From NCBI GenBank assembly GCA_951406725.2, contig OX597840.1, forward strand, positions 12,214,001-12,278,000: a stretch of DNA of 64,000 nt, read 5' to 3'. This DNA comes from Octopus vulgaris (taxonomy: Eukaryota). Below are positions 1 through 64,000 of the stretch, in pieces. How positions within the stretch are numbered: the stretch's first letter is position 1; every line of letters starts with the position of its first letter. The translations under genes were made by a program, and so were the position numbers. The notes beneath the pieces are model-generated. The model did no database searches, was not told where the DNA came from, and saw nothing but the letters and a program-made list of their open reading frames with translations.

Positions 1-296
1 TCTCTTTTGCCGAACTGCTAAGTTACGGGGACGTAAACACACCGGCATCGGTTGTCAAGCGATGTTGGGGGACAAACACAGACACACACACATACATATA
101 TATGAGTGTGTGTGTGTGTATATGCATATATACGATGGGCTTCTTTCAGTTTCCGTCTACCAAATCCACTCAAAGGGATTTGGTCAGCTCGAAGCTATAG
201 TAGAAGACACTTGCCCAAGGTGCTACGCAATGGGACTGAACCCAGAACCATGTGGTTGGTAAGCAAGCTGCTTACCACACAGCCACTCCTGCGCCT
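1..296 (-). mobile_element. tRNA-derived SINE, family A (partial, runs off the window edge)
   Basis: Minus strand begins GGCGCAGGAGTGGCTGTGTGGTAAG (A box) ... GGTTCAGTCCC (B box), followed by an internal (TA/TG)n linker and the family tail. The same sequence recurs about 20 times in the window. Confidence 0.9.
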
Positions 297-734
297 ATCT
301 ACTAAATTCTGCAAAATCAAGGAAGCAATCTGATCAGTAATTAAAAAACTAAAACAAGCCAAACTATAACGATGCTCTACCTCTCTCAAGCAAATAATTA
401 TTTGAGATGCATTTAGTTATGGTGCTTTCAGTGATAAACCAATTTTGGAAAATGGTAATTTTACTGTTCAGGAAATTACATCCAATAAATAATATAAGAC
501 TTCAAATTTTATAGGAATTTTATAAAATTACATTTCCATTTACGTATAAATGCAAATATTGTGTCACAAATTTCAGTGATTTTTACATGAATTTCACAAA
601 AATTTCTTCTTTTTTACTTCTATTTATTGAGAATGTTTTTAACAAATCATCTCAATGATGTTTTCGTCTTGTGTATAATAGTTTATGTCTAACAACAAGG
701 TTTTTGAATGAGAATAATTTTCCATGAATTGCAC

Positions 735-1980
735 ATTTATAAGGTTTTACCTGTGTTTTTTCCCCAATTGATATTAATGAGACAATGATGGCAGTGAGTT
801 GGCAGAGTCATTAGAGTGTCAGACAAACTGTTGCTAAGCATTTCGTCTGACTCTTTGTTCTGAGTTCAAATCTCACCAAGGTCTACTTTGCCTTTTTTCC
901 TTTCGGGATCGATAAAATAAGTACCAGTGAAGTACTGGGGTTGATATAATTGACTAAACCCCTCCCTAAAATTGCAGGCCTTGCACCATTTAGAATTGTG
1001 AACTGGCAGAATCGTTATAGTGTCGGACAAAATGCTTAGAGGTATTTCTTCCAGCTCTTTACATTCTGAGTTCAAAACCTGCCAAGGGCAACTTTGGTTT
1101 TCATCTTTTGCGAGTTTATAAAATAAAGAATCAGTCAAAAGCCGTTGTCAATGAGATCGATTGGTCATCTCCCACAAAATTTCAGTCCTTGAGCTTACTG
1201 TAGACAAATATGAATGAGATTGTGATAGCTGCTAGCTAGCAGAATTGTTAGCATGCAGCTGCCGAGGTTGACTTAGCCTTTCATCCTTTAGGTGTCGATA
1301 AATTAAGTACCAGTTGTGTACTGGGGTCAATGTAATTGACTAGTCCCCGCCCCCAAAATTTCAGGTTTTGAGTAGAAAAGAATTGTTAGCATGCTGCCGC
1401 TGAGGTCAACTTTGCCTTTCATCCTTTTGGGATCGATAAACTAAGTACCAGTGAAACACTGGGGTCAATGTAATCGACTAGTCCCCGCCCCCCAAATTTC
1501 ATGACTGGTGCCTTGAGTAGAAATGAATTGTTAGCATGCTGGACAAAATGTTTTGTGGTATTTCTTCAGACATTTTATATTCTGAGTTCAAATGTGCTTT
1601 TCATCATTTTGGGGTTGGGGTCGATAAAATATAGTATCAGCCAAGTACTGGGACCCCTTACCTGACCCCTAAAATTGCTGGCCTTGTGCCTAAATACAAG
1701 AGAAAATTATTGATGAGATTGTGTTACAATAAAAAACTTTAATGAGGACTACATTTTTTCCCCTTTTCTTATTACTGTAACCACAAGACTTGAAATTTTA
1801 GGGTACGGGGTTGTCAATTACCTCAACCCCATTGCTTGACTAGTACTAATTTTATTGACCCTGAAAGGATGAGCGGCAAAGTAGACCTTGGTGGAATTTA
1901 AACCCAGAATGTAAAACCGGAAGAAATATCACTAAGTATTATGTTTGGTGCAGTAATAATTGTGTCAGCTTGCCACCTTA
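735..1980. mobile_element. Cluster of decayed family-B SINE copies
   Basis: Repeated motif GAGTTCAAA...GTCGACTTTGCCTTTCATCCTTTCGGGGTCGATAAATTAAGTACCAG; mostly + strand, with one - copy at about 1790-1980. Confidence 0.8.
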
Positions 1981-2333
1981 CCATAATGACAAAGAATGGT
2001 TACAAGATCTTTCAGCAAGGTGTATTGGTGGATAACAAGATTACAATTCAGAGAGTCATATCTACCGTATTTCACACTAATAGTTTTTTCTTCTTAAGCC
2101 TGTATTCAAACTTGTAGGTGACAAGAAAAGACTAATTCACACTAAATTTTTCTCACGTATTTCATTCACAATAACATTTTGTTAACCACAAGTTTATAAT
2201 TTACAAATATTTTTACAAAAAAGTCTCTCTCAAATGCAAATACATTTGTAGATTACAAGATGAGAATGATTCCCTTTACATTTCACCATGATAGATATTG
2301 TCTTATGTGTGTACACAATGTTGGACTAGTAAT

Positions 2334-3668
2334 TTACATTTGCAAGACCATTTCTGGTGTTTCGCGATTAAGAGGCTTCCGTTCGGTGTGGATCTGTTTG
2401 TGTCTTGTTAAGTGACTGTTGGTGATAAAAGATTTCCCACACACCTCACAGCTGTATGGTTTTTCTCCCGTGTGGCTGCGGATGTGGGTGACAAGATGGG
2501 AATTATTCATGTAAGACTTCCCACATACCTCACAGTGATAGGGTTTTTCCCCAGTGTGACTTCGTTTGTGGATGACAAGGTTCGAATTGTTAGAAAAAGA
2601 CTTTTCACATATATCGCAATGAAACAGTTTTTCCCTGTTGTGTATTCGTTTGTGACTGATTAAATAACTATTATCGATAAAAGCTTTCCCACACACTTTG
2701 CAATGATAGGGTTTTTCCCCTGTATGGATTCGTTTGTGGACAACAAAGTTCGAATTATAATTGAAAGATTTGCCACATGTCTCACAATGAAACGGTTTTT
2801 CTCCCGTGTGGATAATTTTATGCCTTGTTAAATTACTGTTATTAACGAAAGACTTCCCACATATTACACAGTGGAAGGACTTCTCCCCAGTATGGGCCCT
2901 TTTGTGGGTCATTAATTTGGTGTTAGACACAAACGACTTTTCGCATATTTCACAACGGAAAGGTTTTTCTCCTGTGTGACTACGAATGTGGGTAACAAGA
3001 TTCGAGTTTTTCGTGAACGATCGTTCACATATCTGACAGTGGAACAGTTTCTCTTCGTTATGTATTCTTCTGTGGCTTGTCAAATAATTATTGCCGACGA
3101 ATGATTTCCCACAGATTTCACAGTGATACGGTTTTTCCCCAGTATGTATTCGTCTGTGGATAACAAGTTTCGAATTATAATTGAAAGATTTCCCACAGAC
3201 TTCACAGTGAAAAGCCTTTCCTCCTGCGTGAATTCGATTATGACTTGTCAAGTCGCTGTTCGAGACAAAAGACTTCTCACAAATGAGACACTGGAACGAT
3301 TTCGACCCCATGTGTATTCTTCTGTGTCTGTTTAAATCGCCGTTCGAGGCAAAACATTTCCCACATATCTCACAACAGTAGGATTTTTCTCCCGTGTGTA
3401 CCAAGTTGTGTCTGGTTAACTTACTGTTAGAAACAAAGGCTTTCCCGCAGACTTCACAGCGGAAAACTTTCACCTTGTGTATTTCTGTGTGTGTGAATAA
3501 TTCATGTTGTGAAAAAAAGGTTTTACTGCAAATATCGCAGCGATATTCCGTGATATTTCTCTGATCCGTGAATGCTTCGTCGCATGAAGACTTCTCACCA
3601 TTGAATGTCTCTGGAACGGAATCGACATCGTTAAAAACCGTTTTATCCGAAGTATTAACGTCTTCCAT
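2334..3668 (-). CDS. C2H2 zinc-finger protein, 14 tandem fingers, single coding exon (444 aa)
   Basis: 14 C-x2-C-x12-H-x3-H units, mostly joined by TGEKP/S linkers; intact ATG-to-stop ORF. A candidate 5'-UTR splice acceptor (ttattcag|) lies at 3842-3843 on the - strand. Confidence 0.96.
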   Translation of the reverse strand: MEDVNTSDKTVFNDVDSVPETFNGEKSSCDEAFTDQRNITEYRCDICSKTFFSQHELFTHTEIHKVKVFRCEVCGKAFVSNSKLTRHNLVHTGEKSYCCEICGKCFASNGDLNRHRRIHMGSKSFQCLICEKSFVSNSDLTSHNRIHAGGKAFHCEVCGKSFNYNSKLVIHRRIHTGEKPYHCEICGKSFVGNNYLTSHRRIHNEEKLFHCQICERSFTKNSNLVTHIRSHTGEKPFRCEICEKSFVSNTKLMTHKRAHTGEKSFHCVICGKSFVNNSNLTRHKIIHTGEKPFHCETCGKSFNYNSNFVVHKRIHTGEKPYHCKVCGKAFIDNSYLISHKRIHNREKLFHCDICEKSFSNNSNLVIHKRSHTGEKPYHCEVCGKSYMNNSHLVTHIRSHTGEKPYSCEVCGKSFITNSHLTRHKQIHTERKPLNRETPEMVLQM

Positions 3669-4639
3669 ATTAATTAACCAGGAATTCTTAAAAGCAGAAG
3701 AAATGTCTGTGACTATGATCGATTATGGTTCGGTTTCTTGCCTTGGATATCTCTGAATTCTGTTTACATGATTAAATCCAATTAACAGAATTAAATGTCA
3801 AGCTGGGAAGCAGGCGGTGTCGACCATCAAATTTCCCTTGTCTGAATAACACCGGTGACATACGTTAAATGTCCCTAAGTAAGTGACTATCTTTAAATGC
3901 ATTAAAACACTGTAACATGATCTGAACACTATTTCAGAAAGTTATAACCAATCTCATTGAGCATATAAAAAGACAAATTTAGATGGGGCAAAACGAGTAA
4001 GACAAGTTAAGGTAAATTTACCTTTTGAATTCCCTAGAATTAATACATTCAGAAACTCCTGTTACAATAATTTACTCCTTTAACACTATCTAACCTACGT
4101 TAAAAAGAAAAAAAGAAAGGAAAATCATTGACTAAAATAATTGTTGTGTACCAACGAAGAAGCTTCGAAGCAACATTTTTTTCTTTTAAGAAATGGGCTG
4201 CAAAAGACATGACCCATCACCTGGCAGACCACACTAAAAAAAAAACAAAAAAACATCAAGGTAATTTTTCTTTGGTCTTCCATTCAGAAAGTCCCACGGG
4301 CTGTGGTTTGCCAGTGACTGCTCTATATTGTCGTTCGACCTACTATAAAAAGCAGTCAAATTTTATTTGAATCACAACCTACTCTTTCAGTAGAGTGAAC
4401 TATATATTCACCAATGTATTCCAAGATAGGAAAAAAACCCCAAAATCTGAATAAAAAACAAAACGAAACGAAACGAAACTCGATGGTCACTCTTGAAACA
4501 CCTTTCATCATAGGTGAGATCAATGATGTTGATATTGAGCTTAAGCAACACTGTATTGGTATAAGAATTTGGGGCGGGGTACAATAAGGTGTTTAACTGC
4601 ACTTTTGACTTGGAGAAGAAATGTTTATAGCGCACTATA

Positions 4640-5745
4640 TAGGTGCAGGAGTGGTTTGCTTACCAACCACATGGTTCCAGGTTCAGTCCCACTGTGTGGC
4701 ACCTTGGTCAAGTGTCTTCTACTATAGCCTCGGGCTGACCGATGACTTGTGAGTGGATTTGGTCGGCGGAAACTGAAAGAAGCCCGTCGTATATATGTAT
4801 ACATGTATGTGTGTGTGTATATAAAAATAATAATAATAATAATAATTGTGTACAGTGCTCAGGTGCACTACAACTCATCTAAAGTGTATATATAATCAGG
4901 TGTAGTTTCGGCGGATTTCGGAAAGCATGAGGGCCTTAAAAGATGCAGTGTCATGGCAGTCAACAACTGACGCAGGCAGTTTATTCCATGCTTCAGCAAC
5001 TCTGAGCGTGAAAAAATGTTTCCGAAAGTCATGGGAGCTGTATTGTTTTCTGACTTTGTAGGCATGTCCACGTGTGTTAGACACATGGAGATCAAAAAGG
5101 TGTTCAGTGTTGTTGTTGGTGAGGTGGTTGATAACTTTGTGGGTGTTTACCAAGTCCGTCGCCAAATGCCGGAGCTTCAGTGAATCCATGCCCAGGGAAA
5201 CAAGGCGCTCAGAATATGGTAGGTGTCTGATGGAGGGTATGCGTTTGGTTGCACGTCTCTGGACAGATTCCAGGAGGTCAATGTTCTGTGCAAGATAGGG
5301 GTTCCAAACTGATGATGCGAATTCCAAGTGTGGTCGTACCATAGCTGTATACAGTTTTAAATAGATGGCTGGAGAGCGGCTAACAAAAGACCTGCTGAGT
5401 GATGCCAAGACACCCTCGGCCTTCCTGACAATCTTAGAGATATGCTTTGACCAACGCAAATCACTGCTGACAGTGATGCCTAGGTCACGCTCACAAGAGG
5501 ATTTCTTGATATCAGTGTTGTGTTTGTGTGTCTGTGTTTGTGTCCCCCATCATCGCTTGATAACCGATGTTGGTGTGTTTATGTCCCCGTAACTTAGCGG
5601 TTCGGCAAAAGAGACCGATAGAATAAGTACTGGGCTTCTAAAGAATTAGTCCTGGGGTCGATTTGCTCAACTAAAGGCAGTGCTCCAGCATGGCTGCCGT
5701 CAAATGACTGAAACAAGTAACAGAATAAAATAGTAAAAGAGTAAC
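4640..5745 (+). mobile_element. Family-A SINE split by a LINE insertion (head 4640-4822, tail 5521-5745)
   Basis: Both halves match intact copies (e.g. 14589-14990), and the break lies in the internal microsatellite. Confidence 0.85.
4826..5520 (-). mobile_element. 5'-truncated CR1-clade LINE (ORF2 C-terminus, 3'UTR, (TTA)n tail)
   Basis: Translates ...ERDLGITVSSDLRWSKH...VRPHLEFASSVW...ESVQRRATK...TRGH...RKHFFTLRVAEAWNKLP, typical CR1 ORF2 C-terminal motifs; ends in (TTA)n. Confidence 0.9.
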
Positions 5746-6388
5746 CTTATAAAAACTACTTCACCAAAGTAAGTGACCATCTTTAAATGCATTAAAACAC
5801 TGTAATATGATCTGAACACTATTTCAGAAAGTTATCACCAATCTCATTGAACATATAAAAAGACAAATTTAGATGGGGCAAAATGAGTAAGACAAGTTAA
5901 GGTAAATTTACCTTTTCAATTCCCTAGAATTATATTTGCAAAAAGACTCATACACATCAATATCCTTCCTTAGGCACCAGAAAGATCAGACATGTAACAA
6001 AAATTTTAAATGTCTGCAGCAAATGAAAGAGGATCATGATATGAAATTAACGAAACTCAACTAGATAAAAATCAACTAAACATAAAATAATTTCTATAGC
6101 TTCTTCATGTTCTCCTGGAATGTATTTTCCCCAGTACGTTTATGCACCATACAGTTAAAGAGGAGAAATTCTTGAAATTACACATTACTCATTTTGCCCC
6201 ATTTTAGACATCAGTTTTTTAAAAATTAGCAAATTTGACATTAGTATAGGAAAAGATTGACTTGGAATCCAACAGAAAAAAAGAATATTGATTATGAAAC
6301 ACCAAAAGTTATGCAGATATTTTATTAGCGACCAAAATTAACCGGGTCAACGTTGAAAAATTTCTTGAAAAAACAGTACCTGTCATCT
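5745..6388. repeat. Old dispersed repeat (unclassified, probably a non-autonomous DNA element)
   Basis: 5768-5932 is nearly identical to 3878-4052, and the whole segment has a diverged inverted homolog at about 19436-20062. Confidence 0.7.
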
Positions 6389-6400
6389 ATGTTATGGATA

Positions 6401-6780
6401 TGGAAGCACTCCGTCGGTCATGACGATGAGGGTTCCGGTTGATCCGAATCAACGGAACAGCCTGCTCATGAAATTAATGTGTAAGTGGCTGAGCACTCCA
6501 CAGACACGTGTACCCTTAACGTAGTTCTCGGGGATATTCAGCATGACACAGAGAGTGACAAGGCCGGCCCTTTGAAATACAGGTACAACAGAAACAGGAA
6601 GTAAGAGTGAGAGAAAGTTGTGGTGAAAGAGTACAGCAGGGATCACCACCATCCCCTGCCGGAGCCTCGTGGAGCTTTAGGTGTTTTCGCTCAATAAACA
6701 CTCACAACGCCCGGTCTGGGAATCGAAACCGCGATCCTATGACCGCGAGTCCGCTGCCCTAACCACTGGGCCATTGCGCC
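6401..6780 (-). mobile_element. tRNA-derived SINE, family C
   Basis: Head GGCGCAATGGCCCAGTGGTTAGGGCAGCGGACTCGCGG...GGTTTCGATTCCC with A and B boxes; near-identical + copy at 10028-10411. Confidence 0.88.
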
Positions 6781-6844
6781 GCCCATCTATGTTATACACA
6801 CACTCACACACATGCTCACACACTCACACACACACATTCATTTT

Positions 6845-6955
6845 ATAAATAATCAGCAGAAATTGGAGAGTGACTCAGGTGCTGAGAGTTTCATGTGTTG
6901 GCCAATGCACGAAACTATTGGCCCTTGAGTCACTCTGTGACTTCTGATTATTAAT
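6845..6955. mobile_element. Small palindromic MITE-like element
   Basis: Imperfect hairpin: AATAATCAG..AGAGTGACTCA..AGTTTC versus GAAACT..TGAGTCACTCT..CTGATTATT, centred on TTGGCCAA. Confidence 0.55.
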
Positions 6956-7474
6956 ATATACATGTACAAGTGATGGCTGTCCACTCGTGACCAAGGAAGA
7001 CTATTGCCGACTTTTAGGAAGATTGTGCGTTCAAGGACTAACTTATATTTTGCATTTGCAGCTCCGTTGGGGGGAGGGGGCTAATGAGCCCTGCTCTTAA
7101 CAAGCATACACGACTGCAAACATTGTAAACCAAGCTTTCCCCATTCACTCCACCAGCAGTGTGCTTCCGAGCAGCACACATAAGTTCTTCATGCAAAATA
7201 CATGCTCCCAGAGCATCATAGCCACATGTTGAGAAGGATTCTTTGGGTTTGAATAAATGTAAGAAAAGTAAATTACGGAAATGTACTCGCATAGCAAGTA
7301 ACTTGATCTGAGATCGTGTGCTGGAACGAAAACAATTGCAGCGTGGAAGGTGTTTATAAGCCATTTAAGAAACACACAAAAGCCGTTCGATTCACTTCAA
7401 CATTTAAGTTTAATTTGTCAAAATATTTTCGTCGCTAAAATCCGCGACCTGTTCACTGACAAAAATCCGTGCTG

Positions 7475-8062
7475 AAAAGTAAAAGAAAAGTAAAGTTTGA
7501 AGGAAATATTAGCTATTTTTCTTACTTTCTTAGGGTAAGCAAACAGGAAATAAGAGTTGCTACCCAAGGACAAAAAATATTGTTATAGCAAATATTCTGC
7601 TCAATATCACAGGTTTTGTTTGTCAGTTGCTTGACCGTGACCAGTTGAGCATGTCCCTTAGTGATTGACAATATCCACATCTCTGATGATGAGCAGGAGT
7701 ATTGGTGGAGCAATGTATAAGGTGGTGAGCTGGCAGAAACGTTAGCACGCCGGGCGAAATGCATAGCCGTATTTCGTCTGCCGTTAAGTTCCGAGTTCAA
7801 ATTCCGCCAAGGTCAACTTTGCCTTTCATCCTTTCGGGGTCGATTAAATAAGTACCAGTTATGCACTGGAGTCGATATAATCGACTTAATCTCTTTGTTT
7901 GTTCTCTCTGTGTTTGGCCCCTTGTGGGTAGTAAAGAAATAGGTGGAGCAATGTAGTCATGTGTTGAGAGGGATTCTTTGGGGGTTTGAATAAATGTAAC
8001 AAAAGCAAAGTTTGAAGGGAACATTAACCATTTATCGTACTTTCTAGAGGTATAACAGTTGT
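7475..8062 (+). mobile_element. Composite of a non-autonomous DNA repeat with an inserted family-B SINE; duplicated at 13880-14465
   Basis: Near-identical to 13880-14465, including the SINE at 7720-7940 flanked by the duplicated target GGTGGAGCAATG. Confidence 0.8.
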
Positions 8063-8074
8063 TATAAAACCTGC

Positions 8075-8497
8075 TTCCTCCATCTGTGGCGATGACAGGC
8101 GATGACAGGCATTGCTCTCCCAGTCAGTCTCCTGCATTTTGCAGGCCTTTAACGAGGACTTGACACAGTCCTTAAATTGCAACCTTGGTTTCTGCCGGGG
8201 TCTCTTTCCATTTGCAAGTTCTCCATTTGCAAAAATACATACATACACACACACATACATACATACACACATACATACACACACACATACATACATAAAT
8301 ACATACATACATACATACATAATAATACATACATACATACATACATACACACAACATACATACATACATACATACATACACACACACATACATACACACA
8401 CATACATACATACATACACACACACATACATACATAAATACATACATACTTACATACATACATACATACATACATACACACATACATACATACACAC

Positions 8498-8554
<57 letters not shown>

Positions 8555-8603
8555 TACATACATACATACATACATACATACATACATACATACATACATA
8601 CAT

Positions 8604-8642
<39 letters not shown>

Positions 8643-8790
8643 CATGTGCACACATATAGAGATATAGAATACAGACGTACATAGGCATGGCCAAGAAGAT
8701 TGAGTTTGCTATATCTTGCAGATCGAATGACTGCATTGAGTCCCTTGTTAGCTTTGCTATTAGTCATATTTAGAATAGCAAAAGTCAAAA
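8075..8790 (-). mobile_element. RTE-clade LINE ORF C-terminal relic interrupted by a (CATA/CA)n microsatellite (8235-8660)
   Basis: ...VIRSARYSKLNLLGHAYVR on one side and FANGELANGKRPRQKPRLQFKDCVKSSLKACKMQETDWESNACHR on the other; these are adjacent RTE C-terminal motifs. Confidence 0.75.
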
Positions 8791-9087
8791 TTTATCTCCA
8801 AACAAAAATATTCTTTTGCTTCAAGGCTAACTCATGCTTTTATCCGTTGTTTTACAACTATGATGAAGCAGGTTAGGTTCGAAGCTTCCTCCAAAATTAA
8901 TTCCAGAGAATATGTTCCTATTTAATCTTCCATGAAATGGCTACTTATTTATATCCACTTCCTTCATATAATGACAAATTTGGTTTATTTATGGTATTGT
9001 CTATCTATCTGTCTGTTTGTCTATTGAAAGTAAAGATAGTAGAGAGAAAGTTGTATCTCTCTCTCTCTCTCTCTCTCTCTGTATGTA

Positions 9088-10411
<1,324 letters not shown>

Positions 10412-10427
10412 TATATATATATATATA

Positions 10428-11215
10428 ATAATATTAGGGAATAAATCCAAACTTACAGGGAAAAATTAGATTTAGGATTAAATCCAATTTTATAGTATAA
10501 ATATATTATATTATATCATATTAAATTAGAGATAAAACCACTATTAGGCAAATCAAACAGTGAAAAACATAAGCCAATACATAAAATTAATTAAAAAATA
10601 TAAAAGTTAAAAATAAAAATTATTTAAATAATATATATATATACTTTATAATTAGGGTTCAGCAAAGATTTGCTTTACCACATACCGAAGTTTAGAAATA
10701 GCAGCCAAAGAACCTTAGCTATTCCCTATACTTTAAAAAGAGACTCCCGGAAAAAAACAAAGTACTTGAAAACAATCCATGCAGGCAGAGAGGAAAAATA
10801 ACGAAAATCAATCGATATAGGGAATAGCTAAGGTTCTTTGGCTGCTATTTCTAAACTTTGGTATGTGGTAAAGCAAATCTTTGCTGAATCCTAATTATAA
10901 AGTATTACTTAAGTTTACCGTGAAATGGTCCTTTTTCATGCCGAATTCTACTTGGTGAAATTATTGATTACTACTTAATTAATTAATTTTACCCTTTGTT
11001 ATTATTGATAATATAATTTTCTCCTATATATATATATATTTCGTTTTTGGATTTGGTTTGCAAGATTCTTTATATGAGTTCGTGTGTTGAAGCATATTCT
11101 GTTGTGTCTGGGGAGAGACATTTTCTTTTTGTGTCTTATAATGTATCACACTCACCAGTGTGTTAAATAATAAGGCACAAAAAGAAAATGACTCTCCCCA
11201 GACACAACAGTATAT
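10428..11215. mobile_element. Stack of (TA)n-separated Penelope-like pLTR fragments with inverted repeats
   Basis: About 90-bp inverted arms at 10641-10730 / 10816-10905 and about 42-bp arms at 11098-11139 / 11170-11211. 10428-10630 is homologous to 25930-26120 and, inverted, to 41860-41945. Confidence 0.65.
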
Positions 11216-11231
11216 ATATATATAAGTTTAA

Positions 11232-11563
11232 TGTGCATGGCTCAGTGGTTAGAGCATCAAGCTTACGATTGTGAGGTTGTGAGTTTGATTCCCAGACCAG
11301 GTTGTGTGTTGTGTTCTTGAGCAAGACACTTTATTTCATGTTGCTCCAGTTCACTCAGCTGTAGAAATGAGTTGCGACATCACTGTTGCCAAGCTGTATC
11401 GGATTTGCTTTTCCCTTGGATAACACTAGTGGCGTGGAGAGGGGAGGCCGGTATGCATGGGTGACTGCTGGCCTTCCATAAAAACAATCTTGCTTGGATT
11501 TGTACCTCGGAGGGTAACTTTCTAGGTGCAATCCCATGGTCATTCATGACCGATGGGGTTCTC
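11232..11563 (+). mobile_element. tRNA-derived SINE, family D
   Basis: Head TGGCTCAGTGGTTAGAGC...GAGTTTGATTCCC, then GTGTTCTTGAGCAAGACACTT...CAGTTCACTCAGCTGTAGAAATGAGT; second copy at 20825-21173 (-). Confidence 0.85.
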
Positions 11564-11745
11564 CTCCTCCAATGCACAATATATGGATTTATCTAATCTA
11601 GTGGTAATCACAAAAAAAGCTCCTTTAGTAGACCAGGCCACAAACCCCATAGTAAACTAATACAAAGGGGTTTAATGTAGAGTCTTATGTAGTTGAAATT
11701 CAGTAAATCCAGTCAGTAATGATTATTTCATGGGGAGTATATTGA

Positions 11746-12138
11746 ATATATATAAAAGTCAAGTTGTGTGTCCGTCTCCTACGATTTAGATTCCTAACTA
11801 CTCCCACATTTTGCGGTGCAGTTTAACCAAAACCGGGTATCTTATAGTTGTGATTCATATCTAGCCCTTCTGGGTATTAGCACGCGTCTACGATGAGTCT
11901 ACGATTAAAAAAAAAATTTACCATCACTTTTTCCATTTTAATGCATTTTTTCGCTATTATATAAGGGAAGTAACTCTCTAAAAATGTCTACGATGAGTCA
12001 ACAATTTAAAAAAAATTTACCATAATTTTTTTCCATTTTGAATGCATTTTTTTTGCTATTTTTTGGCTATAACTCTCTAAAAATGCTTATATAGTTATTT
12101 CCCTTACAAACCTGAGCAACGCCGGGCGATACTGCTAG
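11746..12138 (+). mobile_element. Non-autonomous Helitron
   Basis: 3' end CCTGAGCAACGCCGGG hairpin followed by CTAG|T; body matches 48561-48863 and 54882-55389. The 5' TC is lost in this copy. Confidence 0.8.
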
Positions 12139-12607
12139 TTGAATATAAAGGAAGTCAGGGGATATGAGATGAATATATATATGTCCCCAGTTGATATCCA
12201 TACGATAACAGCTGTTTTGCAGCCCACATCATGCAAAAACAAGTTGAAAATTGATGTAACCATTATATTCTTTTCCACTCTAGGCACAAGGCCTGAAATT
12301 TTTGGAGAGTGGGGACCAGTCGATTAGATCAACCCTAGTATGCAACTTTGTACTTAAATTGTCAACCCTGAAAGGACGAAAGGCAAAATCGGCCTTGGTG
12401 GAATTTGAACTCAAAATGTAAAGACAGATGAAATACCATTAAGCATTTAGTATCCGTCTACCAAATGCACCCACAAGGATTTGGTTAGCCTGGGGATATA
12501 GTAGGAGATATAAATAGTAGGAGATATCTACCCTAGGTGCCACACAGTGGGACTGAACCTGGAACCACGTGATTGGGAAGCAAACTTCTTACAACACAGC
12601 CATACCT

Positions 12608-12965
12608 ATCATCATCATCATCATCATCATCATTTAACGTCCGCTTTCCATGCTAGCATGGGTTGGACAATTTGACTGAGGACTTGCAAACCAGATGGCT
12701 GCACCAGGCTCCAATCTGATCTGGCAGAGTTTCTACAGCTGGATGCCCTTCCTAACGCCAACCACTCCGAGAGTGTAGTAGGTGCTTTTATGTGCCACCA
12801 GCACGAGGGCCAGTCTGGCGGTACTGGCTACGGCCATGCTGGAAATGGTGTTCTTTACATGCCACCTGCACAGGAGTCAGTCCAGCGGCACTGGCAACGA
12901 CCTCGCTTGAATGTTTTGTTCATGTGCCACCGGCACAAGTGCCAGTAAGGCGTCGCTGGTAATGA
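12608..12965 (-). mobile_element. RTE-type 3' end or RTE-tailed SINE with (GAT)n tail
   Basis: GGAAGGGCATCCAGCTGTAGAAAC motif and (GAT)n tail shared with 50830-51207 (+), 39060-39140 (+) and 57950-58540, the last being contiguous with an RTE ORF relic. Confidence 0.7.
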
Positions 12966-13199
12966 TCTATATTCACAAGGTGGTGTGTGGGGCAGAATCG
13001 TTTGCTCACCAGACAAAATGCTTAGCTTCATTTCTTTTGGTTTTACCTTCTGAGTTCAAATTCTGCTGAGGTTTACTTTACCTTTCATCTTTACAGGGTC
13101 AATAGAATAAAGAACCAGCCAAGCACTGTGAGTGATGGAACCAACAAACTCCTTCCTCAAAATTCCCAGCTTTGTGCCAATAGTAGGAAGGATTACACT

Positions 13200-14982
13200 A
13201 TTCTCTTTTACTCTTTTACTTGTTTCAGTCATTTGACAGTGGCCATGCTGGAGCACCACCTTTAGTCAAGCAAATCGACCCCAGGGCTTATTCTTTGTAA
13301 GCCTAGTACTAATTCTATCGGTCTCTTTTGCCAAACCACTATATATATACATATACATATATATGATGGGCTTCTTTCAGTTTCCATCTACCAAATCCAC
13401 TCACAAGGTTTTGGTTGGCCCAAGGCTATAGTAGAAGACACTTGCCCAAGGTGCCACGCAGTGGGACTGAACACAGAACCATATGGTTTGTAAGCAAGCT
13501 ACTTACCACACAGCCACTGCTGAAATAAAAATTTTTTTTGTCTTTGGTCAGTAAGTGTTATTTCCTATTTACTTCAATCTAGAAATCAATGGAAATTACT
13601 ATTATTCCTTTCAAACTTTGCTTTTGTCACTTGAACATCAATATTTTAAAACTGACCTATTTTCCATTACATTTCAGAAAGATTCAGCGCTGAGTTGCTG
13701 AAGCAGAAATATCGTTATAGCAAATATTCTGCTCAATACCACAGATTTGCTTGTCAGTTGTTTGACCTTAACCCCTTCAGCATGTCCCTTAGTGGCTGAC
13801 AATATGTGCATGTCTGATCATGAGCAGGAGTAGTGGGGAAGGCATGTGATGAGAGAGATTCTTTGGGGTTTGAATAAATATAAGAAAAGTAAAGTTTGAA
13901 GGAAATATTAGCTATTTTTTCTTACTTTCTAAGGGTAAGCAAACGGGAAATAAGAGTTGCTACCCAAGGACAAAAAATATTGTTATAGCAAATATTCTGC
14001 TCAATATCACAGGTTTTGTTTGCCAGTTGTTTGACCGTGACCACTTGAGCATGTCCCTTAGTGGCTGACAATATGCACATCTCTGATGATGAGCAGGAGT
14101 ATTGGTGGAGCAATGCATAAGGTGGCGAGCTGGCAGAAACGTTAGCACGCCGGGCGAAATGCATAGCCGTATTTCGTCTACCGTTACGTTCCGAGTTCAA
14201 ATTCCGTCAAGGTCGACTTTGCCTTTCATCCTTTCAGGGTCGATTAAATAAGTACCAGTTATGCACTGGAGTCGATATAATCAACATAATCCATTTGTTT
14301 GTCCTCTCTGTGTTTGGCCCCTTGTGGGTAGTAAAGAAATAGGTGGAGCAATGTAGTCATGTGTTGAGAGGGATTCTTTGGGGGTTTGAATAAATGTAAC
14401 AAAAGCAAAGTTTGAAGGGAACATTAGCCATTTTTCATACTTTCTAGAGGTGTAACAGTTGCTGCCCAAGGATAAAAATCAGGTGCACACGGTGTTATTT
14501 TTTCCCCTTTCATAACATATCATTTTAGCAGTTTGCCAAAAGAGTCCAACAGAATAGGGACCAGTTTAAAAGAAAAATATAGATATATAGGCGCAGGAGT
14601 GGCTGTGTTGTAAGTAGCTTGTTTACCAACCACATGGTTCCGGGTTCAGTCCCACTGCGTGACACCTTGGGCAAGTGTCTTCTACTATAGCCTCGGGCTG
14701 ACCAAAGCCTTGTGAGTGGATTTGGTAGGCGGAAACTGAAAGAAGCCCGTGGTATATATGTATATGTATATATGCGCGCGCGCGCATGTGTGTGTGTGTG
14801 TGTTTGTCCCCCTAGCATTGCTTGACAACCGATGCTGGTGTGTTTACGTCCCTGTTACTTAGCGGTTCGGCAAAAGAGACCCATAGAATAAGTACTGGGC
14901 TTACAAAATAATAAGTCCTGGGGTCGAGTTGCTCGATTAAAGGCGGTACTCCAGCATGGCCGCAGTCAAATGACTGAAATAA

Positions 14983-15013
<31 letters not shown>

Positions 15014-15600
15014 TACTGGAGCCAATTTGTCAGACTAAACCCTTCAAGGTGATGCCCCAGCTTGACCACAATCCAATGTCTAAAATGATAAAAAAAGCCA
15101 TAACTATATACAGCACAAAATATTTTGTCTGGTGCTCTACTGATTTTGTGAATTCACTATTCTGACATGGTTTTAGTAATACAGCAATTAATTATGGAAT
15201 GAAACAGAATATATATGCGTAGGAGTGGCTGTGTGGTAAGTAGCTTGCTAACCAGCCACATGGTTTCGGGTTCAGTCCCACTGCATGGCATCTTGGGCAA
15301 GTGTCTTCTACTATAGCCCCGGGCCAACCAATGCTTTGTGAGTGGATTTGGTAGACGGAAACTGAAAGAAGCCTGTCGTATATATGTATATATATATGTA
15401 TGTGTGTCTGTGTTTGTCCCCCTAGCATTGCTTGACAACCGATGCTGGTGTGTTTACGTCCCCATCACTTATCAGTTCCGCAAAAGAGACCGATGGAATA
15501 AGTACTGGGCTTACATAGAATAAGACACGAGGTCGATTTGCTCGACTAAAGGCGGTGCTCCAGCATGGCCGCAGTCAAATGACTGAAACAAGTAAAAGAG
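13200..15600. mobile_element. Family-A SINEs (13200-13520 -, 14589-14990 +, 15217-15600 +) around the duplicated MITE/SINE-B composite (13520-14500)
   Basis: Consensus matches to the other copies in the window. Confidence 0.85.
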
Positions 15601-15852
15601 AGTATATATAGATGTGTTATAATTAGGTAAATATTTTAATGGTTGTAATTAGTTTTTCCTTGTCTTTCAGGTAGATTATAATAAAATATATTTAAATAAT
15701 TATAAATAATTATAAAAATAACACCTGATAATACCTGATAACACCTGAAAATATCTACTTTTTATGGTTAATTAAGATTACAATTAGATTGCTATACTGA
15801 ACCAATTTAGTCAAGTTTTCATATATTTTTACATTATTTCCTTATGTGTGTA

Positions 15853-15897
<45 letters not shown>

Positions 15898-16333
15898 TTA
15901 TATAAATACTAACAACATTCATAAACGAATAAGCACACATATGTATGTACACACACAAGCATACACACATAGAAACACACATGCACACACACACATACAC
16001 ATAGAGACACATTTATACATGTAAACACACACAAACACACATACACGTCTATAATATATGCATATACACAATGTTAGCCAAGCATACACCTCATTGTTAA
16101 GTCATACACACATATAAATACACACACACACACACACACACACACTTCTTTTATATTTGTTTTGCATTTTCTTGTGTTCTTTATTGTATTTGTTTGTTTC
16201 TTTCTTTCAGATGACCGAGATGATAAGATGTTGATATTTAGAAATAACATCAGTGTGTCACAATTGATTCAAGTCTTCAACAGTTCCTTGCTCATATTTA
16301 ATCTCTACTCTACCGCCGTCAGTACTAAAAGAC

Positions 16334-16588
16334 ATGGCACCGCAGCATTCTGCCACAGTCAGATATTTTCATGTATTGTATCTCATCCTGCTTCCTTTCT
16401 GCGAAGGATTCTCCATTGACCATACACTCATAGAAGGAAATGTTGGAGGCAAAATAGCTGAAACTGTTGTGATCCTTGTAAAATCTCAGAATATTTTGAT
16501 GGAAGATTATTCTTTCCTCCGCAGACTGGCAGCTGTCCAAAGTAACGATGGTATACCATTCACTCCTGATAAAGGTGGCATCTGGAGG
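16334..16588 (+). CDS. Secreted lysozyme-like/chitin-binding protein, coding exon 1 (signal peptide and start of the lysozyme/SLT-like domain)
   Basis: Acceptor tttctttcag| at 16210. ATG at 16334 gives MAPQHSATVRYFHVLYLILLPFCEG-FS (signal-peptide-like) ... FLRRLAAVQSNDG...GGIWR, then donor |gtaagg, phase 0. Confidence 0.85.
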
Positions 16589-16640
16589 GTAAGGTTCTAT
16601 AATCTTTTCTGTTTCTTTGTTTCTACTTTCCTTCTTTCTC

Positions 16641-16716
<76 letters not shown>

Positions 16717-17319
16717 TGTCGTCTGTTTTTCTGCCTTTCCTTCCTTCCTTTCTTCCTTCATTCCTTCGTTTGTTCCCTTTTTCCTTCCTTTAAACTTTGA
16801 AATAGATTATGACTGAACAAAAAATGTGTGGCACCTTGGGCAAGTATCTTCTGCTGTAGCCCCAGGCTGACCGAAGCCTTGTGAGTGGATTTGGAAGACG
16901 GAAACTGAATATATATGTATATATATTTATGTGTGTTTGTGTCTGTGTTTGTCTCCCCACCATGACTTGACAACCGATGTTAGTGTGTTTATGTCCCCGT
17001 AACTTAGTGGTTTGGCAAAGGAGACAGATAGACTAAGTACTAGGCTTACAAAGAATAAGTCCTGAGGTCAATTTGTTTCACCAAAATCCTTAAAGGCAGT
17101 GCTCCAGCATGGCTGCAGTCAAATAACTGAAATATGTAAAAGAATAAAAGAGAAAAATAAAATAAAGAAGAGAGTCTCAAGTTTTCCCATCTGGGGTACC
17201 CCTTTCCCATCTGGGGTACCCAGGTGGTGTTGGGGTACCTCATGTGAAGAATATAACATAAAATCTTTGTATACTAGAAAACAGACAATAGAAGTGTATT
17301 ATCTATTACTATTATTTTA

Positions 17320-17650
17320 TTCTATTGTGTCTGGAGAGAGTCATTTTCTTTTTGTGCCTTATTATGTAACACACTCGCCGGTAAAATTTCCACTATTTTC
17401 TTATTTTTTATTGTCCAAAAATTTTCGCGTTTTGCAACCTTTTCAATAGTCTTGACTATTGAAAAGGTTGCAAGATGCAACGAAAATTTTAGGACAATAA
17501 AAAATAAGAAAATAGTGGAAATTTTACCGGTGAGTGTGTTACATTATAAGGCACAAAAAGAAAATGACTCTCTCCAGACACAACAGAATATGCTTCAACA
17601 CACGAACTCATATAAAGGATCTTGCAAACCAAATCCCAAAACGAAATATT
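17320..17650. mobile_element. Penelope-like pLTR hairpin (arms about 17320-17451 / 17454-17589)
   Basis: Near-perfect palindrome with a 2-nt loop; same family as 11040-11211. Confidence 0.7.
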
Positions 17651-17865
17651 ATTTTATTCTTTTACTTGTTTCAGTCATTTGACTGAAACCATAAGAGGTT
17701 TTAGTTGAAGAAATTGACCCCAGGACTTATTCTTTGTAAGCCTAGTACTTATTTTATCAGTCTCTATTGATGAACTGCTAAGTTACAGGGATATAAACAC
17801 ACCAACATCAGTTGTCAAATGATGGTGGGGGAGACAAACACAGCCACGACACAAATATATATATA

Positions 17866-18781
17866 CAGGGTGCAGTAAATAAACTGTCATCTAAATTATG
17901 CAAAAATGGAAATAACACTCATATCTCAATTTAACAGATATATTTACCAAAATTACATAAAAATATCTTGAAATTCTAAAGAGTAAATTTATTCCATGAA
18001 ATCGCCATTGGTTTCAACCATGGCCTACAAACGACTTTGGAATCCCCTGCAACTCTTCTTGATGGTCTCCTTGTTTAACTTGATGAATCTGGCCATAATC
18101 CTTGCCTTCAGTTCATCTTTGGTGTTACAAGGAGTTTTGTTGGTCTCTCGCTCAACTTAAATCCGAAACACAATGGGGTTGCAATCTGGGAAGTTCCGTG
18201 GCCAGATGGTAGGGGTGATGTGGATGCAGAAATTGTCTGACAGCCATGACTAGGTTCTCCTGCTTGTGTGGCATGGAGCAGAGTCCTGTTGCCAAACATA
18301 GGGTCTTCCATCAGCCGCCCTCTTTACCCAGGGCAGCACTACCTCCTCCAGGCACTTGATGTAGGCCTCTGTGTCGAGTCAGAGGCTGTGTGGGAAGATG
18401 AATGGAACCATAATGTCACCTTCACTTGTTATCACTCCAAACATGATGATGTTGACTGGATGTTTGATTTTTATCACTCTCGGTCCATGTCCTCAGATTG
18501 ACACCCAAACACTCTGAAATGTTCCTATTGGAACTTCCAGTGCAAATGCCAAGTGGCACAGCGTGTCGTTTTCAAATTTCTGGCAGAGTGAATTGTGTCA
18601 TGATGCTGTTTTTCTCACAGGACTCTGTCGAGGCCCCACGATTGGAATGAGTACACTTCAAATACCAGGTATTGGGGTCAATATAACCAAAATACTGTGT
18701 AGTTGACAGAATCAAAATCAAACAATATGCATGCACGAAATAAAAAATATAAAATGGCGACAATTTACCCATTGCACCCTG
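17866..18781 (-). mobile_element. Internally deleted maT-like (DD37D-type) Tc1/mariner transposon inserted in a family-A SINE
   Basis: TA|CAGGGTGCA...TGCACCCTG|TA termini. Minus strand reads, with stops, KHPVNIIMFGVITSEGDIMVPFIF...YIKCLEEVVLPW...YVWQQDSAPCHTS...IWPRNFPDCNP. Spacing after the second D fits D37D, but the third Asp is not retained. Confidence 0.82.
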
Positions 18782-20074
18782 TATATATGTATATATACAT
18801 ACACACACACACATATATATATACATATACACATGCACACATACACACACATATACGACAGGTTTCTTTCAGTTTCCATCTACCAAATCCACTACATGGC
18901 CTTGGTATAGTATATATTTGCCCAAGGTGCCACACAGTGGGTCTGAACCTGGAACCATGTCGTTGGGAAGTAAGCTTCTTACCACACAGCCAATTTAAAG
19001 AGCTCAAATCCCACCACGATCAGCTTTGCCTTTTATCACTCTGGGGTGGATAAAATAAAGTACCAGGTATTGGGGTCAATATAACCAACTGCTCCATTCC
19101 CTCAAATTTCTGGTTCTGTCTGTCCCAATTAGTTGTTACATCTTTAATGAGAGGGACTTGCTTGGTGCTTTCTGACCAGGAACTTAATTCTAGACATAGT
19201 TTCAGAGAGACTCTCCTGTCTATCATTCATAATTTTTGCATGAAATTTAGTTTTGATTTGAAAAGAGGTGGGGCAAAAAGAGTAATTTTTGATTTTCTTA
19301 TTTTCTTTCTACTTATTTTGAAATCATTACATTGCAAGATTGAATCATCATTTTGCACTGTGGCATCATCTTTAGGAGTAAAAATTGGTCAGCATAGTTG
19401 TTATTGTTGAAGTTGAGAAAGTTTGGAATATAGTCAGGTGACAGGTACATTTTTTTGAAAAGATTTTTCCTCAACTTTGCCCTGAGGCTGCTAATAAAAT
19501 ATCTGTATAGTTTTTGGTGTTTAACATTAAATATTCTTTTCTCTGTTGGATTCCAAGTTTGATTTGATAATAGTCAATGCAAAAAAGAAACAAAAAAAAA
19601 CAAACAAAACTTAAGGTGGGGCAAAATGAGTAATCACTAATTTTAATAATTTCTTTTTTTTTTACCTGTATGGTGCATAAATAGCATAAATATATCAGGA
19701 AGGGAGCCACTCGAGCAGATCGTGAAGAAGCTATAACTTATATTTTATGCTGAAATTTTATGCATTTTTCTTTGATCCTCTTTCATTATTTGCTCTAGAT
19801 ATCTGAAATTTTTGTAGCTTTTCTGATATTTCTGATGCCTAAGGATGGATATTGATGTGTTTGAGTCTTATTTAAAAATGTAATTCTAAGGAGTTCAAGA
19901 AGGAAATTTACCTTATCTGTCCTTACTTATTTTGCCCCGTATAAATTTGTCTTTTTATGCTGAAAGGGAACGGAGTTAATTTTTCTGAAATAATGATCTG
20001 AATATAGTGTTTTTAATGCATTTAAAGAAGGCTATTTGCTTAGCTGATATAGTTTTTGCAAGGTAGTGAACATA

Positions 20075-21405
20075 GGGCGCAGGAGTGGCTGTGTGGTAAG
20101 TAGCTTGCTTACCAACCACATGGTTCTAGGTTCAGTCCCACTATGTGGCACCTTGGGCAAGTGTCTTCTAGTATAGCCTCAGGTTGACCAAAGCCTTGTG
20201 AGTGGATTTGGTAGACGGAAACTGAAAGAAGCCCGTCGTATATATGTATATATGTGTGTTTGTGTGTCTGTCCCCCCAACATCGCATGATAACCAATGCT
20301 GGTGTGTTTACATCCCTGTAACTTAGCGGTTTGGCAAAAGAGACCGACAGAATAAGGACTAGGCTTACAAAAGAATAAGTCCCGGGGTCGATTTGTGCGT
20401 GTATGTTTGTGTGTCTGTGTTTGTCACCCTAGCATCGCTTGACAACCGATGCTGGTGTGTTTACGTCCCAGTCACTTAGAGGTTCGGCAAAAGAGACCGA
20501 TAGAATAAGTACTGGGCTTACAAAGAATAAGTCCCGGGGTCGATTTGCTCGACTAAAAGCGGTGCTCCAGCATGGCCACAGTCAAATGACTGAAACAAGT
20601 AAAAGAGTATTTGTAAAAATTATATTTATTCTCAAAGTAAATATTACTCATTGTGCCCCGCCCATCCTTTATAATCATTGCTAAGAAAATATTTCCCCAA
20701 ATTATTAGTTCAATCCAGCATCAGCCGAATCATCTTGATTTCAGGATCCTTTCATATTTATTGGGTGTTTTTGAGGAGGAAATGTGATTCTAAATTTATT
20801 TATCGAGCAAAAGAGTACTTGTGGTGGTGACCCCTTCGGTCAGACACTGACCATGGGTTTGCATCTAGAGAGTTACCCTCTGAGGCACAAGTCTGGGCAA
20901 GGTTGTTTTTTTTTTTTTTATGGAAGACCGGCAGTCGCCCATGCATACCGGCCTCCCCTCTCCACGTCACCGATGTTGTCCAAGGGAAAGGCAACAGCCG
21001 ATACAGCTTGGCACCTGTGACGTCGCAACTCATTTCTACAGCTGAGTGAACTGGAGCAACGTGAAATAAAGTGTCTTGCTCAAGAACACAACACGCAGCC
21101 CGGTCCGGGATTCAAGCTCACAACCTCATGATCGTAAGCTCGACGCTCTAACCACTGAGCCACGCGTCTTCACACAAAGAGTACTTATTAGATGAATAAA
21201 GTATACGCAAGGAAATTAAGACATAACATGTAAGAAAAATTACAAGCACAAGGGTGGCTGTGTGATGAGAAGTTTACTTCCCAACCACAAGGTTCTGGGT
21301 TCAGTCCCATGTGTGGCACCTTGGGTTAGTATCTTCTTCTATAACCTCGGGCTGGCCAAAGCGTTGTGAGTGGATTTGGTAGACAGAAACTGTCGTACAC
21401 ATACA

Positions 21406-21492
<87 letters not shown>

Positions 21493-21672
21493 GTGTGTGT
21501 ATGTGTCTTTGTGTCTGTGTTTATGTCCTCATAACTTAGCAGTTTAGTAAAAGAGACCAATGGAATAAATTCAAGACTTTAAAAAATTATAAGTACTAAG
21601 GTTGATTTATTCAACGAAAATATTCTTCAAGGTGGTGCCCCAGCATGGCCACAGTCTCCCGACTGAAACAAG
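20075..21672. mobile_element. SINE cluster: family A (20075-20608 +, tail partly duplicated), family D (20825-21173 -), family A (21248-21672 +)
   Basis: Consensus matches to the other copies. Confidence 0.85.
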
Positions 21673-21957
21673 GAGATGATAATAACAAAATGATAAACTG
21701 AGAATCAAATGTGTAAATATTCGTTTCTACTCTAGGCACCACTAAGGGTAGGTGTTACTGTAGTTTTTAGCCCCAGGAGATCATCGTCTCCAGCTGGCTT
21801 TAGGCACACTTTCTGTGCCTAAAATAATAGCATAATAGAAATGGTAAGAAATGGTAAAAAAAGTCAATTTCAAGGTGATAGCCATAAGCCATGGGATTAC
21901 GTCTTGTGGTAAAGAAAGTCACTTTCAGGAGTAATTTCCACAGGTTATGAGAGTTAC

Positions 21958-22185
21958 TTATAATAATAAAAATGAAATTATTGTATACAGTGCTCAGGTG
22001 CACCACAACTTGTCAGAAAGTGCCTATAAAGTACATGCAGTAATGTACAAATGTCTGGAAAGCAAACAGTGTATGAGTCAGATACATGCTTGTGTGTGTA
22101 TGGAGGGGAGAAAATCAAGTGTAGTGTTGGCGAATCTCAGGAAGCATGGAAGTTTTGAAGGATGCAGTGCTCCGACAACTAACAT
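21958..22185 (-). mobile_element. Short CR1 LINE 3' end
   Basis: Homologous to 4826-4965 (ACAGTGCTCAGGTGCAC..., GCATG...AAGGATGCAGTG), with a (TAA) tail. Confidence 0.7.
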
Positions 22186-22513
22186 CCTAGTTCAATTTTA
22201 CTGGGAGAAATAGCGAGGGTAAGGCATTGTGGAGTGAGTTTAATGGGATGGTCCATATCACAGGGGTCAAAAGTTAGAGGCTAACTGCTATTTAATAGAG
22301 CATCACAGAAAAAAAAAACGACAAAGGTAACTTAATGTGAACTTGTTTGGGGAAATCAGTAGAAAAGTATATCAATGAAAGAATAATTTGGGTAAAACCT
22401 GAGTACGATGTTATTACTTATTAAGAAAAGCCTCATCCTAATACCCCTATGAAGAATAGGGGGAGGCCGTAGTTAATCCTACAACTTAATTGGTCTGCTA
22501 ATATTTGAAAAGT

Positions 22514-22825
22514 GGAGGTGCAATGGCCCAGTGGTTAGGGCAGTAGACTTGCAGTCGGAGGATCATGGTTTCGATTCCCAGACCGGGCGTTGTGTGTGTT
22601 TATTGAGTGAAAACACTTAAAGCTCCACGAGGCTCCTGCAGGGGGTGGTGGCGATCCCTGTTGTACTCTTTCCCCCCAACTTTCTCTCACTCTTTCTTCC
22701 TGTTTCTTGAGTAATGCTGCGATAGACTGGCATCCTATGCAGCAGGGGGGAACACATACACCACAGAAACCGGGAAACAGGGCCCATGAGCCTGGTTAGG
22801 CTTAAAAAGGGCGCATAAAAAAAGA
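22514..22825 (+). mobile_element. Family-C SINE head with an alternative 3' tail
   Basis: Same head as 10028, but after ...CTTCCTGTTTCT it switches to a tail ending GAGCCTGGTTAGGCTT..AAGGGCGCATAAAA; same structure at 32379-32660. Confidence 0.8.
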
Positions 22826-23271
22826 AATATTTGAAAACAAGGGCATTTGTTCAGGTCTGATAATTCTATCAATAAAATTCAAGAAAAATAAAAACCTTGA
22901 AATTGACTTTTTTCATCAGTTGTTGGCTGTCTATCTACTCCTCATTTCAAGCATTCAATGACAATACACACACACACACACACACATATGAATCTGTGTG
23001 TGTGTTTTTGTCTTTTTGCCTGTGTTTGTTCCCCCACCATTGCTTGACAGCCGATTATGACTGATAGAATAAGTACCAGGCTTAAAAAAAAAAAATAGGA
23101 ACAAATGTTCTGGGGTTGATTAATTTGACTAAAATTTTTCATGATTGAAACAAGCAAAAGTTGTACACACACGCATGTGCACACACACACACACACACAC
23201 ACACACGCTCACAAACAAACACACACACACACACACACAAACACAAACACAAACACACACACACACATGCA

Positions 23272-23306
<35 letters not shown>

Positions 23307-23596
23307 GCACACAAACACACATACACACACACACATACACACGTTAACAAACAAACACACACACACACAAACACAAACAAACACAAACACACACACACAC
23401 ACAAACACACATACACACACTCAGTTTCTGTCTATGAAATCCACTCACATGGCTTTGGTTGGTTCAGACCTATATGTAGAAGACACTTGCCCTAAATTTC
23501 ACAAAGTGGGATTGAACTCAGAACCATGTGGCTGTGAAGCAGACTTCTTACCACACAACCTCACTAACACCAATTAAATCTATCCAATTATTCTAG

Positions 23597-23876
23597 GTTA
23601 CCACTGACCAACTCGAGACTGTCCAAGAGGCATGTGGTAAAAGCCTATTGTCTTACTGCAATATCGGTCAAGAAAGATTCAATGTGGAAATGGTATCAGC
23701 CAATTACACAGAACTGGACAAGCCATTGTATTCTGGCTACGCCATGGCCCTCTACCTATTGACCCTCGGTGATATTATACCAATGAATTTGACCGACCAA
23801 GCAGAATATTGGAAGAAATTTATTGTACCTGAAGGAAATGTCACCACTTTTATACAAAATACTAACATTCCAGAAG
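23597..23876 (+). CDS. Secreted lysozyme-like/chitin-binding protein, coding exon 2
   Basis: Acceptor ttctag|, phase 0, in frame with exon 1: VTTDQLETVQEAC...LDKPLYSGYAMALYLL...IPMNLTDQAEYWKKF...NIPE-G; donor |gtaag, phase 1. Confidence 0.85.
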
Positions 23877-24531
23877 GTAAGAAAACTACCGAAAGATCTT
23901 TATTGTTGTTGTTAAACCTCTTGTCTTTTATCTTTTACTTGTTTCAGTCATCAGACTGTGGCCATGCAGGAGCATCACCCTGAAGAATGAATTGACTGCA
24001 GAGCTTTTTTTTTTTTTAAGCTTGGTACTTATTTTATCAGTAACATATTGAATACTGGTTCAATTTACTATATACTGTCTGGGTATTATTAATGTAAACA
24101 CCCAAGGCAGTGAGCTGGCAGAATCATTAGCACGCTGGGCAAAATGCTGAGCGGTATTTCGTCTGCCGTTATGTTCCGAGTTCAAATTCTGCCGAGGTCG
24201 ACTTTACCTTTCATCTTTTTGGGGTCGATTAAATAAGTACCAGTTATGCACTGGGGTTGATATAATCAAGTTAATCTGTTTGTCTGTCCTTGTTTGTCCT
24301 CTCTGTGTTTAGCTTCTTGTGGGTAGTAAAGAAATAGGTATTTTGTCTGTCTTTAATTTCTGAGTTCAAATTCCGCTGAGGTCGACTTTGCCTTTCATCC
24401 TTTCGGGGTCGATATAATCGACTGACTCTTCTCTCTCAAAATTTCAGGCCTTGTGCCTAGAGTAGAAAAGAATGTCTTACTCTTATTGATTGAATTATTT
24501 TGGCTTTCCTTTTTTCTTCTTTCCATTTCAG

Positions 24532-24908
24532 TGCCGGACCAATGTAGAAAATCCGAAGACACACCAAGGAATGAAGTGGAATCTTACTGTTTATTCCAGT
24601 CACCGTGTACAAGAGAAGCGATTGCACTCAAAATATATTTCTTTGCTCATTCAGATCCGACGAGATTCATTCGGTGTACGGAATGGGGAGCTAGTTTCAT
24701 TCAAATCTGTGTTCCTGGCACCGTATGGTCTCAAATGAATGTTACATGTTTACACAAGGCAGGAAGTTTTATCTTTAGACGCAAAAAAGGTGGAGGAACC
24801 AAGGACAAGCATTATCTCAACAATGCATCTCATATTTTCTCTGCTTTACTTCCTTGCTTAATGTTCTGTCTTCTTCAAGCATTCATCTTAAATAAGAGTT
24901 TCTTCTAA
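24532..24908 (+). CDS. Secreted lysozyme-like/chitin-binding protein, coding exon 3 (CBM14/peritrophin-A-like domain and GPI-like tail)
   Basis: Long polypyrimidine acceptor ttccatttcag|; phase 1 matches exon 2. Six Cys including SPCT...HSDPTRFIRCTEWG...ICVPGTVWSQMNVTC; ends NNAS + hydrophobic HIFSALLPCLMFCLLQAFIL and TAA. Spliced CDS is 912 nt, 303 aa. Confidence 0.82.
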
Positions 24909-24968
24909 ACATCCTGCAGCAATTTGTCTACTTTTAAGGTATACCTACATACAAGTGCACCCACCATA

Positions 24969-25560
24969 AACTTTGTTTCCTCATAACTTTCTGAAAAATG
25001 CATTTTTTTTTTATGAAATTTTCTACAAAAACCTTTCAGATAGTGTTGATTCTCATTATAATGGAATTTATTGCAGAAAATGTTTTTGGAGGGGCAGGGA
25101 GTGGAGTTTTGGATAATTCATACAAGTCAACTTTGTTTCCTCATAACTTTCAGAAAAATAGGTATTTTTTAATGAGTTTTTTAAGAAATACCTTTCAGAG
25201 AGTGTTGGTTCTCATTATAATGGAATTTGTCATGGAAAGTGTTTCTTCATGGGGTAGGGAGAGGAGTTTTGGATAATTCATACAAGTCAACTTTGTTTCC
25301 TCATAACTTTCAGAAAAACAGGTATTTTTTAATGAGTTTTTTAAGAAATACCTTTCAGATAGCGTTGGTTCTCATTATAATGGAATTTGTCATGGAAAGT
25401 GTTTCTGGATGGGGTAAGGAGAGGAGTTTTGGATAATTCATACAAGTCAAATTTGTTTCCTCATAACTTTCAGAAAAGTAGATATCTTTTGAAGGAATTT
25501 TCTACGAATAGCTTTCAGATGGTATAGATTACAATTATACCAGAAATTAATGTGAAAAAA
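24969..25560. repeat. 160-bp tandem repeat, about 3.5 units
   Basis: AA(C/A)TTTGTTTCCTCATAACTTT recurs at 24969, 25129, 25289 and 25449; diverged inverted homolog near 29420-29540. Confidence 0.9.
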
Positions 25561-25661
25561 GAAATTAGTGGATATGAACATATATATACTGACACACATC
25601 ATGTATATATTTGCAAAATGAAACTTGAAGTTTTGAACAAAATTGTGACGTGTGTCAATAG

Positions 25662-25873
25662 AAGGGGTACTGACAAATTCCTGCCTTCAAGGGTTTTGTG
25701 AAAGGTCTGGTTGGAGGCTGAACTTTCCAAGTTCTTTTACAGGGTTTAGAAAAACTGAAGGACCACTGCAAAAATGTGTGAATCTGAGAGGGGAATTATA
25801 TTGAACAAAATCCTAATGAACTGATCCTCCTGTATTTTCTTTTACTCAAAGCCAGGAACTTTTCAGCATCCCC
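25662..25873. mobile_element. Mariner-type MITE
   Basis: Imperfect TIRs GGGGTACTGACAAATTCCTG / CAGGAACTTTTCAGCATCCCC; partial second copy at 28030-28120. Confidence 0.6.
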
Positions 25874-25924
25874 GTGTGTGTGTGTGTGTGTGTGTGTATG
25901 TATATATATATATAAATATATATA

Positions 25925-26229
25925 TAATAATAAATATTAGGGAATAAATCCAAATTTACAGGGAAAAATCAGATTTAGGATTGAATCCAATTTTATAGTA
26001 AAATATTATATTATATTAAATTAGAGACAAAACCACTATTATGCAAATCAAACAAAGAAAGACTTAAGCCAATGCATAAAATAATTTATATAAATTAAAA
26101 TTTAACAATAATAAAAATAATAATTTTTATTATTGTTAAATTTTAATTTACATAAATTATTTTATGTATTGGCTTAAGTCTTTCTTTGTTTGATTTGCAT
26201 AATGGTGGTTTTGTCTCTAATTTAATATA

Positions 26230-26266
<37 letters not shown>

Positions 26267-26414
26267 GGTTTGGAGATGATGTCCAGGTATTATATATTAG
26301 AAGAAATGAGGTACTCAGAAATCTGGATTGTTTTTATATTTACAGATATTTATCTGTAAATACAGATAATATCTGTAAATATAAAACCATCCAGATTTCT
26401 GAGTACCTCATTTC

Positions 26415-26425
<11 letters not shown>
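25925..26425. mobile_element. Two palindromic Penelope-like pLTR fragments separated by (TA)n
   Basis: Inverted arms at about 26008-26118 / 26123-26232, and a second hairpin at about 26292-26425. Confidence 0.65.
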
Positions 26426-26457
<32 letters not shown>

Positions 26458-26601
26458 AAATATATATTTATAACTTATAAAATAAGGGCAAGAGAAAAAA
26501 TTCTAATGCCAAATATGCCGAAAAAAGACAAAATTGTCAATAACCATAATAATTTAGGCGTCTCGAAACATGCTGATAGAAATTTCTAAAAAATTCCGTT
26601 A

Positions 26602-26662
26602 TAACCGTATTGGTCCCAATTTCGGGGTTAATTCATAAGAATTTTCCCCTCGTCAGCGATTA
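26602..26662 (-). ncRNA. Type I hammerhead ribozyme motif, copy 1 (in repeat unit about 26470-26885)
   Basis: UAAUCG-CUGACGA-GGGG..CCCC-GAA-AUUGG-GA-CCAAU-A^CGGUUA; intact core, AUA triplet. Confidence 0.85.
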
Positions 26663-26907
26663 ATACGTAAGACATAAATGGAATACTTACTCATACCCAT
26701 GGAAAAAGCAAGCACTAAGTCCCGAGCAGACCTAAGTACCCCAAATATATCCAAAATAGAAAATCTTCAGCACATCTCGAGACATGTGTGATTCGATCTA
26801 GAAACTTTCATAGAGTGAGAGAATCCGGAAGTGAACACAATTAAATTTATAACTAATGTAGGATAAGATTTTTTTCGAAAATACATACATACATATATAT
26901 ATATATT

Positions 26908-27215
26908 GAAAGCTACACCAAGCCAGAATGGGTTGACATTGCAGAGTGCCAAAGATCCCAGCAATGCCATAGTGCTTCTTGACCAGTTACTGCAACAGCC
27001 TGGGTTTCAGGGGTCCACAGCTTTTTGATATTCTCCCGAAGAGCCTGAGGAACCTGCACAAAATGGATGTAGGTGTTTTCAAATAAAAACTAGACCTCTT
27101 CCTTTTGAGAGTCCCAGATGAACCTACCTCACGTCAAGAGGTGCAAATGAGGGTAGCTACATCAAACTCCATTCTTCACCAAGTGCTACATATTAGAAGA
27201 GGCTGTCAATAATAA
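26908..27215 (+). mobile_element. CR1/L2-group LINE ORF2 3' fragment
   Basis: Reads, with stops, ...YCNSLGFRGPQLFDILPKSLRNLHKMDVGVFK*KLDLFLLRVPDEP...ATSNSILHQ. Confidence 0.75.
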
Positions 27216-27433
27216 CAGTGTAGCAAAATGGCAGTGCTCCAGCATGACCACAGCTCTGAGCTGAAACTACACTATATATATATACATATACAACTTATAA
27301 ATAAGGGCAAACGAAAAAAATTTCTAATGCCAAATATGCCGAAAATTGGACATATTGTCCATTACAATATAATTTATCACAATACGCAAGCTACTCAAAA
27401 AAAACCGACAGAAATTTCTAAAAAATTCTATCA

Positions 27434-27493
27434 TTACCATATCGGACCGATTTCAGGGTTAGTTCGTAAGAACCCTCCCTTCGTCAGTGATAA
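27434..27493 (-). ncRNA. Type I hammerhead ribozyme motif, copy 2 (in repeat unit about 27290-27625)
   Basis: UUAUCA-CUGACGA-AGGG..CCCU-GAA-AUCGG-U-CCGAU-A^UGGUAA; compensatory changes relative to copy 1 in all three stems. Confidence 0.85.
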
Positions 27494-27629
27494 ATGTGGC
27501 AAAGAAATAAATGAGATACTTACTCATACCCATGGAAGAAGCAAAACACTAAGTCATGAGCACAATTAAGTACCCCAAATACATCCAAATATGCTGGCCA
27601 TTGATAAAATTTTTTTTCGAAAAAAATTT

Positions 27630-28724
27630 TAAGCTTGCTGACCAACCACATGGTTCCGGGTTCAGTCCCACTGCATGGCATCTTGGGCAAGTGTCTTCTG
27701 CTATAGCCCCGGGCCGACCAATGCCTTGTGAGTGGATTTGGTAGAAGGGAAACTGAAAGAAGCCTGTCGTATATATGTATGTATATATAAGCGTGTGTGT
27801 ATATGTTTGTGTGTCTGTGTTTGTTCCCCTAGCATTGCTTGACAACCGATGCTGGTGTGTTTACGTCCCCGTCACTTAGCGGTTCGGCAAAAGAGACCGG
27901 TAGAATAAGTACTGGGCTTACAAAGAATAAGTCTCGGGGTCGATTTGCTCGACTAAAGGCGGTGCTCCAGCATGGCCGCAGTCAAATGACGGAAACAAGT
28001 AAAAGAGTAAAGAGAGTATATATATACATACGCTGAATAAAATCATAATCATAAAATCTTAATCAATTGATCCTCCTGTGTTTTCTTTTAACCCAAACCA
28101 GGAACTTCTTAGCAACCGCTCATATGTGTGTGTGTGTGTGTGTGTGTGTGAGAACACTGAGAAGCTCCCGAGGAGCCCCAGTGTCTAGAGGGCTTATTCT
28201 GATTCCTGTATGCTTCACTTCATGTCCAGTAAGTTCACTATCACCAATTCACCATTTTCTTACCTTCTATAAAAGAGTTTTTAACTATTAATGGTGAGAT
28301 AGTATCATTTTTACTTGTTTTAGTCATTTGATGAAGGGATATAATAAATATCCTGGAAACAGCTGTAAGACCTTTAGTCAAGCAACTCGACCCCAGGACT
28401 TATTCTTTGTAAGCCTAGCACTTATTCTATCAGCTGAACTGCTATGTTACGGGGACGTAAACACACTAGCATCGGTTATCAAGCGATGGTGGGAGACAAA
28501 CACAGACCACACAAACAAATATACTCACACCTCCACACACATATTTTATATATATATATATATAGGCGGAGGACTGGCTGTGTGGTAAGTAGCTTGCTTA
28601 CCAACCACATGGTTCCGGGTTCTGTCCCACTGTGTGGCACCTTGGGCAAGTGTCTTCTACTATAGCCTCGGGCTGACCAAAGCCTTGTGAAGGATTTGGT
28701 AGACGGAAACTGAAAGAAGCCCGT

Positions 28725-28759
<35 letters not shown>

Positions 28760-29133
28760 CTGTGTTTGTCCCTCCAACATCACTTGACAACTGATGCTGG
28801 TGTGTTTACATCCCCATAACATAGTGGTTCGGCAAAAGAGTCCGATACAATAAGTACTAGGCTTACAAAGAATAAGTCCTGGGGTCGAATGCTCGACTAA
28901 AGGTAGTGTTTCAGCATGGCCACAGTCAAATGACTGAAACAAGTAAAAGATATATCTATATATGGATATATATATGTATGGGCTTCTTTCAGTTTCCGTC
29001 TACCAAATCTACTCACAAGGCTTTGGTTGTCTGAAGGCTATTGTAGAAGACACTTGCCCAAGGTGCCATGCATTGGAACTGAACCCAGAACCAAGTGGTT
29101 GGTAAGCAAGCTTCTTACCACACAGCTACTCCT
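27630..29133. mobile_element. Family-A SINE copies in alternating orientation (27630-28017 +, 28308-28530 -, 28564-28950 +, 28975-29133 -)
   Basis: Consensus matches to the other copies. Confidence 0.85.
28328..28371 (+). ncRNA. Hammerhead-like cassette inside a family-A SINE tail
   Basis: UUGAUGA-A-GGGAUAU..AUAUCCU-G-GAAAC-AGCU-GUA^AGAC, same family as 63056-63365. The 5' strand of stem I is missing. Confidence 0.55.
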
Positions 29134-30647
29134 GTATATGGATATATTTCCTCAATAAACTTTCTTCACAGTGAATTGATGGTGGTGAACTTACCTATAA
29201 TTGCTTTTCTTAGCTGTCAATAAATACATACTATGGTGCCTAGTCACCTGCGATGGACTGGCGTCCGATCCAGGTGGGGAACCTATACACCAATGAAACC
29301 GGGAAACCGGCCCTTATGAGCCAGGCATGGTTCGAGAGGAAACAAATTGCAACAACATAGAGCCTAGTACATTGATTTGCTCTGGAGCCTACAATGCTAA
29401 GATGGCCCCCCTTTTTTTTTTACATGAAATTCTTTATAATCGTAATCTACAACATCTGTAAGGTATTTGTAGAAAATTTCATTAAAAAACAAACAAAGGA
29501 AACTAAATCAGGTGGGTGTATGCACTCATATAGGTATGCTATTTTTACAATGTATTATTTGAATATAAAACATTTTATATAAGAGTTAATTCCTTCACAG
29601 ATAGAAATTAAGATACTATAATGAAAACTTGGCTATATTTCCTCCTCCCCATTCTCTTCCTCTTCTTCTGTTGCCTCATATAAAAAGAAAATGTTTTCAA
29701 GACTGAAATATATCTGGAGATGTAATTATATAGATTTTCTTTTAGAGTATGATTTTTAAGGATTTAAAAAATCCATCCTGCTGCTTGAGTGTTTTTAAAA
29801 AATGTTTTGTTTTTTTAAAAATTGTATTATGTTAAACAAAAATATGACTAATAAAACGAGGTATGAAAATAGTTTTATAAATATCTTTTTCAAGTTTGTA
29901 CTTTTATTTAAATTTTTCCATGTGAAATGCTGTACTAGAAATTATATATTTGATCAAAGATCATGAAGAATCTTTGCTATAGAGTATCAACAGTATTTTG
30001 GTGATGAAACCTAAAGCATTCTGTTTGTGGTAATGTATGTAAAATGATAAGAAGCTTGCTTCCCAACCACATGGTTCCAGGTTCAGTTCCAATGCATAGC
30101 ACCTTGGGCAAGTGTCTTCTACTACAGCCTTCAGACAACCAAAGCTTTGTGAGTGGATTTGGTTGACAGAAACTGAAAGAAGCCCGTCATATATGTGTGT
30201 GTATGTTAATTTCACTTGCAGGCCAGTTACGTATGTGTGTTTTAAATTGATGTCATCATTCATCTAGGATGTAATCGAAGAATTACTTATCCTTTACTTA
30301 AGCCTTTCTTTGCAGAGCAGTGATTCTTGACCAATTTTTACCTATGGGCCCAGTTTTACTCAGGTGGACTCTCTGTAATCATTTGATGATAGTAAGATTG
30401 TGGTGTCGACTCTTGGACTGGGCGACGAGTTGTGTTCTTGCATAAAACACTTCAGTTCATGTTGCTCTTGTCCACTCAGCTGGCAAAGATAAATAACCCT
30501 GCAAGGGACCAGTGTTCCATTCAGGGAGGAATGTTGCGATCTTGGTCACTCAGTCACCATGGACACTGAGTACCTAGACCTATACTTCCTCAAACTCAGA
30601 TGATTTTTGCTGCTATTTCTAGCAGTCTGAAACCACATAGATGTTCC

Positions 30648-30900
30648 TAGACTTGGCAGAGCATCGACGGACAGATGAATGCGCATCCAGGCTCAGCGGT
30701 TGCGTAGGAAGTCGGAGACAAGAAACAGGAAGAAAGAGCGAGAGAAAGTTGAGGCGAAAGAGTACAACAGGGGTCGCCACCACCCCTTGCCGGAGCTTCG
30801 TGGAGCTTTAGGTGTTTTCGCTCAATAAACACACACAACGCCCGGTCTGGGAATCGAAACCGCGAGTCTGCTGCCCTAACCACTGGGCCATTGCACCTCC
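30648..30900 (-). mobile_element. Family-C SINE head with a third type of tail
   Basis: Head matches 10028 and 22514; the tail GTCTCCGACTTCCTACGCAACCGCTGAGCC... differs from both. Confidence 0.75.
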
Positions 30901-31306
30901 TGCAGTATCTGCCTCGCTTCTTTGTGTTATTTCGTGGAAGGCGAAAACTTGAACGCATGGACAGATACAAGTCTTCCTTAAAATATAACTTAACCAGATC
31001 TCTGCATACAAGTGTCGACATATGATAAACCTTGACCGACGGAGATCCTACAATATAATCCTCTCTATATATTTCTAGTTAGCTTTATAATTGAATTAAA
31101 TAATTTAAACACTAACTCAACTTTTATGATTTTAGTATTTGAAACTGTCCTTTACAAGGGAGATAACCTTTTCTTGATAGACCTTTAGTCTAATACTTTA
31201 TTATCTCCCTTGTAACAAAGCCAAACTATTTCATTGTTAATTTCCTATTTTCTCTCAGAAATTAATTTGACAAAGGCAGTGGATCGATGGAATTGTCAGA
31301 GCAATA

Positions 31307-32042
31307 AGGCGGCGAGCTGGCAGAAACGTTAGCACGCCGGGCGAAATGCGTAGCAGTATTTCGTCTACCGTTACGCTCCGAGTTCAAATTCCACCGAGGT
31401 CGACTTTGCCTTTCATCCTTTCGGGGTCGATACATTAAGTACCAGTTGCGCACTGGGGTCGATATAATCGACTTAATCCGTTTGTCTGTCCTTGTTTATC
31501 CACTCTGTGTTTAGCCCCTTGTGGGTAGTAAAGAAATGGGTATTTCGTCTGCAGCTATGTTCTGAGTTCAAATTCCGCCGAGGTTGACAAATTAAGTACC
31601 AGTTACGTACTGGGATCGAAATAATCGACTTAATCCGTTTGTCTGTCCTCTCTGTATTTAGCCCCTTGTGGGTAGTAAAGAAATAGGTATTTCGTCTGCC
31701 GTTACGTTCTGAGTTCAAATTCCGCCGAGGTCGACTTTGTCTTTCATCTTTTGGGGTCGATAAATTAAGTACCAGTTACGCACTGAGGTCGATATAATCG
31801 ACTTAATCCATTTGTCTGTCCTTGTTTGTCCTCTCTGTGTTTAACTCCTTGTGGGTAATAAAGAAATGGGTATTTCGTCTGCCGTTACGTTCTGAGCTCA
31901 AATTCCGATGAGGTCGACTTTGCCTTTCACCCTTTCGGGGCCGATTAAATAAGTACCAATTTCGCATTGGAGTCGATGTAATCGACTTAATTTCTTTGTC
32001 CGTCCTCTCTATGTTTAGTCCCCGGTGGGCAATAAAGAAATA
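31307..32042 (+). mobile_element. Family-B SINE tandem tetramer
   Basis: One head AAGGCGGCGAGCTGGCAGAAACGTTAG, then units restarting at GGTATTTCGTCTGC near 31540, 31686 and 31870. Other copies at 24104-24472, 33183-33415 (-), 37112-37500, 38588-39002, 39381-40030 and 56674-56904. Confidence 0.88.
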
Positions 32043-33814
32043 AATAACGACTTCATAAGGACAAATATGAGTAGTTACGTGTGGGTCTGGAACTGATGAG
32101 CAAAATTTGTGGATAACAGATTCGAAACTTTATTTCATGGAAAATAGGGTTTATTTTTATACATTTTTCACAAATGTGTGTTTACGTGACTTAGTCAAGT
32201 GCCACTTAGTATTTCATTGTTATGCCAGTAGTAAGCAAGCTGCACCAGTGTTAGATAAGTTGATTTTGAAGGAGTGAGTCAAGTATTTTATCTTTCAAAA
32301 TTGACTGACACCTGAGAGTTGCTGTTTAAGTGTTTTTTCGTAACAAACGGAAGTGTTCAGCTTAAAAAGGGAGAGAGTGGAAGCGCAATGGCCAAGTGGT
32401 TAGGGCAGCAGACTCGCGGTTTCGATTCTCAGACCGGTCGTTGTGTGTGTTTATTGAGTGAAAACACCTAAAGCTCCACGAGGCTCCGGCAGGGGGTGAT
32501 GGCGACCCCTGTTGTACTCTTTCGCCTCAACATTCTCTCACTCTTTCTTCCTGTTTCTTGAGTAGCGCTGCGATGACTGGCGTCTCGTCCAGCTGGAGGG
32601 AACACATACGCCACAGAAACCGGACCCCTGAGCCTGGTTAGGCTTGAAAAGGACGCATAAAAAAAAAAAAAAAAAGATAAAATAAAAATTAAAAGGGAGA
32701 GAGAAAAAGAAAGAATGAGATGGTTTATTTTTGTTACTGACATGTTGAATGTTGCTAGCATATCTAGATCTTTTCTGTTTGGCTTGCCAGGTTTCAATCT
32801 GTGTGAACTGAGTTCATATTCAGTGTCATGATATACTTTTATATGCCAATCAATGCCATGAAAATCAATTTCGCTATGAATCAATAAATAAAGAGTTATT
32901 AGCTATCAAAGTTTGAAAATTGATCAAGTGTACTGTTCTGGAGTCCGTTCAGAAATCAGGGACGCTGTCAACACCACCAAGAGCATCCAGGCGCTAATAG
33001 TTCTGTATGACTTGAGTCTCTTTTCGGTTATGTTGGTTCATGTGTTCTATATACGAGTAAAAAGTCAATGATATGTTTATGTATGCATTTTATGAGGAAT
33101 AGAACCGCCAAGTTATGGAAGCATAAACGAAAACTGCACTTGTCAAACACACACACACATACAGGAGAAACAGGAATAAACTATTTCTTTACTACCCACA
33201 AGGGGCTAAACACAGAGAGGACAAAATAAGGACAGACAAACGGATTAAGTCGATTATATCGACCCCAGTGCGTAACTGGTACTTATTTAATCGACCCCGA
33301 AAGGATGAAAGGCAAAGTCGACCTCGGCGGAATTTGAACTCAGAACGTAGCGGCAGACGAAATACAGCTAGGCATTTCGCCCGGCGTGCTAACGATTCTG
33401 CCAGCTCGCCGCCTTGAATAAACGCAAGTTCCTCTCATTTGTTCCCGACCACATTGGATATTCCAAGTCCTAATGGATGCCGATACATAACAGATCATCA
33501 GGGGAACAACAATGCAATACAATGTTCTCCACGATGATCTCTGTTGTAGTAAAGCATTCAATTGTACTTGGAACATCCAATGCAGCGGTTGCAAATAACC
33601 AAAGTGGCGAAAATGTACGTAGAGGACAAACAATACGAACGTGTTTATCGTAACTTCTATATTTGTCCTGCATATCATAACCAGTAATACTACGGAGGAA
33701 CAGAAGTAACCACACCACTATACTGGAAGTAGCTCAGATTCTCAAACTTTTTGGGTCACTGCCCCCATCGTGGCTACATAATATCCTCAGCGCTCCCACC
33801 CCTATTTTTACGAT

Positions 33815-34160
33815 ACTCTTCTACTTCTTTCAGTCATTTGACTGCGGCCGTGCTGGAGCACCGCCTTTAGTCGAGCAAATCGACCCCAGGACTTATTCTA
33901 TCGGTTCCTTTTGCCGAACCGCTAAGTTACAGGGACGCAAACACACCAGCATCGGTTGTCAAGCGATATTGGGGGAACATACACACACACATATATATTC
34001 ACACATACGACGGGCTTCTTTCAGCTTCCGTCTACCAAATCCACTCACAAGGCTTTGGTTGGCCCGAGGCTATAGGAGAAGACACTTGCCCAAGGTGCCA
34101 CGCAGTGGGACTGAACCCGGAACCATGTGGTTGGTAAGCAAGCTTCTTACCCCACGGCCA
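33815..34160 (-). mobile_element. Family-A SINE
   Basis: Consensus match. Confidence 0.85.
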
Positions 34161-34791
34161 CTAAATACTTTATATTTTACTAATTTATATAAACTACGAA
34201 TCATTTGATATTTAATATAACATACTGCAAAAAAATTGGCAAAAATCGACATTTCTAAATTACCAGCCTGCCCCCCCCCCCCCCCATTTCCTTCATTTTA
34301 AACTTTTTTTCAGAATTTTTTCTCTCAAAATATGCGGAAAAATACGGAGATTATGATTCTGGAAAAAAAAAATTTCCAAAAATCTTCGTAAAATTTTTAA
34401 AGAATTTTTCTTCTTTTCTAAATATGCTGAAAAATAGGGACAAAAATTTCAAAACATTTCTGTACTTACGGTTACGGTTTAAGGGTTACTGTTGCGGAAA
34501 AAAAAGTCAAAATTGAAGTTGGGGGGCAATTTTTCACAATGCCGATTTTTGGCAATTTTCCGAAATCTCCGTATCCGAAAACGGGGATTTTTGGCAAAAA
34601 AATTAATAAAAATAAATTTGGGAGAAAATGGGGGAGGGGGAGACCAAGTCTTTCCAAAATCAGTTTAAAATACAGTCAGTCCGAATTTTTAGTTTAAATT
34701 CCAGCAATAGACCATGAAGTGTGTTTATGAGGCTAAAGGTATGGGAAAAAAAAAAATCAATACGTTCGAGTGACAAACGAAGAGGGCTTGG

Positions 34792-35191
34792 GGATCTTTT
34801 CGGTTTGAACGGCAGTTTTTTCTAGTGGTGTCATATGAAATTGTCACCCATAATTATGACCCTAGTATCGATCTATTGCATTTCAATCTCTTTTAGGGTT
34901 AGGGGAAAGGGTATCATTCCTTCTTCAGAAATGTAAATAAACCCAATCTGTTTCTTAAACAAGGGACATATTCATACGGCACAATGTTTTCACCTCAATA
35001 GACGTCATTGATTGGTTGGTTGAAATTGCAGAAAAAAAAAAAAACAAATATCTTACAAATTATAGAATTTTCTCAATAAAGCCAAGAGAAAAAGATGTTT
35101 TATAAACAAGTTCTACCAGTATACGAAGTTTAAAAGTGTTTAGTTACGTGGAAATTATTTTAAAAAACTGCCGGTCAAACCGAAAAGATCC
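34792..35191. mobile_element. Merlin-type MITE
   Basis: TIRs GGATCTTTTCGGTTTGA(A/C)CGGCAGTTTTTT; flanks GGGCTTGG / GGGTATGG form a decayed 8-bp TSD; near-identical to 40668-41082. Confidence 0.82.
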
Positions 35192-35975
35192 GGGTATGGT
35201 CATGAGATGTGCTAAAAATAACAGTTAAATATCCCTTAAATCATGTAGAAAAATTTCTTTTTGGTATTTGCACAGCCATATGAATTCCCGAGTGTAGAAT
35301 ATACATTCGTAAAATGTTTCTAAACATTTCAAAAACTGAAAAAAAGTTATATACCGTGTGTAAAACAGAATTCTGTCAAAAGGGAAATGCATTTAGCGCT
35401 TTAAAAGTCAAAAACTGAAAAATGACGAAAAGTGGAATTCAGATGTATTAATGTACTCCACTCTAGTGGATGCCTTGAGAGTGATCTTGCTGTTATTTCT
35501 AGTATGTCGAGCGACCACGTTGAGGTCTGCTTAGTGTTTAATATAAGAAGAGCACGCTGCCCTACCTCGGAAAAAAGGCGATTGCGGTCTTTATGATAGG
35601 CGCGCCCGTCACAGGGTTGGGCGGTCTTTCGGAATAGCTAGAAATAACAGCCAAGCAGGATTTTTTTTTCTTTTTGGTTATATGGGATGCTAAAACCAGA
35701 ATTCCACTTTTTTTTTTTTTTTACTTTTAATTAATTGACAAAAACGAAAACACCAGATGTGAAGAAAAATTTTAGTTTCCAATTCTTAAATATACAAAAA
35801 TATATTCAATCGAAAATAAAAAACTCAGTGTTTACAGGTTTTCTGAAGTCTGACATTAAATTAAAACCAAGTCCAAAAGTTCATAATTGTAACTTTTTTA
35901 TTTTTTACAAATGAAAAATGAAATTTATATGGCATTGAATAATTGTCCAATTATATTTCACAAGACGAACTTTCC

Positions 35976-36015
<40 letters not shown>

Positions 36016-36539
36016 ATGTACTTTATCAATAATAATTATTAATATTATTGTTTTTCACAATTTCAGAAAGTCAGAATTAGAATTCATTCTGTTAGCTTGT
36101 TGACCTTTTTAAAGAAATTATCTTGACTGCCTGAAAGTAGATAAAATCAAATCCGCATTGCAGAGAACTTCCTTGTTCGCCATCTCATATGAACGAGAGA
36201 GAATTTTTCATGGAGAGAAACTGCATCAATGTTCGCACTGAAAATTTCTTGCGGCAAACTCAATCAGCACACTATAATCTGATCCATAATCTGGTATATG
36301 AGAACACATTTGGTTTAAAATACTGTATCTGGAAATAGAAGAGTCAGTGGTCAGCTTTGAATGGAGACAAAACGGAAAAGGTCAAAATAATATCAGAGAT
36401 TTCATGTTACGTACCGTTAGAATTTAGGGCGGATAAACCTATGGTTCACAGCTTTGTCGACACGCTTCTATTTTCAGGCGAAAGTAAAGACCCTGTGGTT
36501 AGGGTTAGGGTTTTTGTTACGCCGAAAACGGGCAGTGTG

Positions 36540-36940
36540 CGTATTTTCTTTCACCTCCGCCCATTTTCATATCCTCCGTCGAACCACATATGTATTTCAT
36601 GAGACTTTCCATGGGTGGGATTTTGATTTAAGCGCCCCATGTGAAACCAATATGGTTAGTGTATACCTCGGGATTTGGATCAAGGAAATTCTCGGCCTGA
36701 TTCGCCATTCGGTGAATACATCCAAGTTGGCGGACAATACAATAGCTTGCCCCTTTATCAGTAAAAAGTGTTGTTCCTGGCGAAACATTTTCTTTATTGT
36801 AGCTTCTCAGTACTCTTGTCAGGTACTCGATGAAGGACACCTTTTTCAGCTGTGGTGTCATAGCAGCCAACGCCTCGTGTTTGCTGGTCCATTGTGTCTG
36901 AAACTTTCTAACTGACACACCTAATGAAAAAATGACCAAG
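36540..36940 (-). pseudogene. Decayed Merlin (ISXO2/IS1595-like DDE) transposase fragment
   Basis: ENVSPGTTLFTDKGASYCIVRQLGCIHRMANQAENFLDPNPEVYTNHIGFTWGALK fits the PGTTIxTDxWxxY...HxxVNHSxxFVDPxxGVHTNxIExxW pattern, with a frameshift and loss of the catalytic Glu. Confidence 0.75.
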
Positions 36941-39900
36941 GAATGACGTCGGAGTGTAATTTGAAGAACTTCCTGAATGATTCAGAGGCGGGAACTTATT
37001 CTACACTTCCGTCGTTAAGGAAAAATTTGCCCAAAAGTCATGGACAAAACTATTTTAGTACACCGTATGCAAATTAACCAACTTCAAAAACAGTGTCTGT
37101 GTATTCGATACGGCAGAAACGTTAGCACGCCGGGCGCAATGCTTTGCGGTATTTCGTGTCTTTACGTTCTGAGTTCAAATTCCGCCGAGGTCGACTTTGC
37201 CTTTCATCCTTTCGGGGTCGATAAATTAAGTACCAGTTACGCACTGGGGTTGATTTAATCGACTTAATACCTATGTCTGTCCTTGTTTGTCCCCTCTGTG
37301 TTTAGCCCCTTGTGGGTAATAAAGAAATAGGTATTTCGTGTCTTACGTTCTGAGTTCAAATTCCGCCGAGGTCGACTTTGCTTTTCATCCTTTCGGGGTC
37401 GATAAATTAAGTACCAGTTGCGCACTGGGGTCAATGTAATCGACTGAATACCTATGTCTGTCCCCTCTCTGTTTAGCCCCTTGTGGGTAATAAAGAAATG
37501 GGTATAGTATATTGCACAAGAGACCGGGATTCCTGGAGGCCTCGGATCAAGCCTGGTTCTGCATTTAAGTTTCCTGGGAAAAGTAATACAAACCGGTGTT
37601 CTACAAAAATATGTCTTCTGTTAATAAAAATACATCTGTTTTGTTATTATTGTAATTAAAAAAAAATATTCTCGCGTATAAATTTTAATTTAAATTATAT
37701 TGCAATGTCAGATAAATATTCTAAAATATATAAGGAATAATCAAAGATTCTGAAAGACAGAAATAATTGAAGATTTTGGGAGAAAAACTTATGTAATCAT
37801 TGTAGCATTATTTCTCCATGACCGTCGAGGTATAAGAACAAACGAGACGTCTTCTGAAATTCCAAGGTAAAAATATTAAAATTTCACTTTAACAACAATA
37901 ATAATCCTTTCTACAAAAGTTATAAGGCCTGAAATTTTGTAGGGGAGGGGATAAGTTGATTATATCGACCCCAGTGTCCAACAGGTACTTTATTTAATTG
38001 ACTCCAAAAGGATGAAAGGCAAAATCGACCTCGACAGAATCTAATGATAATAATTATTACAATTATGAACTTTTGGACTTCGTTTTAATTTAATTTTAAT
38101 TGAAATATCAGAGAGAAAGATTATATTTGCTCATAAGTACGTGGAAATAAATTCTAAATATATTTATTGTGTATTTAACAGGAATTATTTATAGACAAGG
38201 TTAAACTGTCCGTCCTGATAATGATTGAGCAACGATGTCGCTCGACCGGTTAGAAAAAGCAGTTAAATAACCCTTAAATGACTCGTTGTCGTTTTAAATA
38301 AGGAAACGAGGAAAGCAATGCATTCGATAATGTAGCGTGAAAATATGGGATGGTCACGGCTGGATACCTTTGATCATATGTTTGTGGCTAAACAACCTCG
38401 AACCAATACGCTCACGAACTATCATACACATATACAAACACTCCGATATGCATACATACAAATACGTACATATATACTAACGTATATAAATACATACATA
38501 CATACAAGCATGGACGTACGTAGTGCATACATATACACGCGCGTACAAGCGCAATACCTACACATACATGTCTATACACATACACGCAAGGCGGCGATCT
38601 GGTAGAATCGTTAGCACGCCGGGCGAAATGCGTAGCCATATTTCGTCTGCCGTTACGTTCTGAGTTCAAATTCCGCCGAGGTCGACTTTGCCTTTCATCC
38701 TTTCGGGGTCGATAAATTAAGTACCAGTTACGAACTGGGGTCGATGTAATCGACTTAATACCTATGTCTGTCCTTGTTTGTCCCTTCAATGTTTAGCCCC
38801 TTGTGGGTAATAAAGAAATGGGTATTTCGTCTGCGTTACGTTGTGAGTTCAAATTCCGCCGAGGTCGACTTTGCCTTTCATCCTTTCGGGGTCGATTAAA
38901 TAAGTACCAGTTACGCACTGGGGTCAATGTAATCGACTTAATTCGTTTGTCTATCTTTGTTTGTCCCCTCTGTGTTTAGCCCCTTGTGGGCAGTAAAGAA
39001 ATATATACACATACACGCATACGCCCATACATGTACCATATATGTATAGCCTAGTGTAGCCATCTGGTTCGCCAGTCCTCAGTCAAATCGTCCAACCCAT
39101 GCTAGCATGGAAAGCAGATGTTAAACGATGATGATGACGATGGTATATACAGGGATGCATACATACATGCATGCGTGCGCCTGCATACATACATACTATC
39201 TCTCCTTCTCCCCTGAATCACCGCTTCTTGTTGATTGATGTGTATGTGCTTCTGACCCCTTCATTCCTGTCACCAAATGTCTCCCACTTTCCTCATACAC
39301 TCTTGCAACCCAACAACTCTGTTTCTCCCCCCAACCTTGTCATCATCATCATCGTCATCTTTATTATTATTATTATTATTAAGGTGGTGAGGTGGCAGAA
39401 TCGTTAGCACGCTGGGCAAAATGCTTAGCGTTATTTGGTCCATCCTTCCATTGTGAGTTCAAATACTGCTGAGGTCGACTTAGCCTTTCATCCATTCGGG
39501 GTTGATGAAATAAGTACCAGTGGTGCACTGGGCATGATGTAATCGACTAGTCCGCATCCCCCATAATTTCAGGTCTTGTAACTATAGTAGAAAGGATCAT
39601 TATTATTATTAAGGCGGCGATCTGGCAGAATCGTTAGCACACCGGGCGAAATGCTTTGTGGTATTTCGTCCTCCGCTGCGTTCTGAGTTCAAATTCCGCC
39701 GAGGTTGACTTTGCCTTTCATCCTTTCGGGATTGATAAATTAAGTACCAGTAACGCACTGGGGTCGATGTAATCGACTTAATATCTTTGTCTGTCCTTGT
39801 TTGTCCCCTCTATGTTTAGCCCCTTGTGGGAAATAAAGAAATAAGAATTGTTAGCATTCTGGGTGAAATGCTTAGTAGCATTTCATCTGTCTTTACATTC

Positions 39901-40142
39901 AGAATTCAAATTCTGCTGAGGTTGAGTTTACCTTTCATTCTTCTCAGGTTGATAAAAATAAGCACTTGTTGAGTACTGGGGTCGATGTAATTAACTTAGC
40001 CCCTCATTTGCTAGTCTTGTGCCAAAATTTGAAATCACTATTATTATTATTATTATTATTATTATTGGCAAGTTGGCAGAATTGTTAGCATACCAGACAA
40101 TATATTTAGCCACACAGCCATACCTACACCTATGTATATATA

Positions 40143-40350
40143 TAGGAGTGGCTGTGTGGTAAGAAGCTTGATGAAATAAAGTAGCTGCTGCCCTTGTGGC
40201 AAATTAAATGAAATAAAGAAGCTTGCTTACCAACCGCATGGTTCTGGGTTCAGCCCCACGGCATGGCATCTTGGGCAAGTGTCGTCTACTATAGCTTTGG
40301 GTCGACTGAAGCCTTGTGAGTGGATTTGGTAGATGGAAATTGAACGAAGC

Positions 40351-40389
<39 letters not shown>

Positions 40390-40585
40390 GTGTCTGTGTT
40401 TGTCCCCCCACCATCACTTGACAACTGATGTTGGTTTGCTTACGTCTCTGTAACCTAGCATTTCGGCAAAAAGAGACCAATAGAATAAGTACTAGGCTTA
40501 CAAAGAATAAGTCTTGGGGTCGATTTGCTCGACTAAAGGCGGTGCTCCAGCATGGCCACAGTCAAATGACTGAAAGAAATAAAAG
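40143..40585 (+). mobile_element. Family-A SINE
   Basis: Consensus match, with a short insertion after the A box. Confidence 0.82.
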
Positions 40586-40667
40586 AATATATGTACACAC
40601 ACACACACATGTACATATATATAAACGTGTGAGTTGCCTAAGAGACCATAAGTCAAGGAAAAAGATG

Positions 40668-41082
40668 GGATCTTTTTGGTTTGAACGGCAGTTTTTTCTA
40701 GCGTGTCATATGAAATTGTCACCCATAATTATGACCCTAGTATCAATCTATTGCATTTCAATCTGTTTTAGAGTTAGGGTTAGGGGTGGAGGGAAGTATA
40801 TCTTTTTTTCTTCACAAATGTAAATAAACCCAATCTATTTCTTAAACAAGGGACATATTCATACGGCACAGAATGCTTTTTAACTCAATAGACGTCATTG
40901 ATTGGTTGAAATTGCAGAAATTGAAGAAAAAACAACAAATATTCTACAAACTACAGAATTTTCTCAATAAAGCCAAAAGAAAAATATGTTTTATAAACAC
41001 ATTCTACCAGTATACGAAGTTTAAAAGTGTTTAGTTACATGGAAATTATTTTAAAAAACTGCCGGTCAAACCGAAAAGATCC
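40668..41082. mobile_element. Merlin-type MITE with a perfect 8-bp TSD
   Basis: AAAAGATG|GGATC...GATCC|AAAAGATG. Confidence 0.9.
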
Positions 41083-41295
41083 AAAAGATGCACTCATATA
41101 TTTGTCTGTAGGGTGGGTGTATTATCCGAAATGTATAGTATTAAATATCCATCACAGCTGATCTTACCAATCAGTTTCGTGTAAAGAATGTAATGGAGTG
41201 TTCAGTAATAAACCGATTATATAACTTTACATTCATTAGAGTTAGCTGATATGGAAGTGGGGATATGGTAACTGCTCATATATATATAAAAACAT

Positions 41296-41546
41296 AAATG
41301 CGCCTTTTTAAAGCCTAGCCAGGCTCATGGGACCAGTTTCCTGGTTTCTATGGCGTATGTGTTCCCCAACTGGACGGGACACCAGTCCATTGCAGTATCA
41401 CTTATTTTTGCCAGCTGAGTGAACTGGAGCAATGTGAAATGAAGTGTTTTGCTCAAGAACACAACATGTTGCCCGGTCCAGGAATCGAAACCACAATCTT
41501 ACGATCATGATGATGACACCCTAACCACTAAGCCACGCGCCTCCAC
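41296..41546 (-). mobile_element. SINE with a family-D-like head and the ...AAAGGCGCAT tail
   Basis: Head and core resemble 11232; tail resembles 22514 and 32379. Decayed relatives at 49020-49745. Confidence 0.75.
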
Positions 41547-41584
41547 ATACACACACACACACACACACACATATGTATGTATGA

Positions 41585-41756
41585 ATGAAGACAGTTGCAT
41601 CAAGGGGTGTTGATCTCTAATTGTAGAGGGAACGTGGAAAGGCAAGACCCAGGAAGATGTGTGATGAAGTGGAGAGAAAGGATCTACAGACATTGGGACT
41701 CACAGAGGGGATGACAGGGGACCGAGACTCCTGGCAGTTTGCTGTGATTGAGAAAA
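41585..41756 (+). mobile_element. RTE LINE ORF C-terminal relic
   Basis: EDSCIKGC*SLIVEGT / RPRKMCDEVERKDLQTLGLTEGMTGDRDSWQFAV; similar to 59070-59345. Confidence 0.65.
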
Positions 41757-41819
41757 CCACCTGATGAATGACTGCGACTCAAAAATTTGATGACAGTAGC
41801 CAGGAAACGATCGTAGTGG
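41757..41819 (+). ncRNA. Minimal type I hammerhead ribozyme motif with A.G-closed stem II
   Basis: CCAC-CUGAUGA-A-UGACUGC..GUAGCCA-G-GAAAC-GAUC-GUA^GUGG, followed by pLTR-family sequence (41860-41945) and (TA)n. Confidence 0.75.
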
Positions 41820-41971
41820 ATATTAATTATATTTTTTAATAATTGTTACATATTTAAATAATATAAATTAATTTATGTATTGGCTTAAGTCTTTCATTGT
41901 TTGATTTGCATAATAGTGGTTTTGTCTCTAATTTAATATAATGTATGTATATATATGTATATATATGTATG

Positions 41972-42039
<68 letters not shown>

Positions 42040-42042
<3 letters not shown>

Positions 42043-43713
42043 TTGCGTCGGAAATTAATTAGCACTTCTCAAATTTCTACATTTTCTTACATTTTCTTAA
42101 TTTAATTAACTCGTTTTTAATCAAAAATTTATTAAAACATATCCCAGCACACCACATAATTGTTATTAATCGTGAAATTTAGTCAATATCTTGTTGCTCC
42201 TCCTTTGGCAGCAATGACAGCTGCTACGCTGGTCGGCATGCTGTCTATGAGTGTCTGCAGGTACTGTGCAGGGATGGCCCTCCATGCAGCAAGAAGTGCC
42301 TCAAACAGCTCGTGTCGGTTCCTGTATTGCTGCACATTCAAATCCCTACCCAATCGACTCCAGAGGTTCTCAATAGGGTTCAGGTCAGGTGACCGGCCAG
42401 GCCAGTCCATGACCGTCACCCCATGGTCCTTGAAAAAACCGGTTGTGAGCTTGGCTGTGTGGGAAGGCGCGTTGTCCTGCTGGAGCATGTACTCCTCGCC
42501 ACCAAAGAGGTATCCCGTACTATCTCAACGTACTTTGCTGCGTTGATGTTGCCTTCGACGGCATAGAGCCGCCCAACACCACTGTAGCTGAACGCCCCTC
42601 ACACCATCAGACCACCCCCACCATGCTTCATGGTGGGAGCAATGTGGTCTTTGTTGAAGTGCTCACATGGACAGGCTTGTCACTGACGAGACTGAATCGC
42701 GACTCGTCAGTGAACATCACTGTCCGCCACTGCTGCACGGTCCATATCTTGTGGGCACGGGCCCAGAGCAACCGCCTCTTCCGGTTTTGGGCTGTAAGGA
42801 GCGGCTTACGGGCGGCCCTACAGGATTTTAGACCAGCTTCCAGTAATCTGGTCTTGACGGTGGTTGTAGACAACTGCTTCCCTGTCATCTTTTGCATCTC
42901 CTCCGCCAGTTGCCGGCTCGTTGCCCTTCAGTTGTACAGTGACTTTCGGATCAGCATCCGGTCCTCCCGCTGGGTCGTCAGCCTCTTCCGTCCCCTACCC
43001 TTTTTGTCAGCTGCTGATCCAGTTTCCTCGTATTTCTTAAATAAGCACTGAATTGTGCGCCTGGCTACACCAAGTTTTCTGGCTATTGCAGCCTCCGACA
43101 GCTTCCCACGCCACGAGAGAGCCTCGTATCATCTCTCCAAGGTCATGCGAGGTCTTGGGCCCATCTAGGAATGAACGATAAAAACCAGTTATTTTCATTA
43201 AAACTATTCATTTGAATAATGTTATGCTATAACAAAACTGCTATGAGTTATTATTCATGAAACAAAAAAGAAAGAAAGCAGAATTTCTCACCTATTTGAT
43301 GTATAACAGAAAGTTTTGTGAACCGGAAGTGACGTCACCAAGCAGAGTGTAGGAGAATTTGTGAGGAAAAAAATCTTGCAAATACACAAATCAATTAACC
43401 TATGAGCTGTTCAAAACATCTTACGCGATGAGAAAACTTAGTACGGTGTGATTTCGGTCCTTGCGAGGCGCTACCTATATCTATTAAACAAAGGAAGATT
43501 TGTCTGCATCCGCACTCCAAGTTGTTGTTGCACTGCTATGTCAACATCATTAGGCTGTAGACTCTCAAACCGCTCTGCAAACAAAATTACGTCATCGTTC
43601 TGCGCAACAGTGAACTCGCAACAAAGCAATAGTTCAAGATATGGCCACTAGGTGACAGCAAATACCTTGAGTGAAGAGCAAATCAAGGTGCTAATTAATT
43701 TCTGACGGTAGTG
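42040..43713 (-). mobile_element. Tc1 transposon (DD34E), TIR to TIR, inactive
   Basis: TA TSD; 26-bp TIRs CACT(TG/AC)CGTC(G/A)GAAATTAATTAGCAC. Transposase 43164 to 42183 has an HTH region, GRGRK, FTDESRF and QQDNAPSH...SPDLNPIE with 34 aa between D and E; in-frame TGA stops and frameshifts. Confidence 0.93.
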
Positions 43714-43719
43714 TATGTA

Positions 43720-44110
43720 CAGTGATCCCTTGTTTATCACGGTAGATTGGTTCCGAGACCAGCCGCAATAACTGAATTTCCGTGAAGTAGGGACACCATA
43801 TTTACAGTATTTATTTAACATGTATTTGGACTTGTAAGACCCTCCCTGTACTGTTAACAACCCACCCATTACATTAGTCTATTAATAACAAGGACAACTG
43901 TGAAGCAATAACACTTTAGATTTAAAAAAATAAATATTGTTACTGTACTCAACACGAAAGAAGTTGAAGTAAAATTTGAATGATGATGGTGATGAATTTG
44001 CTGCGCAGTAGAAATGATGATGAAGCTGACAGCGGTGCCCTTTCCTGGGACACCTTCCACTTCTTCCGAAGCCCATCTTAAGTTCAAATACTTTTAATCT
44101 CCATGTTTGT
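43720..44110. mobile_element. Tigger/pogo-like MITE fragment
   Basis: Starts TA|CAGTGATCCCTTGTTTATCACGG, a Tigger-like terminus; no matching right TIR seen. Confidence 0.5.
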
Positions 44111-44119
44111 TGCAGTCAC

Positions 44120-44810
44120 TTGCCAAGGCACACTCAGCAGTCTAGGGCAAGTGAAGGATAAGAGATGTTACAGTATAACTGAAGCAGGGGCAGCAGCGAA
44201 ATATCTCCATGTACAACACAGACATTTAGATTGATAGGGGTTTTTCTAAGGTCGTGGGCAGTACTTGTCAACACAATCTTTTGGATTTCTCTGAGACATG
44301 GTTCTCCTGGGATGTCATTTAGATGTTTCTGACACCTCTTTTTAATCATACCTACAATAACAGGGACGGTTTTTGCTTTAAGATGCCACATCTTTTGTGT
44401 TTCAATTTCCATGTCCTTATACTTACTAAGTTTGTCAAATTTCTTTACAGATATATTTTTATCAGTAGGAACACTTACATCGGATCTTTTCCTTTTGAAC
44501 AGCACATGTCAGCACAATTTCTAGTTAACTAAACACTTTAAAACTTCGTATACTGGTAGAATGTGTCTTCCCTGTCCTTAATAATTATGTTTAGTCGATT
44601 AGCCTGGATTGTTCTGTCAGTGTTGAATGCAAAATCCCAGACGATAGTTACATTTTTACCTCAGGACGATATTCATACCAGTAAGCAGGGATACCGATTT
44701 TGTAGTGCTTATATATTTTCCAATGTAAATACTGTCCTACCCTATTGTGCTGACTTTTGTATTCACTTATTGTCAACATAGGACATCTGGAAACGAGATG
44801 GTCTATTGTT
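44120..44810 (-). mobile_element. R4/Dong-clade LINE fragment (CCHC region and restriction-like endonuclease) interrupted by a Merlin-MITE end (about 44482-44567)
   Basis: IDHLVSRCPML...HNRVGQYLHW, IVWDF..TDRTIQANR, DVSVPTDKNISVKKFDKLSKYKDMEIETQKMW...IQKIVLTSTAH. Confidence 0.85.
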
Positions 44811-45404
44811 TCAGTCATTAAACTGTGGCCATGCTGGGGCACCACCTTGAAGGGTTTAGTTGAGCAATTTGATCCCCAGCACTTATTTTAAAGCCTGGTA
44901 CTTATTCTATCAGTTTCTTTATACTGAACTGCTGAATTGTGAGGATGTAAACAAACCAACACTGGTTGTCAAGCTGTGGTGGGGGAGAAACACAAGCTCA
45001 AAGACAAGTACACACACACACATATATACTTATATGATGAGCTTCTTTCAGTTTCCATCTTCAAAATCCTCTCACAAGGATTTTGGTTGACCCAAGGCTA
45101 TAATAGAAGACACTTGCCCAAGGTGCCATGCAGTGGGACTGAACCAAGGCTTCCATACAGTTTCTGTGTATCAAATTCCATTCATAAAATATTGATCTAT
45201 CCAAGGTAGAATTGAACCTGTAGCTGCATTGTTGCACAGAAAACTTCTTAGCCATGCAACCAAAATGGTTGCATGGTTAAGAAGTAGTTTATTGTCTTTT
45301 ATTTTTTATTTTCAGATGCTGTTGGAATATGAGAAGGACAGAAAAAACACAAACAAAAATTCTAAAAAACAAATAATTATCTAAGACGACTTCAGTTCCT
45401 GGAG

Positions 45405-45557
45405 ATGCTGGAAATAATGCTCCGGTTCTGTCATGAAGTGAATGTCCGTAAAATTGCATCTGTTGGTTCCAGTTTTAGGGCATCTCCAGTATGTTCTATC
45501 AATGATCTTTTACACCAGTCGTTTAGACTGTGGCCAGGCAAAATTCCTCAATGTTAT
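45405..45557 (+). CDS. DNAJC28: DnaJ homolog subfamily C member 28, first coding exon (putative mitochondrial presequence)
   Basis: Acceptor ttttcag| at 45315; ATG at 45405; R/S-rich 51 aa; donor |gtaagt, phase 0, in frame with the J-domain exon. Assigned by phase and position rather than by homology. Confidence 0.65.
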
Positions 45558-46604
45558 GTAAGTTTTAGCAAGAGTTCTAGCAGATGTCGGCATTAGGAAG
45601 CACCGAGTTGGAATTTCTCTGTTTCGACAGGGATTTATTCAGATTATTTTTTCAGTGCCCCTGGAAATGTCCTGGAATATCTTTGTAGCCCACCAAAATT
45701 TGCGAAAAATGTTTTTTTAAAAAATAAAAACCCTCCCCCATCTTTCCCGCTGGGCCGATTTTGTGGGCACTATGCACGACGAACCCCCTACCCTTTGGAC
45801 TGATTTTGTGGGCACTACAAACTTAAAAACGACGGGAGAAATCTTTTCGTTCAAAAAAAGATTTAACTCTATATTTATGAATTTCTTAACCCGGCTGAAA
45901 CCGGCTCTGGCTCTGAGTACAAATGTCGTGTTTTTATAAGTTTTGAATTAAAATCTTCCACCAAACCTTGGTCAGAATTTATGTTCCTAGCACTAGCTTA
46001 ATGGTAACTAAGTTATTTTAATATATTCTTTGTTATATTTAAAGTAATTAAAAGAAACACAGAGCATCTCAAAATAAATACAGTAACGAAAGAGACTTTT
46101 TTTTATTAAACCTATTTGTTAAAAAAACCCCCATTTTTTGCGAATTTTTTTGCTAAAAAGATACTCCAAAGCATTTCCAAAGACACCGTGAAAAGAAAAA
46201 TCTGAAAAATCCCCGTCAAAACGGAAAAATTCCATCTTTCTGTTTCCTAATTCCGACGTGCGCCATATTTCTTTTACTTTTCCTTTTATCTATGACAGCA
46301 AGCTGACAGAATTTTTAGCACGGCATGTCTTTATGCTCTGAGTTCAAATTCTGCCGAGGCCAACATTGCTTTTCATCCCTTCGGGTTCGATAAAATAAGT
46401 ACCAGTTGAGCACTGGAGGTGGATGTAATCAACTTATTCCCTCCACATTTTTTTTAGGTGGTAAGTCGGCAGAATTTTTAGCACTCCAGAGAAAAATGCT
46501 TCGCAGCATTTCATATCGTTTTTTTGTATTATCTCCCTTACATATTACAACAATAGGAGTTATGTCCCTTGATTGTAGTTTTAGTGCTGTCATCACGCTG
46601 TTCA

Positions 46605-46615
46605 ATACACACACA

Positions 46616-46659
<44 letters not shown>

Positions 46660-46913
46660 CTCATCTCCTCCTACTCTCTCTTTCTCTCTTTCTCTCTTTC
46701 AGTATACATACATCCATACATACATACATACATACACTTGCATACATAGATACATACACACACATACATATACATAGATACATACACACATACATACTTA
46801 TACACATACATGCACAAACATCCATACCCAAACACATACACACACACATACATATATATGCATGCATACATACATACATACATACATACATACATACATA
46901 CATACATACATAC

Positions 46914-46976
<63 letters not shown>
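46605..46976. repeat. (CA)n/(CATA)n microsatellite block
   Basis: Direct reading; similar blocks at 8235-8660, 21398-21488 and 23165-23420. Confidence 0.95.
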
Positions 46977-46978
<2 letters not shown>

Positions 46979-47654
46979 TAGCACTGGGATATGTAACACT
47001 TGCCGAAATGCCAATCTTGAGAAATAAGGCTTCTCAAAACAAGTAAAAGAATAAAATAATAAAATTCGTATTTGCCATAAATCAATAAATAAAGTTTGCA
47101 AATTTTCGGTAATTTTAGCCAATCATAAACCACAGACATAGTCATGCCTGTTTCCATAGTAACAAACCAGGCATGAGAACTCTTATGTCTGTGAGAAAGC
47201 ATGTGTTGACAAATGTAGTCTACCCATTGAGGTGGTTGTGAAATGTGCTAAAAATAACAGCTAAATATGCCTTAAATTACATCCCCCTCAAATTTTTTGT
47301 TTTTGTGTAGAATATAAATTCACAAAACATTTTCTGAAAATTCCAAAAAATAAAAAAGTTATGAGTGTTATACGGGGTGTGTAAAACAGAATTCCACCAA
47401 TATTTCATTTGTTTACGGTTGACAGCACATGCTCTCATGCACAAAATGACATCTTCCAAATGCTGTTTTCTGAATGGGTAAAAATTATCAAAATTTAAAC
47501 CTCTGTAACTTTTTTTAAAAATATTTCTGGAACAAGTAAAATATATCATGATATTCAGTGTGGAAAATTACATCAATGTACCAAATTTTAAAATTTTCAA
47601 TAAACTTTGAAATTTGCACAGGTGCAGCCTAACAGAAAAGATTCAGGCATTATA

Positions 47655-48199
47655 TTGGGTTGTCCGGAAAGTTCTTGCCAATTTATAGTAGCTTACCTTT
47701 CGACTTATTTTAGAACATGGTTGAGTCCATAAAATAGGATTTCACTACACCTCCATTTAGAGCACAGTTTAAGCTATCTTTTCATGGAAGAGGGTTTATG
47801 TTCCTATAACCTGTGTTAATTCTGTAACCCTTTAAAATGGAAGATAAGAAAGTTCATTTTCGGCACTTGATGCTTTGGGAACCAGACTAAAATTGCTGCA
47901 GCTTGGCTGGGATGTGTTACCCCACCCTCCATATTCACCAGATATTGCTCCTTCAGATTTCCACTTATTCAGGTCTCTGCAGAATAGTCTTAATGGTAAA
48001 AATTTTAATTCCTTGGATGAATTCTTTGCCATGAAAGCACCTCAATTCTGGGAAGAGGGTATTTTCAAGTTAAATGAAAGATGGAGATGCATTGTGCAAC
48101 AAAATGGTTCATATTTGGTTGATTAAAAATGTAATGGCAAATATTTATTGACCTTTTTCTTTCCTTTAAAAATCAGCACAAACTTTCCGGACAACCCAA
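47655..48199 (+). mobile_element. Internally deleted mariner element
   Basis: TA|TTGGGTTGTCCGGAAAGTT...AACTTTCCGGACAACCCAA|TA. N-terminal MEDKKVHFRHLML is fused to C-terminal LGWDVLPHPPYSPDIAPSDFHLFRSLQN. Confidence 0.9.
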
Positions 48200-48560
48200 T
48201 ACTAACGAGTAGTGGCCACACAGATTAAACAGCATAATGAGGGGGGTGGGGTGTCTATTTACTTTTGAGATATCTGTGGTGTATGTGTGCTTGCATGCAT
48301 GCATGTGTGTGTGTGTGTGTGAGTGAGTGTGTGTGTGCGCTCCAATCTAGTTAGATAAAAATTGGGGGTGCCTGAAATTCTATTGGGAAGGACCTAGTTG
48401 ATCACATTTATTGCAGTACCCAGCTGGTACTTATTTCGTTGACCTTGAAAGGATAAAAGACAAAATCAATCTCAGCAGAATGTGAAAACACACAAAACGC
48501 TGCTAAGCATTTTGACTGGTGTGCTAATGGTTCTGCTGATTTGCTGTCTTCAGACGGTTA

Positions 48561-48863
48561 TCTTTATATATAAAAGTGAAGTTGTGCGAGAGTCTGTCTC
48601 CTCCGATTTAGATTCCTAACTACTCCCACATTTTGCGGTGCAGTTTAACCAAAAGCAGGTATCTTATAGTCGTGATTCATATCGAGCCCTTCTGGGTATT
48701 AGCGCATGCCTACGATGAGTCTACGATTTAAAAAAAAATTTACCATCATTTTTTCGTTTTTTAATGCATTTTTTGCTCGGTTTATATAAGGGAAGTAACT
48801 CTCTAAAATGCTTATGTAGTTATTTCCCTTACAAACCCGAGCAACGCCGGGCGATACTGCTAG
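48561..48863 (+). mobile_element. Non-autonomous Helitron
   Basis: A|TC...CCCGAGCAACGCCGGG hairpin...CTAG|T, with no TSD. Confidence 0.9.
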
Positions 48864-49761
48864 TATATAATAAAAATGTTGTATGCATTCTCCATCCCTG
48901 TTTGCCCCTTTTTTTTTTGTTTAGGGACACCTTTTCAGCCCATTTCTCTGTGAGTCTGGTCACCCTACTCATAACCCTTATTCAGTTCAAACCTTACCAG
49001 AACCTAAGAGGTTAGTCTACATTATTCCATAAGGAGCACAGAGCTGGTTTCCTTGTTTCTTGGGTGCATATATTCCTTCATGGATGGGCTGCCAGTCCCT
49101 TGCAGGGTTACTCACATTTGCCAGCTGAGGGAACTGGAGCAACATGAAATGCTCAAGAACAAAATGTTCTGCCCACTCTAAGAACATCTATGTGGTCATT
49201 TGGACTGCTAGAAATAGCAGCAAAAATCCTCTGAGTTCGAGTAAAGCTGGTTACTAAGTTTCCATGGTGACTGAGTGACCAAGATCACAACATTCCTCCC
49301 TGAATGGAACACCGATCCCTTGCAGGGTTATTCATTTTTGCCAGATGAGAGAACTGGAGCAACATGAAATGAAGTGTTTTGCTAATGAACACAATGTGCT
49401 GCCTGGTCCAGGAATTGAAACCACAATCTTATGATCATTAACCCATACCCTCACCACTAAGCCATGCACCTCGACACACACACACAAAGTTTTGTGTCTT
49501 CGTCTACATGAATTTGTAAGGTGCTCAGGGCTGGTTTCCTGGTTTATCAGGTGTATATATTCCTCCCCTGGATGGGCTGCCAGTCTTTCAAAGGATTACT
49601 CACTTTTACCAGCTGACTGGACTGGAGTAGCATGAAATGAGGAGTTTTGCTCAAGAATACAATGCATTATCCAGTACAGGAATTGAACCCACAATCTTGT
49701 GATTTTGAGCCCAAAACCCTGACCACTAAGCCATGCATCTCCACACCCACACACACGCATG

Positions 49762-49818
<57 letters not shown>

Positions 49819-49968
49819 ACACACACAAACACACACACACACATTTGTGTGTCAGTTCACATTACTCCATAGGACTGGTTTCCTGATTTCTCTGGCGCGT
49901 AACCACTAATCCTTGCAGCTCCACTACCGGAACCTAAACAGCTCAAATATCTTATTTTTCCATTGCAG

Positions 49969-50181
49969 CTGAGTTCAAATCCCTTTCCTGGTCACAAGAG
50001 AAAGGACGACCCCGTTCATCTCGAGAATTACAACATTTTAAATGTCAGCCATGAAAGCTCCGCAGAAGAAGTACGAGAAGCTTATATACGACTTGCGAAA
50101 AAGTTTCATCCAGACAGTGGATCGGAGAATGCCAACCCCCAAAAATTTGCCCAGATCCAAGATGCTTATTACTCAATTATG
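49969..50181 (+). CDS. DNAJC28: DNAJC28 J-domain exon
   Basis: Acceptor cattgcag|; NYNILNV...EVREAYIRLAKKFHPDSGSENA...FAQIQDAY with the HPD motif in the HPDSGS context I recall from DNAJC28; donor |gtttgt, phase 0. Confidence 0.9.
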
Positions 50182-50317
50182 GTTTGTGTTTTTTAATTCT
50201 TTTATTGCTTTCAGTTGTTAGACAGTGACCATGCTGGGGCACTGTCCTCAAGGGTTTTAAGATGTTAATATCAACACCATTGTTAGTTTGGTCTTATTGT
50301 GTCTCATCTCTCTCTCT

Positions 50318-51207
50318 TTTTACTCTTTTACTCTTTTGATTGTATCAGTCATTTGACTGTGGCCATGCTGGAGCACCACCTTTAGTTGAGCAAATCGATC
50401 CCAGGACTTATTCTTTGTCGGCCTAGTACTTATTCTATTGGTCTCTTTTGCCGAACCGCTAAGTTACGGGGACGTAAACACACCAGCATCGGTTGTCAAG
50501 CAATGTTGTGGGGGACAATCACAGACACACAAACACACACACACGCATACATATATATGACGGGCTTCTTTCAGTTTCCGTCTACCAAATCCACTCACAA
50601 GGCTTTGGTCGGCCCGAGGCTATAGTAGAAGACACTTGCCCAAGGTGCCATGCAGTGGAACTGAACCCGGAACCATGTGGTTGGTAAGCAAGCTACTTAC
50701 TACACAGCCACCCCTATGCCTAATGGCTCAGTTTTTTTCCAGTTTTATCTTTTTAGTGAGATGTAGTTCAGTGTTTTAACTCTGCACTTGTATCTTCATT
50801 ATGTATTTAGGCAGTGTGTTATATAATCACCATGCATGCGTGGGTCGTTGCTAGTGCCGCCTGACTGGCTTCCCGTGCTGGTGTCATGTAAAAAGCACCA
50901 TCTGAACAAGGTCAATGACAGCCTCCCCACCCCGACTGGCTCCTATGCCTGTAGCACATAAAAAGCACCATCCGAACCTGGCCGATGCCAGTGCCGCCTG
51001 ACTGGCTCCTGTGCCGGTGGCATGTAAGAAGCGCCTGCTACACTCTTGGAGTGGTTAGCATTAGGAAAGGCATCCAGCTGTAGAAACACTGCCAGATCAG
51101 ATTGGAGCCTGGTGCGGCCTCTTGGCTTGGCTGTCTCCAGTCAAACTGTCTAACTCATGCCAGCATGGAAAACTGACGTTAAATGATGATGATGATGATG
51201 ATGATGT
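50318..51207. mobile_element. Family-A SINE (50318-50720 -) and RTE-type 3' end with (GAT)n tail (50830-51207 +)
   Basis: Consensus matches. Confidence 0.82.
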
Positions 51208-51997
51208 TGTTGAAATTCCAATGAAGGAGCTTTGGATCTAGGTTAGAAACCAGCTCTTTCTCTGTTGGCAAGAAATCTTGCAATAGTGACACACACACAC
51301 ACACACACACACATACACACTTTTGTATGTCTATAATCATCATTTTTATATCTGCTTTCCATGCTGACATGGGGTAGATTGGATTGGTCATCTCAATTGG
51401 ACTCAACTTTTGGTTGGCACTAGTGTTCTTGTACATGTCATTTTGGCATAGTTTCTGTGGCTATGTGCCTCTCCTATCACCAACTACTTTACAGTGTGTA
51501 TTGGTTGTATTTTCTCATGGCACCAGCACTAGAAAGGTTGATAAATCCTCAGCAAAGCAGAACTGAAGATACAACTTTATATTTTCTCTCTTGATTTGCC
51601 AGTATATGCTGGCTGTATTTTTCCTCTCACCAATACTAGAGAGGTTGATAAATTGTTAGTAAGACATGACTAAAGGATCCTCACAACCCTGTACTTCCTG
51701 CACCCATTTGCCAGTATATTCTGGGTGTATTTTCGATGGCACCAGCATTAAAGAGGTTTCCAAGTCCTTATGACATGACTAAGTGATTTTTCAATCATAC
51801 TTTATATCTACTCACTTACCAGTTACTCTAATGTGTGCACAGGAAGGAGGTTTTCCATCTTGGTACCTGCATAGGAGGGGGTGCCTTGTCCACATTAAAT
51901 GTAAAAAGTAGACAGTAATGTGTACTTTTGCTCAGATAATGTGATCGAGAAGTGAAACAGTGAAAGGCTAGAATGTGTGGCTGTATTTAGTGTATTT

Positions 51998-52062
<65 letters not shown>

Positions 52063-52454
52063 GGTGAGGAGAGAAAAGGTGAGTGATGGACTGTTGCAGA
52101 GATGGACAAAGACAAGAATAGATGATGACACAAAAACAAAAGTAGATGAAAGATAAGAAAAGTGATCCCGAGGGAGAGGGAGTGATGGGTGGCAGTGCAC
52201 AAAGCTTGACTTATAGTGAATTGGGTACAGACAATTCAGTGAAGTCTCTTCTGGTGATGGGAAAATGTGGTACAGTGATGAGGTTGGTCCGATAGAATCT
52301 TTTATATACATATATCGTTAGTGAAGGACGAGGGAGGCAGAGTGACGAGGGTGATGGTAGAGGAGGGGATCATTTGTTGTTTGTGAGCATCCTGGATGGT
52401 GGCGAGATGAGAGAGAAAGAGAGAGAAGAGGAGTGACTAGGAAGACTAATGAAG

Positions 52455-52570
52455 GAGGAAAAAAATATGTTAGCAAAAATGAAGGAGGGAAAAATATTTT
52501 AGCAAAAATGGAGGGAAAAAATATTTTAGCAAAAATGAAGGAGGGAAAAAATATGTTAGCAAAAATGTTA
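52455..52570. repeat. Minisatellite of about 29 bp, about 4 units
   Basis: AAAAATGAAGGAGGGAAAAATAT(G/T)TTAGC units. Confidence 0.8.
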
Positions 52571-53175
52571 AATGAAACAAGAGAATGAACATATAAGCAA
52601 ACACACACTAGTGGAAAATATAAACTTTGAATATAATCATGTGAAAATCAAAAAAGCAAGGTTTTAGGAAAGAAGTCCTATAAAATATTTATTCTTCACT
52701 GAGTTACAGATACTCCCTTGTCGTTGTTGCCATAAGAAATGCACTGAACCAGTGATTAGCCCTATTAGACATCTCTAATTATCAAAGGCATTATGGGCTT
52801 CAAATGCTCCTTAAACTCTTCCATGTTTGAAGAGCTATAATTAGTGAAATTTCATTTAGATTATCCTGCAAAATGAAATTTAATTAGTTTAAATATGTCC
52901 AAATACATATAAATATTGCTTGATGCCATTAGACATTCTAAAATACTGTTAAAGCATTTACAAATTGAAAATATAGAAGTCCAGACATTACTTATGGGAT
53001 GACCTGATAATTATAATGTTGTTCACTAATTACAATAATTAAATAAGACAGAAATCAAACTCTAATTAATAATTTCATTGATATTTTTTCTTCTTCAGCT
53101 ATTAATGACAACAAAGAAATAGACAATAATTAACAAATGATTTACTAAAATCTGAATTGTAATTATAATTTCTAG

Positions 53176-53286
53176 AGGAACTTACAACAGAATCCGGTTT
53201 CCAAACCAGAAATACCTTTAGAAGATGAAGATAGAGAGAAAATCGAACGTCTGTCTCCACACCATCGACATTACCTCAGCTTTGAA
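53176..53286 (+). CDS. DNAJC28: DNAJC28 third coding exon (gene continues beyond the window)
   Basis: Acceptor ttctag|; RNLQQNPVSKPEIPLEDEDREKIERLSPHHRHYLSFE, where PxHRHYLSFE is the post-J-domain DNAJC28 motif; donor |gtaagt. Not in the ORF track. Confidence 0.9.
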
Positions 53287-53444
53287 GTAAGTTTTGTTTT
53301 GGGAGTGATTCCTTTCGTTACTTTTCCACTGCAGAGAATCTGAATCTTTTTGATTTTTATAACACACTGTATATCCAAAAAAAAAAAAAAAAAGCTTCTG
53401 ATGTTCTTTACATAGGAGGTTAATAACACTGTAACAAAATTTTA

Positions 53445-54555
53445 GGATCTTTTCCTTTTGATGGACGGAATTTTCTAGTTAACTAAACAATTTGAAACTT
53501 CGTATACTGGTAGAATGTGTCAAAAGAAAACATTATTGTAAACAAAATTGAAAACAAAATTGTAATTTGTAAGTTTAATGTAGTTTAATTCTTCGAATTT
53601 TAACCAATGAAATCCCAGCATTTGAGCTCAAATCATTTGCTGCATCTAAAAACTCACACACACACGTCTTATTCATCCTTCTCTCTTCTGTCTTCTGTCT
53701 TCTGCATGTGCTAGAAATAACAGCTATATCTCTTAAATCAATGAATTTCGTCGCCCAATAAAAATATTAATGATATTTTTTGAATATTTTCTTTATTTTT
53801 TTTTACCGAAAAGGCTTCTCCCATGGTTTTGAAGGGCCAGAAACAACAAAAACAAAACAATAATATGCCTAAATCGGTCTAGAGGGTGCACGTGGAGTGT
53901 GGGTCGTATTGTAAAAATTTGCGAAATATTTTTTCATAAAAGGATGCCCCAGCTTGTCGGAGGCTGTGATATAAATTGGGAAAAAAATCCTCGACACCAG
54001 TGCATAATTGGTACTTAATTTATCGACCCCGAAATGATGAAACATTGATCCTCCCCCCTTCTGGTTTATTTACCTTTTGTGTAAATTTGTTGTGGCAAGG
54101 GGCAAAACACAGAGGGGACAAAGCTGCATATGTGTGTATATGTATATCTCCGTTTGTATGTGTGTGTGCGCTTATATATTAATTACTATGTGCTTGTGCA
54201 AATGTATATGCATGTGTTTGAGAGAGAGAGAGAGAGAGATAGTGACAGAGAGTGTGTGTGTGTGCAAGTGTACGTGTGTATGTATCTGAATATATGTGTG
54301 TGTGTGTGTGTGTATGCGGCGTGCGTCTGCTATGTTACTTTATCAATATCAATAACGCAGCAAATGATTTGAGCTCAAATGCTGGGATTTCATTGGTTAA
54401 AATTCGAAGAATTAAACTACGTTAAACTTACAAATTACAATTTTGTTTTCAATTTTGTTTACAATAATGTTTTCTTTTGACACATTCTACCAGTATACGA
54501 AGTTTCAAATTGTTTAGTTAACTAGAAAATTCCGTCCATCAAAAGGAAAAGATCC
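53445..54555. mobile_element. Merlin-type non-autonomous element with TIRs of about 200 bp
   Basis: AAATTTTA|GGATC...GATCC|AAATTTTA (8-bp TSD); TIRs 53445-53643 and about 54357-54555 are nearly identical. Confidence 0.92.
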
Positions 54556-54597
54556 AAATTTTATTATTGTTTTTTTTTGTCTTTGGTCAGTAACTCC

Positions 54598-54830
54598 CTT
54601 TACTCTCTTTACTCTTTTACTTGTTTCAGTCATTTGACTGTGGCCATGCTGGAGCACTGCCTTTAGTCCAGCAACTCAACCCCAGGACTTATTCTTTGTA
54701 AGCTTAGTACTTATTGTATCAGACTCTATTGCCGAACTGCTAAGTTACATGGATGTAACACACCAGCATCAGTTGTCAAGCAATGTTGGGTGGGGGACAA
54801 ACACAGACACACAAACGTATACACACACAC

Positions 54831-54884
<54 letters not shown>

Positions 54885-55568
54885 ATATATATAAAACTGT
54901 AGTTGTGTGAGTGTCTGTCCCCTTCGATTTAGATTCCTAACTACTCCCACATTTTGCGGTGCAGTTTAACCAAATTCGGGTATCTTATAGTCGTGATTCA
55001 TATCGAGCCCGTCTGGCTATTAGCGCGCGTCTACGATGAGTCTACGATTTTAAAAATAATTTAACATCATTTTTTATTCCATTTTAATGCATATTTTTTC
55101 GTGTGTCGACGGTGACGGAGTTGGCGTCCACGCTCAAACCTGTGTTGCTTCTCCCCCTTCTTCCCTCCCTCATGAAGCTGTGGGGAAGGGAGTGTAAGGA
55201 AATCAACGTCGTAAAGCATTGTCAAGGAGACCAGCGTTCTTTTAGAACAACGACTTCATGGCTTGAAGACACCAAAACAGAAATGGCTAAGAAAGCCCGA
55301 ATTGGCATCTATAAGGGAAGTAACTCTCTAAAAATGCTTATATAGTTATTTCCCTTACAAACCCGAGCAACGCCGGGTGATACTGCTAGTATATATATAT
55401 ATATACGACGGGCTTCTTTCAGTTTCCGTCTACCAAATCCACTCTCAAGGCTTTGGTTGGCTCGAGGCTAAAGTAGAAGACACTTGCCCAAGGTGCCACG
55501 CAGCGGGACTGAACCCGGAACCATGTGGTTCATAAGCAAGCTACTTACCACACACCCACTCCTACGCC
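54598..55568 (-). mobile_element. Family-A SINE split by a Helitron
   Basis: Tail at 54598-54881, head at 55390-55568. Confidence 0.85.
54882..55389 (+). mobile_element. Non-autonomous Helitron with an extra internal segment
   Basis: A|TCTATATATATAAAA...CCCGAGCAACGCCGGG...CTAG|T; about 55100-55308 is absent from the other two copies. Confidence 0.9.
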
Positions 55569-56019
55569 TAGTGTTATTTCCTATTTGTTTTTGTCTAAAA
55601 ATCAAAGGAAATCACTACTATTCCCTTCAAACTTTGCTTTTGTCACTTGGACATCAATGTTTTCAAACTGACCTATTTTCCATTACATTTCAGACAGATT
55701 CAGTGCCAAGTTACTGAAGCAGAAATATCGTTATGGCAAATATTCTGCTCAATATCACAGATTTGCTTGTCAGTTGTTTGACCTTAACCACTTGAGCATG
55801 TCCCTTATTGGCAGACAATATATGCATCTCTGATGACGAACAGCAGTATTGGGGGAGCATCATAACCATGTGTTTAGAAGGATTCTTTGGGGTTTGAATA
55901 AATATAAGAAAAGCAAAGTTTGAAGGCAATATTAGCCATTTTTCATACTTTCTAAGGGTAAGCAAATAGGAAATAACAGTTGCCACTCAAGGACAAAATT
56001 CGTGTTACACAGTGTAATT

Positions 56020-56640
56020 TCTGGTACACTTTATATGGAAAATTAATATTTTCTGGCACATTTTCCATGTAAAGTTTTAAATTATTGGTGCACTTTACAT
56101 GAAAAGTTAAAATATTACAGGTACACCTCCAGTAGAAAATGAAAAGTTACTGGCATACATTGTATGGAAAAATAATAATTATTGGCACACATTCCATGGA
56201 TAGTTAAAAATTACTCACATGCTTTGCATGGAAAGTTAAAAGTTATCGGTGCACTTTTCATGAAATGTTAAAAATTATTGGCAAACTTTCTATGAAAATT
56301 AGAGATTATGATACATTTCATATTGAGAATAAAAAATTATTGGTGCACTTTGTATGGAAAGTGAATAACTTCTGGCACACGTTACATGAAAATTTAAAAA
56401 ATTATTGGGGCACTTTGCATAAAAAGTTAAAACATACTAGTACACTTTATATATAAAGTTAAAAATCACAGGTGCATTTAGCACACTTTTCATGGACATT
56501 TACAAATCACACAATTATATGGAAAATGAAGAATCATTGGTGCACAAATTGCATGGAAAGTTATTGGTGTACTTTACATAGTAAATTTCAATGCTTTTTG
56601 CATTGAAAATTAAAATTAAATAAACTTTTAAAGTTAAAAT
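56020..56640. repeat. Degenerate AT-rich minisatellite, unit about 32 bp
   Basis: Recurring ATTATTGG(T/C)(G/A)CACTTT(G/A)CATG(G/A)AAAGTTAAAA. Confidence 0.8.
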
Positions 56641-57949
56641 TTTTAAAAATAATTCTAGGTGTAGCTGTGTGGTAAGGCGGCGAGCTGGCAGAAACGTTAG
56701 CACGCCGGGTGAAATGCTTTGTGGTATTTTGTCTGCTGTTACATTCTGAGTTCAAATTCCACCGAGGTTAACTTTGCCTTTCATCCTTTTGGGGTCGATA
56801 AATTAAATACCAGTTACGCACTGGGGTCAATGTAATTGACTTAATCCCTTTGTCTGTCTTTAATTGTCCCTCTATGTTTAGCCCCTTGTGGGCAATAAAG
56901 AAATATGAAGCTTGCTTCCCAACCACATGGTTCTGGGTTCAGTCCCACTGCATGGCACCTTGGGCAAGTGTCTTCTACTATAGCCTTGGGCCAGCCAAAG
57001 CCTTGTGAGTGGATTTATTAGATGAAAACTGAAAGAAGCCTGTTGTATATATATATATATATCTGTCTGTCTCTCTGTCTATCTGTCTCTCTGTATATAC
57101 CTATGTGAGCCTGTCTTTGTGTTTGTGTTTGTTCCCCATCACCACTTGACAACTGGTGTTGCTGTGGTTACATCTCTGTAACTTAGTGGTTTGGCAAAAG
57201 AGACTGATAAAAAAAAGTACCAGGTTTAAAAAATAAGACCTGGAGTTGATTTCTTTGACTAAAACACTTCGAGGTGATGCTCCAGCATGACCGAAGCAAG
57301 TAAAAGAATAGGCACAAAGCAGGATATTTCGAGGGAAGGGGCTCCAGTCAATAGTAGAAGACACTTGCCCAAGGTGCCATGCAGTGGGATCCCCAGTACT
57401 CAATTTGTACTTATTTTATTGACTCTAAAAGGATGAAAGGCATAGTCAACCTTGGTGGAATTAGAACTCAGAACTTAAAAACAGATTTTACACCACTATT
57501 GCCCAGTGTGTTAACAATTTTTTGTAAAAAAAAGAAAAATTAAAAAAAGAAATTAAAAAAAGAATAAAAAAATAAAAAAAATATTGTTTACTTTGTTTTA
57601 TTAATTATACATGTACAGTATAAATACATGCTCTCTCTTTCTCTCTCTCTTTCTCTCTCTTTCTCTCTCTTTCTCTTTCTCTCTCTCTCTCTCTCTCTCC
57701 TATATACTCTTGCAAATTCTAAACCCCATGTTCCCAGTTTTTCTTGCTCCCATCCATTTTTATTCACCTCTTGTACCTTAAGAATCCACTTCTGTTTTTA
57801 TCTCTCTTCCCACTTTACCCCAATCAACCCCAGCCCCTCTTCTGGAAAGTGAGTAGTTATGTAGCCCCTTTACAGTAGAGAAACCTGTTCTGCTCTGACC
57901 CCTTCCCTCATCTTGCATAAAAGCCACCTCCCTTGGGGTTCATAATCTT

Positions 57950-59345
57950 GCAGGTTGCACGGTATTCTCGCTTGTGCTGGTGGAATTACGAAGGACCCAG
58001 TCCTTTGTGTAAAGTGGTTGGTTTTATGAAGGGCGTTCAGCTGTAGAAACCTTACCAAAATAGACAATGGAGCATGATGCAAGCCCTTGGACATGTTGGG
58101 TCCTGTCAAACCATCCAAGTCATGCCACCATGGAATCATCATCATCATCATCATCATTTAACATCTGTTTTCCATGCAGACATGGGCTGAATGGTTTGAC
58201 AGGAGCTGGTAAGGCCAGGCGTCACACAAAGTTCCGTTGTCTGTTCTGGCATGGCTTCTACAGCTGGATGCCCTTCCTAATGCCAACCACTGTACTGGGT
58301 GCTTTATATGTGGCACTATGGAGCTGGTAGGGCTGGGAGCTGTACCTAGTTCCATTGTCTGTTGTAGAATGGGTTCTATGACTGGACGCCCTTCCTAAGA
58401 CCAACCACTTTACAGAGTGGACTGGGTATCTTTTATGTGGCACCATGGAGCTGGTACTGCCAGAAGCCCTTCCTAATGCCAACCACTTTACAAAATGTAC
58501 TGGGTGCTTTTTATGTGGCATCAGCACCAGTGCTGTTAATGTAGCACCAGCATGAATACTTTTTATATGGTACTAGCATGTGTATGCTTTTCATGTGGCA
58601 CCAACGCAAGAACTTTTAATGTGGCACCAGCATGAGTGCTTTTCATGTGGCACAGCACAAGTGCTTTTCATGTGGCACCAACACAAGTACTTTTAATGTG
58701 GCACCAGCATGAGTGCTTTTCATGTGGCACAGCACAAGTGCTTTTCATGTGGCACCAACACAAGTACTTTTAATGTGGCACCAGCATGAGTGCTTTTCAT
58801 GTGGCACAGCACAAGTGCTTTTCATGTGGCACCAACACAAGTACTTTTAATGTGGCACCAGCATGAGAGCTTTTCATGTGGCACTAGCATGAGTGCTTTT
58901 CATGTGGCACCAGCATGAGTGCTTTTCATGTGGCACAGCACAAGTGCTTTTCATGTGGCACCAACGCAAGTACTTTTAATGTGGCACCAGCATGAGTGAT
59001 TTTCATGTGGTACCAACACAAGTGCTTTTAATGTGGCACCAGCACAAATAGTTTTCATGTGGTACCAGCTGTAGTGGATGGGTCTTCTTGAGTAGAGCAA
59101 GGTGCCTGACATAAGGCCCAGTGTCTTGAGTTTGGTCTTCAATATTTCACCCCATGTGTTCCTGGGTTTCCCTCTTCCACAAGTTTCATCCACATGAAGT
59201 GATCGCCCCTTCTGTATGCAACTGTCTACATCCGTATACATCACATAACCAAACCAATGTAGTCTTCTCTCTTGCACACTGCATTTAATTCTTATACCTA
59301 ACTTTTCTCTCAATATACTAGCATTGATTTTCCACATCCAGTAGA
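57950..59345 (-). mobile_element. RTE LINE 3' portion: ORF C-terminus (59070-59345), minisatellite-expanded 3'UTR and (GAT)n tail
   Basis: LREKLGIRIKCSVQERRLHWFGYVM...SCIQK...CGRGKPRNTWGE; (CAT)n at 58135-58157 on +. Confidence 0.8.
58520..59070. repeat. 26-bp minisatellite with a 77-bp higher-order period
   Basis: ACACAAGTACTTTTAATGTGGCACCA recurs at 58681, 58758 and 58835, made of 26+25+26-nt subunits. Confidence 0.9.
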
Positions 59346-60327
59346 GCTTTTGTATACATCTATGTGTGTGTGTGTCTTTCTGTCTGTGTTTGTCCCCCAC
59401 CACCCATTTACAACCAGTGTTGGTGTGTTTACATCCCCGTGACTTAGTGGTTCAGCAAAAGCGACCGATAGAATAAGTACCAGGCTTAAAAACAACCCCA
59501 CCCCAAAAAAAAAACAGGTACTGAGGTTGATTCATTCAACTAAAAATTCTTCAAGGCGGCACCCCAGCATGGCTGGAGTCCAATGACTAGAACAAGTACA
59601 AGATCAAAAAAAAAATAGATAAAAAATAGTCTTTGGTAGCTTTTAACAAAATTAAAACCCATGTCAATGAACTGTTAATTCTCAATATTCAATAATTCCA
59701 TTTTATTGATTTATTCCTATGCAACAACATATTTTATTAAAATTACTTCATACACAATAATGGTACCCCCCCACAAAAAAAAGCAAAAAACCTGAAAGGA
59801 TCATGCTTCAAGTTATGCAGGCATGTATACACCACCTCCGTATTTTTATTACATGAAATAACATTTTCTGGTGTAAAACACATGTTTTGGAAGCTTATCA
59901 AGGGAAATTGAATTACATATCAACAATAAACATTCAAATCTCTGCAGTGGTCTGCTCTATTTTCGTATGGTGCAACGAAAATTGTTTCAAAATTTGGTAT
60001 GTACCCAGCAATTTTAAGAGCAGGGTGTAAGTTGGTTACATCAATTCCAATGTTCAGTTGGTGCTTATTTTATTAACCCTGAAAGGATGAAAGGCAAAGT
60101 TAACCCTAGTGGCCATTTGAACTCAGAGCGTAGAGAACCAAAAGAAATGCTACTGAACATTTTGTCTGACACGCTAATGACTCAGCCAGTTCACCTCCTA
60201 AGTAAGTAATTAAGTAATAATAATAATAATAATAATAATGATAATAATAATAATAATGATAATAATAATGATAATAATAATGATAATAATAATGATAATA
60301 ATAATGATAATAATGATAATGATGATG

Positions 60328-60366
<39 letters not shown>

Positions 60367-60367
<1 letters not shown>

Positions 60368-60828
60368 GAAAAGGCCACAGAAAACGAGAAAGCAACCATA
60401 CTCTGGGATATTGCAATACACACAGATAGAGAAATTAAGGCCAAAAGTCCAGATATAGTTGTCAGAGATCAGAAAGAAAAAAAAAATGCTTTCTAATTGA
60501 TGTATCAATACCAGCAGATGAAAACGTTTCTCTAAAAGAAATGGAGAAAATTTCAAAATACAGAGACCTGGAAATAGAGGTAACTTGAAAGTGGAGTCTA
60601 AAAACAGAAACAATTCCTATTCAGACAAATACATAACAAAAACACCAGGACTTACAAATATATATAACATATAGAAAATTGCACTACTGGGCACTGCACA
60701 CATCCTATGTAAAACACTTTCAGTACAGTAACCACAAGAACATCACTGCAAACCACAGCATATACCCAAGGCACACAGAGCTGCACTCTGTAGTGAAATG
60801 AAAGCATGCTATAAAAATAAAACTACTG
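60367..60828 (+). mobile_element. 5'-truncated R4/Dong LINE inside a (TAA)n array
   Basis: ENEKATILWDIAIHTDREIKAKSPDIVVRD...CFLIDVSIPADENVSLKEMEKISKYRDLEIEV...KIALLGTAHIL; (TAA/TGA)n at 60213-60363 and 60829-60887. Confidence 0.9.
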
Positions 60829-61317
60829 AATAATAATAATAATAATAATAATAATTAATAATAATTATAATGATAATGATAATAATAGTCTTTCAAAAAC
60901 ATCCTGAATTTGAACACTATATCTTGTGTTTAAGAAAAAAACAAAACATTTTACATTTTATTTTTTATGAACGTTGTCACTTACTCTCTCTCTCCCTCTC
61001 TCACTTTGTCTTTCCCGTGGAACTCTCTACCTCCTTCTTCCACTTTTCTTTATCTTATTTTTTTTTTGTTAGACGCTGTCAAAAAGCCATGGCTCATATT
61101 TTTTATGGCTAAAAGCTATGGCTGAAAATAGAATTTTACCGCTATCCGCGGGTGCCTCGGGAAAAAAATAAGTTGACAAAACCCTGATAGGGTGTTGACG
61201 AATGTCCTCCTAAAATTGGAACGACATGCATGCTAATTTGTGGATGTGCATAAATTACAATTATGTACACACACACACACACACACACGCGCACACACAT
61301 CATGCCTTTTATAGATA

Positions 61318-61363
<46 letters not shown>

Positions 61364-61924
61364 TGTCATTTAACATCTGTTTTTCAATGCAGTCATTCCA
61401 GATGTGACCATCCTGCCCTGTGTTCATTGTCATTGTTTAATGTCTGTTTCCCATATATATGAATTGTGTATCAGTTATGTAAAGAAAAAAAAAAAGACCC
61501 ACAGCTGTTAAATCAAGTGTGATTTTTTTTTGTACCATGCACCATGCTTTCACCATCCTGTCTCATCCAGTCATAGTATACCAAGGATTACATTTTCTAA
61601 TGTATTCTTTGTTATTGTTCTGGCTTTAGTTCTTCAGGTCCTCTCTGATTGCATTGGTTTTTATGATTAAAGGTTTTTCCACTAGTGACCATCCCATCTT
61701 TTATCAGACATAGTTTGCCAAGGAATACACTATTCAATGTGACATCTGTTTTTATTGTTGTTCTTGCTCTAGTTGTATAGTCTGAAGTCAGATTTGATTG
61801 AGTGTACTTATAATTAAAGACATTCCAGCTGTGACCATCCAGTCTTTTACTGAGATTAGTGTATGTAGGACCACATTATCTAATATGACCGTTGTTGTTG
61901 TTGTTGTCCCTGCTGCTCTGCTTA

Positions 61925-62330
61925 CTCTCTTTTTTACAATTTTACTTGCTTCAGTCATTTGACTGTGGCCATGCTGGAGCACCACCTTTAGTCGAGCAAA
62001 TCGACCCCAGGACTTATTCTTTGTAAGCCTAGTACTTATTCTATCAGTCTCTTTTGCCAAACTGCTAAGCTATGGGGACGTAAACACACCAGCACTGGTT
62101 GTTAAGCGATGTTGTGGGGGACAAACACAGACACACAAACACACACGCACATATATATACATCTACATATATACAACGAGCTTCTTTCAGTTTCCGTCTA
62201 CCAAATCCATTCACAAGGCTTTGGTCGGCCCGAGGCTATAGTAGAAGACACTTGCCCAAGGTGCCACACAGTGGGACTGAACCCAGAACCATGTGGCTGG
62301 TAAGCAAGCTACATACCACACACCTACTCT
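61925..62330 (-). mobile_element. Family-A SINE
   Basis: Consensus match; further copies at 56905-57310 (+), 59365-59600 (+) and 63615-64000 (-). Confidence 0.88.
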
Positions 62331-62819
62331 TCCCTTTCTTTTTTTAAAGCCCTGTATTTATACTATTGGTCTCTTCTGCTGAACTGACTGCTATGCTAGG
62401 AGAGCATAAACATACCGACACCGGCTGTCAAGAGGTGACAGCGGCGGTGGTAGTAGGGGAAGCACAGACACAGCCAGACATACAAGCATATATAATATTA
62501 CAAGCAAAGATATACGTCTGCACGTGGATGACTTTACAGTTCAGTTAATTAAGACATCTCTCTCTGTATCTCTCTCTCTCTCTCTCTCCCTCTTTGTGTT
62601 ATTGAATGCAGAAGACTGTCACGAGATGTGTATATAATAGGAAGTGACGTGTGTTCAATTTCAATCAATGTTTCAGTACCTAGTGTAGAACGGTCTGTTA
62701 ACTCTGGGAAATAAATAACAACATCGATAAAGGGAAACAATGGAATGTCTCATTGATCGTGGAGAAGAAAGGACACAATAAATAATAAACGATAAATATA
62801 TAAACTAAAGGTGAATTAG

Positions 62820-62852
<33 letters not shown>

Positions 62853-62898
62853 GTATATATGTATGTATGTATGTATGTATCTATCTATCTATCTATAC

Positions 62899-62943
<45 letters not shown>

Positions 62944-63055
62944 TTTTCACACATACATATATATTTGTATATTCATATCTATCTATCTATCTATCTCTCT
63001 ATCTATCTATGTAGTCGAACTAAGTGACCCCAGGACTTATTCTTTGTAAGCCTAG

Positions 63056-63365
63056 TACTTACAGCTGTTTCCAGGATATTTATTATGTCCCTTCATCAGA
63101 GACAGTGTAAGAAAATGGTTAAGCAATAGTTAATTTAGATAAGATATGAAATAGGGAGTGAAATGGAGGAATGAAAATTGATGTGAGATATGCAGGGATA
63201 TAATGGATCTACATATGCAATATCCCCGCATATCTCACATCTATTTTCCTTCTTTCACTTCACTCTCTACTTTGTATCTTATCTAGAATAACTATTGCTT
63301 AACCATTTTCTCACACTATCTCCAATGAAGGGATATAATATATATCCTGGAAACAGCTGTAAGAC
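63056..63365. mobile_element. Palindromic Penelope-like pLTR element with a hammerhead motif at each end
   Basis: Diverged inverted arms at 63058-63201 / 63220-63363. The - copy (63056-63103) reads GUCU-CUGAUGA-A-GGGACAU..AUAUCCU-G-GAAAC-AGCU-GUA; the + copy (63318-63365) has a mutated core but keeps ^AGAC. Confidence 0.72.
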
Positions 63366-63564
63366 CTTCTATCTATAAATGTTCTAAAATCTTCACAGCC
63401 TTGGTTTTTTTATCGCATTCTTAAAAAATTTTTTTTCGAAAAACACACGCTGATATATGACCTATGTTAGACTCCTTATTTGCATAATCACCAAACCTGG
63501 AGCTTAACTATGGTCTATCCATAGTACTTACTCAACGTTACCTGACACCTTTGGGTCTCTCATA

Positions 63565-63615
<51 letters not shown>

Positions 63616-64000
63616 CTCTTTTACTCTTTTACTTGTTTCAGTCATTTGACTGCAGCCATGCTGGAGCACCGCCTTTAGTCGAGCAACTCGACCCCGGGAC
63701 TTATTCTTTTGTAAGCCCAGTACTTATTCTATCGGTCTCTTTTTGCCGAACCGCTAAGTGACGGGGGCATAAGCACACCAGCATCGGTTGTCAAACAATG
63801 CTAGGGGGACAGACACAGACACACAAACATACATATATACACATATACATATATATGACGGGCTTCTTTCAGTTTCCGTCTACTAATTCCACTCACAAGG
63901 CTTTGGTTGGCCTGAGGCTATAGTAGAAGACACTTGCCCAAGGTGCCACGCAGTGGGACTGAACCCAGAACCATGTGGTTGGTAGGCAAGCTACTTACCA

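What the first reader, a model, noticed from the sequence alone, without database searches (positions are those of the whole stretch)
16334..24908. Uncharacterised surface protein: pseudo-lysozyme domain, chitin-binding domain and GPI-like tail
Seen: three exons splice in matching phases into 303 aa with a signal peptide, a six-Cys CBM14-like domain, several N-glycosylation sequons, and an NNAS + hydrophobic C-terminus. From memory, the N-terminal domain fits an uncharacterised invertebrate family (FLRRIAxVESxDG...GGIWQV...KPLYSxxAAxLxL...QAxYWKxxYN) whose motifs parallel lysozyme-like/lytic transglycosylase motifs (catalytic E-S, GxxQ, YN). Here all three are altered: AAVQS (Q69), GIWRV and YWKKFI. 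Inference: a catalytically dead glycan-binding fold tethered to the membrane beside a chitin binder. It is a candidate pattern-recognition receptor or an organiser of chitinous structures (beak, radula, sucker cuticle, gut lining).
Basis: partly seen in the sequence, partly recalled or inferred. Interest (0 to 1): 0.75.

Follow-up and report, generated by a model that had tools for sequence, protein, structure and literature searches.

The report
Disarmed phage-lysin relative on octopus cells
This octopus gene encodes a probably membrane-anchored protein whose lysozyme-shaped domain has lost its catalytic residue and belongs to a poorly described invertebrate family whose closest non-animal relatives found are unannotated bacteriophage proteins that look like lysis enzymes, which suggests a viral enzyme recycled by animals.

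Summary
The gene is real. Three GT-AG exons give 303 aa, 2 substitutions from Octopus sinensis XP_036370543.1, with a conserved Argonauta ortholog.

Residues 26-176 model at high confidence as a lysozyme-like fold (MltE Z 9.4), with Q69 in register with the catalytic Glu.

New here: the family's closest non-animal relatives are PHROG 3108 phage proteins (hhalign 99%, E 4e-19). All 11 examined keep Glu, Gln and Asn at the motifs, and one sits beside a holin and an Rz-like spanin.

Glu loss is not special to this copy. All 15 domains of the octopod-containing clade lack it, and the trait changes at least 15 times in the family tree.

The C-terminal module has a CBM14 fold but is a four-Cys variant, not six-Cys. 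It lacks the residues that bind chitin in CHIT1 and Avr4, so chitin binding is unproven. GPI anchoring is inferred from sequence only.

Best reading: a non-catalytic surface tether for chitin- or GlcNAc-rich matrix; pattern recognition is a weaker rival. The family-level phage link matters more than this copy.

The parts
16334..16588 (+). Coding exon 1 (residues 1-85): signal peptide and first half of the lysozyme-like domain
16334..16408 (+). Predicted signal peptide (about residues 1-25); hydrophobic core 11-22; a hydrophobic leader ending in GFSIDHTL is also present in Argonauta
   Evidence: hydropathy, ortholog alignment; SignalP not run
16538..16540 (+). Codon CAA = Q69, the position of the catalytic Glu of lytic transglycosylases and of the invariant Glu of PHROG 3108
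16589..23596 (+). Intron 1 (GT-AG, phase 0), repeat-rich
23597..23876 (+). Coding exon 2 (residues 86-179): second half of the lysozyme-like domain, which ends near residue 176
23877..24531 (+). Intron 2 (GT-AG, phase 1)
24532..24908 (+). Coding exon 3 (residues 179-303 and stop): linker with C183 and C198, CBM14-fold module, basic stretch, GPI-like tail
24600..24755 (+). Four-Cys CBM14/peritrophin-A-fold module (residues 202-253; C204, C227, C238, C251); 49 of 52 residues identical in Argonauta
24777..24788 (+). Basic stretch RRKK (261-264; RRKN in Argonauta), a possible convertase or shedding site (inference)
24822..24905 (+). GPI-like signal: candidate omega site N276 (N-A-S), 27 residues from the end, then a hydrophobic stretch without a long cytoplasmic tail
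   Evidence: NetGPI not run
16211..16333 (+). Likely 5' untranslated part of exon 1, behind a strong splice acceptor at 16210; implies a further upstream exon (inference)
   Evidence: pyrimidine fraction 0.89; acceptor used by the CAI9741779.1 model

Best explanation
A conserved octopod cell-surface pseudo-enzyme. The protein is secreted, N-glycosylated and probably GPI-anchored. Its N-terminal domain descends from a lysozyme-superfamily enzyme shared with PHROG 3108 phage proteins (probable endolysins). The catalytic Glu was lost before the octopod paralogs diverged, so the domain cannot act as a general acid. This copy also lacks the VWA domain and most of the CBM14 repeats of the common lysozyme-like + VWA + CBM14 architecture of its mollusc and annelid relatives. 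Most likely mode of action: a non-catalytic tether on an epithelial surface that holds, without cutting, a beta-1,4-GlcNAc-rich extracellular layer (chitin or its glycoprotein partners), with the dead cleft and the CBM14-fold module as two binding surfaces; it may be shed at RRKK or at the anchor. SHOWN: gene model, both folds (as predictions), Glu loss, clade-wide loss, conservation, phage homology. INFERRED: GPI anchoring, inactivity, ligand, tissue, matrix role, direction of transfer.
For: Gene and ortholog: (Octopus vs Argonauta: 118/151 identical in the lysozyme-like domain, 49/52 in the CBM module, but 8/25 in the signal peptide and 16/40 in the tail, the pattern of purifying selection on both domains). 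Fold: pLDDT 88-98 in the ten-residue blocks over 31-170; the 6 chains at Z>=8 of 48,161 are five lytic transglycosylases and a glucosaminidase (MltE Z 9.4, rmsd 3.1, 119 aligned). Register: Q69 aligns with MltE E64 and phiKO2 gp54 E41. Glu in 88 of 123 animal-type domains and 11 of 11 phage proteins. MltE E64Q is titled an inactive mutant in PDB. Clade of 15 domains, 0 with Glu, support 100/98 with the Glu column removed. A-to-I editing of CAA cannot give Glu (established chemistry). Partner domains are matrix modules: 34 of 222 family proteins are L-VWA-CBM, 24 are L-VWA; VWA + CBM14 is the Pif/BMSP matrix architecture (PMC11291548). Hydrophobic C-terminal tails in 21 of 222 family proteins.
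Against: No binding or expression data. The CBM module lacks the C2-C6 pair and has T250, L252 and H253 where CfAvr4 has W100, D102 and Y103 and CHIT1 has W465 (register inferred from the range ends; papers). Its best Foldseek match, Der p 23, and the molluscan EHEP are reported not to bind chitin; the same paper notes that binding residues are not conserved among CBM14s that do bind. R85 and loss of the aromatic-Asn motif may also have closed the lysozyme cleft. Foldseek against PDB gave no match at E<=1e-3, Z of 9 is middling for a helical domain, and the profile match to E. coli transglycosylases is weak (6-8% probability). The O. vulgaris automated model lacks the signal peptide.
Confidence: 0.45

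Rival explanations
1. Pattern-recognition or bacteria-trapping protein: the dead cleft binds peptidoglycan on mucosal or haemocyte surfaces and holds microbes or presents them to a signalling partner, in the manner of non-catalytic PGRPs.
For: The nearest non-animal relatives look like peptidoglycan-cleaving phage lysins; Glu-to-Gln is the classic substrate-trapping change (4hjy, MltE-E64Q with chitopentaose, is the top structural match).
Against: No intracellular signalling part. Motif-II Gln and the aromatic-Asn motif, invariant in 11 of 11 phage proteins, are lost here. Family partners are matrix modules. No expression data.
Confidence: 0.2
2. Both domains have left carbohydrate binding and serve as protein-protein (or small-molecule) interaction modules at the cell surface, for adhesion or as a co-receptor.
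For: The known binding residues are altered in both domains, yet the CBM module is 49/52 identical to Argonauta, more than a lost ligand site would need. EHEP and Der p 23 are CBM14 folds without chitin binding; EHEP binds tannins (PMC10619976).
Against: No partner is identified; CBM14s bind chitin through different residues in different proteins, so absence of W465/W100 equivalents is not decisive.
Confidence: 0.25
3. The domain is still an enzyme, using another acid (for example D72 or D58) or regaining Glu by deamidation or editing.
For: D72 is present here and in 84 of 123 domains; D58 in 116 of 123.
Against: D72 is not kept across the octopod clade and is absent from the phage proteins that keep Glu; paralogs carry R, K or N at position 69; CAA can be edited only to Arg or a synonymous codon.
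Confidence: 0.05
4. The gene is a decaying remnant, or the true product is the signal-less O. vulgaris model (intracellular, no surface role).
For: CAI9741779.1 uses an exon at window 4483-4557 and a cryptic intron that removes the signal peptide.
Against: O. sinensis RefSeq and two Argonauta records have the signal-bearing form; four sequons, all ectodomain Cys and both domains are conserved.
Confidence: 0.05

Closest known systems
PHROG 3108 (unknown function): phiKO2 gp54, Klebsiella phage VLCpiS6a S6a_00066, Pseudomonas phage PSA28, Shewanella/Vibrio/Pseudoalteromonas phages, uncultured 636-kb phage LR756504.1
   Same: Full-length homology to the N-terminal domain (hhalign 99.1%, E 4.3e-19, 141 columns; 19 of 28 family members hit phrog_3108, best E 7.8e-19; the top BFVD matches include A0A6J5QT34 at E 6e-7, rmsd 2.4, and three 148-154 aa viral proteins at TMt 0.65-0.70).
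   Different: The phage proteins examined are single-domain and keep E, GxxQ and aromatic-N in 11 of 11. The octopus protein itself does not reach E<=0.1 against PHROGs and scores E 0.01 against a phage profile; the link runs through the family. Their lytic activity is inferred from gene context, not tested.
Family 1 lytic transglycosylases / GH23 (E. coli MltE, MltC, Slt70; phiKZ gp144; Ralstonia GH23 chitinase)
   Same: Lysozyme-like fold (Z 8.7-9.4 for the five best; 7.7 for the chitinase); E-S and G-x-x-Q motifs in register.
   Different: 8-14% identity, TM-score about 0.4 by target; no Pfam SLT or GH23 hit in 28 family members; catalytic Glu absent; motif III is YWKxxYN, not AYNxG.
[quoted passage not shown]
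   Same: Same superfamily; g-type lysozymes are also proposed to come from an old horizontal transfer (PMC12855814, passages).
   Different: Structurally more distant than the transglycosylases (salmon g-type Z 5.6, destabilase 6.3, silkworm c-type 4.8); no sequence match by profile to any PDB chain.
CBM14 / peritrophin-A (Avr4, Der p 23, EHEP, CHIT1 ChBD, Blo t 12, tachycitin)
   Same: The 8 best structural matches of the module are all of this kind (Avr4 Z 7.5, rmsd 1.7, 57 aligned); Cys spacing fits C1, C3, C4, C5 of the PAD motif.
   Different: Four Cys (C2-C6 pair missing), below the Pfam cut-off, no Trp at the CHIT1/Avr4 binding positions.
Pif/BMSP shell-matrix proteins (VWA + CBM14 + laminin G)
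   Same: Relatives of this gene combine VWA and CBM14-like repeats, as Pif/BMSP do (PMC11291548, abstract and section 12).
   Different: This protein has no VWA or laminin-G domain; no lysozyme-like N-terminal domain is mentioned for Pif/BMSP in the section read.

Membership tests
Lysozyme-like superfamily | Lysozyme-like core fold | tested here: met
   High-confidence model; all 6 chains at Z>=8 are transglycosylases or a glucosaminidase; nearest Pfam-bearing Atlas clusters are SLT, Lys, GH134 and Phage_lysozyme2, as leads only
Active lytic transglycosylase / GH23 enzyme | Catalytic Glu at the end of the core helix (E-S) | tested here: not met
   Q69, also Q in Argonauta
Active lytic transglycosylase / GH23 enzyme | Motif II G-x-x-Q | tested here: not met
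   GIWR; Q in 11 of 11 phage proteins but only 32 of 88 Glu-bearing animal domains
Active lytic transglycosylase / GH23 enzyme | Pfam SLT or GH23 profile match | tested here: not met
   No hit for P0001 or P0002 or for 28 of 28 family members
Active lytic transglycosylase / GH23 enzyme | Cleavage of peptidoglycan or chitin | not testable with these tools
   needs an assay
Invertebrate lysozyme-like family related to PHROG 3108 | Full-length profile homology, FLRRxAxxxSxDG / GGIW / KPLYSG / QAxYW | tested here: met
PHROG 3108 as phage endolysin | Lies in a lysis cassette with holin and spanin genes | tested here: inconclusive
   Clear in VLCpiS6a (adjacent LydA holin E 1.3e-12, Rz-like spanin E 1.4e-9) and, by eye, the near-identical PSA28 locus. 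Of the other 9 of 11 loci, phiKO2, VPHZ6 and yong1 have small neighbours, several hydrophobic, without a firm lysis-family hit, and the rest show no annotated lysis genes
CBM14 / peritrophin-A | Distorted beta-sandwich fold | tested here: met
CBM14 / peritrophin-A | Six-Cys motif with three disulfides | tested here: not met
   four module Cys; 221 of 311 related repeats also hold four
CBM14 / peritrophin-A | Pfam CBM_14 gathering score 22.1 | tested here: not met
   18.1-19.9 bits
CBM14 / peritrophin-A | C-terminal aromatic binding residues (CHIT1 W465; CfAvr4 W100, D102) | tested here: not met
   T250, L252, H253; register from the ends of the aligned ranges; papers
CBM14 / peritrophin-A | Binds chitin | not testable with these tools
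   needs an assay
GPI-anchored proteins | Signal peptide, small omega/omega+2 residues, terminal hydrophobic stretch, no cytoplasmic domain | tested here: inconclusive
   Pattern met by eye and hydropathy in Octopus and Argonauta; no predictor available; a short single-pass tail is not excluded
Pif/BMSP | VWA domain plus CBM14 plus laminin G | tested here: not met
   no VWA in the protein or the window

The most novel reading that the evidence does not exclude
Invertebrates carry an unrecognised lysozyme-type family, distinct from the c-, g- and i-types, that entered animals once from a PHROG 3108-type phage endolysin, early enough to be shared by brachiopods, annelids, molluscs and echinoderms. 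Glu-bearing members are active muramidases or chitinases fused to VWA and CBM14 modules. Octopods disarmed their branch of the family and reused it as a set of surface glycan-binding or matrix-organising proteins. By the same link, PHROG 3108 is an unannotated endolysin family.
Probability: 0.4. Interest if true: 0.82.

Novelty: new variant of a known kind. Interest (0 to 1): 0.62.

Why it matters
Dead lysozyme-fold proteins and CBM14 fusions are known kinds, so the single gene is of moderate interest. The family is the larger point. It has no Pfam model and no profile match in PDB, and my ten literature searches found no paper on it. It is nonetheless present in at least four animal phyla and is far closer to an unannotated phage family than to known animal lysozymes. 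If the Glu-bearing members are active, this adds a new animal lysozyme or chitinase type of probable viral origin and gives a function to PHROG 3108. The octopod clade then offers a clean natural series, from active enzyme to pseudo-enzyme, in which neofunctionalisation can be tested with simple binding and hydrolysis assays.

Tried and rejected
Sequence and profile searches that found nothing: Pfam on exons 1 and 2 gave no meaningful hit. phmmer of the whole protein against PDB gave only E>=0.57. The 50-row alignment searched against PDB was swamped by VWA hits; the domain-centred 28-row profile found 0 PDB chains at E<=10. hhalign against MltE alone gave 0.3% probability, and a local profile scored MltE below zero.

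Structure: Foldseek against PDB had no match at E<=1e-3 for either model. In the full-length model the CBM part was poorly predicted, so it was folded alone. No complex prediction was run.

Bacterial relatives: the scan of bacterial and archaeal genomes with one animal-type protein gave 1 locus among 60 pattern matches, a prophage-like region. This method needs exact peptides, so the bacterial range of the family is not established.

Ideas rejected: RNA-editing rescue of the Glu (codon CAA). 'All three motifs altered' as three independent signs of death (only position 69 discriminates inside the animal family). A six-Cys module. A tandem paralog in the window.

Literature: ten searches found no paper on this family; five locus ids and the PHROG number gave 0 papers. 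The Der p 23 primary paper is not held. Subscription journals and supplements, including shell, beak and eggcase proteome tables, were not searched, and a member could be listed there under another name.

Unchecked: metagenome and viral contig collections; 439 of the 589 library hits (not listed); squid, cuttlefish and nautilus orthologs; dN/dS (no Argonauta DNA at hand).


Full report
OBSERVATION. A search with exon 2 alone returned a 303-aa RefSeq protein of Octopus sinensis (XP_036370543.1, LOC118768355) and an Argonauta hians ortholog. The window's product differs from the RefSeq protein at 2 of 303 positions and is identical from residue 26 on to O. vulgaris CAI9741779.1, so the window is most likely O. 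vulgaris. Identity to Argonauta is 118/151 in the N-terminal domain, 21/25 in the linker and 49/52 in the Cys module, against 8/25 in the leader and 16/40 in the tail; four sequons and Q69 are shared. This is what purifying selection on both domains would give; dN/dS could not be computed.

THE FAMILY. A full HMMER search gave 589 proteins at E<=1e-3, of which 150 were listed; some match through the Cys module only. Among the 155 proteins then held, an iterated profile found 137 domain hits; the 123 of at least 111 residues were aligned. Position 69 is E in 88, Q in 17, R in 4 and other residues in 14. Of 269 proteins held later, 222 carry the domain: 128 alone (many may be exon fragments, my inference), 34 with VWA and CBM repeats, 24 with VWA, 20 as tandem copies, 7 with CBM only, and 9 in other arrangements. 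Hydrophobic C-terminal tails occur in 21 of 222, including the Glu-bearing Lingula protein. Pfam has no model for the domain (0 relevant hits in 28 members). Both searches are biased samples: one started from the octopus protein and the other from a 28-row profile.

FOLD AND CATALYTIC SITE. With a 50-row alignment, AlphaFold2 gave pLDDT 88-98 in the blocks over residues 31-170. Of 48,161 PDB representatives, 6 reached Z>=8: MltE (9.4, rmsd 3.1, 119 aligned), MltC, Slt70, Pseudomonas Slt, phiKZ gp144 and a glucosaminidase; most of the 50 listed rows are titled as lysozyme-superfamily enzymes. Foldseek gave the same families without significance (MltE E 0.53, TM by target about 0.4). Profile alignments to five E. 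coli transglycosylase domains are weak (6-13% probability, E 0.002-0.006), but each puts position 69 on the E-S motif and GGIWxV on GLMQ. I therefore accept the fold with high confidence and the Q69 = E64 register with good confidence. The Q69 codon is CAA, so A-to-I editing, which is common in coleoids (my knowledge), cannot restore Glu.

PHAGE LINK. 19 of 28 family members match PHROG 3108 (unknown function), best E 7.8e-19. tblastn with one member found 21 phage records at E<=1, led by an uncultured 636-kb phage (E 7e-19, 38% identity) and phiKO2 gp54. The family profile and a profile of 11 phage or prophage proteins align over 141 columns at 99.1% probability, E 4.3e-19, with Q69 on gp54 E41. 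All 11 keep E, the motif-II Q, an aromatic residue at 161 and N at 162. The best viral structure matches are much closer than the transglycosylases (A0A6J5QT34 E 6e-7, rmsd 2.4; three 148-154 aa proteins at TM 0.65-0.70 by target). In Klebsiella phage VLCpiS6a the gene is followed by a LydA-type holin (E 1.3e-12) and an Rz-like spanin (E 1.4e-9); PSA28 has the same arrangement by sequence. In the other nine loci the context is only suggestive or uninformative. I infer that PHROG 3108 is an endolysin family; this is untested. The octopus protein is itself too diverged to hit PHROGs directly.

TREE. I built a maximum-likelihood tree (IQ-TREE, LG+G4, 147 columns, Glu column removed) from 131 of 260 animal-type domain hits (those of at least 126 residues among the first 158 proteins plus seven further ones) and the 11 phage proteins. 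The phage proteins are one side of a branch (99/94). All 13 domains from named octopod records group with two unnamed ones at 100/98, and none of the 15 has Glu (9 Q, 4 R, 1 N, 1 K). Outside that clade 95 of 116 animal-type domains have Glu. The Glu/non-Glu trait needs at least 15 changes, so loss is recurrent, for example in Patella and Littorina copies. Limits: few columns, bootstrap not fully converged, no mixture model, root assumed on the phages, thin phage sampling. The tree does not show the direction of transfer, and Glu-bearing octopus paralogs may hide among the unlisted hits.

THE CYS MODULE. Folded alone it reaches pLDDT above 90 over about 40 residues, and its 8 best matches are all CBM14-type: Avr4 (Z 7.5), PfAvr4, Der p 23, Aplysia EHEP, CHIT1, Blo t 12, tachycitin and Der f 23. 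It has four module Cys, conserved in 305-311 of 311 related repeats; C198 appears in 5 of 311. The spacing matches C1, C3, C4 and C5 of the PAD motif, whose pairs are C1-C3, C2-C6 and C4-C5 (PMC10619976, passages), so one whole disulfide is absent. CHIT1 needs W465 (PMC4844120, passages) and CfAvr4 needs W100 and D102 (PMC6128652, passages); the equivalent positions here are H253, T250 and L252, by a register inferred from the ends of the aligned ranges. PMC10619976 states that EHEP and Der p 23 do not bind chitin, and also that binding residues differ among those that do. Chitin binding is thus open.

MECHANISM. Shown: a conserved two-domain protein with a hydrophobic leader and tail, a lysozyme fold without its acid, and a reduced CBM14 fold. 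Inferred: secretion, GPI anchoring at about N276 and inactivity. I give most weight (0.45) to a non-catalytic tether for a chitin- or GlcNAc-rich extracellular layer, because the family's partner domains are matrix modules, as in Pif/BMSP (PMC11291548, abstract and section 12), and there is no signalling tail. Protein-partner binding without glycan (0.25) and peptidoglycan recognition (0.2) are real rivals; residual catalysis and a decaying or intracellular gene get 0.05 each.

COMPARISON AND NOVELTY. It works like other dead lysozyme-fold binders, but it is not a member of GH23/SLT or of the animal c-, g- or i-type lysozymes by profile or by catalytic residue. Horizontal origin of animal lysozymes has precedent: g-type from a bacterial transglycosylase (PMC12855814, passages); a bacterial lysozyme family moved across domains (PMC4241558, listing and abstract start only); phage-type lysozymes in bivalves (recalled, not retrieved). 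Other papers seen: PMC7333891 (passages) and PMC6139136 (passages; it lists phiKO2 spanins as singletons), neither describing this family. Ten searches found no description of it; subscription journals and supplements were not searched.

VERDICT. New variant of a known kind, interest 0.62, mostly for the family and its phage link.

Noticed in passing
window 2334-3722 (-): Intact 462-codon frame with about 14 tandem C2H2 zinc fingers (Pfam zf-C2H2 E 1e-77), typical of the octopus C2H2 expansion (recalled).
   Followed up: partly
window 4483-4557 (+) and 16211-16408: The O. vulgaris record CAI9741779.1 uses an exon at 4483-4557, the strong acceptor at 16210 and a cryptic intron ending near 16406, which removes the signal peptide. 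Probably a mis-model; a real signal-less isoform is not excluded.
   Followed up: partly
window 17318-17590: Near-perfect long palindrome in intron 1: 110-nt arms, 96% complementary, 53 nt apart, with a further inner stem. Foldback element; a potential double-stranded RNA editing substrate.
   Followed up: no
window 17855-18792: About 0.9-kb element with 34-nt inverted ends flanked by TA, resembling a decayed Tc1/mariner-type transposon (recalled resemblance; the fragment tested had no Pfam hit).
   Followed up: partly
window 42183-43128 (-): Three successive frames that read like a frameshifted Tc1-type transposase (identification from recalled motifs, not scanned on that strand).
   Followed up: no
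window 4896-5549 (-), 44134-44508 (-), 58951-59451 (-): Frames resembling C-terminal parts of LINE reverse transcriptases (by eye); no Pfam hit at E<=0.01.
   Followed up: partly
window 24969-25520: A 160-bp tandem repeat (3.5 copies, 88% match) begins 60 nt after the stop codon, in the probable 3' UTR; the first AATAAA/ATTAAA lies about 1 kb downstream.
   Followed up: no
L009:2333-2830 (NC_049477.1, YP_009885067.1): Annotated as 'DNA-directed RNA polymerase subunit alpha' but a clear PHROG 3108 member (E 1.6e-41): a likely misannotation of a lysin-like gene.
   Followed up: partly
L006:2923-3534 (LR756504.1): A 636-kb uncultured phage record holds three places matching the family; one copy is the phage protein closest to the animal domains and lies among ribonucleotide-reductase-like and topoisomerase-like genes, not in a lysis cassette (neighbours identified by eye).
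   Followed up: partly
O. vulgaris records CAI9741682.1, CAI9741735.1, CAI9741736.1, CAI9741779.1: Several family records list the same longest-contig length (40,227,843) and nearby accession numbers, suggesting a paralog cluster on the same chromosome as this gene.
   Followed up: no

Follow-up and report, generated by a model that had tools for sequence, protein, structure and literature searches.

Two type I hammerhead ribozyme motifs were read from the sequence on the - strand between positions 26,300 and 27,800 of a 64,000-nucleotide stretch of Octopus vulgaris DNA (the window), and they raise the question of whether the pair works as one unit that excises an RNA from a longer transcript or consists of separate copies of a more widespread element. 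The two motifs, hereafter units A and B, are located as follows.

27434..27493, - strand: type I hammerhead of subfamily A (unit A), predicted cut 27440/27439; stem I 27493-27488 with 27439-27434, CUGACGA 27487-27481, GAAA 27454-27451, H17 at 27440
26602..26662, - strand: type I hammerhead of subfamily B (unit B), predicted cut 26608/26607; stem I 26662-26657 with 26607-26602, CUGACGA 26656-26650, GAAA 26623-26620, H17 at 26608

Recomputed coordinates place both cores where the sequence-only reading had noted them, with the predicted cuts 832 nt apart. In each unit the CUGANGA, GAAA and NUH core elements surround three helices with helix I open, the arrangement that defines a type I hammerhead. 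The four double substitutions described earlier in stems I to III are all present in the sequence, including the one in stem II; that stem, however, is longer than had been stated and consists of a 4-bp and a 5-bp segment separated by a 2x2 internal loop and closed by a 4-nt loop, its distal part adding a fifth double change and one G-U/A-U change. Units A and B differ at 11 of 38 stem positions, with pairing preserved by 11 of 11, at 10 of 28 loop or flanking positions, and at 0 of 12 core positions, in agreement with the invariant core claimed at the outset. The bare core pattern occurs 8 times in the window versus 5.1 expected, which is not above chance, and searches of the window with the Rfam hammerhead models gave no match at the gathering score, nor at E<=10; this miss reflects a limit of the library models, and a model match is not a defining feature of the hammerhead fold. 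Judged by their sequences, both motifs are real hammerheads, and their cleavage itself is a prediction. For a loop I/loop II tertiary contact, the 2x2 internal loop conserved in stem II is at most a candidate.

The window hammerheads are copies of two subfamilies of a non-coding repeat dispersed through the 2.8-Gb genome. Relatives of units A and B are many and lie on many contigs, with 91-97% identity among the best 40 candidates scored. Genome-wide, exact 26-mers gave 131 matches for A, 423 for B and 0 for the control; a looser pattern gave 1,376 matches versus 9 with a reversed control, and a second pattern gave at least 2,088 intact-core matches versus 0 for its control. About seven subfamilies of the repeat are seen among the pattern matches, and the labels A-G were assigned within this analysis. 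Copies of the repeat are circularly permuted; the period is 478 bp in A and 463 bp in B, and monomers measure 460-497 bp across the family. At 478 and 463 nt, these monomers lie slightly above the 150-450 bp range quoted for non-LTR retrozymes (PMC7229834). Natural direct dimers (L014, L032, L043, L051, L052 and L141) have hammerheads spaced 460-497 bp apart, and each is built from one subfamily only. Head-to-tail units each bearing a type I hammerhead, the mark of a retrozyme, are thus found in the dimers of the family and not in the window pair; no long head-to-tail arrays were seen, the longest holding about two units. The monomers are non-coding, with no Pfam match in overlapping frames and a local GC of 34%. 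A long hairpin upstream of the hammerhead appears in single folds but was not recovered in the consensus fold of 79 copies, and we did not retain it.

The family allows the pairing to be examined well beyond the two window units. Across 98 distinct copies, 95.4% of cells are paired and 7 of 20 pairs have changed on both sides, compared with 27-48% paired in slid controls of the same alignment; across 23 distinct rows from seven subfamilies, 95.0% are paired and again 7/20 pairs have changed on both sides. In these larger alignments, of the kind to which the sequence-only reading had tied its proposal, percent paired and covariation score exceed all 500 shuffles (500/500), but the count of covarying pairs does not lie beyond them (104/500 for the 98 copies, 25/500 for the 23 rows), and behind the 7 covarying pairs stand about seven events at the subfamily level, a small number of independent changes. 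Covariation is found in all three helices, upholding the initial proposal that the structure was selected in the source elements, and these sequence comparisons support a hammerhead fold under selection there. The core and cleavage triplet are kept in 80 of the 98 sampled copies, a conservation partly built in because the rows were picked by a fuzzy core pattern. N7, the tolerant position of the hammerhead core, is free to vary (C 54, A 16, G 10, U 9).

To describe how the copies are inserted, 80 insertions were placed on natural arrays, this set being what was left of 89 loci once 7 duplicates and 2 references had been taken out, using references trimmed of trailing TA repeats, the ends of which coincide with the second fixed end described here. 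Outer 3' ends fall at two fixed sites in 107 of 122 cases, 61 at about 150 nt and 46 at about 220-245 nt downstream of the cut, and the 38 outer 5' ends of the 80 insertions are scattered. An inverted piece is present in 43/80 insertions, 27 of these 43 having one short and one tailed end, and (TA)n adjoins 95 of the 122 3' ends versus a background of 14% in the flanks. A pile-up of 5' ends at a second cut site was not found (3/79 within 10 nt). Copies at least one period long make up 8 of 25 pattern-chosen copies, and those running past one period re-enter the monomer, not an ORF. The fixed 3' end, 5' truncation, inverted 5' copy, one-sided tail and microsatellite target are those of Penelope-like elements (PLEs); 5' truncation, partial tandems, an inverted 5' copy, a one-sided tail and microsatellite targets have been described for EN+ PLEs (PMC8557442).

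Enzymes of this type are encoded in the same genome. Of the 6,136 candidates in a GIY-YIG search, 150 were scored and 148 of them matched, and autonomous elements with 781-aa ORFs combining RT and GIY-YIG coexist with the repeat and have TA flanks and two alternative 3' ends. Apart from inserted repeat copies and one 48-bp AT-rich match, no homology to the monomer was found in 39 GIY-YIG loci with their flanks, and none in 14 loci of another PLE family (the one fused to repeat copy L036); nor was homology of the monomer to a PLE pLTR seen in the PLE loci sampled, which cover few families. Because no sequence links the sampled PLEs to the monomer, a PLE partner can be inferred but not named. 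PLE protein matches occur at 6 of 114 hammerhead loci; in 4 of the 5 inspected they are separated from the repeat by TA tracts or other sequence, and the fifth, L036, holds a mid-endonuclease PLE fragment.

Several features of individual PLE loci are recorded here in their own right. At L036 (1886-2244), an inverted tail piece links the PLE endonuclease fragment directly with the 5' end of a B copy; we do not count this junction as proof of template switching, as it is 1/114 loci and the repeat copy looks younger than the PLE sequence next to it. A two-ORF, TA-flanked PLE family encodes a 479-aa ORF1 and the 781-aa RT/GIY-YIG protein (L082 5183, L079 - strand 900, L071, L074, L092 and others), and this family and its relatives carry a hammerhead-like motif with U3/A8 for C3/G8 and a palindromic minimal stem III, the same core covariation as is reported for Schistosoma PLEs (PMC4209133). 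In a second PLE family (L086 4921, L087 4806), a minimal standard-core hammerhead with a palindromic stem III follows the ORF.

We examined monomer and dimer folding in the 80 intact copies among the 98, having dropped 18 for an altered core or triplet. The monomer hammerhead lies 6-9 kcal/mol above the minimum-energy fold and is itself that fold in 2/80 copies, while the double hammerhead is the cofold minimum in 34/80, its energy being lower than that of two monomer hammerheads by about 13 kcal/mol. For window units A and B, the cofold minimum is another structure and not the double hammerhead, and the mixed A/B stem III duplex has an energy of -10.3 kcal/mol versus -13.9 and -12.3. With its innermost pair open, stem III keeps 4 bp and gains a 3-4-nt loop, and since this can form, a monomeric hammerhead could fold too. 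The earlier argument that stem III is too tight for a monomer, which suggested dimeric folding, was therefore overstated in its premise, and its conclusion draws support from the folding energies, which favor the double hammerhead over two monomers and make dimeric folding of the family hammerheads plausible at the level of modeling. Dimer-dependent cleavage is known for amphibian retrozymes (PMC7229834) and has been proposed for PLE hammerheads (PMC4209133), and 8 of 9 Xenopus retrozyme dimers did not cleave in vitro (10.64898/2026.07.22.740005).

Splice-like motifs surround both hammerheads of the window.

27418..27523, - strand: candidate 106-nt intron around hammerhead A, with GTAAGT at 27523 and TTTTTAG at 27424-27418
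26690 and 26592, - strand: the same motifs, GTAAGT and TTTTTAG, around hammerhead B

GTAAGT lies upstream of the hammerhead in 87 of 103 copies and TTTTTAG downstream in 85, so that, from sequence motifs, a 106-nt intron around the ribozyme is possible. A search for spliced genomic copies of the repeat gave 0 matches; as PLEs keep introns, such missing copies neither support nor refute the candidate. In the Penelope element of Drosophila virilis, the end of an intron overlaps the hammerhead (PMC4209133).

With the anatomy of the family established, the window pair resolves into the following parts.

27286..27589, - strand: body of unit A, a 5'-truncated copy of about 300 of 478 bp, running to the first fixed 3' end and then (TA)n (L001 1497-1800)
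27589..27629, + strand: inverted piece of the element's 3' tail at the 5' end of unit A, a Penelope-type inversion (L001 1800-1840)
26465..26881, - strand: body of unit B, about 420 of 463 bp, flanked by (TA)n at either end and ending at the first fixed 3' end (L001 668-1092)
26912..27270, + strand: unrelated LINE 3' fragment, the broken C-terminal end of an RT ORF, antisense to the hammerheads and outside the repeat family

Sequence comparison confirms the antisense LINE 3' fragment reported between the units; its relatives are many, the best being 87-89% identical, and a hammerhead lies near 0 of the 5 relatives examined. Units A and B are 74% identical, far below the identity of each to its own subfamily, and at 0 of 58 other A or B loci does the other subfamily lie within 1.5 kb. 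A uniform model predicts 0.8 to 4.5 chance same-strand unrelated neighbors within 1 kb per genome, an expectation that shared TA targets would raise. From the 74% identity, the intervening LINE, the 0/58 loci and the chance expectation, the preferred reading of the pair is two separate insertions, both at (TA)n, with an older LINE fragment between them; the 832-bp spacing probably follows from copy number and from the (TA)n targets that the copies have in common. The original view of a tandem pair as one unit is not supported, given a family period of 478/463 bp, the 0/58 paired loci, the units' own (TA)n ends and the unrelated, older spacer; the RNA of about 830 nt that double cleavage was to excise would require - strand read-through, for which no evidence was found. 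Contigs identical to the locus (26497-26711, 26734-27010, 26981-27319 and 27315-27478; one run guessed to be RNA) bridge both cut sites, although neither strand nor level can be read from them. Among gene-like exons, the closest are those of the + strand that stop at 24908, and the hammerheads would be antisense to that gene if its 3' UTR reaches them.

We therefore consider it likely that the dispersed 460-500-bp non-coding repeat is a non-LTR retrozyme copied into (TA)n by a Penelope-like RT/GIY-YIG endonuclease, with the window pair as two of its insertions. In the mechanism we propose, source copies of two or more units would be transcribed, and the hammerheads in the multimeric transcript would pair via their self-complementary stem III to form a double hammerhead, which would cut out a monomer that may circularize. 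Reverse transcription by a Penelope enzyme would then begin at a fixed site, some 150 or 220-245 nt downstream of the cut, and yield copies that are 5'-truncated, tandem in part and often inverted. Because the fixed 3' ends are found 150-245 nt further downstream and not at the cut itself, the template is not a cut-to-cut linear monomer copied from its end; fixed ends away from the cut, together with the 8/25 copies of at least one period, leave either a circle or a multimeric transcript as the template. Most genomic copies, the window pair included, are likely dead-end single insertions.

Three other explanations deserve consideration. The copies might be the 5'-truncated ends (solo pseudo-LTRs) of an unsampled autonomous PLE and not a self-propagating retrozyme, a reading that predicts the same insertion anatomy and agrees both with the single and opposite-strand hammerheads that truncated PLEs give (PMC4209133) and with the splice-site-like motifs present on the two sides of the ribozyme in 87 and 85 of 103 copies, an arrangement that 5' introns of PLEs might produce; we nevertheless judge it improbable, since copies beyond one period (8/25 reach at least that length) return to the monomer without an ORF, and PLE protein matches are confined to 6/114 loci, separated from the repeat in 4 of the 5 inspected, with a mid-endonuclease fragment in the fifth. 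Still less credible is a working A-LINE-B cassette, in which a - strand transcript is cut twice and an 832-nt RNA is released that may circularize. Both cores and all stems are intact in the same orientation, and a mixed A/B stem III duplex is possible, though weaker; on the other hand, the arrangement recurs at none of the 58 A or B loci or 5 LINE relatives, the 5' portion of the monomer is missing from unit A, which an inverted tail caps, the closest gene-like exons belong to the + strand and end at 24908, and the locus-identical contigs (one run guessed to be RNA) span both sites, though they do not show the strand.

The hammerhead could also be a structural relic, its pairing kept for another reason in an RNA that no longer cleaves, and competing folds do hide the core in most single copies, the hammerhead being the minimum-energy fold in 2/80. 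We regard this as the most doubtful of the three, because the catalytic core is constant across subfamilies while N7 varies, and window units A and B differ at 0/12 core and 21/66 other positions. Returning to the retrozyme reading, a bolder version of it is speculative and rather unlikely in full: the repeat would still be active as a circular-RNA parasite of Penelope elements that target TA, in which a dimer-only hammerhead within a small spliceosomal-type intron cuts out the ~470-nt monomer, and the Penelope enzyme, priming at a fixed site inside the circle, continues beyond the join. If true, seven subfamilies with natural stem variants would offer a direct test of the role of the hammerhead in the Penelope life cycle.

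The repeat is likely a hammerhead retrozyme family in a cephalopod, joining the known non-LTR retrozymes. The animal elements described by Cervera and de la Pena in 2020, among them Mytilus repeats of 350-390 bp (PMC7229834), are likewise non-coding and low in GC with one type I hammerhead per unit, and occur in thousands of copies with several hammerhead families and coexisting PLEs; in contrast, the octopus monomer is slightly longer (460-497 bp), targets (TA)n and is mostly dispersed in copies of 0.6-1.5 units with inversions instead of long arrays, and its circular RNA is a proposal made here from genomic sequence. Li, Clavereau and Pollet (2026) propose that retrozymes are non-autonomous PLE derivatives (10.64898/2026.07.22.740005). 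Their case is built on co-occurrence and on homology to pLTRs, for the most part in vertebrates, and the main text mentions neither molluscs nor octopus. The octopus family fits the retrozyme-PLE partnership proposed there; unlike those cases, it lacks pLTR homology in the sampled loci, and its insertions bear the PLE footprint directly. This Penelope footprint supports the partnership by mechanism and not by co-occurrence, and it is here that the family matters, the window pair itself being of little importance.

Compared with EN+ PLEs and pLTR hammerheads (PMC4209133, PMC8557442), the octopus repeat shares the 5' truncation, partial tandems, inverted 5' copy, one-end tail and microsatellite targets, as well as a long helix II and a self-complementary helix III suited to dimers; it differs in having no ORF, a helix III of 5 bp per arm that is not minimal, and a tail of about 70-90 bp versus 30-40 bp. 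The repeat annotation of Octopus vulgaris lists Penelope-like families (PMC13282606), and the words ribozyme, hammerhead and retrozyme are absent from its main text. In the openly searchable literature we found no report of octopus hammerheads or retrozymes, and supplements may list cephalopod hammerheads.

Other features of the window were noted around the pair.

27630..27800, + strand: abundant repeat without its first ~30 nt, reading away from the hammerheads, with very high cover and loose ends
16334-16590, 23597-23877 and 24531-24908, + strand: three likely exons of a secreted protein, assigned by eye
2334-3722, - strand: C2H2 zinc-finger array exon, assigned by eye
42186-43128, - strand: broken Tc1-type transposon
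49903-50196, + strand: DnaJ-domain exon

We take the repeat at 27630..27800 to be of the SINE type, with box motifs as read here. The three likely exons gave no Pfam match at E<=0.001; by eye, their protein starts like a signal peptide, has cysteines spaced much as in chitin-binding domains and ends in a hydrophobic stretch similar to a GPI signal. In two runs of a single study there is an A-type copy, originating elsewhere, that has 6 letters in place of the stretch 27484-27544. Adjoining unit B at 26300-26420 is a near-perfect inverted repeat of ~120 bp, which is MITE-like.
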